Below, piece after piece: positions 1 through 32,000 of a stretch of 32,000 bases of DNA. This stretch comes from Candidatus Thalassarchaeaceae archaeon (lineage in GTDB: Archaea > Thermoplasmatota > Poseidoniia > Poseidoniales > Thalassarchaeaceae). How positions within the stretch are numbered: the first letter of the stretch is position 1; each line of letters starts with the position of its first letter. Made by a program: the position numbers and the translations under genes. The notes below the pieces were generated by a model, which was not told the origin of the DNA, did not search any database, and worked only from the letters and a program-made list of their open reading frames with translations. The DNA is taken from assembly GCA_045568075.1 (NCBI GenBank), contig JBJLBP010000001.1, positions 210,001-242,000 on the forward strand, in the 5' to 3' direction.

Positions 1-501
1 ACCAGTGTCAGGTAAGCCGCCATCAGGAGAAGGGCAGACCATATCTGGATGGCTTACCACGAGCGGAACCCCACGATGCATCAACACGCTCGCCCGAGAC
101 AATTTCTCGTAAGTAATCTCAGTATCATAGCCCAAAACGACGTATTGCGGATCAGCGGAATCAGTCGAAACGCCCGCTTCCTCGAGCATCTCCTTCATCC
201 CATCAGTCCCGACAAGATAGGTTTCAGTAACTCCTTCACTATCCAACCAAGCCAACAAATCATGAGTCGAGAGCAGCACGTCTTCGGCAGCAGCTGGAAT
301 TCCCATACCGTGCAACTTCGCAACGTATTGCTTGACCGAACGACTCGAATTATTTGAGAGGAAATAACGCTTTATTCCTGCCTCCTCGAGTCGCCCCAAG
401 AAATCCAGTGAACCTTCGATTAGAGTGTCTCCAAGGTAGATAGTCCCATCTAAGTCAAGGAAAATTGCCTTGATTCCAGCCAGAGTCTTGTCGAGCGCCA
501 T
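1..501 (-). CDS. HAD-superfamily subfamily IIA hydrolase (NagD-like phosphatase); 3' end runs off the window
   Basis: Absent from the supplied ORF track because the window edge truncates it. My reverse-complement translation from CAT at 499-501 gives MALDKTLAGIKAIFLDLDGTIYLGDTLIEGSLDFLGRLEEAGIKRYFLSNNSSRSVKQYV...VVSHPDMVCPSPDGGLPDTG, with no stop down to position 1. DLDGT (HAD motif I) and the LSNNS motif fit HAD-IIA. It lies 8 nt downstream of the GGR gene on the same strand. Confidence 0.8.
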   Translation of the reverse strand, partial: MALDKTLAGIKAIFLDLDGTIYLGDTLIEGSLDFLGRLEEAGIKRYFLSNNSSRSVKQYVAKLHGMGIPAAAEDVLLSTHDLLAWLDSEGVTETYLVGTDGMKEMLEEAGVSTDSADPQYVVLGYDTEITYEKLSRASVLMHRGVPLVVSHPDMVCPSPDGGLPDTG

Positions 502-509
502 CAAATCAC

Positions 510-1922
510 CTACGGAAGCACGATTGTCTTGAACAGGAACCATGGATTCCACAAGACTTGCTGAGTTTCTTTGCTCGCGATCATCTCCGACATCAACTCG
601 CCGATGGCCGGTTTCCTCGATGCCTTTCCAATGACCAAATTGCACAGACGTTTCCATTTCATCATCCGCTGCAGTTTAGTCGAATTAGTCAGCTCTTTCC
701 CTAGAGAGTCCCAGAGTTCGATCATGTAGTCGACCGCAGCACTTTCTGGAAACCCTTCTGCGTGCGCGACGCGGTCGAAGTGCTTGCTCGTCATCTTCGC
801 TGAGAGTAGCGCGTTCCCAATCCCTTCACCGCTGAAGGGGTCAACAAGGCTAGCCGCATCGCCAACAGTCATTGCACCAGCCATTGCATTGCGCCGTGGC
901 TGGTAGGAAGGAGCCTTCTTTCTCGGCGAGCCGAATGGAAGTTGCCATCCTTTGGCTGAACCCTCCAACATCTTCGCATTAGCAAACCGCTTGCTGAACC
1001 GAGGGTGCTCTTTGATTACCCATTCCTGGATTTTCTTGAGTGATTTCTTCATGCCTGTCTGCTTGCGTTGTTCGGAAATCAGCATTCCGATCCCGACGTT
1101 GACGAGTCCGTCACGGACTGGGAAGAGCCAGAAGTAGCCAGGCAAAACTTCGTCGATGAAGTGAATTTCAATCGGCCCCTCTCCGCCCTCTAGGCCCTCG
1201 ACATCCTCCCAATACTCACGATAGCCTCCACAAAAATGCTCGTCGTCGCGTAAGGGTTCGTTGTTTATCCCCTTAGTAATGGCGCTGGCGACTGGGCAAT
1301 TGTAGCCGCCTGCACCAATAGTCACTCGCGATGTGAAGCTGAGTTCTGGGCCATCGCCTCTCTTGCCACCCGCTTTGCAACGTACTCCAGTAATGCGGGC
1401 AGAATCCCCCTCACCTTCGTGAGTGACTTCCAGCACGCTGAAACCTTGGATGACAGTTCCTCCATGTTCGCGAACAATCTCCTGAGAGCGATAGAACATC
1501 AACCAGTCGAATTGCTCGCGCGGTAGGGCATAACCAGATTGCAAACCTTTGGCAGCGTAGGCTTCCTTTGGCAGCATTACTTTTACTTCAGAGCCGTTTG
1601 TGCTGCCGAAGATGATTGAATCTACAACATAATGGGGGGAAGCATCGACGAGTTCGAGAACACCAAGCTCCTTGGCGTGAGAGAGTGATTTACCACCAAC
1701 TGCATCGCCACAGACCTTGTCTCGTGGCCAAACATCTTTCTCGATCAGCAACACATTGCATCCGTTCATTGCATTGTATGCTGCAGCCGCAGAACCACCC
1801 GGGCCGCCACCCACAACAATGACGTCGAAGTCGGCCCCATTTTCGGGCACTTCGCCGGTGTCGATTGGTTGTGTGTAGTCAATCACAGGAGCACCGCAGA
1901 ACCGTCGAGTGTCGTCGGGCAT
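510..1922 (-). CDS. FAD-dependent geranylgeranyl reductase family protein (archaeal lipid/isoprenoid saturation)
   Basis: 470-aa ORF. N-terminal dinucleotide-binding fold VIVVGGGPGGSAAAAYNAMNGCNVLLIEKD. Overall pattern (CGDAV, GDAASLVDPFSGEGI) matches the GGR/ChlP family. Confidence 0.85.
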   Translation of the reverse strand: MPDDTRRFCGAPVIDYTQPIDTGEVPENGADFDVIVVGGGPGGSAAAAYNAMNGCNVLLIEKDVWPRDKVCGDAVGGKSLSHAKELGVLELVDASPHYVVDSIIFGSTNGSEVKVMLPKEAYAAKGLQSGYALPREQFDWLMFYRSQEIVREHGGTVIQGFSVLEVTHEGEGDSARITGVRCKAGGKRGDGPELSFTSRVTIGAGGYNCPVASAITKGINNEPLRDDEHFCGGYREYWEDVEGLEGGEGPIEIHFIDEVLPGYFWLFPVRDGLVNVGIGMLISEQRKQTGMKKSLKKIQEWVIKEHPRFSKRFANAKMLEGSAKGWQLPFGSPRKKAPSYQPRRNAMAGAMTVGDAASLVDPFSGEGIGNALLSAKMTSKHFDRVAHAEGFPESAAVDYMIELWDSLGKELTNSTKLQRMMKWKRLCNLVIGKASRKPAIGELMSEMIASKETQQVLWNPWFLFKTIVLP

Positions 1923-1969
1923 TCAAACTTCACCATCGCATTGATTGCCTCGCATGCGAGCCGATAGAC

Positions 1970-2284
1970 ATGGCCGATGAGGTGATTGTGATTCAGACGA
2001 CGCTTCCAGGAGACTGGAATGAAGCCCTCGTAGGGGCTTGGTGCCATGCCTTGGTAGAGAGTGGATTGGCTGCGTGTGCACAGCGCTCACGAATTGCCTC
2101 AACATATCGCTGGGACGGAGATGTAGAGAGTGCTGATGAATGGCGTATTCAATGCAAGACGGACGCGACCCGTAAGGGCGCGCTCATCGCGGCAATCCTC
2201 GACGACCATCCATACGACATTCCCATGATATTGGCCTTCTCAGCCGAAACGTCGGCTGATTACGCAGCCTGGGTCAGCGAATAG
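1970..2284 (+). CDS. cutA: CutA1 divalent-cation tolerance protein
   Basis: From the internal ATG at 1970: MADEVIVIQTTLPGDWNEALVGAWCHALVESGLAACAQRSRIASTYRWDGDVESADEWRIQCKT...HPYDIPMILAF. The LAAC...S.Y.W.G......E......KT....HPY..P pattern is typical of CutA. The longer track ORF (from 1865) would overlap the GGR start. Confidence 0.8.
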   Translation: MADEVIVIQTTLPGDWNEALVGAWCHALVESGLAACAQRSRIASTYRWDGDVESADEWRIQCKTDATRKGALIAAILDDHPYDIPMILAFSAETSADYAAWVSE

Positions 2285-2291
2285 GCGGGTC

Positions 2292-2768
2292 TCACCAGCT
2301 AGCCAACCAACTCGCCGGCCCTTCGAAGTCATAGAACGAAACCATTGTCTGAGTATGCCCCATACCTTCGATAGAGGACAATCGGTCGAGAATAGAATCT
2401 CCTAGATCCTCCATATCTCGAGCAACGACCTCGATAACGAAATCCCATTGTCCTGTAACGATATGACAACTCTTCACGAATTCGTGTTCACAAATCTCAT
2501 TCGCGACTTCGCGCCGATCAGTCAACCCCCTATCTCCGTGCCAATTCGCTAGAATGAACGCATTCAATTGCCAACCCATTTCATCGGCTCCCATCTCGAC
2601 GGTAAATCTTCGAATCAGTCCCTTCTCTTGCATTCGCCGAATCCTGTCGTAAACGGTGACACGAGGTATGTCCAGTTCGGTTGCTATCGATTGAGTACTT
2701 CTTCGGGAATCTCCCCTCAGGATATCCATTATTCGACCATCCTTCTCGTCCAATTCGTCCATCGCCAT
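2292..2768 (-). CDS. Lrp/AsnC-family transcriptional regulator
   Basis: 158 aa. N-terminal HTH (LDEKDGRIMDILRGDSRRSTQSIATELDIPRVTVYDRIRRMQEKGLIRRFTV) followed by a RAM-type C-terminal domain. Transcribed divergently from the PLP enzyme gene. Confidence 0.85.
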   Translation of the reverse strand: MAMDELDEKDGRIMDILRGDSRRSTQSIATELDIPRVTVYDRIRRMQEKGLIRRFTVEMGADEMGWQLNAFILANWHGDRGLTDRREVANEICEHEFVKSCHIVTGQWDFVIEVVARDMEDLGDSILDRLSSIEGMGHTQTMVSFYDFEGPASWLASW

Positions 2769-2804
2769 GTCTTCTTTTGTTACGTCGGCCCTATTTCAAC
2801 AATA

Positions 2805-2819
2805 CCGACGAAACGTCGG
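2805..2819. promoter_or_regulatory. Perfect palindrome CCGACG-AAA-CGTCGG in the Lrp / PLP-enzyme divergent intergenic region; candidate operator
   Basis: Read directly: ccgacgaaacgtcgg at 2805-2819. An extra CGTCGG half-site sits at 2783-2788. The palindrome lies about 40-50 nt upstream of the Lrp start. Confidence 0.35.
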
Positions 2820-2839
2820 AATATCAAGAAAACCTCGTC

Positions 2840-2847
2840 AATTTATC
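2840..2847 (+). promoter_or_regulatory. TATA-box-like element (AATTTATC) upstream of the PLP-enzyme gene
   Basis: aatttatc at 2840-2847, about 60 nt upstream of ATG 2906. The same octamer recurs at 10894-10901 upstream of the first zinc-ribbon ORF. Confidence 0.3.
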
Positions 2848-2885
2848 GACGATTTACACATAAGTTCGGCGTTCAGTTGATTTCC

Positions 2886-2904
2886 ACCCCCCTCTTCGGG
2901 GGGT
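2886..2904 (+). promoter_or_regulatory. GC-only hairpin (A)CCCCCC-tcttc-GGGGGG(T) ending 2 nt before the start codon
   Basis: C6 at 2887-2892, loop tcttc at 2893-2897, G6 at 2898-2903, ATG at 2906. The stem would occlude the region just upstream of the start codon. Confidence 0.4.
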
Positions 2905-2905
2905 C

Positions 2906-4108
2906 ATGAACGAGAAACATTCCGACAAGGAATTCGCAACCCGCGCGGTTTGGTCAGGAACACAGAATGTCGAAGGAGCAGCAGTCACTCCTATCTTCCT
3001 TTCATCTACCTACCAACTTACCGATGAAGCCTATGCTGGCTGGGCTGCCGGCGCCCAGCACACAGCCCTCTACTCGCGTCTTTCGAGCATCAACTCAGAA
3101 GGCGTGGCGATGAAGCTCGCCCAGCTCGAAGGAGCAGAGGACGGCGAGACATTCGCTAGCGGAATGGCAGCCATTTCGACCACTCTCATGGGTCTTCTAT
3201 CAAGTGGCGACCACATGGTCGCCAGTGCAGATTGCTACGGCGGAACTTACGGCCTCATGACAGAAGATCTTCCGCGCTTCGGCATCGAAGTAACGATGGC
3301 CGATATGCGAGATCCATCATCTTACGAGGCTGCCATCCAAGAGAATACCAAGATCCTCTATGTAGAGACAATCACGAACCCGGTAATCAAGGTCTGCGAT
3401 CTCGAAGCGATGGCTGCTATCGCCAAAAAGCACGGACTAATCGCAATTGTCGACAATACATTCGCTTCACCATACGCCTGTAATCCAATCGATTACGGCT
3501 TTGATCTGGTGATTCATTCAGGCACAAAGTACCTCGGTGGACACTCAGACCTCATTGCCGGACTCGTCGTCGGTCGCAAGGACCTCGTTGCGGAAATATT
3601 CCCAAAGAAGGTTCACTTTGGTGGCGCAGCAGACCCACACATGTGCTACATGCTCGAGCGCGGCATGCGAACTCTCCACGCGCGCATGCCGATTCATACA
3701 GCGAATGCAGCAGAACTCGCGCTCCGTCTAGAAGCTCACGACATGATTGATTATGTCAATCATCCAAGTCTTCCATCAAGCCCAGATTACGAGGTTGCTC
3801 AGCGCATCATTCCACACGGAACCGGCATGATGGGATTCGTCGTCAAGGGCGGCGACGAAGCGGCTTTGAGTTTCATGAGGAATCTCGACATAATTTTCGA
3901 AGCAACCAGCCTTGGAGGGGTAGAGAGTTTGGTAGAGTGCCCATTCAACTCCAGCCACATGTTCGTTCCTGAAGAAGTGCGCAACGAAGCAGGAGTCATT
4001 CCTGGATTCGTTCGTATGAGTGTTGGTATTGAGAGCGTTGAAGACCTTTGGAATGATATCGCTACAGCTCTGGCTCAGACAGAAGCACATCTAGCAACCC
4101 TCGCATAA
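2906..4108 (+). CDS. Cys/Met-metabolism PLP-dependent enzyme (cystathionine gamma-synthase / O-acylhomoserine sulfhydrylase / methionine gamma-lyase family)
   Basis: 400 aa. Motifs SGMAAI, DCYGGTY, VDNTFASPY and the PLP-lysine block HSGTKYLGGHSDLIAGLVVG. Confidence 0.85.
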   Translation: MNEKHSDKEFATRAVWSGTQNVEGAAVTPIFLSSTYQLTDEAYAGWAAGAQHTALYSRLSSINSEGVAMKLAQLEGAEDGETFASGMAAISTTLMGLLSSGDHMVASADCYGGTYGLMTEDLPRFGIEVTMADMRDPSSYEAAIQENTKILYVETITNPVIKVCDLEAMAAIAKKHGLIAIVDNTFASPYACNPIDYGFDLVIHSGTKYLGGHSDLIAGLVVGRKDLVAEIFPKKVHFGGAADPHMCYMLERGMRTLHARMPIHTANAAELALRLEAHDMIDYVNHPSLPSSPDYEVAQRIIPHGTGMMGFVVKGGDEAALSFMRNLDIIFEATSLGGVESLVECPFNSSHMFVPEEVRNEAGVIPGFVRMSVGIESVEDLWNDIATALAQTEAHLATLA

Positions 4109-4121
4109 TCGAGGTGAGCGT

Positions 4122-4721
4122 TTGAACGAAGCAGATTTCGTTGCTTTGCTAGTCTTCATTTTGCCAATGTGCTTCACGCCCGGACCTAACAACCTCCTCT
4201 GTGCGGCTCACGGTTCTCAGCATGGCTTCCGCGCAACAATTCCCCTTTCCCTTGGGATGTTCGCCGGTTGGTCCCTCTTGGGAGTCGCGGTCGGCGTAGG
4301 CACAGTCTTCATCGAAGAAAATGAGGCGTTATTCCTCGGCTTGACTTACATCGGCGCGGCCTACATTGCTTACCTTGGTTGGAAGGTAGCTACATCGAAG
4401 CCCGAATCGGTTGACGCCGAGGATACCGAACGCCTCGGCTTCCTCACAGGCCTGGCTCTACAAGTTGTCAATGGGAAGGCCTGGATCCACTTTCTTGTTA
4501 TCATGGCCTCTTGGAGCACACTTTTCGGAACTGGCTTTGGCGGCAAAGTCATTCTCGTTGCGGTGAACGGTATCTTTGGTTACCCAGCTGTCCTCACTTG
4601 GGCAGCATTTGGCATGGGTCTCAGTAAAATATTCTCGACTCCAGAAAAGGCTAGAATCCTGAACGGAGCACTAGGATTATCTCTTATTCTAGTCGCGATT
4701 TGGGTTGCCTTACCACATTAG
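4122..4721 (+). CDS. LysE/RhtB-family amino-acid exporter
   Basis: 199 aa, TTG start, multiple hydrophobic segments. N-terminal FTPGPNNLL signature of the LysE/RhtB family. Sits 13 nt after the PLP enzyme gene. Confidence 0.75.
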   Translation: MNEADFVALLVFILPMCFTPGPNNLLCAAHGSQHGFRATIPLSLGMFAGWSLLGVAVGVGTVFIEENEALFLGLTYIGAAYIAYLGWKVATSKPESVDAEDTERLGFLTGLALQVVNGKAWIHFLVIMASWSTLFGTGFGGKVILVAVNGIFGYPAVLTWAAFGMGLSKIFSTPEKARILNGALGLSLILVAIWVALPH

Positions 4722-4840
4722 TCACAATTATGACCAATACCCATTGTTGGACACAACCAATCGTGACAAATTTCACACTGCCAGATATTCCCAGAGCATT
4801 CTGTCTTCAGGCAATGACAAACCGAACATTTTCCGACCAT
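4718..4840 (-). CDS. Cys-rich micro-protein (40 aa core; the ORF could extend to 4924)
   Basis: MVGKCSVCHCLKTECSGNIWQCEICHDWLCPTMGIGHNCD has 8 Cys and 3 His. It shares an N-terminal M-x-G-[KR]-C-x-[VI]-C and a C-x(2,3)-C-x-[DE]-W-[LV]-C block with ORF 5202-5372. I chose the start by that paralog alignment. Its 3' end overlaps the LysE stop by 4 nt (convergent). Confidence 0.45.
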   Translation of the reverse strand: MVGKCSVCHCLKTECSGNIWQCEICHDWLCPTMGIGHNCD

Positions 4841-4946
4841 AATTTTTCTGAAATTAACAGATTTGTTAAACATTTTTGACCTTTTAACCGCCTTTTTGAA
4901 CATATTGTAGGGAGGGATTAACAAAGACCTCTATTCAGAATGCATC

Positions 4947-5225
4947 ATGGCTCACATACCAGGTACAGGTCACGCAAACAGAAGAAGAAGTTTGGCTAAG
5001 ACTCTCACATGGAGAACTATTGGAACATTGGATACAATATTGATCGCTTCCTTCCTTTCCAAGAGTTTGGCCATCGGACTCGGCGTAGGAGTAACTGAAT
5101 TATTCACAAAGATGTTTCTGTATTACTTCCATGAAAGAGCATGGAGTAGGTCAGATTGGGGCTTGGAAGATGTTCCGATAGAGACACCAGAATCAATAGA
5201 ATCAACAGCAACTGTTCTCAGTTGA
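4947..5225 (+). CDS. Small membrane protein, DUF2061-like
   Basis: 92 aa. SLAKTLTWRTIGTLDTILIASFL...GVTELFTKMFLYYFHERAW resembles, from my memory, the DUF2061 pattern (TWR...T......YY.HER.W). Two hydrophobic helices. Confidence 0.55.
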   Translation: MAHIPGTGHANRRRSLAKTLTWRTIGTLDTILIASFLSKSLAIGLGVGVTELFTKMFLYYFHERAWSRSDWGLEDVPIETPESIESTATVLS

Positions 5226-5372
5226 TTCACACACCCATTCTCCACAACCTCGTGGACAACGATAGTGGTCTTCAGGACACCCATATCCTAGTGTCAGACA
5301 TCTGAGAAAATGCCTTCCATGATGTCCTTGGTCGTCGGGGCTTTCATCACAAATATGACATCTTCCAGCCAT
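5202..5372 (-). CDS. Cys-rich micro-protein (56 aa core; the ORF could extend to 5405), paralog of 4718-4840
   Basis: MAGRCHICDESPDDQGHHGRHFLRCLTLGYGCPEDHYRCPRGCGEWVCESTENSCC has 9 Cys. It lies directly downstream of the 565-aa ORF (stop at 5408). Its 3' end overlaps the DUF2061-like gene by 24 nt (convergent). Confidence 0.45.
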   Translation of the reverse strand: MAGRCHICDESPDDQGHHGRHFLRCLTLGYGCPEDHYRCPRGCGEWVCESTENSCC

Positions 5373-5407
5373 GTTTTCTGTGATACCAATGTTCTTTTTT
5401 AACAATC

Positions 5408-7105
5408 CTATTGACCTGTAAAACTACTTCCTGATACTTCCGCCAGCCACTTCATCGAATTGACATAATCCTCTTTCGCGTCGAGTATGTCTTTGTTGAG
5501 CAAGGAATCTGCAGCATCCCATAGCGCAGTCATCGCTGGCACCCAATCTCCACCTTTGTCGCGACTTGATTCATCGAATCTCCATGCGTCTGATTCGGTA
5601 CGTTCGTGAACGACCAACCAAGCCCAACCCATCGCTGAATCGAGCCCCTTCGCCTTTCGACACATAGCCACAGTCGAAGCTATTCCGTCTTCGGCAGCCT
5701 TGCGAATTAGTGACTCAGCAAAGTCGAGAGGGCCGGGTAATACCCCTTCTTCCCAAGGCAACCGTTCCAGCCTTCTGGCTGATGAGACGGATCCCTTGAG
5801 TTCGCGCAGGAAAGCACCGAAGCCCTGTTTCCTGCGCGCTTGTTTCGAATACAATTCTTCGGCCTCTTCTCCGACGAGGCCAAACATCGATTCGAGGATA
5901 TCCAAACCATTCTCTTCCCACAGCGCTACGAGTACCGGATGACATGCACTATCTTCGAATCGAATCACATCGTTCTCGGACTCAAGCACGACACCATCGG
6001 CACGCACCATCGCCCCACCTTCCATCGAGTCGAGTACGATGTTCAGAGCCTCACGCTCCTCCTCACTTCCTTGCAGATACGCGAGGAAGTCATCGCGGGC
6101 GTCCGTGGCGAACCAGTGATTGCCCGCGATGTAGCCCTCCTCAATCGTTCCAAGTATTGCATCTCGGGCCGAGCGAGAGAGTTTATCGTCGGGCAAAGCG
6201 AGGTTCATCCAAGCGAGCAGCACCTCATCTAAGCGCTCGCGACCTGCCTCAGGGAGCTCACGTTCAACCGGCCATCCGGCCGGTCGCCACATCCATTCCG
6301 CCTCAGCGATCGCCGATATTTTCGGCGGCATCATCGCAAGAGCAATTGAGGGCACAAAAGGCTCATTTCCAGTTTTTGCAAGAGCAGCACCCGTAAGTCC
6401 CACTGTGACCTCACCGAATTCTAATCTCAACCATCCTGATTCTGTGAATTCGCCTTTTTCGACAATTTCTTTTTCCAAGCCTTTTGACCATCGGACTTCA
6501 TCTCCTGACAGATCGATCGTCGACCTATCCAGGCTATCATCAATCCATTCTGCAGGTGCCTTAGCTTCTTGTCCCGAGCAAACGAAGCCACCATCCCATG
6601 AGAAGAACCACCAGCCGGCTTTTGCGTGGTCGTCCCAGACCAAAAGCCGAAGCCGAGAGTGGTTAAAATTCTGAATTCCAACCATGTGAGATTGTTTCCC
6701 ATTCCCTCGACGAATGAAGCTCGAAGCACCATAGATTGGGCTGTTATACACAGAAACGGTCGAGGTATCTGCCTCACCAGCAGCCAGCAAACTTCCAGCC
6801 AATGCGCGACAAACCACATCACCACGACGCTTTGTCATACGCTTGGTTAGCCAACGACGGTCGTGCCTTTTCTTCGACACTGCATCGATGTTTTTGATGG
6901 TAGCAGCGAGCATATCTCGGCGGGGTTTTCCGAGTTCGCAATCAATGTCGGGAAGGAATGCTTCTGGATTCTCAAGGAGAGTTTCGAGATTGCGGTCGAG
7001 CCGCTGTTGTATTTGCTTGGATGCCTTCTTGATTCCGCGCACGCGAACCTTCCTTCGGCGATTCTTATCGCCGGGAAAGCTAACTTCAGCGGGGGGCTTT
7101 GCCAT
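5408..7105 (-). CDS. Hypothetical protein, 565 aa, no recognised domain
   Basis: Long uninterrupted ORF with a basic N-terminus (KNRRRKVRVRGIKKASK) and a Trp-rich, acidic body. The many + strand ORFs overlapping it are low-complexity shadows. Confidence 0.7.
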   Translation of the reverse strand: MAKPPAEVSFPGDKNRRRKVRVRGIKKASKQIQQRLDRNLETLLENPEAFLPDIDCELGKPRRDMLAATIKNIDAVSKKRHDRRWLTKRMTKRRGDVVCRALAGSLLAAGEADTSTVSVYNSPIYGASSFIRRGNGKQSHMVGIQNFNHSRLRLLVWDDHAKAGWWFFSWDGGFVCSGQEAKAPAEWIDDSLDRSTIDLSGDEVRWSKGLEKEIVEKGEFTESGWLRLEFGEVTVGLTGAALAKTGNEPFVPSIALAMMPPKISAIAEAEWMWRPAGWPVERELPEAGRERLDEVLLAWMNLALPDDKLSRSARDAILGTIEEGYIAGNHWFATDARDDFLAYLQGSEEEREALNIVLDSMEGGAMVRADGVVLESENDVIRFEDSACHPVLVALWEENGLDILESMFGLVGEEAEELYSKQARRKQGFGAFLRELKGSVSSARRLERLPWEEGVLPGPLDFAESLIRKAAEDGIASTVAMCRKAKGLDSAMGWAWLVVHERTESDAWRFDESSRDKGGDWVPAMTALWDAADSLLNKDILDAKEDYVNSMKWLAEVSGSSFTGQ

Positions 7106-7129
7106 ATTGTCGCCTCCTGATTCCTCGCT

Positions 7130-7957
7130 TCATCGTTGGCCCTTGCGGCGCTCGTAGGCTTCGCGCTCCAAGCCGCTGAATTCAGCGGGTAAAATCAGAC
7201 AGTGAATACGCCCTCTATCGACCTTTGCGATATCCTCAAGATTGCCCGAAACCACCCTCTGGTCGGGCGTTCCAAGGTCGCTGAGAAGAATAGAATCCCA
7301 CTGCGCGATGGGTGTGCTCATACTGTCTCTAGTGTCGCCTTCTCGCTCGGTCAGCCGCTCTGCCATTTTTTGGAGAAGTTCGACTGCCTGGGCCGGGCGC
7401 ATAGGTTGTGGTTGTTCGACACCCATTCCAGTTGGGTCGAGGTCCAATAGAACGAGGGTGTGTAGGTCGGAGCGGTAGTTCGCATCGATCAGTTCGAGAG
7501 GGGATGTTGGCAGGTAATCACCGTAAGCGAATGGTAGTGTTACTTGGCGGCCGAAGCGGTAAGATTGCAGGCCGGATAATGATACTGCGAGGGATGTCGC
7601 GCTGAGGCCTGGAATAACGGAAAATTCGATTGACTGCTCGTCACAATGTGCTTCTAAATCGATGTGAGTTGTGGCTTGCATGGGATCACCTACGACTAGC
7701 AGAGCAACGGGACTGTTTCGAGCTAATTCGAGGATTTCCGATGGTTTTTCGACCTCTGGTCGCATGGCTCGCTGCCATGGTCCTATGAGTGATTCAAGCC
7801 GACTTTCTTGGTCGCTTGGCAGTGTTGCTGTGTAGCCTTCTAGAAATCTGTGTTCACAGGCGCGAGCGTGCTCGATAGCATCGGCTGTCATCAGCCCTAG
7901 GTCACCTGGACCAAGGCCAATGAGCCAGAGCCCTGCGGGGAGCGCGCCGTCCGTCAT
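7130..7957 (-). CDS. dphB: Diphthine synthase (EF-2 diphthamide biosynthesis methyltransferase)
   Basis: From the internal Met: MTDGALPAGLWLIGLGPGDLGLMTADAIEHARACEHRFLEGYTA...VALLVVGDPMQATTHIDL...IPGLSA. This is the tetrapyrrole-methylase fold pattern of Dph5/DphB. The 343-aa track ORF adds an unsupported N-terminal extension that overlaps the next gene. Confidence 0.8.
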   Translation of the reverse strand: MTDGALPAGLWLIGLGPGDLGLMTADAIEHARACEHRFLEGYTATLPSDQESRLESLIGPWQRAMRPEVEKPSEILELARNSPVALLVVGDPMQATTHIDLEAHCDEQSIEFSVIPGLSATSLAVSLSGLQSYRFGRQVTLPFAYGDYLPTSPLELIDANYRSDLHTLVLLDLDPTGMGVEQPQPMRPAQAVELLQKMAERLTEREGDTRDSMSTPIAQWDSILLSDLGTPDQRVVSGNLEDIAKVDRGRIHCLILPAEFSGLEREAYERRKGQR

Positions 7958-7991
7958 GGTGAAGCGGGGGGTGTGCCTGCCCGTCATCAAC

Positions 7992-9188
7992 ATGATGCGC
8001 CACTTGGTCGTTCCAAATCGCGAGGTCGAGGCTGTTCTAGGCCATGTTCGTGCTCGTGGATGGGGGGCGTTGAGCCACAGGGTTTTCTCTAGTGAAGACG
8101 GATTTTCACGACTAATACCACTAGATGCAGGGGCACCATTGGAACTCCCTGATTCCCTCAACTATCCTATCGAAATGCATGAGGGTATTCCCGACGAGAA
8201 AATTGAGACAGATTGGCTAACTCTTCTTGCAACAGAAGTGGATCAGTCGACAATTTCTGAAAAAGGCGAGTCTTGGCCGTCGAATCACGAATTTGTTGGC
8301 GATATGATGATTGTTAGAATCGATGATGAAGTTGCAGAGTTCACCGCCTCCATCGCTAGAGCAAAACTCGGCGCTCACCCACACATTCGCTTACTTCTGG
8401 CCGATGATGGTGTAGAGGGAGAGTTCAGAATCCGGCAACTGAGGCCCATTGGAGCGAGACTAGCGGATAGAATTCTTGCCGGCCCCAGCCTAGAGTTTGC
8501 ACCTCCAGATCTTTTCTCAACAGAGGTCGCAGTCAAGGAAAGTGGCCGAGTAATCCGATGCGACCCGACACGTGCTTACTTCTCCACCAAATTGCAAACC
8601 GAGAGACTAGAGACTCTGGCTTTAGCCAAGGAATTACGAGAAGAACTCGGTCGCCCGTTGAGAGTCGCTGACCCTTTTTGTGGAGTCGGCCCAGCCCTTG
8701 CTACTTTACTCGGAGAACCCGATTTGATCTCGGATTTACTAGCTACAGATCTAAACCCAAATGCAGTCCAACTTTTGATGACCAACCTTTCGAAATGGGA
8801 CAGAAAACCATACCCTGAGGGAGCGCCAGATATTCACCGCGCGCACGAAAACCGTCTTGTCGGTTTGGCAGATGCATTGACTCTCTCCGCCTCTTCCTCA
8901 ATCGCGGGCCAATGGGACCTAGTTTTGGTCAACTTACCTCACAGAACAATCGAATTCCTTCCATCCCTTGTTCCATTACTCGACCGAAGTAATCCATCAC
9001 TAATTCGCGGTAGAGCTATTGTCGAAGAGAGTGCTATTGAGGAGGCAAATCAAGCGATAATATCGGCACTACCAGGCATCATGCCTGACAAACCACAGCC
9101 CTCTCTGAAAATTAAGAGAGATTACAGTGCATCCCTCCGACTTTGCTCCTTCCAAGCATGGCTTAGTCCAGAGGTGGAGCAGAATTGA
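7992..9188 (+). CDS. Trm5/Taw2 (Met-10+) family class I SAM-dependent tRNA methyltransferase
   Basis: YFSTKLQTERLE, DPFCGVGPALATL, ATDLNPNAVQLL and VLVNLPH match the Met-10+/Trm5 motif order. The start is uncertain: ATG 7992 is preferred and ATG 7956 is possible. Confidence 0.75.
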   Translation: MMRHLVVPNREVEAVLGHVRARGWGALSHRVFSSEDGFSRLIPLDAGAPLELPDSLNYPIEMHEGIPDEKIETDWLTLLATEVDQSTISEKGESWPSNHEFVGDMMIVRIDDEVAEFTASIARAKLGAHPHIRLLLADDGVEGEFRIRQLRPIGARLADRILAGPSLEFAPPDLFSTEVAVKESGRVIRCDPTRAYFSTKLQTERLETLALAKELREELGRPLRVADPFCGVGPALATLLGEPDLISDLLATDLNPNAVQLLMTNLSKWDRKPYPEGAPDIHRAHENRLVGLADALTLSASSSIAGQWDLVLVNLPHRTIEFLPSLVPLLDRSNPSLIRGRAIVEESAIEEANQAIISALPGIMPDKPQPSLKIKRDYSASLRLCSFQAWLSPEVEQN

Positions 9189-10858
9189 AAAATATCCTTA
9201 GTTCTATCTCGGAGAAAGCCCTGAAAAATCCAGATAAGATTGCTTTCGCATTTATGAAAGAAGACTCGCCGGGTGAAGGCTACAACCAAATTTCCTTCAA
9301 AGAATTGGATGAGAAAAGTAGTAGGGCAGCGATTCTTCTTTCTCGTCAAGGTTTCCACGAAGGTGTTGTTACACTGGTCTTGGTTAAGCCCAGTATTGAT
9401 TTCGTAATTCTTCTTTATGGAATGCTAAAAACAGGAGCAGTACCCCTTTTACTTCCTAGTCTAAACATTAGAAGCAGATCTGGAAGGAGGGAATTCAGGA
9501 AGATTCTGAATCGTGCTAACCCAAGAGGTGTTATTGGAACAGGAGTAAATATTGCAATCAATCGACTACTTTCGTTATCAAAGAAGACGGACAACGTACT
9601 TCGGTTTGCAAAATTAAAGAAATTTTACTCTAATTCCGACAACCCGACGTCATTCGATATAGCCTCAGATTTGGATTGGAGCGAATCTGCGGCATTTGTC
9701 AAGTATACCACTGGAACGACAGGCCCGCCAAAAGGAGTCATTTACACACACGGAATGTTACATTCGCATCTGAAAGTGTTAGGATCACAGGGCTTTACTG
9801 ACAGAGACGTATTCTATGGCCGAGGAGGCACTCTAATTGTACACCCCCTCATTGGAATGACGTCTGTTGTGAACATGTCTTCACCCAAGCAAACTTTAGG
9901 GCCCAATATTGTCAAAACTGCGAATCAATGGAATGTAACCTGGACCTTCCTTTCCCCTCCCTCAGCGATCAATCTAGCTGAGTACTTAGTTGGCCAAACC
10001 AACTCGCCAATTAGCCAAATGATTCCTTCCATTAGGAGATTGTACGTAGGTGGAGAATCAGTAGCCGCCGAAGTTGTTGAAATCATTGAACCTCATTTAT
10101 CAGAGCAAAGACCATCCGAAGGAGGATTTCATCTAGTCTATGGAGCCACTGAAGGATTTCCTCTATGCCATGCTTCAGCATCAACAATAATCGGAACCAA
10201 ACACCAAACTTCGTCAGGAATGGGTGTTTGTGTAGGTAGAGAGGTTGGAGATGTACAATTGAGAATCTTGCCTTTTGAGGAGGCTGGCGATACAAAAGAC
10301 ACGACTGATATGGTAAGTGGAGCGCCAACATTCCAATTTTCAATCGGAGAAATTTCAGTTAATGGCCCAGTAGTTTACTCTCGTCTGGTTGGTGGAGATG
10401 AGGAGGAATTTGGAGGCGCCCTTTCTTGGGCTTTTGACAAAAATGATGGCACTTATTGGCACCGAACAGGAGACCTTGGATACAGGGACAAAGAAGGTAG
10501 AATTTGGCTTGTAGGAAGGAAGTCACATAGAGTTGAATTAGAAGGCGGACTAACCTTGCAGACGAAACAGATTGAAGAATTCTATAACTCTTTGACCGGC
10601 CTCAGAACTGCGTTAGTTAGAGGATTGCATGGCGGTAAACCGGTACTTTTAGTGGAAAAATATGAAGGCGACTGGCTAAAAATTGTATCAATAATGACAG
10701 AACATCTCACCCGACTTTCAGATCTATTCGGCGAAGATGTGAATCTTCAATTCATACACTATAATGGCTCATTCCCAGTCGATAAAGGCCACGAGGCAAA
10801 AATTGAGCGAGAAAAACTCAACTCTTGGGCCATCGAAAAGTTGCGGCATTTAGAATGA
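9185..10858 (+). CDS. AMP-forming acyl/aryl-CoA (or acyl-carrier) ligase, ANL superfamily
   Basis: 557 aa. Core motifs YTTGTTGPPKGVIYTH, YGATEG and TGDLGYRDKEGRIWLVGRKSHRV. The TTG start at 9185 overlaps the TGA stop (9186-9188) of the upstream gene. Confidence 0.8.
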   Translation: MKNILSSISEKALKNPDKIAFAFMKEDSPGEGYNQISFKELDEKSSRAAILLSRQGFHEGVVTLVLVKPSIDFVILLYGMLKTGAVPLLLPSLNIRSRSGRREFRKILNRANPRGVIGTGVNIAINRLLSLSKKTDNVLRFAKLKKFYSNSDNPTSFDIASDLDWSESAAFVKYTTGTTGPPKGVIYTHGMLHSHLKVLGSQGFTDRDVFYGRGGTLIVHPLIGMTSVVNMSSPKQTLGPNIVKTANQWNVTWTFLSPPSAINLAEYLVGQTNSPISQMIPSIRRLYVGGESVAAEVVEIIEPHLSEQRPSEGGFHLVYGATEGFPLCHASASTIIGTKHQTSSGMGVCVGREVGDVQLRILPFEEAGDTKDTTDMVSGAPTFQFSIGEISVNGPVVYSRLVGGDEEEFGGALSWAFDKNDGTYWHRTGDLGYRDKEGRIWLVGRKSHRVELEGGLTLQTKQIEEFYNSLTGLRTALVRGLHGGKPVLLVEKYEGDWLKIVSIMTEHLTRLSDLFGEDVNLQFIHYNGSFPVDKGHEAKIEREKLNSWAIEKLRHLE

Positions 10859-10893
10859 ACATTGGAAAATAATGTTGTAAAATGACGGGAATG

Positions 10894-10901
10894 AATTTAT
10901 C
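10894..10901 (+). promoter_or_regulatory. TATA-box-like element (AATTTATC) about 27 nt upstream of ATG 10925
   Basis: Read directly in an AT-rich 66-nt intergenic region. The spacing would imply a leaderless or very short-leader mRNA. Confidence 0.3.
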
Positions 10902-10924
10902 TTTCCTTCGTGATATGAAAACAC

Positions 10925-11158
10925 ATGAGCGAACCTAGTGGTCATGATTGCCCTCGGTGCAGTGTTGAATTGTTCATAGAAGTCAATGAAGATGTTGAAG
11001 GTGTAGATTTATTGATTTGTAAACAATGTTGGGGAGTAGGAATAACTGCTAAATCTCTAGATTCGGTAATCTCTCCAGGAAGTTTGTTGGATGAAAGAAG
11101 CAAGATGAAGCAACCACAACTAGCGGAGATTGTAAATGTCCAATGTGTTCTACAATAA
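10925..11158 (+). CDS. Zinc-ribbon protein (CPxC...CxxC), probably the N-terminal fragment of a longer gene fused to 11143-12093
   Basis: CPRCSVELFIEVNEDVEGVDLLICKQCWGVGITAKSLDSV is one complete four-Cys ribbon. The ORF ends 16 nt after the next ORF's ATG, in a different frame. Confidence 0.55.
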   Translation: MSEPSGHDCPRCSVELFIEVNEDVEGVDLLICKQCWGVGITAKSLDSVISPGSLLDERSKMKQPQLAEIVNVQCVLQ

Positions 11159-12093
11159 TGGATGAAATCGAATTAGAAATTCCTGAAAATATAGTCGCGA
11201 AAATTAGCATGATTGAAAAAGAAACCAGCTCACTTAGCCACTCTAATACGGTAATCATTGACTCTTGTAGCAACTGTCCATCATTCTGGTTTGATGCCGG
11301 AGAGTTAGATTTACTAAATGGAATAACACCCAAACTCAGAGGGTCAAATTACGACAAAAAAACAGTTAGATTACTCGAAGACCCCACACTAACTCAAGAA
11401 GATTTTCAAAGGAAACAAATCGTCAGGAGAGTCGCTGGGGGACTATTCGTATTATTCGCTATTTGGTTTGGCCTTGACTCAAATGATATTGGGAAAATAG
11501 CCGCTGGAATAGTGGGTCTTGGCGGATTGATTGCAATGTTTTCCAGTAATCCCGAACAAGCTCTTGCAACAGGAACCTGCGATAAGTGTTGGAAACCAGA
11601 TAAATTACTTGCGTGGAATTGTCAAAGAGGAGGCTGCTGGGCACATATCTGTAGCGATTGCGAAAGTATTGGAGATGACCCAGTTGAAACCTATGCTAAG
11701 ACTCTGGGGGCGATTGCTCTGGGGGTCGTTGTCCTAGGAGTAGGAGCAGCGGCGATTTCAAGCGGGGGTGCTGGATTAGGGGGTATACCTGGAGGAGGAT
11801 CGAGTGAAAAAGAAAAGAAGCCTACTAAGATAGACATGCTCCTTTGTGGAGAATGCACAGAAATTTGGAAAGAAGAAAAGACGGAGAAAATCCCAGTCGA
11901 TTCAGATGTCGAAGAAGCCATTGTCGAAGAAAGCAGCCCTAAATCCGAATCAATGTCGCCAGCAGAAAGACAACGCCGCCAATTTCAAAACTGTTCTATT
12001 GAGGGTTGCAATGCCCTTGTTTTCCGCATGACAGATTACTGTGGCAAACACCAAGCCAAGAAAAGTAGATTCAAATTCATGGACGGAGAATAG
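11143..12093 (+). CDS. Multi-zinc-ribbon membrane protein with C-terminal C-x4-C-x10-C-x2-H module
   Basis: 316 aa. Second-knuckle signature CSNCPSFWFDAGELDLL. Three hydrophobic segments (VAGGLFVLFAIWFGL, IAAGIVGLGGLIAMF, LGAIALGVVVLGVGAAAI). Cys cluster CDKCWKPDKLLAWNCQRGGCWAHICSDC, then CGEC. Tail QNCSIEGCNALVFRMTDYCGKHQ. The first knuckle (CKCPMC) begins upstream of the annotated ATG in the same frame. Confidence 0.65.
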   Translation: MCSTIMDEIELEIPENIVAKISMIEKETSSLSHSNTVIIDSCSNCPSFWFDAGELDLLNGITPKLRGSNYDKKTVRLLEDPTLTQEDFQRKQIVRRVAGGLFVLFAIWFGLDSNDIGKIAAGIVGLGGLIAMFSSNPEQALATGTCDKCWKPDKLLAWNCQRGGCWAHICSDCESIGDDPVETYAKTLGAIALGVVVLGVGAAAISSGGAGLGGIPGGGSSEKEKKPTKIDMLLCGECTEIWKEEKTEKIPVDSDVEEAIVEESSPKSESMSPAERQRRQFQNCSIEGCNALVFRMTDYCGKHQAKKSRFKFMDGE

Positions 12094-12099
12094 TTGTGA

Positions 12100-12480
12100 T
12101 TGGAGACTTCTTATTGGAAATTCTTTGCTTCGGCCTCTTTTGGCTCTTGTTCACGCCAGGAGCAAAAGGCGCCCCAGGTGTTTTCCGAATCGCTTGCTGA
12201 CACTCCCAGCGCTCAATCCTTGTATCAGGATTTTTTGGAAAAATATGAACCGAATGACAACGGGGATGCTCGAAGGTTAAGGAAGTCACTAACTCCTGCT
12301 CAAAGGCGCCTCCAGCAAATGCAAAACTGTTCAATCGACTCTTGCAATGCGTTAACTTACCGAGCCTCAGATTATTGTTTGAGACATCAACCATCCATGC
12401 TTGAGGAAATCGTATCAGAGCCAGAGCCGGCGCCCGATCCCCAAGCAGAAGCCAACTGGTGGGAAGAAAAAACGGATTGA
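12100..12480 (+). CDS. Small protein carrying the same C-terminal C-x4-C-x10-C-x2-H module; start uncertain
   Basis: QNCSIDSCNALTYRASDYCLRHQ at nt 12328-12390 is nearly identical to the tail of the upstream gene, including shared nucleotide runs caaaactgttc and tgcaatgc. TTG start at 12100; GTG at 12178 is an alternative. Confidence 0.5.
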   Translation: METSYWKFFASASFGSCSRQEQKAPQVFSESLADTPSAQSLYQDFLEKYEPNDNGDARRLRKSLTPAQRRLQQMQNCSIDSCNALTYRASDYCLRHQPSMLEEIVSEPEPAPDPQAEANWWEEKTD

Positions 12481-12878
12481 AGTTAGTGGAAAAGGCGGAC
12501 GAGATAGGGTACCTTGGAGCTGGGATAGTTCTCTATTGGAGAGGAAGCCCGTGGTGGCCTTATTCCTCCGCATCTTGATGACCCGGAATCGCAAGAGCTG
12601 TGGCACCATGGGTTGCTACGATATTTGTATCGTCCCAGCCTTATTTCTGTATCTGTTATTCTGTTCATACATATCGTTCATCTTCTGTAGATTTCTTGGG
12701 CGGATAGATTACGAAAACAGGATGTCGAGTGCGAACATATTCGAGGGCTTGGGGCCGATGAGCGTGCGGAAAGCCCGCATTGCACCAATGAGAGCGGAAC
12801 GCTCGAACGGTTAAGCGCACCAGCCACCCATCGGACTCCTGGCGTAATCAACCACTGGGAAAACAGGATACGCCGCCT

Positions 12879-13535
12879 ATGGCACATACCGCTGTGGCTT
12901 GTGCGATGGAGAACTATCAACACAAAGCAGGCCGCGATGCGTTCGAAAATCACCCTATCACTCCTAATGAAATCCTCGAGCAGGGCTCTCCGTGTGGTTT
13001 GGACTGCCCCATATGCTCATCGGAGATGGTTGAGATCACCCTGCTTCACATCAGGAAGAAGGAATCATACAACCCCGGATCCGTACCTAGCCCAAGCCAC
13101 CCTGTGATTGACGCCATCATGCTGGGTCTCGTCGTGATCGATGTAATAGCGCACCAAGCCCAAGAGAGCAAGGATAACCGAACTCAGACCATCGAACTCA
13201 ACGGCTGTACCGATTGCGGCTCCTTTTGGTTCGATGCCTTCGAGATGTCTACAGTCGAGAGCGCCGCTAATGTCATCCAGACGGATCCAGCGTCCTTGGA
13301 GATGCTTGCGGAGAAGGAGAGAGAGTGGGAAGAAACAGTGATTGAACTTCAGATGTCCGAGGCCGAAAGGCGCGAGCGCGAGGTATCTCGGCAGCCCCGA
13401 GCTCGAGACCGCCGTGGAAGGGCGCAGAACACAATCTGCCTCCACAGCGACAATTTGACGGGCAAGAAGTGCCGTAGGGGTATCTCTCGAAGTAGTGATT
13501 ACTGCTACGTGCACCAATCACAAGGACCCCAATAA
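12879..13535 (+). CDS. Zinc-ribbon protein with long inter-knuckle insert and C-terminal C-x10-C-x10-C-x2-H module
   Basis: 218 aa. CPICSSEMVEITL...(insert containing VIDAIMLGLVVIDVIA)...TIELNGCTDCGSFWFDAFEM. Glu/Arg-rich linker. Tail ICLHSDNLTGKKCRRGISRSSDYCYVHQ (nt 13437-13514). Confidence 0.65.
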   Translation: MAHTAVACAMENYQHKAGRDAFENHPITPNEILEQGSPCGLDCPICSSEMVEITLLHIRKKESYNPGSVPSPSHPVIDAIMLGLVVIDVIAHQAQESKDNRTQTIELNGCTDCGSFWFDAFEMSTVESAANVIQTDPASLEMLAEKEREWEETVIELQMSEAERREREVSRQPRARDRRGRAQNTICLHSDNLTGKKCRRGISRSSDYCYVHQSQGPQ

Positions 13536-13536
13536 G

Positions 13537-13612
13537 TGGCGCCCCGACCGGGATTTGAACCCGGGTCGCAGCCTCGACAGGGCTGCATGATAGGCCACTA
13601 CACCATCAGGGC
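13537..13612 (-). tRNA. tRNA-Asp (anticodon GUC), CCA encoded
   Basis: Reverse complement is GCCCTGATGGTGTAGTGGCCTATCATGCAGCCCTGTCGAGGCTGCGACCCGGGTTCAAATCCCGGTCGGGGCGCCA. Acceptor GCCCTGA/TCGGGGC has one G-U pair. Anticodon stem CAGCC/GGCTG, loop CTGTCGA. T arm CCGGG-TTCAAAT-CCCGG. Confidence 0.9.
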
Positions 13613-13757
13613 AGGAGACGGCACGACTACCGTTCTCTATTTCAATCGCTCGCGAGCCGGGGGTGCCTTCTTACCTTCGATCCCAGCCCAAATAACAAAG
13701 TCCGATTGAAACGAAATCAGGGCATTATTCATCATCCCTCTTCGGCCCCACTTCGAT

Positions 13758-14342
13758 ATGAGCGATGACCGCCTCGTCATCGATGTCGTCGATAATGGCG
13801 GCCAATGGACTCATCGCGAATGGCGCATGCTGCGCTACATGGGCGTCGACACCCAGATAATTCCCAACAAAACACCCCTCTCAGAACTTCGAACTTTAGA
13901 CGGGTTAATTCTCTCAGGTGGGGCAGCCCGAGTAGGTCTGACTGGAGAACTTGGCAATTGTGGGGCCTATCTAGAGCTCGACATACCAATTCTGGGGATA
14001 TGCGCCGGCCACCAATTCATGGCCGGATTTTACGGCGGCCGAGCAGACGAGGCCCCCGCTCCCGAGTTCGGCGCTGCGACAATCAATCTCATCGACGGTG
14101 GCGGCCTTATCTTCGCAGGTACGCCCGAGACTCAGAACGTGTGGGAAAGTCACAACGACGAGGTTGTGGAAGTGCCAGAGGGGTTCCGCATTACCGCAAG
14201 CAGCGAATCGTGCGAAATTCAAGCGATGGAGAACCAAACACAGGACCGATTCGGTCTTCAATTCCATCCAGAAGTCAACGATTCAGAGTATGGTGTACAG
14301 ATCTTTGAGAACTTCGTAGATATCTGTAGAAGGGCCCGTTAG
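13758..14342 (+). CDS. guaAA: GMP synthase, glutamine amidotransferase subunit A (class I GATase)
   Basis: 194 aa. GLILSGG, catalytic ILGICAGHQFMA, and HNDEV...FGLQFHPEV. The stand-alone size fits the archaeal split GMP synthase. No ATP-pyrophosphatase subunit is adjacent. Confidence 0.8.
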   Translation: MSDDRLVIDVVDNGGQWTHREWRMLRYMGVDTQIIPNKTPLSELRTLDGLILSGGAARVGLTGELGNCGAYLELDIPILGICAGHQFMAGFYGGRADEAPAPEFGAATINLIDGGGLIFAGTPETQNVWESHNDEVVEVPEGFRITASSESCEIQAMENQTQDRFGLQFHPEVNDSEYGVQIFENFVDICRRAR

Positions 14343-14347
14343 GGCCC
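14332..14347 (+). other. Perfect hairpin GGGCCC-gtta-GGGCCC spanning the guaAA stop codon (also a 10-nt tandem repeat agggcccgtN)
   Basis: Read directly: agggcccgtt agggcccgta at 14331-14350, with stop TAG at 14340-14342. Confidence 0.5.
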
Positions 14348-14395
14348 GTATCAGCGATGAGCAGATTGAAGAAGGGCTGTCAGGTCGGCGGCTCG

Positions 14396-14665
14396 ATGGC
14401 GAACAGGCTCACTCTCTACAAGTGCCGCTCCTGCAACCGCACTGACCGCAAACCGTACGATCCAGACGGCAACGCCTCGTGCAATCATTGCAGCTCACCG
14501 ATGGACTCTCTTGAGCCTCGATACAAGTGTCTGCGCTGCGGGCACATCGAGTGGATAGAGGTCGGCACAGTTGGCAAGTCATGTCACAAGTGTGGATACC
14601 GTATCTTCGTCAAGCCGCGCAAGGAAGGAACTGACCGCGGATACAAGATTCTCCGAGCACGCTGA
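14396..14665 (+). CDS. rpoP: DNA-directed RNA polymerase subunit P (Rpo12/RPABC4-like) with an extra N-terminal zinc ribbon
   Basis: The C-terminal half YKCLRCGHIEWIEVGTVGKSCHKCGYRIFVKPRKE matches the RpoP pattern (YxCxxCG...CPxCGYRIxxKxR). The N-terminal half YKCRSCNRTDRKPYDPDGNASCNHCSSP repeats the same C-x2-C-x14/15-C-x2-C layout. Start taken at ATG 14396 (the track ORF starts at 14357). Confidence 0.7.
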   Translation: MANRLTLYKCRSCNRTDRKPYDPDGNASCNHCSSPMDSLEPRYKCLRCGHIEWIEVGTVGKSCHKCGYRIFVKPRKEGTDRGYKILRAR

Positions 14666-14742
14666 AAATCGCAGCACTCGACGCCCCTCCCCAGTGGAAG
14701 GGTTGGCGCTCACTTCAAGACCCGCCTCACTCACGTTACCCT

Positions 14743-15882
14743 GTGGCGAGTTGGCTGAGCACTCATGCTCCGCGTACCTTCGACGAATTGGCTGTGCCCG
14801 CCGGAGTTCGTGATGCCCTTGTCGGCGCTAGCTTAGCGGCTGAACCCCCGCATCTTCTGATTACTGGGCCTGCGGGGGTAGGAAAGACGGCCGCATGGAG
14901 GTTGGTCGCCCGGCAGATGCTAGGCCCTGGGTGGCAGGCGACTACGCATGTTCTACAGGCGCGCGACCTAGTTCGAACTCGCGGAGCGATGGCCAAGTTC
15001 GAGGGATTTCTCAGACCAGGTGGTTCGGGTTCAACAGATACTCTCGCCGGTAGAATGAGTCTGGATGCCTATGATCGCGGGATTATCCAGGCTGCAGAGG
15101 GCGATGTGGCTCCGGCTGGGGCTGAGATAGAGATTCAACCAGGACGAGTTCCAGTCAGCCGGTTATTGGTAATCGAGGACGCCGACCATCTGGGCGGCAT
15201 CAGACAAGCATACCTTCGTCGCATGATGGAAACTGTCGGCGTCGCCAGCCGATTCATTCTGGTTGCGCGAGCACCTTCTCGCTTGATCGATGCCATTCGC
15301 TCGCGCACGAGGATGGTAAGGATTCCTTCCACTGAAAAAGATCTCGTCATCGAGACCATGCGCTCATTGGCTGCAAAGGAAGGGGCCGAGGTCGACGATG
15401 GAGTTCTGGGAGACCTCGCTTACGTGTCTGACGGCAACCTTCGGAAGTCTCTCTTCACTCTCGAAATGCTTGATGCGAGAGGATTAGCGGCCGATAGATC
15501 CGCAGTCCATCGGCTGGTGCAAGCGACAACGCTGCAAGCAGGGCGCCATTTGCTTGAGTTGGCATTGCGCGGGCGCGTAGTCGAATGGCGCTGGGAAAAT
15601 GTTCGCGGCCGCCGCTCCAAGGTTTTGGCAGGAGCCATGGCCGAGGTCGACCGATTGATGAACGATCATGGCCTCGATGCGGACGATCTCATCTCACAAT
15701 TGCACGACGTGTTGGTCGGCCGCCGCTTGTCATTGCCTGATGAATTACGTAGAGAGTTGCTTGCAGACCTAGCTCTTTGCGATACACAGATTCGAAGGAC
15801 CATGCATGCAAGAATCCCATTCGAGAATTTTCTTCACAAGGCTGCAGACTCTGGTCGAAAGCATGGGCTTGCCTTCGGCTAA
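14743..15882 (+). CDS. Replication factor C small-subunit-like AAA+ clamp-loader ATPase (divergent)
   Basis: 379 aa, GTG start. WLSTHAPRTFDELAVPAGVRDAL...PPHLLITGPAGVGKT (RFC box II/Walker A), LLVIEDADHL (Walker B), and IRSRTRMVRIP at the SRC-motif position. Confidence 0.7.
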   Translation: MASWLSTHAPRTFDELAVPAGVRDALVGASLAAEPPHLLITGPAGVGKTAAWRLVARQMLGPGWQATTHVLQARDLVRTRGAMAKFEGFLRPGGSGSTDTLAGRMSLDAYDRGIIQAAEGDVAPAGAEIEIQPGRVPVSRLLVIEDADHLGGIRQAYLRRMMETVGVASRFILVARAPSRLIDAIRSRTRMVRIPSTEKDLVIETMRSLAAKEGAEVDDGVLGDLAYVSDGNLRKSLFTLEMLDARGLAADRSAVHRLVQATTLQAGRHLLELALRGRVVEWRWENVRGRRSKVLAGAMAEVDRLMNDHGLDADDLISQLHDVLVGRRLSLPDELRRELLADLALCDTQIRRTMHARIPFENFLHKAADSGRKHGLAFG

Positions 15883-15894
15883 TCAGTAAATTAG

Positions 15895-15971
15895 TGGCGG
15901 GCGATACAGGATTTGAACCCGTGTTCTCGGCTTAGGAGGCCAAGGTGATATCCAGACTACACTAATCGCCC
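15895..15971 (-). tRNA. tRNA-Arg (anticodon CCU), CCA encoded
   Basis: Reverse complement is GGGCGATTAGTGTAGTCTGGATATCACCTTGGCCTCCTAAGCCGAGAACACGGGTTCAAATCCTGTATCGCCCGCCA. Acceptor GGGCGAT/ATCGCCC. Anticodon stem TTGGC/GCCGA, loop CTCCTAA. T loop TTCAAAT. Confidence 0.9.
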
Positions 15972-16077
15972 AGTTCTGCGACCGCACCTCCCTCAAGAAT
16001 AGTATGGGTCTGTAAATCGCCACCAAAGGCCCACATTCCAGCCGAGAGAATCAAGCCCTGAGTGGGGTCGGAGGGCC

Positions 16078-17541
16078 ATGGCGAGCGAGCGTAGTCTGCC
16101 CACTCCTTACGCAGAGGAGAGCGAGCGCCACGTTCAGCAGGAGCAAGCCCTGAGTCTGAGAGTCAAGGCCAGAGACGCAGGACGCAAGTTCTGGGTTCGC
16201 ATTGCATCGAGTAGTCCTCTACCTCAATTGCGGCTATTTCTTTCAGTGGTCGCACCAATCACTTCCGCCCTCCTTCTCATCGGTTGGGAAAGAGCCTCAT
16301 TTCCAATCGCGATTGCTGTTCATGTAGCTTTGACGGCGAGTTTTGTACCAGCTCTTTTGGCAGCATCTTTCGCGCGAATGTCTGCAAGAGACAGACTGAG
16401 GTTGCGCGCGGTTGGATTCCGTTCGATGAATGCATATCCCGGCGTAGAACGGATTCTGAATTCCCTCGATGAGAGACGTATCCGTGAGCGCGTCAGATTG
16501 TCTTGTGCAATTCTTGCCACGGCCGCACTGGCGTCACTGTGGAATCTCGCGGCTGGAACTACTCTGAGTTCTCTGGTAATCGGGTCCTGCGTTGTGTTGG
16601 GGGCCATAACTGCGCTCAATACACTGCGGCTCGAAGAGTCGATTCCGATGCGCTCGAATTCGTTTCCTCTTCTATCCCTACATGCCCCAACCATTCACGC
16701 CAGCACACTTGACCGAGTACTCTCGGACCTCTTGGTAGCGCATCTTGACCCGGAGACGGCCAGTCATTGGGATATCTGGATTAAATCACTGCATGACGAT
16801 GTGAGGAGCGATCAGACGGCTGAGTCAGCAGTCGAACACTTGCTACAAGCGATACACCTTGAGCACCTTGGACTACTCGATGAGAATGGATTGTTGAGCG
16901 AGACACGAAGGGTGTTCAAGGTCTCGGCGATCGATGGGCTGATTGCCGAGCATTCGAGATTCAATATGATCGCTCTCAGGCGCTTACTCACCCACACCCG
17001 CGCTTGGCAGCCTGGTTTGTTTCGCTTGACGGATCGCTTACAGGATTCGGTAATTCGTGGCGACCCCAGTCTCATCGAGGCGGCTTGGCGACTAGACCTC
17101 GACCTACCTCCTAGATGTGGTCAGGGGCAGGGAGATCTCTTCGTGATGATTCACAATCATTCAGGCCGAAAACAGTCGATCGAGGTTGATATTTTGGCCG
17201 CTGAAGGAGAACCTGAACTTCAGACTCTGCGGGTGTTGGCGAGAGCCTCTTCGAAGCCACAGAAACCCATCTCTGTCAATGATCAGCGAGGTGTTCTTAC
17301 CGAGTCATTCGGTCGCTTATTGGCAGACTCCACAGTACTGTGGATAGGATTGGCGTGGCCCGATTCTCTATCTGGGCCGCATCCAGTACAAGTGACTCTT
17401 CGTAACGAGGAAGGCGAGACTCTCGAATCGATTGTGGTGCGGACCACGCTATCTTCTGGAGTTCAGGCGGAGAGCATGGGTCACCGGATGGCAGACGCTG
17501 CATCGGAGGTTCGCAGAATTGCTCTCGCCTTGGCTGATTGA
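16078..17541 (+). CDS. Hypothetical membrane protein (about 4 N-terminal hydrophobic segments plus a roughly 300-aa soluble domain)
   Basis: 487-aa ORF with hydrophobic stretches (LFLSVVAPITSALLLIGW, IAIAVHVALTASFVPALLAASF, ILATAALASLWNLAAG, LVIGSCVVLGAITAL). I recognise no family motif. Confidence 0.6.
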   Translation: MASERSLPTPYAEESERHVQQEQALSLRVKARDAGRKFWVRIASSSPLPQLRLFLSVVAPITSALLLIGWERASFPIAIAVHVALTASFVPALLAASFARMSARDRLRLRAVGFRSMNAYPGVERILNSLDERRIRERVRLSCAILATAALASLWNLAAGTTLSSLVIGSCVVLGAITALNTLRLEESIPMRSNSFPLLSLHAPTIHASTLDRVLSDLLVAHLDPETASHWDIWIKSLHDDVRSDQTAESAVEHLLQAIHLEHLGLLDENGLLSETRRVFKVSAIDGLIAEHSRFNMIALRRLLTHTRAWQPGLFRLTDRLQDSVIRGDPSLIEAAWRLDLDLPPRCGQGQGDLFVMIHNHSGRKQSIEVDILAAEGEPELQTLRVLARASSKPQKPISVNDQRGVLTESFGRLLADSTVLWIGLAWPDSLSGPHPVQVTLRNEEGETLESIVVRTTLSSGVQAESMGHRMADAASEVRRIALALAD

Positions 17542-17658
17542 GTTTTCATCAACCCCTCCTCGAGTCACGTTTTCTTCACTCAATCAGTGCCGGTATCGGG
17601 ACGAGAGTCCCGAGCGTCATCTTCATGTTGGCCTTGCGGCTCGCCGGAGCCGAGAACA

Positions 17659-19089
17659 ATGGAGTCCTGGGATCTCATCATCATCGGCTCTGGCCCTGCT
17701 GCGCTTCGCGCCGCGGTTGCTGCAGCCGATTCAGGCACTATTCCCGTCCTCATTGAATCCGGTGGAATTAACGCTGGGAGTTCAAATTCTGACCTCGCTG
17801 GCATGGCTGCCTCAATCGACGAGGTCAGCTCGTCCGCACACCGCGATGATACGATTGCTGCCGGCGGTGAATCCACCAACAAGATAGCAGCTGCGCGAAT
17901 TTGCGGAGAGGGAGTGGGAGTCCTAGCAGAACTCGAGCGGTGGGGCCTTGTTCTACGCCGCCGCGATGGTGGTTTACCTCACGCTAGCCAAGTGTCTGGA
18001 CACAGCATGCCTCGACTCACTGGTTGCGGCGATGCAACCGGTCGCAACACAACTCGAATCCTCGAAGAACAGGCGATGAAGCGCGGCGTAATTCGCCGAG
18101 CCGATTTGCGAGCGATGTCTCTAGTGATGGATAGCAACCAAGTTCGAGGCATAACCGCCTACGACATGAGTACTGGCGAAGTAGTGGGAATCCAATCCAA
18201 GGCAGTTATCCTCGCCACAGCAGGCCACCAAGGCATCTGGTCTGGTTCAGCCAATGGTGCCGGCCTCGGCTCTTCCCTAGCAGCCTCTGCCGGGATCTCT
18301 CTCAATGGCTTAGCAAACAATCCCACTCACCCTCTGACAGTGCGAGGTACTGACCTCAATATCAGCATCGACGTACTCGGCTCAGGAGGCCGTGTGCGCA
18401 CATCATCTGGCGAAGACGTCGACCCATCTGAGGTCGGCGACGACAATTGCATACTCGACCTTCGCAACATGGATTCAGCCGCTCACGCCTGGTTCGCGAA
18501 CACGCGTTCCCGAATCAAGGATAGAACCGGACTTGACATCTCAAGAGATGTAGTTCCAATCAGCAGCACCATTGCAGCCACGACTGGTGGAGCGCCCGTT
18601 GATGATCATGGGCGAGTTACTATCGAAGATGGCAGTAAGTGGGCTACCGGACTCTACGCGGCCGGACGATCAGCCCACAACGGAATGCATGGAGAGGGCC
18701 TCCTCGCGGGCAATCTCCTCCTCGACGATCTCGTAGGGGGCCGTAATGCCGGAACACATGCAGGAGCGTGGGCAGCAGAGGCAAGCTTTGCAGGTTCAGG
18801 CCTTGTTGAGGAAGCGTTCGAATCAGCAAAAGCACGTATTGAAGCCCTTCAAACTAACACTGGTTCTTCCGTCGGCCAAGTTGCCGCAACTCTCTCTTCA
18901 ATCATGGATTCTTGTAGCAATGGCTCGCGAGACGAGGCTTCACTGAAGGCCGCAGCATCGTCCCTGGCCGACCTAAAATCCACAGGAATTAAGGTCACAG
19001 ATTCATCAATGGTGATGAACACAGAATTGTCAGCCGCTCTCGAGGTTGAGGGCATGATTTCTCTTGCCGAGCAAATAGCGAGTTCGTGA
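17659..19089 (+). CDS. FAD-dependent oxidoreductase of the succinate dehydrogenase/fumarate reductase flavoprotein / L-aspartate oxidase family (divergent)
   Basis: From the internal Met: MESWDLIIIGSGPAALRAAVAAADSG (GxGxxG), AILATAGHQG, and C-terminal GLYAAGRSAHNGMHGEGLLAGNLLLDDLVGGRNAG, which aligns to the family's GLYAAGE...HGANRLGGNSL block. The 500-aa track ORF has an unsupported N-terminal extension. Confidence 0.7.
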   Translation: MESWDLIIIGSGPAALRAAVAAADSGTIPVLIESGGINAGSSNSDLAGMAASIDEVSSSAHRDDTIAAGGESTNKIAAARICGEGVGVLAELERWGLVLRRRDGGLPHASQVSGHSMPRLTGCGDATGRNTTRILEEQAMKRGVIRRADLRAMSLVMDSNQVRGITAYDMSTGEVVGIQSKAVILATAGHQGIWSGSANGAGLGSSLAASAGISLNGLANNPTHPLTVRGTDLNISIDVLGSGGRVRTSSGEDVDPSEVGDDNCILDLRNMDSAAHAWFANTRSRIKDRTGLDISRDVVPISSTIAATTGGAPVDDHGRVTIEDGSKWATGLYAAGRSAHNGMHGEGLLAGNLLLDDLVGGRNAGTHAGAWAAEASFAGSGLVEEAFESAKARIEALQTNTGSSVGQVAATLSSIMDSCSNGSRDEASLKAAASSLADLKSTGIKVTDSSMVMNTELSAALEVEGMISLAEQIASS

Positions 19090-19098
19090 GGTTATGAG

Positions 19099-19518
19099 AT
19101 GGGTGAAGAACCAACCCTCTTCACAAGAATCATCGAAGGCGAGTTGCCTTGTCACAAGTTGTATGAGGACGAACACACCATCGCATTCCTAGACATTCAA
19201 CCTCTGACGAGAGGCCATACACTGGTGGTTCCGAAAGAACCAGCCCCCTCGTTTGATCAACTTAGTTCGGAATCAGCTTCGGCGCTAGGCGGCGCCCTTC
19301 CTGCAATATGCAAAGCAGTCTTGCGAGCAACGGGTGCGACTTCCTACAACCTAATCCAAAACAATGGACAGGAGGCAGGGATGTCAATAGCCCACGTACA
19401 TATTCACATAATTCCACGATACCCCTCCTCAACCCATTCTTTCCTCTGGGAATACGGAAAAATCGATCATGATGATGCGAAATCTCTCGCTGAAGACATA
19501 TCTGCTGCCTTAGATTAG
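19099..19518 (+). CDS. HIT-family (histidine triad) nucleotide hydrolase/transferase
   Basis: 139 aa. FTRIIEGELPCHKLYEDEHTIAFLDIQP and the triad HVHIHIIPR. Confidence 0.85.
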   Translation: MGEEPTLFTRIIEGELPCHKLYEDEHTIAFLDIQPLTRGHTLVVPKEPAPSFDQLSSESASALGGALPAICKAVLRATGATSYNLIQNNGQEAGMSIAHVHIHIIPRYPSSTHSFLWEYGKIDHDDAKSLAEDISAALD

Positions 19519-19557
19519 AATCGGTGTATTCTCAACCTCCACCAGCCTCGCATCACC

Positions 19558-21048
19558 ATGACTGATCCTCAGAATGCGCCGGAGATCCTACCGGAGTTGT
19601 CTCAGAGCGCGACTCGTTTGAAGCGCGACAAGCTAGAGCGCGTTCCTCACGACACCACTGGCAAGCACCCAGGAAAGAGGTGGGCTCAGAGCGCTCTTGA
19701 CCTCATGTTCGAGTTGGGCAATCAAGCGATTTTTAGAAATTGGAAGGCAGATTCTGTTCCCGAAGCCAATGGCGGGGCGATATATGTCGCCACACACATC
19801 AATGGGCTTGTCGATCCAATGGTGATTACACGCGTACAAAAGAAACGAGTCATCTCCCTTGGCAGGCACGATCTAACAACTCGACCGGTCATTGGATGGT
19901 GGGCCCGACGCTTCGGAAGCCAACCAGTACTGCGTCGAGCTGAGATTGAGGCCGGGATTGTCGATGCAGAATTCGCCCGCTACATCAATGATCGAGGCAT
20001 GCTAACAGTCGCTTCCTGCCTCGCCACAGGGCACTCAGCTGTCGTAATGCCTGAAGGCAAATCGCATCAAGATTCGAAGTTGCACGCGCTTCGTACAGGC
20101 TCCTCCCGTTCTGCGCTGGCCTCGGCGGCAATAGCCGATGAGAAGGGTTTACCCGCCCCAGTAGTCCAGCCCGTAGGACTTCACTGGCGCACTCATCATT
20201 GGCTCAGGACTGACCATTATGTCGAGTTCGGTGAGCCGATTGACATTCCTTCGACCTACTCGTTAGAAGACCGCGCACGCCTTGCCAATGGAGAATGGAT
20301 TGAACCCTCACATGATGACACTATTGAGATGCGTACACGTATCTTCGACGCCCTATCTCCAATGACTCCCAACGCACCAGATTGGGAAACCTATCGCGCT
20401 TGGAAACTCATTGCCCACCTCGGTGCCAACAAGGCAGGCGCCCCACTACACAGTCTGTCCGAAGAGGTCCACGCCACTCGCAAGGTCCGCGAAACCCTTG
20501 GGGCTGAGTCAGAGTCCTCGATGTTGGAAGAAGCCAAGGAAGCAGCTGAAATCCTTCATAGAAACGATCTGTATGCTACTGCATTTTCCCAATCCAACCG
20601 CCTTCGAGGCAAATCTGTTGGTGATTATCTCAAGGGGTTGCTTGGGGTGCTGCTTATGCTGGCGGGCCTCCCCATCGCCATTCCTTCATCAGGGCTACAG
20701 TGGGGTGTTGCAAAGTCCATGGCCGAAAGTAGCGATGAAGGGCTCGACTCACGAACTAGTTACTTCATGCTCGCAGCCATGTTCTCACCTATCTTTTTCT
20801 GGCCGCCATGCGCCCTCATTGGAACACTAATTCTGACTGGTGGAGCCCTTGAGATCTCCACATTGTGGGTATTCATCTTGCTAATTCTCATATTCTATCT
20901 CTCTGCATCAATCAGCATCAAGGGATACGACCTGTGGTCCGACTCAACTTCAGCCTCAAGACGAGCCAAACTCCTCAGTAGCGCAGACGGCGAGAGGCTC
21001 AATCTGCTCGTTGACTCCATCGCATCTCGCCTCGGCGCTCTCAAATAG
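19558..21048 (+). CDS. PlsC/LPLAT-family acyltransferase with C-terminal multi-pass membrane domain
   Basis: 496 aa. HX4D block YVATHINGLVDP, the later VVMPEGKSH (PEG block), and C-terminal hydrophobic segments (LLGVLLMLAGLPIAI, YFMLAAMFSPIFFWPPCALIGTLIL, LWVFILLILIFYL). Confidence 0.7.
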   Translation: MTDPQNAPEILPELSQSATRLKRDKLERVPHDTTGKHPGKRWAQSALDLMFELGNQAIFRNWKADSVPEANGGAIYVATHINGLVDPMVITRVQKKRVISLGRHDLTTRPVIGWWARRFGSQPVLRRAEIEAGIVDAEFARYINDRGMLTVASCLATGHSAVVMPEGKSHQDSKLHALRTGSSRSALASAAIADEKGLPAPVVQPVGLHWRTHHWLRTDHYVEFGEPIDIPSTYSLEDRARLANGEWIEPSHDDTIEMRTRIFDALSPMTPNAPDWETYRAWKLIAHLGANKAGAPLHSLSEEVHATRKVRETLGAESESSMLEEAKEAAEILHRNDLYATAFSQSNRLRGKSVGDYLKGLLGVLLMLAGLPIAIPSSGLQWGVAKSMAESSDEGLDSRTSYFMLAAMFSPIFFWPPCALIGTLILTGGALEISTLWVFILLILIFYLSASISIKGYDLWSDSTSASRRAKLLSSADGERLNLLVDSIASRLGALK

Positions 21049-21069
21049 GACCTGCAATAGTCAGCCATC

Positions 21070-21705
21070 ATGGACGGGAAGTCGGCGGCGAGTGCCATCA
21101 AGGGCTGGCTGGCCAGCGAGAAACTCGAATCCAGAGAAGTCTCGGATGCCCAAGCACTCATTCACTTGCACGTCAAGTACCCTCCAACCAAGCAGGGTCA
21201 TGTGTTCAACGTCGTCATTCCAAAGAACCGTAATCTTGTACTCGTTTATTCGATTACCAGAGTCGACGAAGGACAGCAGAATGAGATGCGAGAGCATGGT
21301 AAGGAGGCTCCTGACGCATGGGAGAAATGGCTCCACCAGACACGCCTCCAACTAACTAGAGCCGACCTTGATTGGGTCCTCCATGTTGGCAAGCCAAGCG
21401 ATGAAACGCCCGGCCCGTTGCAAGCTTTCAATCTCTCACGCCCCATCTGGTTTGACGGTCTGACCCAGAATGAATTCATGCATACTATGCGCCGTGTCTG
21501 GCTGACCAAACTTGAACTCATTCACCAGATTAAATTCGGTTATGGGCAAGGAATAGGAAAGCCCGGGAAAGTTGATGACTGGATTGCCAAGAAAGCTAAG
21601 AAGAGTTCAGGCAAATCGATTCCAACCCAAACTGAACCCAAATCGATTGATACAGATGAGACAGGCGGATTCGGCACCGATTTCGATCCCGCTGAATGGG
21701 CTTGA
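21070..21705 (+). CDS. Hypothetical protein, 211 aa
   Basis: ORF 21 nt after the acyltransferase gene on the same strand. Lys/Ser-rich acidic C-terminal tail. No motif that I can name with confidence. Confidence 0.55.
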   Translation: MDGKSAASAIKGWLASEKLESREVSDAQALIHLHVKYPPTKQGHVFNVVIPKNRNLVLVYSITRVDEGQQNEMREHGKEAPDAWEKWLHQTRLQLTRADLDWVLHVGKPSDETPGPLQAFNLSRPIWFDGLTQNEFMHTMRRVWLTKLELIHQIKFGYGQGIGKPGKVDDWIAKKAKKSSGKSIPTQTEPKSIDTDETGGFGTDFDPAEWA

Positions 21706-21866
21706 AACTTACTTATTCGCTATTTTTCGCATTGCTTTAGGGTAACGATTCAACCATCTAAACCACGACCTCAGAAACCATCCTCCTGCGTTCTTGCCTG
21801 ACGCGTAAGCGTCGAGGTTAAGTATCGAAACAAAGCGAAACGAGATGTTGTAGCGTTGTTGCTGGA

Positions 21867-24800
21867 GTGATCGAAATGGAGACAGTGAAGGTAAGGAGCA
21901 GTATTGCGATGGTACTCATCATGACGATGAGCCTATTCGCAACATTGGAATTCTCCGAAAGAGCAGAAGGAAGCGAGATAGTTTTGACAGACGCGATTCA
22001 GGTCGTGAATGGAGGAACACATAGTGACAGAATGGTATCAATGGACGCAGATTCATTCGGTAATACTCACTTTGTCTGGAGCAGAAACTCTCACCACCTT
22101 TACTACAAGATGTTGGATGCTCGAGGCGACGTTCTAATTGATGAAACCCAGATTTCCAACCCGGGAACTCACCGCGCTTGGCATCCTGATGTAGCAGTCG
22201 ATACTGACGACAATGTCCACATCGTTTGGGCTGACAAGTCAAATCAATGGTCGATTCTCTATACGCTCTTGGATCCATCTCAAGACGACCAAGACGGAAG
22301 CTCCGGATTAGATGCCGTTCTTTCAATAATTAACGACGAAGAAATCGCGAGCCACGCACAAAATCGAGATTGGCCAGCAATCGCAGTGGATTCTCAGAAG
22401 AACCCACACATTGTTTGGGAAGATGCCTATGAGCAGTTGGACAAATTCTACCAACAGCCTCAGATTTACTACAAGATGCTCGAAATAGACCTTCCCGGCA
22501 GGGAAGCGATTGTCGCCATTGAGGAAACTCTTCTAACTCCTATCATTGGACACAAGGGTCACCCCGATGTCGCCGTCGATGCTGACGATTTAGTGCAGGT
22601 CGTATGGGATGACACCCGCGGTGGCAAAGTGGAAATGGTCGTACCAATCGATACCTCGGGTTCGATGAATACCGAGTGGGCAGACATGTGTGTTGTTTTC
22701 TACGGCGGTAATTTCGCTAGCGGAGGATCCTTCGAAGGACTGAAGCCGATGCTCGTCGACGCCAACATGACAGTCTTCGAGACACTTTACGCACTCAGTG
22801 GTAATTGGCCTGCTGCAGCCACTTCCGGAACTTGCGCATCAGCTTACCAGACCGGAGGCTCAGGAAGTCAAGGGCCACGATCGACCCATCTCGGCCAGAC
22901 CCCTTCTGATGACTCTGGCGGCATCCGCGAGTTAACTGAAGTAGTCTACAATGGAGGAGCGGTAAATCTTCCACAAGACGGAGGATACTACTCCGAATTC
23001 TGGGGCCCGGCTTCAACATGGGCGTGCCTCTCATGGCGAGACGCGCAGGGCCGCATGGGCAATTCCGCCAATCCACCAACTCAACTAGACCACCGCTGGA
23101 ACCCGAACGCCACCAAGATCGTCATACCAATTTCAGACGAAGGTCCGTATGGTGGAGACCCTGCACAGCAGTCTGACGACACGCAGAGTATCAACGAGGC
23201 TCACGATGCCTGCGTCATCTCAGACATCGTCCCAGTCCCGCTGATGGCGGCAGGATGGGGCCAGGGCTCGACCGATGTCGGCTCTCACATGCAAGATTTA
23301 GCTCAATGTCCGAATGGATTCGTATCTGTAGGTACGCGTACCTGTCCTGGGACGACCACCCGTAATACCAATGCTGGCGGACAGATGTACAGTTTCCCTA
23401 CAGGGTCCAGTAGTGCTGCCGACCTACAATTAATGGTTGAAGCATTGGTTTACCTTGCAACCAACAACTCCCGTGAGATATTCATCTCAATCCTCGACCC
23501 ATACGCTCTACTCGAGAGCCCATGGGCCGGTTGGACCAAGGGCGACCCAGGAACAAAGGTCGTCAATAATCGATATGTCGAGGACATTGGCCCATCATCT
23601 GACCACCAAGGATACGGGCACCTCGTTGTCGTTAACGACACGAGAATCACTTTGCAGGATGCATTCAGTCTGCACCCTTCGATTGCTATCGACACATCGG
23701 GTAATACCCACATCGCTTGGATGGATGGCCGCGCTTACGGTTTTGATATCGCAGAAAATTACGAAATTTACTACGTACGACTTCGATTGCGCGGAGCAGC
23801 CGCATGGGACGGAGCACCAGAGGGGCTCCCATCCTACGGAATCAAGCAAATTACCGACTCAGTCATATCTACAGTTGAGGGAATCGATGGGGTCGACGAA
23901 GATCGGCCATATGGTGCTAATTCACACATGCCGGAAATCCTAACCGACTCATTCGACAATGTCCACATCTCTTGGCTGGACAATGGCAATGAGACTCAGG
24001 GCGAGACCGTCATGTATGTCCGCTTGAACCATACGAATGACGACTACCCTGAAGGATTCCCACTGAATTCTCTCGCTTGGGGAGTAATCGATCCGTGGGA
24101 GGTCCACGAGGTCTCTGAGTGGGAGTCGGACAAACTCGGCCCTAACTCACCATTCGCTCCTGACCTCGGCCAACCACCAGCATTCGCTAATGATTTGGGC
24201 AGTGGTGTCCACATCGCGTGGTCTGACACCAACAGGTGCAACGATCAGAATAATCAGGGCCAATACACAATCTGCTATGTGCACGTGCTAACAGGTCTTG
24301 TAGAGGTTGCTTTGACCGAGACTGAGACCTTCTATCATACAATTGAGCCTGGCCAGCAGACGACATACAATATGACGATCTCTAACCCTACACCAGGCCC
24401 TGCTGAACTGGTCGCGGACACTTACACAGTGTATCTGAGTGGCGTTCCAAACAACTGGACTGCGACACTATTCTTTGCAACCAACCATACGCCGATTTTC
24501 GATTCGACACCAGTATTCCTACGAGGAGGCGATATCGTATCGGTCTACATGCGCGTACGTGCGCCGACAATCTATCAGGCGGATGAGGACGAATTGGCGG
24601 CAATCACAGTCCATGCTCTCTCTCACAAAGATCCTGCAATCGCCGATGAGCGTCTGACACTCACACTGATGGATGTGGTCCACGGAATAAATCTCGACAC
24701 CAGTCACTTCCAAGTAGATGTTGAACAAGGCCAATCGGCGATTTTCTCAATCACTGTGACGAATACTGGGAACGTCTACGATACCTTTGCCTTCTACGAT

Positions 24801-26972
24801 CCGGCGTCGCCTGAGGGTCAAACAGAATGGGGCTTACCATTCGGCTGGGGTGTTTCCTTCCCGATATCGCTCTCTCTTGACCCAGGTCAGTCCGTGACTA
24901 GGAACCTGCAAGTCTCTGTTCCGACCTCTCAAGAACCCGGAACCTTCGTGATTTACCTCAAGGGGTGGTCGACAGGCGAACCGGTTCTTTCCATTGACCG
25001 AGGCACCTATGATGTTCTCGAACTTTGGGTGAATGTCTCGATTAGGAGTTCGGGTAATATCGTCTTTAACCTAGGTGAAACGACTCAGCACGTGCTCCCC
25101 GGTGAGTGCGCTGAGTTCGACATCGAGGTGACCAAGCATTTCACACCAGGTCACTTGATTTTCACTACACCTGGTGGGCCCGAGGAACGACCTCCGGAGA
25201 TTTCCGAATCGACTTGGCGCTATGATCACTGGACGGTTGACCTAGACTTCACAAATGCGCCGGGAGGCAATGGAATCGGAGATAATGATCCGAGATATTG
25301 GTCAATTATTGAGATGCCTTACACGGTTACTGCAATCATGTGCGCACCGTATAATGCGACAGCTGGCCTTGGAGATTCTACCACAGTCAAGGCTCATCTC
25401 GAAGGCGCACCGAGGGTGCGCGATTCGGTTGTCTTAGTGACTAATGTCATTCAGGTCTACGACCTTGAAGCATCTGTCCCTCAGACAATTCTGCAATTAC
25501 ATCCAGGGGAGTCGTTCCAACTTGACACAAACATCGCCAATGAGGGCAATGGCCCGGATCGCTACGATATTTCAGTAAATTCGATAGTCGATTCTAATGG
25601 TAATTCTGATGTCTGGGATCTTGACATTCCACGAGTGCTATTCGAAGAATTACCGCGCGATGCATCTCAAGATCTCGCTATTCACATCAATGTCCCAGAG
25701 AAGACCTACGCGGGCGAGTACGTTGTCCGCCTCGATGTCTTCAGTGAGGAACCTTACGAGGGTACGAAGCTCAGAGACAGCATCATTCTGAACATCGAGA
25801 TTGTAGAATTCCATGATATGAGGATTGAGCTTGATCCTGCGGTTGAATCGAGAATCAAGACAACCGCTCCCGGCAGAGTTGTGCGTTACACGATGAACGT
25901 CAGCAACTTTGGAAACGTGCCGGACCAACCGTCGATTCACAACCACACTCAGACCGGAGCGGGCTGGGATGCTATTCCAGGGATGAATACTCTAAGCGGA
26001 TGGCGAGTCAACTTCGCTTTACTCGAAGGATTTGACTCGGAATTCCCAATCGAGCGCCAATGCGTTCAATTGACTGTTGGAGATACTCCGGCACCGGATG
26101 AATGCTACAAGACAGCGGTCGGAACATCGGCTGGAACTGTGATGCTACCACAGATGCAGGCCTACACGACCCTGCATCTTGTTGCGATAATTCACATTGA
26201 CCCAGCCGCCGCTCTCAGTAATCGTGAGATTGGCATCAAGGTGCTCTCTGCCTTTGGCTCCGCCGAAACTGGCGGCGATTACGATGAGACCTCTATCTGG
26301 GATGATTCATGCACCATTGATATGAATGGCGATGGGCTGCCTGACAATACTCATCCGAACTGCGATAGTAACGAGCAAATTCTTGAATTGAGATTGCGCG
26401 CTCCAGATCTTGAGATCGTGAGTGTCCAAGCTGATCAGAAGAAGGCCAAGGTTGGCGAGATGCTGTCGGTCAACGTCCAGATTCGGAATATAGGTAATAT
26501 CCACGCCACTGATGTCAACGTAGTGCTCTGCGTAGATCAATCGAAGCGCTCGATTCAGAAGAACGGCTGTCACGAGGAGAATGTCGCATACCGACAACTC
26601 GTCGAAGCCATCATGCCGGTCGGCTCCAGTGGCGACGAAGATCCACCTTCACTGACGCTACTCTATCTGGTGAAGGCTGGATCTCATGATATCGCCGTTG
26701 TTCTCGATCCCGACAACATGATCGTCGAATCGAATGAAGAGAACAATATCGAGATGATTCCTGGCAAGATGGGCTCTAACCTAGGATTCATCGACGTAGG
26801 AGTCGAGATATTTGCTCAGTACTCCGTTCCAGCAATTATCCTCGGTGCCACAATTGCCCTGATGGGCGTTGCCGGCGTCGTGATGTATGGCCGCCGAATG
26901 GAGGCTCTGACTCGCTTCGCCGAGAAGAGCAGTCTGATAGCGAACCTCAGTGATGACGACCAAGTCTTCTGA
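21867..26972 (+). CDS. Giant cell-surface protein: signal/anchor, 7x propeller-like repeats with inserted vWA domain, multiple CARDB/Ig-like domains, C-terminal TM anchor
   Basis: 1701 aa (GTG at 21867; ATG at 21876 is an alternative start). N-terminal hydrophobic IAMVLIMTMSLFATL. Seven repeats of HP.VAVD..[GD]N.HIVW.D......IYY.xL. MIDAS DTSGS at nt 22650-22664. Several xVxNxGN domain signatures. Terminal CARDB-like domain ending LDPDNMIVESNEENNIE. TM helix VPAIILGATIALMGVAGVVMYG at 26826-26891, followed by a short tail. Confidence 0.85.
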   Translation: MIEMETVKVRSSIAMVLIMTMSLFATLEFSERAEGSEIVLTDAIQVVNGGTHSDRMVSMDADSFGNTHFVWSRNSHHLYYKMLDARGDVLIDETQISNPGTHRAWHPDVAVDTDDNVHIVWADKSNQWSILYTLLDPSQDDQDGSSGLDAVLSIINDEEIASHAQNRDWPAIAVDSQKNPHIVWEDAYEQLDKFYQQPQIYYKMLEIDLPGREAIVAIEETLLTPIIGHKGHPDVAVDADDLVQVVWDDTRGGKVEMVVPIDTSGSMNTEWADMCVVFYGGNFASGGSFEGLKPMLVDANMTVFETLYALSGNWPAAATSGTCASAYQTGGSGSQGPRSTHLGQTPSDDSGGIRELTEVVYNGGAVNLPQDGGYYSEFWGPASTWACLSWRDAQGRMGNSANPPTQLDHRWNPNATKIVIPISDEGPYGGDPAQQSDDTQSINEAHDACVISDIVPVPLMAAGWGQGSTDVGSHMQDLAQCPNGFVSVGTRTCPGTTTRNTNAGGQMYSFPTGSSSAADLQLMVEALVYLATNNSREIFISILDPYALLESPWAGWTKGDPGTKVVNNRYVEDIGPSSDHQGYGHLVVVNDTRITLQDAFSLHPSIAIDTSGNTHIAWMDGRAYGFDIAENYEIYYVRLRLRGAAAWDGAPEGLPSYGIKQITDSVISTVEGIDGVDEDRPYGANSHMPEILTDSFDNVHISWLDNGNETQGETVMYVRLNHTNDDYPEGFPLNSLAWGVIDPWEVHEVSEWESDKLGPNSPFAPDLGQPPAFANDLGSGVHIAWSDTNRCNDQNNQGQYTICYVHVLTGLVEVALTETETFYHTIEPGQQTTYNMTISNPTPGPAELVADTYTVYLSGVPNNWTATLFFATNHTPIFDSTPVFLRGGDIVSVYMRVRAPTIYQADEDELAAITVHALSHKDPAIADERLTLTLMDVVHGINLDTSHFQVDVEQGQSAIFSITVTNTGNVYDTFAFYDPASPEGQTEWGLPFGWGVSFPISLSLDPGQSVTRNLQVSVPTSQEPGTFVIYLKGWSTGEPVLSIDRGTYDVLELWVNVSIRSSGNIVFNLGETTQHVLPGECAEFDIEVTKHFTPGHLIFTTPGGPEERPPEISESTWRYDHWTVDLDFTNAPGGNGIGDNDPRYWSIIEMPYTVTAIMCAPYNATAGLGDSTTVKAHLEGAPRVRDSVVLVTNVIQVYDLEASVPQTILQLHPGESFQLDTNIANEGNGPDRYDISVNSIVDSNGNSDVWDLDIPRVLFEELPRDASQDLAIHINVPEKTYAGEYVVRLDVFSEEPYEGTKLRDSIILNIEIVEFHDMRIELDPAVESRIKTTAPGRVVRYTMNVSNFGNVPDQPSIHNHTQTGAGWDAIPGMNTLSGWRVNFALLEGFDSEFPIERQCVQLTVGDTPAPDECYKTAVGTSAGTVMLPQMQAYTTLHLVAIIHIDPAAALSNREIGIKVLSAFGSAETGGDYDETSIWDDSCTIDMNGDGLPDNTHPNCDSNEQILELRLRAPDLEIVSVQADQKKAKVGEMLSVNVQIRNIGNIHATDVNVVLCVDQSKRSIQKNGCHEENVAYRQLVEAIMPVGSSGDEDPPSLTLLYLVKAGSHDIAVVLDPDNMIVESNEENNIEMIPGKMGSNLGFIDVGVEIFAQYSVPAIILGATIALMGVAGVVMYGRRMEALTRFAEKSSLIANLSDDDQVF
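22632..23465 (+). other. vWA-like domain inserted within propeller-like repeat 4 of the giant surface protein
   Basis: VEMVVPIDTSGSM (DxSxS MIDAS start, D262 at nt 22650) and the later KIVIPISDEGP (D424 at nt 23136) fit vWA strand/MIDAS positions. Flanked by VQVVWDD (before) and REIFISILD (after), which together complete repeat 4. Boundaries are approximate. Confidence 0.6.
26406..26753 (+). other. CARDB-type domain (last extracellular domain before the TM anchor)
   Basis: DLEIVSVQADQKKAKVGEMLSVNVQIRNIGNIHATDVNVVLCVD...DIAVVLDPDNMIVESNEENNIE follows the CARDB pattern (V.V.N.G...a.nv.V.l......D..n.v.E.nE.NN). Confidence 0.6.
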
Positions 26973-27012
26973 CGAGGGGCCAATTACGGGCCTAGCCCAG
27001 TAGAGCGTGAGC

Positions 27013-27750
27013 TCAGCGGGCCAGCCACCAAGGCAGCGGTGTGCCTTCTCTAGCGGCGATGACGCTGCCGGTAGTAGATGCGAAATCCCGCAGGAGTCTC
27101 TCGCGTAGGCCATCCATCATCACCTCAGCCTGCATCGATTGAATTCGCAGACCTTGTGAGAAGAGATCGAGATCTAATGGTCTACGAGGATGATTCAGCA
27201 TCGCGTGTGCCAGTTGCCGCTCTTCGTAGGTCTCCGATGATTCGTCAATGGTAGGAGCCACTTTCTGCATCACTTGCTGATGCAGTGCGATAATTGCGTC
27301 GCGCTGCTCATCAATCTGCTCGAGCGTACGATCCATCTCAGAAAGCATCGACATGGCTTCGACCAGAGGAAGACGACGCCTGGTACCAATCTTGTCAATC
27401 ACGTCGTCGAGCCCCCCCGGAAGCCGCGAAGACAGACGTATTGGCCCGCCTTTCGGCATTGTGCGATGCTCAGCGCGAAACAGGTTTGGACCAAGATCGA
27501 GACGCAGTGAGAAGGATTGGTTAACGGTGTACATCTTCTTTGGAGGCCCACCTTTTGCGGAAGGTACCTTCTGTGATTCAACAAAGCCAGCAGCCTCGAG
27601 AACTTTCAGATGTTTGACGACAGCCTGCTGACTGATATCAAGCAATTCTGACAGTTGCAACGGGTAATGCGGTTCTTTGGCAAGACGCTTCAAAATGTCT
27701 CGACGTGCCTTGTTTTCGAGTATAGAGAGTGCCTCATCGAAGTCCACCAC
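27013..27750 (-). CDS. ArsR-type winged-helix transcriptional regulator with extended C-terminal domain
   Basis: 245 aa. N-terminal ARRDILKRLAKEPHYPLQLSELLDISQQAVVKHLKVLEAAGFVESQKV, then a roughly 150-aa helical-looking extension of unknown function. Confidence 0.7.
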   Translation of the reverse strand: MVDFDEALSILENKARRDILKRLAKEPHYPLQLSELLDISQQAVVKHLKVLEAAGFVESQKVPSAKGGPPKKMYTVNQSFSLRLDLGPNLFRAEHRTMPKGGPIRLSSRLPGGLDDVIDKIGTRRRLPLVEAMSMLSEMDRTLEQIDEQRDAIIALHQQVMQKVAPTIDESSETYEERQLAHAMLNHPRRPLDLDLFSQGLRIQSMQAEVMMDGLRERLLRDFASTTGSVIAAREGTPLPWWLAR

Positions 27751-27825
27751 GACTTACCAACTCAAGGTTGTCTAGTCAAAGGGGGAATAAAAACCCCGGT
27801 GTGGCTTGAAATCGCTTGACGGCGT

Positions 27826-28641
27826 TCAACCCTCATCCCATCCTTTCCAAGATTCTCCACCCTGCTCTCCGTCTTTATTCGTGCTCTGATCTGTATTGTT
27901 GGGTGGCTGGGATGCTACTTCGGCCGGCTGGCCGACAAAAGGATCAGGGACACTAGATGACCGGTTCTGTGCCTGCGTGATTCCGCTTTCATCTGCTCCC
28001 GATTCAGTCTGCTGTTGGGAGCGGTACAACTCATCCGTAGTCATCACACGACCTTCGATGACAATCCCCTTCACTTGCTGTTGGGGCGCATTCGAACGGC
28101 TACGGAAGGCAAGGATTGCAAAGATAATCGCGATGAGTCCAGCGATTAGGCCGAAGCAGCAAGTCCCGAACATAGCTAGAATTGTTGGGTTGGAAATAAT
28201 TTCCATCTCAGAAGTATAATCGTCGACGAGCCACAAAGTCGAGTCACCTTCGTTATGGAGGGTGTATGAGGCACTATCTTGGACAATAAAGGCTCGAACC
28301 GGTCGGTAAGTGGGGCCATTTTCCTCGATTAGTCTGTCAGTGTGGAGAAAGTGCGGAGCGTCTCCTTCGATTTCCGTTTCTCCACCCTCATCTACCAGAC
28401 GGAGGTCAGCAGAGGGGTCAGCGCCATCTTCGACAACCCTCAATGCGACGTAGTAATGACTGTCCAGCAAATCGATTGCCGCGCTTTCACCAGATTCGAG
28501 CCTTGCCACATTTTGCTTCTCTGGGTCGAGAACCGACCCCATCTCCTCCATGGCCTCGGGCATGACTAAAATGAAGGCGACGAACAATGCAATTGAGACT
28601 CCGGAAGCCCACATCGCAATACGGCGTGAGTCGAGGGCCAC
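27826..28641 (-). CDS. Hypothetical bitopic/two-pass membrane protein with Gln/Ser-rich C-terminal tail
   Basis: 271 aa. TM1 IAMWASGVSIALFVAFILVM, a roughly 130-aa acidic domain, TM2 ILAMFGTCCFGLIAGLIAIIFAILAF, and a low-complexity tail. Sits between top6A and the ArsR-like gene on the same strand. Confidence 0.6.
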   Translation of the reverse strand: MALDSRRIAMWASGVSIALFVAFILVMPEAMEEMGSVLDPEKQNVARLESGESAAIDLLDSHYYVALRVVEDGADPSADLRLVDEGGETEIEGDAPHFLHTDRLIEENGPTYRPVRAFIVQDSASYTLHNEGDSTLWLVDDYTSEMEIISNPTILAMFGTCCFGLIAGLIAIIFAILAFRSRSNAPQQQVKGIVIEGRVMTTDELYRSQQQTESGADESGITQAQNRSSSVPDPFVGQPAEVASQPPNNTDQSTNKDGEQGGESWKGWDEG

Positions 28642-28682
28642 ACCCGACTCACCACCCTGTCACATTTGATGCTTGGTTCGCA

Positions 28683-29783
28683 TCAACGCCCCATTATCTC
28701 GGCCAGTTTTTCAGGCAGATATGTGTCTGTAACGAAATCCAGGCCGTACTTGGCGAGCGATTGCTGCTCAGCTTTCTTACCATTCTCGAGCATGTCATTG
28801 ATTTGACGTTGCCACCATTGATCAGCAAATCTGGGGTCTGATAGTTCCGCGTTAAGTGCCTGTATATCCTTGCTTGACAAATCATCCGAAGGCAAATCAT
28901 ACGCAAGTATGTCATCAGCAGTGATTCCAAGATAAACTGCACTAGGAGTTGCAAGATATTCCGAAATGTGTGCGGTCTTGATGGCACCATAAGCGATTGA
29001 TGCGTAGATTCTGTAGGACCATGGATCACCGTCGAGGAAGACCAAAACAGGTAGATTCCATTCCTCGTTCATTCGCTTGATGATACGACGGGTTGAGCGT
29101 GCAGGCTGTCCTTTGAGGTGAATCAGTGCGCAGCGAGCCGCCTCGTCGAATCCATTTTCGATTAGCCGGTCGAACATACCACCTGTCTCTATTGCCATGA
29201 TGAAATCGACGTCATGCTCGATAAGGCGGAGTTTCTCAGCCTCGACATTGTAAGGCACTCCATAGCCGGAGTCGCCAACATCGTCGCGACAATTGATTCG
29301 CATCCATTCACCACGACGATTCCGCTCCTCGAAGGTGATATTCCCGATGATTCTGGCTCCATCTTCTTCGGGACGTAGCTTGAAGTCCTCCCGCATACAC
29401 TTGGTAATGATCTCTAGATCCTCAGCGAGATTGTTGCTCTCGTTCTGAGAGCCAAACTTGCCGTGACCCCAGCCCTCGGAGATGTAGTACATCTCCCTCA
29501 GGGTTGATGACTTACCAGCGTGAATCATCTCTTCGATGAATTCTGTGACGTGCAACGCTCTGAGTAATTGTCGCGCGGAACCGAGTGAAGTCGCATCCCT
29601 CGTCGATCGCTTCTTGCCATATTTGTAGACGCCGAGTTTTGAGTCGAATGCGATGTTTTTCTTGGTTCGAACAGGCAGGGTCATCGTCGGTGGCTCGCCT
29701 TTGAGCATCTTGTTGTGCATTTCACCGGCGATATCGTGCAGCGCCTCGATTACCTGTTCCTTCGTATATCCATTCGCACTCAT
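28683..29783 (-). CDS. top6A: DNA topoisomerase VI subunit A (Spo11-like)
   Basis: 366 aa. The Toprim block AIETGGMFDRL...VFLDGDPWSYRIY and N-terminal winged-helix region match the family pattern. The start ATG overlaps the top6B stop (ATGA at 29780-29783). Confidence 0.9.
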   Translation of the reverse strand: MSANGYTKEQVIEALHDIAGEMHNKMLKGEPPTMTLPVRTKKNIAFDSKLGVYKYGKKRSTRDATSLGSARQLLRALHVTEFIEEMIHAGKSSTLREMYYISEGWGHGKFGSQNESNNLAEDLEIITKCMREDFKLRPEEDGARIIGNITFEERNRRGEWMRINCRDDVGDSGYGVPYNVEAEKLRLIEHDVDFIMAIETGGMFDRLIENGFDEAARCALIHLKGQPARSTRRIIKRMNEEWNLPVLVFLDGDPWSYRIYASIAYGAIKTAHISEYLATPSAVYLGITADDILAYDLPSDDLSSKDIQALNAELSDPRFADQWWQRQINDMLENGKKAEQQSLAKYGLDFVTDTYLPEKLAEIMGR

Positions 29784-31924
29784 TCAGAATCACCTTCCTT
29801 CAATCCGTAGTCTCCCAGAGTTGGTTGAATCGCTTCTGTAGCAGTTCCTTCGTCAGTAACAGCTTCTGGTGCCGCAACTTCGGCCACTGCTTCAACGTCC
29901 TCAGACATTGTCGGTGCAGGAGTATCTACAACATCGGTTCGCTCAGCCAATCGCCCCATCGAACCAACTTCAGGTATCTTCGCATGCTCGGCTTCAGCAG
30001 CCGCCAAAGCCTCGATTTTGCGCATCTCATCGAGTAATTTCTCATCGATCTTGGTAGCGCCGATTATCTCTCCATTACCACGGAAGAAAATCTCAGTATC
30101 AGTCCAGTCTCCACGAGCCAAACCTTCGACTGAGAAGCGGATTTCGGCTGACTGACCGGGATCGAGGGTATCCAATCGCCAAGCCCACAACCCAGTAGCC
30201 TCCTTACGACCACCTCTAGGATTCTCTGAGAACCGTACGCCTTCCCCTTCCGGCCACTTTGCGAGGATAGTATAGGCGCGTGCGCGGGCGGTGTAATTGT
30301 AGACAGTCATCGAGCAGATCGTTCGCTTTGTTTCCTTGTCCCACTCGATAGAATCCTCAAGGAAAACCGCATTCATAATACGGGTGATGACTGGTGCCAA
30401 ATCGGGTTCTTCACGGTCGAGCATTTCGCTCGATTTCCGTGATATCTCAGGGAGAATTATGTTGATGAGGTCGAATTTTTCTTGTGCTTTCTTGCGCTGA
30501 GAACTCTTCTTCAAATGGTTACGAAGACCTCGTCCTACTTCCAACATCGCCTTCCGAACTTCTTCCTTAACCTCCTCGTTATCCGCCACTGCTTCCTTCG
30601 CTTCGCTGGTGAATTGGACGTTGGTCGATGCGAGATGGATTAGTACGGCGGCCGGCCCCTTTGGTAATCCACGGCCGCCGGGATGATCGAGCCCATATCG
30701 CTTCCAATCAACGGACTCGAGAGCCTTCGTGAGCAGACAACCTCCCTGTTGATACATCAGAGGTACGCGATTTGCGAATCTGAGAACTTCGATCGGCCCA
30801 TCGGCAGTAAGATCACCTCCGAAGACAAGCCCGACCTCAATTTGGAAAGGCTGTCCTTGGCTTACTGCTGGCTTTCGAGTTACCGTCGATGCGAAGCGAG
30901 AATCGATTGCTTTCGAAAGCCCCTTCTTGATGAGAATTTCTTCAATTGGAGAGAGACAATCGGTTGGGGGTGAGAGAAGTTTGACATTTTGAAAAGCCTC
31001 GATCATTCCTTGGGCTTCATCGGCTTTGACTCGAACTGGAGTTCGTCCTTCGTCGAGTTCAGATAATTTGAGAATTTCGCGAGCAGCCCGCATACTTACG
31101 CCAGAGAAATTGTGTCGTAAGAAGGAAGTTAATTTGCGCTCTTCAGCTTCTTTCAGCATGCGCTGCAGCTGCCCAAGATGAATGCCATGCGGGTGGGGTT
31201 TAATCTCTTCAACGACACGAGGCAGACGCTCAGTGGTGCGAATCCAATTACCCTGATCAATGATTTCGCCTTCTCGATCACGAACTGTGAGTTTGATTGT
31301 TGCGTGCGGATTGACGATACTAGTCATGCGCAAGTATTGGTGGACGGATTGCCGCCCTCGTTGGTATTTTGCACGCATTACTGTTCGAATTTTGAGGCCG
31401 TGAAGAACCTCCTCTCCATCTTCAAACCAAACGTCTCTGCGTTCGCTCGACTTGGTTGCACGATTCTTACGAGTATCGAGTCCGAGGTCGACGTGGACTG
31501 CTGAAGAATCAGAAGCAATCTTGGAGACGACATGAGTCTTCGAACCGGTCGTCAGTTGGCTGTACATCACAACACCAGTGATTCCGATGCCCTGCTGCCC
31601 TCGGGTCTGGCGAATCGCGTGGAAACGCGAACCAAGGAGGAATTTTCCGAAGACGTTCTCGACTGAATCTCGTGGTATTCCTGGCCCGTTATCTTGGCAG
31701 ATAAGTTCCAATCGGTCTCCTTCCAATCGCTTGATTTCTACCTTAATGTCAGGTAAAATACGTGCCTCTTCACAGGCGTCCAAGGAGTTGTCAACGGACT
31801 CTTTGACGGCGGTGATCACAGCTCTCTGAAGGGTATCGAAGCCGAGGAAATGCTTGTTCTTCTCAAAGAACTCACTAATCGAAATCTGCTTTTGTTTGCT
31901 TGCAATTCTCTCTGCATCTGCCAT
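29780..31924 (-). CDS. top6B: DNA topoisomerase VI subunit B (GHKL ATPase) with acidic C-terminal extension
   Basis: SISEFFEKNKHFLGF, VKESVDNSLDACEE (Bergerat N box), DNGPGIP and GQQGIGITG. Start taken at MADAERIASKQ (CAT at 31922-31924); the track ORF extends to 31966. Confidence 0.9.
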   Translation of the reverse strand: MADAERIASKQKQISISEFFEKNKHFLGFDTLQRAVITAVKESVDNSLDACEEARILPDIKVEIKRLEGDRLELICQDNGPGIPRDSVENVFGKFLLGSRFHAIRQTRGQQGIGITGVVMYSQLTTGSKTHVVSKIASDSSAVHVDLGLDTRKNRATKSSERRDVWFEDGEEVLHGLKIRTVMRAKYQRGRQSVHQYLRMTSIVNPHATIKLTVRDREGEIIDQGNWIRTTERLPRVVEEIKPHPHGIHLGQLQRMLKEAEERKLTSFLRHNFSGVSMRAAREILKLSELDEGRTPVRVKADEAQGMIEAFQNVKLLSPPTDCLSPIEEILIKKGLSKAIDSRFASTVTRKPAVSQGQPFQIEVGLVFGGDLTADGPIEVLRFANRVPLMYQQGGCLLTKALESVDWKRYGLDHPGGRGLPKGPAAVLIHLASTNVQFTSEAKEAVADNEEVKEEVRKAMLEVGRGLRNHLKKSSQRKKAQEKFDLINIILPEISRKSSEMLDREEPDLAPVITRIMNAVFLEDSIEWDKETKRTICSMTVYNYTARARAYTILAKWPEGEGVRFSENPRGGRKEATGLWAWRLDTLDPGQSAEIRFSVEGLARGDWTDTEIFFRGNGEIIGATKIDEKLLDEMRKIEALAAAEAEHAKIPEVGSMGRLAERTDVVDTPAPTMSEDVEAVAEVAAPEAVTDEGTATEAIQPTLGDYGLKEGDSE

Positions 31925-32000
31925 GGCGACTACCCCCTTCAGGTCCTCCCATTGTCCTGATGACACGGGGCCTGCTTGTGGTCGAAGGTGTGCGAGAGCC

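Follow-up and report, generated by a model that had tools for sequence, protein, structure and literature searches.

The already catalogued and poorly studied CCCH class of zinc knuckles, probable DNA-binding fingers, is represented in Pfam as DUF5763, zf-C3Hc3H, WRC and the Mcm10/primase zinc finger, and is also found N-terminally in phage HNH endonucleases. PF13891 zf-C3Hc3H is the 'potential DNA-binding domain' of KANSL2 and INO80D, both subunits of large complexes, and PF08879 WRC is the domain of plant GRF; fingers of the WRC and HNH-associated kinds are present in proteins that bind DNA. The zinc ribbons of PF13453 (Zn_ribbon_TFIIB) are similar to the RNA polymerase-contacting ribbon of TFIIB, although PF13453 is itself a family without established function and carries the JGI name 'Zn-finger nucleic acid-binding protein'. 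In Mcm10, the CCCH finger ZnF1 and the adjacent OB-fold form a DNA-binding surface for both ssDNA and dsDNA (PMC5333062).

The window (the whole 32,000-nucleotide stretch of DNA analysed here) contains three neighbouring genes, A, B and C, that bring such modules together. Our preferred reading, held tentatively, is that they encode three membrane-anchored multi-zinc proteins of Marine Group II archaea with a cytoplasmic, nucleic-acid-binding knuckle of the CCCH class and lie in a strain-variable hotspot; as part of that same reading the terminal knuckle would be a divergent member of this class.

Three zinc-ribbon genes in a strain-variable slot

The sequence-only reading described four paralogous forward-strand ORFs (10925-11158, 11143-12093, 12100-12480 and 12879-13535), and these are present at those coordinates. 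However, gene models for the region 10925-13535 taken from intact close relatives show that the neighbouring zinc-ribbon genes here are three, not four (Table 1). Gene A (~381 aa) comprises ORF1 and ORF2, split by a frameshift near 11099; the 381-residue P0001 (92% identical) covers both, its residues 1-58 are collinear with the 5' part, and gene A homologues are 374-408 aa long. Ribbon 2 has its first knuckle, CKCPMC, 5' of the ORF2 ATG, in the ORF2 frame and without a start codon. Gene B (~125 aa) is ORF3 with its start corrected to the GTG at 12096: the first 27 residues of ORF3 are out of frame, and gene B relatives begin at the equivalent GTG, encoding an N-terminal hydrophobic helix. The frame break is an extra T, with TTTT at 12181-12184 against TTT in L001. 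Gene B orthologues lie at 3181-3477 in L001, 7667-7996 in L002 (109 aa) and 7053-7397 in L005 (114 aa). ORF4 covers only the last 218 codons, about the C-terminal two thirds, of gene C (~346 aa); relative to L009, with 97% identical DNA, gene C has nine indel events from 12573 to 12936, and the ORF4 ATG arises from an A inserted at 12879.

Table 1. Features of the locus, with window coordinates
Feature	Coordinates	Strand	Evidence or remarks
AMP-binding enzyme gene	9185..10858	+	PF00501 at 112 bits; opens low-GC cassette also holding genes A and B
Gene A 5' part (ORF1)	10925..11098	+	Zinc ribbon 1: CPRC, 19 residues, CKQCWGVG
Gene A frameshift	11099..11100	+	Two bases where intact orthologues have a codon; frame comparison with P0001 (DER/KDDAITTSGDCKCPMC)
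Gene A 3' part	11101..12093	+	ORF2 plus 14 codons 5' of its ATG
Gene A ribbon 2 knuckles	11131-11148 and 11266-11316	+	
Gene A hydrophobic hairpin	11419-11544	+	
Gene A invariant Cys/His cluster	11578-11661	+	
Gene A third hydrophobic segment	11698-11769	+	
Gene A CxxC	11845-11856	+	
Gene A linker and short-loop Cys3-His knuckle	11944..12054, core 11992-12051	+	37-residue insert copied from gene B
Gene B	12096..12480	+	Orthologues and DNA comparison
Gene B N-terminal hydrophobic helix	12096-12161	+	
Gene B short-loop Cys3-His knuckle	core 12328-12387	+	Module HMM E 2.7e-13
Gene B acidic 'NWWEE' end (EANWWEEKTD)	12418-12477	+	
Gene C	12486..13535	+	Homologues: P0121 (346 aa; 90% identity) plus 31 more, 340-358 aa in length; three-frame translation
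Gene C helix-split ribbon	knuckle 12993-13016, hydrophobic helix 13098-13154, FWFD-signature knuckle 13206-13247	+	
Gene C long-loop Cys3-His knuckle	13437-13514	+	Module HMM E 1.1e-15
tRNA-Asp (GTC)	13537..13612	-	ARAGORN; downstream border of variable slot

These disruptions raise the possibility, doubtful on balance but the strongest of the alternatives, that genes A, B and C are here decaying pseudogenes or the result of a faulty or chimeric assembly, with nothing functional at 10925-13535 and the families functional elsewhere. There are eleven frame-disrupting indel events (near 11099, at 12181-12184 and the nine in gene C) while the flanking genes, unlike genes A, B and C, read intact, and database records contain no exact match to the 316-aa ORF2 product. 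Moreover, the indel cluster sits at the junction of the low-GC cassette and higher-GC native DNA, a site at which numerous long contigs from this population also end, as is typical of mis-assembly across strain variants. However, indels aside, the DNA retains that 97% identity to intact L009 and the pieces translate to ~90% identical protein, so recent events or sequencing error fit better than long decay; intact orthologues are also numerous and conserved. The window copies of the three genes, all frame-disrupted, may be inactive here.

The GC profile of the cassette is ~37-47%, compared with 50-57% in the flanks. The AMP-binding gene and genes A and B are in the same order in L001, and the AMP-binding gene is missing from the corresponding slot in L005/L006 and L002-L004/L027; the same tRNA-Asp comes after gene B in L005 and after gene C in L009. 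Genes A, B and C occupy a strain-variable hotspot bounded by a TYW2-like gene and this tRNA-Asp, with several differing gene contents among contigs that have an identical GATase. In most genomes gene A stands alone in a different, conserved core context, and in 13 genomes it is monocistronic and flanked by opposite-strand genes. Its identity in the core context is 46-66%, against 78-93% for its neighbours, reflecting much faster evolution. Comparison of gene neighbourhoods revealed no conserved candidate partner gene adjoining genes A, B or C, PADLOC gave no match, and no gene A relative was found in IMG/VR. Gene A is distributed among 17 GTDB species genomes, all of them Poseidoniales/Thalassarchaeaceae or unclassified 'Euryarchaeota/Thermoplasmatota' marine MAGs and SAGs, and in the other carrier families those members that are named belong to Poseidoniales or Ca. 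Thalassarchaeum. All homologues found come from Poseidoniales (MGII, Marine Group II) archaea, single-cell genomes included.

The Cys3-His module, zinc ribbons and hydrophobic segments

The three tails read as first quoted, with the spacing C-x4-C-x10-C-x2-H twice and C-x10-C-x10-C-x2-H once, each preceded by an Arg/Gln-rich stretch. A module HMM run on the six-frame translation of the whole window gives exactly three matches, all in genes A, B and C, and across 38 archaeal modules the Cys/Cys/Cys/His positions never vary; the occurrence of the tail in these genes is therefore not chance. The tails represent one conserved module, as short-loop and long-loop forms align with each other (hhalign 97.2%, E 3.8e-11) and are bridged by C-type tails with a 4-residue loop (P0161, P0185 and P0188). 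The module is basic, with the consensus C-x(4-13)-C-x5-R-x4-C-x2-H, and together with its lead-in is Lys/Arg-rich. The archaeal tails have the signature [FY]R five or six residues past Cys2, then YC[Y]xH[QK], with a first loop of 4 to 13 residues. The Arg at the [FY]R position is invariant in 24 tails and 14 long-loop modules and at least 90% conserved in another alignment, and is replaced by L or Q in three B-type copies. The module also recurs with other N-termini, its profile recovering 49 cluster representatives among 1.84 billion proteins in at least six architectures, with no eukaryotic protein among the 49. A structure model of the tail (pLDDT 78.8) shows beta bridges, with a short helix spanning C-x2-H; AlphaFold2 itself places no metal, and the support for a putative single-zinc site is that all four ligands are invariant.

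The gene A tail (module HMM E 1.5e-11; phrog_30100 E 0.002; phrog_144 E 0.004) and its linker match the gene B segment in an ungapped 36-residue alignment (56% identity, E 4e-17), and exactly this linker and tail segment is absent from P0007 and P0012. By this comparison the gene A tail is a 36-37 residue segmental copy of the gene B linker and tail, the one part of a proposed 'locally expanded family' that stands; the remainder does not.

Assignment of the ribbons to the 'transcription factor zinc-finger' family PF13453 is borne out by intact homologues that pass the threshold (precomputed PF13453; P0195 at 26.9 bits), although those of the window ORFs, at 18.8 (ribbon 1 of gene A, residues 8-49), 14.9 and 19.0 bits (gene C), are below the cut-off of 22. 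Ribbon 2 of gene A (CPMC ... CSNCPSFWFDAGELDLL) and the gene C ribbon (CPIC ... CTDCGSFWFDAFEM) carry both knuckles and a G.W.D..EL-type signature, whereas the second knuckle of gene A ribbon 1 is CKQCWGVG only. The four-Cys/signature ribbon columns are invariant in 55 orthologues, among which C9, C12, C32 and C35 of ribbon 1 are invariant or nearly so. The ribbon insertions, put earlier at about 42 and 72 residues, are ~39 and ~63. Domain searches agree that proteins A, B and C have no enzymatic domain.

In gene A, two PF13453 ribbons precede a hydrophobic hairpin and an invariant Cys/His cluster; next come a third hydrophobic segment, with a CxxC pair to either side, then a charged linker and the terminal knuckle. 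Its hydrophobic helices fall at P0001 residues 157-184, 187-205 and 252-270 (AlphaFold2, with hydropathy also computed), in a full-length AlphaFold2 model that is poor (pLDDT 48.9) and leaves the tail and Cys cluster unmodelled. The CxxC pairs (C242/C245 and C307/C310) are all invariant, and the unit they form with the segment between them aligns with the helix-split ribbon of gene C. The N-terminal part of gene C has hydrophobic segments followed by a CPHC...CGLC ribbon, and a charged coil separates its split ribbon from the terminal knuckle. In gene B a basic linker sits between helix and knuckle, and the helix has no positive charge ahead of it and Lys/Arg behind.

The membrane association suggested by the sequence-only reading holds in that all three proteins have hydrophobic anchor segments, as do all carriers checked by hydropathy, short or truncated ones excepted; signal peptides are absent. 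The zinc modules may well be cytoplasmic, judging from the gene B charge pattern and from the helix-split ribbon geometry in genes A and C, since sharing of one zinc by the two knuckles requires the ribbon-splitting helix to begin and end on the same side of the membrane. Against this, P0167-like proteins have one hydrophobic segment with a module both before and after it, and three true membrane spans would place the gene A tail outside the cell.

Proposed role and alternatives

In our preferred reading, hairpin or re-entrant hydrophobic segments would hold the zinc modules at the cytoplasmic membrane face, where the basic knuckle and its Arg-rich lead-in would bind nucleic acid largely irrespective of sequence, DNA being the likeliest ligand. 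This arrangement would keep nucleic acid or a partner protein tethered at the membrane, and the ribbons may serve assembly or partner contacts. The Mcm10 ZnF1 precedent, the WRC and HNH-associated fingers and the Lys/Arg-rich module and lead-in together point to DNA binding by the knuckle. A bolder proposal, to which we give a low chance, is that Poseidoniales have a lineage-specific set of monotopic, hairpin-anchored multi-zinc proteins, of at least six architectures, with a common basic CCCH knuckle and often an acidic 'NWWEE' C-terminus, that would hold chromosomal, incoming or viral DNA at the inner membrane face and would in part be encoded as swappable cassettes in the strain-variable hotspot beside tRNA-Asp. 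If true, this would be a hitherto unrecognised system of DNA-membrane tethering or DNA surveillance in an archaeal group that ranks among the ocean's most abundant, with an unusual structural unit in which a zinc ribbon has a membrane-inserted helix as its hairpin loop.

The knuckles and ribbons might instead be protein-protein modules of membrane-tethered regulators, holding for example a transcription factor or polymerase subunit and not binding nucleic acid. The likeness of the PF13453 ribbons to the polymerase-contacting TFIIB ribbon fits this, as do the place of KANSL2 and INO80D in large complexes and an acidic 'NWW[ED][ED]' peptide common to the ends of several carrier proteins, which has the look of a docking motif. 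However, the module is strongly basic, as for a nucleic-acid binder, no conserved partner neighbours these genes, and gene A is monocistronic in those 13 genomes; we consider this reading unlikely.

Some or all of the Cys-rich modules could also be extracellular and disulfide-stabilised, forming a rapidly evolving feature of the cell surface, for example a virus receptor, a decoy or a cell-cell recognition element. This would account for the hypervariable-island location, with its strain-variable gene contents beside an identical GATase, and is consistent with the low identity of gene A relative to its neighbours, with the external tail that three true spans would give, and with the proteins that have modules on both sides of a hydrophobic segment. 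We nonetheless find it improbable, because signal peptides are absent, the conserved His ligand and the CxxC ribbons suggest zinc sites, which are usually cytoplasmic, the module's relatives are intracellular DNA-associated fingers, the helix-split ribbons need both knuckles on the same membrane side, and PADLOC finds no match.

Comparison with known families

The sequence-only reading called the module unassigned, and this survives for the window's own tails, which lie under every Pfam threshold with no Pfam match at all at E up to 5-10; it fails for archaeal copies elsewhere, which match DUF5763 (8 of the 38 modules), zf-C3Hc3H and zf-primase (5 each) and the N-termini of PHROG HNH endonucleases. 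That the tail is a true archaeal member of the eukaryotic WRC family is highly improbable: long-loop tails (C.H.D...GKKC.R..FR...YCY.H) resemble the WRC pattern C.RTDGKKWRC...YC..H and some archaeal N-terminal modules have its exact C-x9-C-x10-C-x2-H spacing, but no W-R-C motif is present; at the second-ligand place the window tails carry GC or KKC, their spacing is x4 or x10, and a search reaching E 10 gives them no WRC match; on the same modules WRC is outscored by each of DUF5763, zf-C3Hc3H and zf-primase; and no eukaryotic protein is among the profile matches. The WRC lead thus holds for the broad class, through one relative (P0187, at 12.2 bits the best WRC score on any archaeal protein; gathering score 28.6) and a structural match to a phage 'WRC protein', and not for membership.

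The tail model's top BFVD matches are giant-virus proteins, that phage protein and HNH endonucleases (E of at least 0.05, not significant). Its top PDB matches in Foldseek are to the Mcm10 internal domain (3EBE and 7Y01; query-normalised TM-score 0.55-0.59, rmsd 2.4 A), with an E of 2.1 that is likewise not significant, and profile searches of PDB sequences gave nothing relevant. The Mcm10/primase finger (PF09329) has a similar C-x(9-10)-C-x(10-11)-C-x2-H spacing; its best E is 2.9e-4 and it reaches 18.8 bits on the P0174 internal module. With all scores below the gathering score of 28.8 bits and window tails without a match, zf-primase membership is not supported by score. The Mcm10 finger, moreover, works with an adjacent OB-fold, whereas genes A, B and C have no OB-fold or primase domain in domain searches.

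Phage HNH endonucleases (phrog_144 and phrog_5351) and the small family phrog_30100 share the short-loop C-x4-C-x10-C-x2-H form (CS[IV][DE]GC...YC..H), which matches their N-terminal 30-40 profile positions. Nine of the 38 modules match phrog_144 (profile positions ~19-50) and seven match phrog_30100, the window gene A tail included; P0167 matches the HNH-endonuclease profiles at E 3.3e-5, and the window gene B tail PHROG families at E 0.06 and 0.08. Genes A, B and C are cellular, not viral, and lack the HNH nuclease domain; the matches are limited to ~positions 11-51 of phrog_144 and 37-74 of phrog_5351, with no Pfam HNH match, and identity as HNH endonucleases is rejected.

The uncharacterised CCCH module DUF5763 (PF19067) has the same ligand pattern and length, and the P0187 N-terminal modules, at 33.8 bits, are the only ones above its gathering score of 26.3; the best orthologue tail reaches 19 bits, below that score, a gene-A type tail matches at E 1e-3, and the window tails do not match. 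The archaeal tails differ in having their own signature and a variable first loop, and are always in proteins with hydrophobic anchors. With zf-C3Hc3H and WRC they share the C3H order, ~10 residues between Cys2 and Cys3, C-x2-H and basic character, and P0153- and P0187-type archaeal proteins share with zf-C3Hc3H its tandem C3H pairs, the P0187 N-terminal modules scoring 26.9 bits (cut-off 27). Both families, however, belong to eukaryotic nuclear proteins, whereas each window protein is a membrane protein that ends in just one module; as zf-C3Hc3H needs two C3H units and its five matches are at E 0.003 or weaker, membership is rejected for the window proteins, with one unit each and no match.

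The links of the module to known families are sub-threshold or transitive. With PF13453, genes A and C share two CxxC knuckles, the second with C..C.G.W.D..EL, and many intact homologues are above the Pfam threshold; they differ in the sub-threshold window copies, in hairpin-tip insertions, soluble in gene A and containing a hydrophobic helix in gene C, and in ribbons joined to membrane segments and a CCCH knuckle. Genes A, B and C are a fresh variant on known building blocks.

Gene models and frame disruption

The four plus-strand ORFs (ORF1 to ORF4) that a sequence-only reading had taken for four separate genes are present, as are their three Cys3-His tails, and comparison with intact relatives shows that they make up three genes (A, B and C) with different boundaries, all of which are frame-disrupted here. 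ORF1 and ORF2 form a single gene A, since the best ORF2 match (P0001; 381 aa, 92% identical) covers both, the first knuckle of the second ribbon (CKCPMC) lies in the ORF2 frame upstream of the ORF2 ATG without a start codon in the window, and the frame switches after ...LLDER. Most of the 163 clusters matching the ORF2 query, extended upstream to the preceding stop, are 374-408 aa long.

Homologues of ORF4 are 340-358 aa, and their first ~130 residues are scattered in pieces over all three frames of 12486-12950. Compared with the related contig L009 (97% identical DNA), gene C of the window contains nine indel events, one of which, a single inserted A that turns the CCT-TGG of L009 into CCTATGG, creates the ATG previously read as the start of ORF4. 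Gene B (ORF3) is a small conserved gene with orthologues in contigs L001, L002-L004, L005, L006 and L027; the complete ones read (L002, L005 and L006) are 109-114 aa, and gene B orthologues open with a hydrophobic helix. A run of TTT in L001 is TTTT in the window, placing the true start of gene B at an upstream GTG and leaving residues 1-27 of ORF3 out of frame.

The eleven indels in genes A, B and C may be sequencing or assembly errors, or may represent real pseudogenisation. No exact match to the ORF2 product is on record. The genes flanking the disrupted ones look intact, and the indel cluster overlaps both a compositional junction and an assembly break point of the same population. Formation of gene B by fission of gene A was rejected because B also adjoins C in genomes without A in the slot. 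Stop-codon read-through from A into B was likewise dismissed; the frame is common, but TAG-TTG-TGA intervenes and B really begins in a different frame.

Coordinates of features in the window, and in related contigs where named
Feature	Coordinates	Strand	Remark
TP_methylase, longest ORF	7130-8161	-	343 aa
TYW2-like, longest ORF	7920-9188	+	422 aa
Low-GC cassette	9185 to ~12400		AMP-binding, A, B
ORF1	10925-11158	+	gene A
ORF2	11143-12093	+	gene A
Gene A frame switch	~11099-11100	+
CxxC-helix-CxxC unit, gene A	~11650-11856	+	P0001 242-310
Gene A tail, Cys...His core	11992-12051	+
Gene B start	12096	+	GTG
ORF3	12100-12480	+	gene B
Gene B indel	12181-12184	+	TTTT
Gene B tail, Cys...His core	12328-12387	+
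Acidic WW end	12418-12477	+	gene B
Gene C	12486-13535	+	true extent
Gene C indel	12573	+	+T
Gene C indel	12594-97	+	+AGAG
Gene C indel	12736	+	+C
Gene C indel	12759	+	+T
Gene C indel	12810-11	+	+GT
Gene C indel	12838	+	+C
Gene C indel	12879	+	+A
Gene C indel	after 12915	+	-C
Gene C indel	after 12936	+	-T
ORF4	12879-13535	+	gene C
CxxC-helix-CxxC unit, gene C	12993-13247	+
Gene C tail, Cys...His core	13437-13514	+
tRNA-Asp	13537-13612	-	directly downstream of gene C
GATase	13758-14342
ORF in GATase-RFC interval	14357-14665	+	102 aa
Repeat-protein ORF	21867-26972	+	1701 aa
Locus with acidic WW end, L028	206-1063
Locus with acidic WW end, L010	3478-4023
Gene A in core context, L011-L025	~4001-5150
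Gene between GATase and RFC, L005	8257-8526		89 aa

A variable slot and the distribution of the module

The gene order in the window is TP_methylase (-), TYW2-like, AMP-binding enzyme, A, B, C, tRNA-Asp (-), GATase and RFC. The cassette of AMP-binding gene, A and B has a GC content of 37-47% compared with 50-57% around it, climbing across gene C, which suggests that it was recently acquired or exchanged. The slot between TYW2 and tRNA-Asp/GATase varies between contigs, holding AMP-binding, A and B in L001, A without its tail together with B in L005, L006 and L010, Peptidase_S15, B and C in L002-L004 and L027, and B with unrelated membrane proteins in L028-L030. Identical copies of the window GATase protein occur in 347 blocks of the sequence collection, and several long contigs with identical GATase (64-90 kb, among L027-L032) stop no more than ~1.3 kb upstream of it. 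The slot at tRNA-Asp is a strain-variable hotspot that breaks assemblies.

In 13 other species genomes gene A stands alone, on the strand opposite to its neighbours, in core surroundings that are conserved (fumarase, PPIase, A, tRNA-binding protein, phosphoribosyltransferase, PolD DP2). Identity at this site is 46-66% for gene A between most species, and 90% for the closest genome, against 68-98% for its neighbours, so that by sequence identity gene A evolves fast among slow genes. None of A, B, C, the AMP-binding gene and two further carrier proteins matched a PADLOC defence-system model.

Several other features of the region are worth recording. The longest TP_methylase and TYW2-like ORFs overlap by 240 bases; their relatives are shorter (274-281 and 394-397 aa), and the real starts are thus probably further in. 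The ORF between GATase and RFC contains four CxxC pairs (CRSC, CNHC, CLRC, CHKC) and has no Pfam match, its second half resembling an RpoP-type ribbon (CHKCGYRIFVKPR); a gene is also called in this interval in L005. The 1701-aa ORF, with CARDB, DUF11, DUF7507 and NPCBM_assoc repeats, probably encodes a large surface protein.

The GTDB species genomes in which gene A was found number 17, three of them single-cell; they are assigned to Poseidoniales/Thalassarchaeaceae or else are marine MAGs labelled just Euryarchaeota, Methanobacteriota or Thermoplasmatota. Named members of the other module-bearing families are Poseidoniales or Ca. Thalassarchaeum, and no gene A relatives were found in IMG/VR viral contigs. 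A tail profile searched against 1.84 billion cluster representatives recovered just 49 proteins (E <= 1e-3), two of which are repetitive false positives; the others look marine-archaeal, and none of the 49 is eukaryotic. The tail does recur with other N-termini, in at least six architectures among these matches. Besides the A, B and C types there are proteins in which one or two N-terminal modules precede a hydrophobic segment, a further module and a ~250-aa C-terminal domain (P0153, P0168, P0174, P0176), proteins with two N-terminal C-x9-C-x10-C-x2-H modules and ribbons followed by a hydrophobic segment and tail (P0182, P0186, P0187, P0195), and proteins in which a hydrophobic segment lies between two modules (P0161, P0167). 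Short or truncated ones excepted, every carrier examined by hydropathy has hydrophobic segments. A third homologue search, using the N-terminal double modules of P0182, P0186, P0187 and P0195 (alignment A5), gave five candidates with one match and no real DUF5763 proteins.

An acidic peptide with the ending [NDEKY]WW[EDQA][EDK] (EANWWEEKTD, AANWWDDEN, EEDWWEDE...) is found repeatedly at the very C-terminal end of several different membrane proteins, including P0167, P0168, P0172, P0193, P0194 and P0198, and a 285-aa repeat protein in the same tRNA-Asp hotspot ends in it without having a Cys3-His module. The peptide may serve in docking or sorting, or may be a recombination end that these genes have in common. 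The QAEANWW end of gene B was also considered as a PCNA-binding PIP box and rejected, as its aromatic pair is displaced by one position and L002 lacks the Gln. In P0198 (112 aa) the first ~67 GATase residues (...GLTGELGNC) are joined directly to a short-loop module and NWWED end, and this protein is either an assembly chimera or the product of a deletion or recombination that fused guaA with gene B through the 'NC' present in both.

Zinc ribbons and hydrophobic anchors

The ribbons had been likened to the 'transcription factor zinc-finger' family, and ORF1, ORF2 and ORF4 do match PF13453 (Zn_ribbon_TFIIB, 'Transcription factor zinc-finger'), at scores (18.8, 14.9 and 19.0 bits) that are all below the Pfam cut-off of 22 bits; an NCBIfam scan of the window ORFs gave nothing meaningful. 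Across 55 gene A orthologues, the ligands of ribbon 1 (C9, C12, C32, C35) and ribbon 2 (C71, C74, C114, C117, with FWFDAGELDLLNGI), a cluster of C218, C221, C232, C237, H240, C242 and C245, and the pair C307 and C310 past the third hydrophobic segment are invariant or nearly so. The three hydrophobic segments noted earlier in gene A are found by hydropathy at ~165-183, 191-206 and 258-281 and are helices in an AlphaFold2 model. The A, B and C families are conserved, with several predicted zinc sites and hydrophobic anchors.

In gene A the third hydrophobic segment is bracketed by two invariant CxxC pairs, C242/C245 and C307/C310, and this C242-C310 unit can be aligned with the ribbon of gene C, in which a hydrophobic helix comes between the two knuckles. 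The recurring unit, a ~20-residue hydrophobic helix between two CxxC pairs, looks like a zinc ribbon with a membrane-type helix as its hairpin loop. Sharing of a zinc by the two knuckles requires both ends of the helix to be on one side, so that it does not cross the membrane, and the hydrophobic segments may for this reason be re-entrant or hairpin anchors, not full spans. Such anchors would also account for proteins with a module on either side of a hydrophobic segment, for example P0167, in which the segment is 25 residues long with a central Pro-Pro. The zinc modules are predicted to be cytoplasmic, because positive charge is absent ahead of the gene B helix and Lys/Arg follow it; a positive-inside charge count around the hydrophobic segments favours no topology decisively. 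We put forward this one-sided, re-entrant arrangement of the A, B and C proteins as a hypothesis. The full-length gene A model has a pLDDT of 48.9 overall (ribbons ~70, first hairpin 74-87), with the Cys cluster, the surroundings of the third segment and the tail unmodelled, and so settles neither the topology nor the split ribbon.

The Cys3-His tail and known CCCH knuckles

Genes A and B of the window have a short-loop tail (C-x4-C-x10-C-x2-H; NCSI.GCNAL.[FY]R..DYC..HQ), and most gene A and all gene C orthologues have a long-loop form with a larger first loop (C.H.D...GKKC.R..FR...YCY.H[KQ]). The two are alignable from the second Cys on with C, C and H invariant throughout, match in profile-profile comparison (97.2% probability, E 3.8e-11), and are directly bridged by C-type tails with a four-residue loop (AQNTNCKEEKCRRVTYRSSEYCYMHQ; P0161, P0185, P0188). 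All four ligands are invariant in 38 archaeal modules (alignment A8), with variation confined to the first loop (4-13 residues), and the [FY]R motif keeps its Arg in all of 24 aligned tails and in nearly all of a wider set. The tails and ribbons are real and conserved.

The tail ends ~80% of gene A orthologues and is absent in some; P0007 and P0012 lack exactly 37 residues (SESMSPAERQRRQFQNCS...KHQ). The same segment in the window gene A is a copy of the gene B linker and tail (56% identity over 36 residues, ungapped, E 4e-17), and the local expansion proposed for the whole cluster holds for this tail only, with no other true expansion found.

None of the window's three tails, also scanned alone, has a Pfam match, and their sequences fall outside every Pfam family tested, including WRC, whose likeness had been remarked upon. 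Among relatives, the N-terminal modules of P0187 score 33.8 bits with DUF5763 (PF19067, cut-off 26.3), 26.9 with zf-C3Hc3H (PF13891, cut-off 27) and 12.2 with WRC. DUF5763 is matched by eight of the 38 archaeal modules, zf-primase (PF09329, the Mcm10/primase finger) by five (best E 2.9e-4), zf-C3Hc3H by five and Zf_WRKY19 by three, and the gene-A type tail of P0030 matches DUF5763 at E 1e-3. The short-loop form also matches the N-terminal 30-40 profile positions of PHROG HNH-endonuclease families and one small unknown family, with nine of the 38 modules matching phrog_144 (P0167 at E 3.3e-5) and seven phrog_30100; the window gene A tail gives E 0.004 and 0.002 on these two, and the gene B tail E 0.06 on phrog_5351.

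A tail-only AlphaFold2 model (pLDDT 78.8) forms beta bridges, and a short helix spans C-x2-H. Its best PDB structural matches are the Mcm10 internal domain (3EBE, 7Y01; query-normalised TM-score 0.51-0.59, rmsd 1.8-2.4 A, but E 2.1-6.6), and in BFVD the closest structures are those of uncharacterised giant-virus proteins, a phage 'WRC protein' and HNH endonucleases (E 0.05-1, with probabilities up to 1.0). Tail alignments A1 and A8, used as profiles against PDB sequences, gave nothing relevant. For the window's own tails no Pfam, PHROG or structure result is individually significant, and these independent lines of profile and model comparison all point to the same CCCH knuckle class. The tail is not an orphan motif or a new fold, but a divergent, lineage-specific branch of a catalogued, almost unstudied class; our literature search met zf-C3Hc3H in passing mentions only and gave no paper on DUF5763.

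This basic, ligand-invariant knuckle, which is C-terminal here and also N-terminal in relatives, is kin to the fingers of DNA-handling proteins and may itself bind nucleic acid. Binding is proposed on three grounds. Fingers of the WRC and HNH-associated kinds occur in proteins that bind DNA. The archaeal module is strongly basic, as is the Arg-rich stretch leading into it. In Mcm10 the CCCH finger and OB-fold form a continuous DNA-binding surface (PMC5333062).

Three lineage-specific families of Marine Group II (MGII; Poseidoniales) are now defined, with corrected gene models. MGII archaea are uncultured and rank with the most abundant archaea of the plankton, and many genes specific to their lineage lack annotation. 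DNA binding at the membrane, if this is what the tails do, would offer a handle on MGII chromosome-membrane or virus-host biology and would make the tails a tractable prokaryotic example for experiments on DUF5763-type fingers. Because the function is a prediction and the building blocks were already known, the finding is useful but not surprising. A survey of archaeal hypothetical families reports many Poseidoniales-specific ones, many with small zinc-finger matches, and does not describe the A, B and C proteins (PMC9258230). What is new is the architecture, in which ribbons of the PF13453 type, in some cases divided by a hydrophobic helix, occur together with membrane anchors and a basic CCCH tail; it is restricted to MGII and partly encoded in a variable hotspot. 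The CCCH class to which the tail belongs is widespread, being common to giant viruses, phage HNH endonucleases, KANSL2/INO80D, the plant WRC domain and Mcm10.

Follow-up and report, generated by a model that had tools for sequence, protein, structure and literature searches.

A divergent VWA domain nested in the fourth blade of a predicted seven-bladed propeller in a family of Poseidoniales proteins

Introduction

The I domain of integrins is located between repeats 2 and 3 of the propeller, and alpha-I domains are of chordate origin only (PMC4237329). VWA and β-propeller domains are also associated in PilY1 of type IV pili, a bacterial surface adhesin (PMC11331964, PMC11525922).

The window analysed here, a 32,000-nucleotide stretch of a Thalassarchaeaceae genome, contains a gene for a 1701-residue protein in which a VWA-like domain interrupts one of seven propeller repeats. 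Marine Group II archaea, none of which is in culture, belong to the archaea that are most abundant in surface ocean waters; we know of no account of how they attach to particles or algae. The family to which the protein belongs is annotated as "hypothetical protein" only, and no previous description of it was found in the literature on Poseidoniales or Marine Group II adhesion, on integrin-like proteins or on VWA-in-propeller proteins. The archaeal proteins called "integrin-like" in PMC9258230 form an Asgard family with no relation to this one.

Gene and domain organisation

The gene occupies positions 21867–26972 of the window on the forward (+) strand, as do all features described below; in the list of open reading frames it has a GTG start and its end includes the stop codon. 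A Kyte-Doolittle scan of the whole protein revealed hydrophobic segments at residues 9–30 and 1648–1675 only. The first (21891–21956), preceded by an n-region containing K/R, would constitute a signal peptide or an N-terminal anchor. The second contains the predicted C-terminal transmembrane helix, residues 1652–1675 (26820–26891; hydropathy maximum 2.29), which is followed by a tail of 26 residues starting with RR. The stalk of Ig-like domains expected by the initial annotation is recovered by Pfam and NCBIfam as a series of Ig-like β-sandwich matches extending over residues ~810–1640 (24294–26786). These comprise CARDB at residues 1512–1628 (E 1.8e-13), three stretches of DUF7507, two NPCBM_assoc matches and weak Ig_VWA7 and DUF11 matches; NCBIfam choice_anch_T reached a sub-threshold score on the protein. 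Most probably the product is a surface protein with type I membrane anchoring, and the archaeon is a member of Marine Group IIb (Thalassarchaeaceae, Poseidoniales). In the neighbourhood lie genes for an acyltransferase, a DUF2299 protein, an ArsR-type HTH protein and topoisomerase VI, and no integrin beta-like gene is found among them.

Seven propeller repeats

The stretch at 22029–24290 corresponds to residues 55–808. Fourteen repeat blocks had been read there by eye, together with the motifs VVPIDTSGSM (258–267) and IPISDEGP (420–427), and all are found in place in the 1701-residue product. The seven repeats that these blocks were held to form in the N-terminal part of the protein were reproduced by an independent repeat-unit HMM, built from 59 units of distant relatives with none taken from the protein itself, and are not a chance pattern. 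Each unit follows the pattern P-x-I-A-V-D ... H-I-V-W ... I-Y-Y, and the seven stand in tandem with i-Evalues of 1.8e-13 to 5e-5. Repeat 1 covers residues 58–96 (22038–22154; i-Evalue 2e-10) and displays four strands in the AF2 model, repeat 2 residues 105–138 (22179–22280; 1.8e-13) and repeat 3 residues 170–206 (22374–22484; 4.7e-13). The fourth unit is matched at residues 232–254. Repeats 5 and 6 follow at residues 603–639 (23673–23783; 8.4e-13) and 688–723 (23928–24035; 1.3e-8). Repeat 7, assigned to residues 771–808 (24177–24290) on an HMM match to 771–804, is the weakest (5.3e-5) and has a lower pLDDT. No significant eighth unit was detected with the HMM, whose sole extra match lies at residues 1241–1246 (i-Evalue 0.51).

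The AF2 model of residues 36–830 has a pLDDT of 75.8 and a pTM of 0.78. About four strands can be assigned per repeat, weakly in blades 6 and 7, where pLDDT is low. When the head model was compared with the PDB by Foldseek, the best match was the GH145 structure 5mum (TM 0.62 on a 394-residue target), and other neighbours included PL42 (0.55–0.57), PL25 (0.52–0.53) and CylK, all of which, like 5mum, we take to be seven-bladed propellers. The alignments of the head with these propellers extend over ~800 columns; they begin in blade 1, pass through the insert and end in blade 7. Seven is also the usual number of units in uninterrupted relatives (one of them, P0059, has 7+7). The proposal that the repeats form a seven-bladed propeller is supported by these model-based matches and repeat counts, and the ring is predicted to be closed. 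A candidate "velcro" strand closing blade 7 is provided by residues 36–50 (SEIVLTDAIQVV...; 21972–22016), modelled as strands E3-5 and E9-15 by DSSP, which by eye resemble the outer (D) blade strands VLIDETQIS and VVVNDTRIT.

The propeller belongs to the PDIAV/BNR_4/SBBP-like class. NF053835 scored 37.1 bits, below its curated cut-off of 90. Searched with Pfam and NCBIfam, the whole protein, the insert by itself and an insert-deleted construct yielded no VWA or FG-GAP match and only a weak SBBP/PDIAV signal. Pfam found no PF15892 (BNR_4) match on the 1701-residue protein, though this family is precomputed for several homologs. An Asp-box/BNR motif reading was discarded, since the G-to-W spacing misfits SxDxGxTW.

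A domain nested in blade 4

Repeat 4 is split. Its HMM match covers model positions 2–24 only and ends at the start of the insert, and its Tyr-rich half, REIFISILD (536–544), comes after the insert; the inserted domain therefore spans residues ~250–535 (22614–23471, assigned from alignment, hhalign, AF2 and Foldseek), and the ~285 residues that the initial annotation had placed between the two halves are borne out. The first half, residues 232–249 (HPDVAVDADDLVQVVWDD; 22560–22613; i-Evalue 3.2e-6), contributes strands A and B (E195-202 and E208-214 of the model). The second half, residues 536–598 (23472–23660), comprises strand C (REIFISILD), a loop and strand D. The domain is inserted in the B-C hairpin of blade 4. 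In the model, the first strand of the insert begins ~4 residues past strand B, and its last helix (H479-496) ends ~4 residues before strand C (E501-508), which follows it directly. The sequence EIFM/EIYM at strand C is kept in all homologs aligned, and six Cys of the insert (275, 323, 387, 449, 481 and 493) are invariant in the family alignment.

The nested layout is general in the family. A search of species-representative genomes returned 532 relatives, and the best 80 of these are all from Poseidoniales and display the same organisation, with four repeats before the insert and the fourth truncated (80/80). Wherever a homolog covers the region, including these best 80 of the 532 loci, the insert lies inside repeat 4 and never forms a separate flanking domain. 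No insert-less Poseidoniales version was found with an insert-deleted query. Close matches without the VWA domain proved to be C-terminal fragments, the frame-shifted P0232, the TatD chimera P0240 and P0265, whose gene call starts inside the VWA domain. Relatives in Chloroflexota carry an inserted domain, P0030 a second, nested insert and P0056 an insert as well, and Pfam assigns none of the three. The B-C hairpin of PDIAV/BNR_4-like propellers is a recurrent domain-insertion site.

The insert as a divergent VWA domain

Standard VWA models do not detect the insert. Pfam VWA models matched neither the whole protein nor the insert even at E<=10, no NCBIfam VWA match was obtained, a phmmer search of the insert against the PDB found nothing, and the insert profile retrieved no VWA structure from the PDB, with chance-level actinohivin matches only. 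The relationship runs instead through an intermediate family. The insert profile found 275 proteins in 1.84 billion representatives, among which a compact domain of ~200 amino acids matches co-linearly in two blocks. By hhalign, the insert aligns with this compact family at 99.9% (E 1.4e-36), and the compact family aligns over its full length with canonical VWA at 96.9% (E 1.4e-10, 151 columns), the canonical alignment being small and including an alpha-L sequence confirmed only in part by the alignment of the PDB match. The DxSxS and S/T-D-G motifs are in register in the latter comparison. Compared with the PDB, the significant matches of the compact family are essentially all VWA domains, including collagen VI (2.3e-7), the integrin alpha-L I domain (1.8e-4), anthrax receptor, BatB and integrin beta. 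Pfam VWA appears below threshold at co-linear positions in 4 of 10 compact relatives. When the insert was aligned with canonical VWA directly, hhalign gave 49.8% over 55 columns only.

The AF2 model of the insert displays an alpha/beta pattern with moderate confidence (pLDDT 71.5). Integrin beta chains account for 9 of its 14 top Foldseek matches, followed by PTMP1, MDN1-MIDAS and VWF A3; these matches are weak (E ~0.02, none <=0.001, TM ~0.35). By transitive profile comparison, with these weak but consistent structural matches and the invariant motifs described below, the insert is a divergent, Cys-rich VWA domain, homologous to VWA via the compact family, in agreement with its initial reading as a vWA fold.

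Conservation of the putative metal-site motifs

The DxSxS motif D262-T-S264-G-S266 (22650–22664) is invariant in 16/16 insert sequences, which are 50–82% identical to the query, and the extended DTSGSM is invariant in the insert family alignment. In compact relatives neither the D nor the second S varies, and T/S/G are conserved in at least 90%. The motif aligns with the DxSxS of integrin alpha-L and of canonical VWA. The triplet S423-D424-E425 (23133–23141), at the end of strand beta4 within IPISDEGP, is invariant in both the insert and the compact alignments. Its Asp aligns to "IIITD" of alpha-L, the D of which we take to be D239 by counting along the sequence, and to "LLSDG/LTDG" of canonical VWA; on these alignments D424 is to be regarded as the equivalent of the MIDAS Asp. 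A third motif, SEFWGP at residues 376–381 (22992–23009), keeps E, W and G without exception in the insert and compact alignments alike, and its P is invariant among the insert sequences. HMMER sets its E-x-W-G-P segment (E377) at the T206 loop of alpha-L, offset by one; hhalign places it differently and leaves the canonical Thr unaligned. No equivalent of the MIDAS Thr was identified in the insert by these two alignments, which disagree. E377 is a candidate fourth metal ligand. The integrin beta I-like domain has Glu instead of Thr at its MIDAS, a usage that the invariant E377 would fit. All four residues initially listed for the MIDAS (D262, S264, S266 and D424) are invariant across the family alignment, and "textbook" overstates a site in a domain to which Pfam VWA is blind.

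Proposed function

The arrangement that we favour, and consider probable, is a seven-bladed head with a nested VWA domain carried on an Ig-like stalk and mediating metal-dependent adhesion, evolved independently of integrins. The membrane-distal head would consist of the propeller with the ~285-residue VWA domain in the blade 4 B-C hairpin. In a VWA fold both termini sit at the far pole from the metal site, and D262, S264, S266 and D424, possibly with E377, should therefore face away from the propeller. The DxSxS/Asp site could hold a divalent cation, whose coordination would be completed by an acidic group of the ligand, and the protein would in this way adhere, dependent on the cation, to particles, polymers or other cells. 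The Ig-like domains, ~830 residues in all, would serve as the stalk, leading to one transmembrane helix and a short tail. The family, present in hundreds of species-level genomes, is a concrete candidate adhesin with a defined putative metal site.

Poseidoniales might further have evolved, independently, a working integrin-like receptor head in which the VWA domain switches between low- and high-affinity states, an extension that we hold to be doubtful. Movement of the last VWA helix, which leads straight into the C strand of blade 4, would then act as the switch, and force- or ligand-regulated, cation-dependent adhesion to phytoplankton or particles would be coupled to the cell via the stalk. 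Such a head, if real, would provide an archaeal counterpart to the allostery of alpha-I integrins and would be a chief factor in the particle-attached way of life of the archaea that dominate in number in surface ocean waters.

It is similarly unlikely that the head is catalytic rather than adhesive. The propeller would in that case degrade algal polymers as a polysaccharide lyase or glycosidase with its active site in the central funnel, and the VWA domain would assist it in substrate binding or regulation. The closest Foldseek neighbours of the head are carbohydrate-active, namely GH145 (5mum, 5mvh, 5muk), PL25 ulvan lyase (5uam, 5uas), PL42 rhamnose-glucuronate lyase (7esl, 7esk), the Alteromonas lyase 6jq9 and sialidases, and the association of Marine Group II archaea with organic matter from phytoplankton counts in the same direction. 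However, identity to the neighbour enzymes is 6–9%, the match being one of generic propeller fold, and no CAZy-type Pfam or NCBIfam family is matched. The same list holds lectins (PLL, PHL) and a Friedel-Crafts enzyme and indicates no single activity, and the repeat-conserved D, H, W and Y recur in every blade, where they look structural. That the neighbours are enzymes or lectins and not adhesins counts, for its part, against the adhesion reading.

A reading that we judge equally improbable makes the insert a VWA-derived scaffold without metal or ligand binding, a structural or oligomerisation module serving, for example, the lateral contacts of a surface layer, with DxSxS retained for folding. 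The insert is indeed heavily elaborated, with ~85 residues beyond its compact relatives and six invariant Cys, its Thr ligand is not identifiable and Pfam does not see it. Against this interpretation, the beta I-like domains of integrins are no less elaborated and yet functional. Moreover, DxSxS, the beta4 Asp and E-x-W-G-P are invariant in the insert and kept in the compact relatives, as is usual where a metal site is maintained.

It is very improbable that the repeats do not close into a propeller and that the nesting is a modelling or alignment artefact: pLDDT is low in blades 6 and 7 and the HMM match of repeat 7 is weak (i-Evalue 5e-5), but the pTM of 0.78, the alignment of the whole head with a 394-residue propeller presumed to be seven-bladed (TM 0.62), the usual count of seven in uninterrupted relatives and the splitting of repeat 4 at the sequence level in every homolog all oppose it.

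Comparison with known systems

PDIAV/BNR_4 (PF15892)/SBBP (PF06739) propellers of Chloroflexota, Thermoplasmata, Asgard archaea and others display the same repeat in seven units, and Chloroflexota propeller proteins have the blade 2 motif LDPSQDDQDG in common with the 1701-residue protein; in contrast to the latter, the propeller proteins of this class have no VWA insert. The true sequence family of the insert is the uncurated "DTSGSM ... EDWGP ... SDEGP" family of bacterial and archaeal multidomain proteins, a VWA subfamily that the present analysis brings to light. It shares three motifs and a conserved Cys with the insert. Its compact domains of ~200 residues occur alone or in tandem, and without propeller repeats in 73 of the 74 proteins examined, whereas the insert has ~85 extra residues and additional Cys. 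In PilY1, an N-terminal VWA domain and a C-terminal propeller are arranged in tandem and are pilus-associated; in contrast, the Poseidoniales domain is nested, and no sequence relationship between the two proteins was seen in the searches run.

In structure, the insert model comes closest to the integrin beta I-like domain (Foldseek E ~0.02, TM ~0.35). Like the insert, that domain is a VWA domain enlarged by loops and nested in another domain, although its host is the hybrid domain and that of the insert is a propeller.

The layout of an integrin alpha-I head, with which the initial annotation had equated the locus, stands in that a VWA domain is looped out of a seven-repeat propeller, and fails in that the repeats are not FG-GAP and the insertion lies inside blade 4. 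As in alpha-L, in alpha-M and in alpha-2, the VWA domain leaves a predicted seven-bladed head via two short linkers. It keeps DxSxS and the beta4 Asp, and an Ig-like stalk, a single C-terminal transmembrane helix and a short tail follow. In contrast to integrin alpha subunits, the protein has PDIAV/BNR_4-like repeats, an insertion in the B-C hairpin of blade 4, an archaeal host and no beta partner in the neighbourhood; it lacks Ca2+ hairpin motifs, and its MIDAS Thr ligand was not located. Common ancestry of propeller and inserted domain together with integrin alpha is effectively refuted and exceedingly improbable despite the same overall layout: Pfam finds no FG-GAP on the 1701-residue protein, whose repeats are PDIAV/BNR_4/SBBP-like, the propeller contains no DxDxDG hairpin (the sole D.[DN].[DN]G match, at residue 1485, is outside it), the tail lacks GFFKR, the insertion site is inside blade 4 rather than between repeats 2 and 3, the insert is most closely related to standalone domains of prokaryotes, and alpha-I domains are chordate-only (PMC4237329). 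The likeness to the integrin alpha subunit is one of analogy and convergence, not homology, and the locus offers a clean case of convergence on the alpha-I solution, reached with unrelated repeats and at another insertion point.

The repeat array and its interruption

The 1701-residue surface protein is encoded by an ORF with a GTG start at window positions 21867–26972 (+). The initial annotation had described seven two-part repeats with a vWA/MIDAS domain inside the fourth, and all fourteen sequence blocks that it quoted were found in the protein where it had placed them, its coordinates corresponding to residues 55–808; VVPIDTSGSM and IPISDEGP occupy residues 258–267 and 420–427. A repeat-unit HMM, built from 59 units of distant relatives only (Chloroflexota, Thermoplasmata and others) to avoid circularity, matched the protein at residues 58–96, 105–138, 170–206, 232–254, 603–639, 688–723 and 771–804 with i-Evalues of 1.8e-13 to 5e-5, and detected no further significant unit. 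The match to repeat 4 covers HMM positions 2–24 only, while its Tyr-rich half, REIFISILD (residues 536–544), lies ~285 residues further on. This independent HMM thus confirms seven two-part repeats, the fourth split by ~285 residues. In relatives without an interruption, seven is the usual number of units, and one database protein (P0059) has 7+7. By sequence the repeats are of the PDIAV/BNR_4/SBBP-like class; NCBIfam NF053835 scores 37 bits on the protein, below its cut-off of 90, PF15892 or PF06739 is precomputed on its homologs, and Pfam gave no FG-GAP signal in the protein. Blade 2 has, between its strands C and D, the motif LDPSQDDQDGS (window 22191–22215), which recurs nearly verbatim in Chloroflexota propellers (KLDPSQDDQDGS) and may reflect a specific relationship, or a transfer, linking marine Chloroflexota with Poseidoniales.

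Structure of the predicted head

The AlphaFold2 model of residues 36–830, computed from an alignment of 36 family members, has a mean pLDDT of 75.8 and a pTM of 0.78, with very high confidence in blades 1–4 and low confidence in parts of blades 6–7. DSSP assigns ~4 strands to each repeat, poorly defined in blades 6–7, and extra N-terminal strands at residues 36–50 which, being similar to the outer strands of the blades, may close blade 7. Foldseek returned 83 PDB matches to the head at E<=0.001, the best being GH145 hydrolases, CylK, PL25 and PL42 lyases and PLL/PHL lectins, all of which we take to be seven-bladed propellers. The TM score with GH145 5mum is 0.62, normalised on the 394-residue target, and several alignments take in both blade 1 and blade 7, with the insert between them, over ~800 columns.

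According to the model, residue 249 is the last of blade 4 strand B and residue 254 opens the first VWA strand; on the far side, the final VWA helix runs to residue 531 and blade 4 resumes with strand C at 536. Since its ends adjoin strands B and C, the VWA domain (residues 250–535, window 22614–23471) is predicted to be nested in the B–C hairpin of blade 4 through two linkers of ~4 residues. The B–C and D–A loops share one propeller face, which bears the alpha-I domain in integrins, and in VWA domains the metal site and the termini are at opposite poles. From this general knowledge of the folds we infer that the insert is placed on the D–A/B–C loop face with its putative metal site opposite the termini.

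Conservation of the insertion

Every homolog covering the region carries the insert at the same place, which makes it, as first proposed, intra-repeat and not flanking; entries that seemed to lack it are fragments, chimeras or the product of a frameshift. Species-representative genomes contain 532 stretches encoding a relative, and the best 80 of these are all from Poseidoniales, mostly Thalassarchaeaceae (top match 99% identical), all with four repeats ahead of the insert, the fourth truncated. The nearest insert-less propellers are from Chloroflexota, at 27–30% identity. One genome, MAG Cayman_51_deep (Ca. Thalassarchaeum betae), encodes two family copies, at loci L021 and L079 (85% and 72% identical to the query insert); therefore paralogs exist.

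Several relatives vary this plan. In six Chloroflexota/Dehalococcoidia proteins (P0044–P0047, P0269, P0275) an unrelated domain of ~175 residues with no Pfam match (residues ~40–215) interrupts the first propeller repeat at the same point, past HMM position ~22 and thus between strands B and C. These sequences suggest that propellers of this class recurrently accept insertions in the B–C hairpin. In three Poseidoniales proteins (P0030, P0037, P0072) the VWA domain is itself interrupted, between its final strand and final helix, by ~330 residues (~550–880) that give weak Big_7 and cohesin-like signals, so that the nesting in the propeller blade is two domains deep. A second architecture (P0021–23, P0026, P0029, P0032, P0033, P0035) has the same propeller and VWA head, with long arrays of thrombospondin type 3-like Ca2+-binding repeats (PF02412, with DxDxDGxxD motifs) replacing the CARDB-like Ig domains, and a terminal TM helix. 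Three further proteins have the appearance of artefacts of assembly or gene calling: P0065, in which the first 35 insert residues precede a transketolase; P0240, a half-propeller fused to TatD; and P0232, frame-shifted directly after DDTR.

The insert as a VWA domain

Among 16 sequences 50–82% identical to the query, the insert is strongly conserved, with DTSGSM, E-x-W-G-P, S-D-E and six Cys invariant. Pfam gave no family for it at E<=10, and neither phmmer nor the family profile matched the PDB. Searching 1.84 billion representatives with the insert profile returned 275 proteins; those beyond its own family are diverse multidomain proteins with a compact ~200-residue domain, whose two matching blocks are co-linear with the insert and which has the same three motifs (hhalign 99.9%, E 1.4e-36). 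The compact family in turn aligns with canonical VWA domains (96.9%, E 1.4e-10, 151 columns), DxSxS falling on DxSxS and SDEGP on (T/S)DG, the canonical alignment being a small one of four protein domains, of which only that of P0145 was Pfam-checked and the other three were chosen with an HMM whose seeds were P0145 and P0117, plus one alpha-L sequence, only partly confirmed by the PDB-search alignment. Against the PDB, the compact family matched collagen VI, anthrax toxin receptor, BatB, integrin beta subunits and the integrin alpha-L I domain (1.8e-4, with many further alpha-L matches), and 4 of 10 compact relatives have sub-threshold Pfam VWA matches at the right positions. Compared directly with canonical VWA domains, the insert reaches only 49.8% in hhalign. 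Its separate AF2 model (pLDDT 71.5, pTM 0.79) has a strand–helix order compatible with a VWA fold. Its best Foldseek matches are weak throughout (E ~0.02, TM ~0.35), with integrin beta I-like domains first and then PTMP1, MDN1-MIDAS and VWF A3. We accordingly regard the insert as a divergent, enlarged VWA domain, mainly on transitive homology, with consistent but weak fold evidence; the original vWA reading is upheld through the compact family, direct sequence searches of Pfam and the PDB with the insert having given no match.

The compact subfamily, with the motifs DTSGSM..EW..LC, EDWGP and SDEGP, is present in many unrelated multidomain proteins (P0117–P0214; for example P0137, P0142 and P0184), sometimes as tandem pairs (P0117, residues 389–612 and 705–930). 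No curated NCBIfam model covers it, and Pfam VWA scores are sub-threshold only.

In the alignment, insert residues D262, S264 and S266 fall on the DxSxS of alpha-L, and D424 on the terminal D of its IIITD; by residue count these alpha-L positions are presumably D137/S139/S141 and D239. Residues so numbered are named as the alpha-L MIDAS (PMC4237329). For the MIDAS Thr, HMMER sets the invariant E377-x-W-G-P beside alpha-L T206, whereas hhalign does not. A Glu here would be reminiscent of integrin beta I-like domains. The first 790 residues contain six Cys, all of them in the insert (275, 323, 387, 449, 481 and 493), and their invariance in the family suggests three disulfides. Two more, C791 and C803, sit on either side of the last blade.

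Stalk and gene context

The only hydrophobic segments are residues 9–30 and 1648–1675, the latter followed by a 26-residue tail in which GFFKR was sought and is absent. Ig-like domains of CARDB, DUF7507, NPCBM_assoc and DUF11 type occupy residues ~810–1640. The protein is strongly acidic (D+E 13.9% vs K+R 5.2%) and has 14 N-x-S/T sequons. Two long alternative-frame ORFs inside the gene (23437–23943, +, 168 aa; 21919–22326, −, 135 aa) are presumably spurious. Neighbouring genes, at window 27013–31966 (−) and 19558–21705 (+), encode an acyltransferase, DUF2299, an ArsR-type HTH protein/regulator, topoisomerase VI A/B and a 271-aa membrane protein without family, and RFC is also encoded in the neighbourhood; this is an ordinary archaeal chromosomal context, and none of the adjoining genes suggests a partner subunit.

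Function and relation to integrins

The head, carried at the end of a long stalk, most likely serves in cation-dependent adhesion. An enzymatic propeller would agree with the structural neighbours of the head, but no conserved catalytic signature is present. Other readings take the insert as a VWA-derived structural module, or the repeats as a non-closed array. True integrin ancestry fails the defining tests. The nested architecture and the compact VWA subfamily had no prior description in the libraries and literature searched. Each of the parts falls within a known superfamily, that of VWA domains or that of BNR_4/PDIAV-like propellers. The protein would work in a manner analogous to the I-domain integrin alpha family, of which it is not a member.
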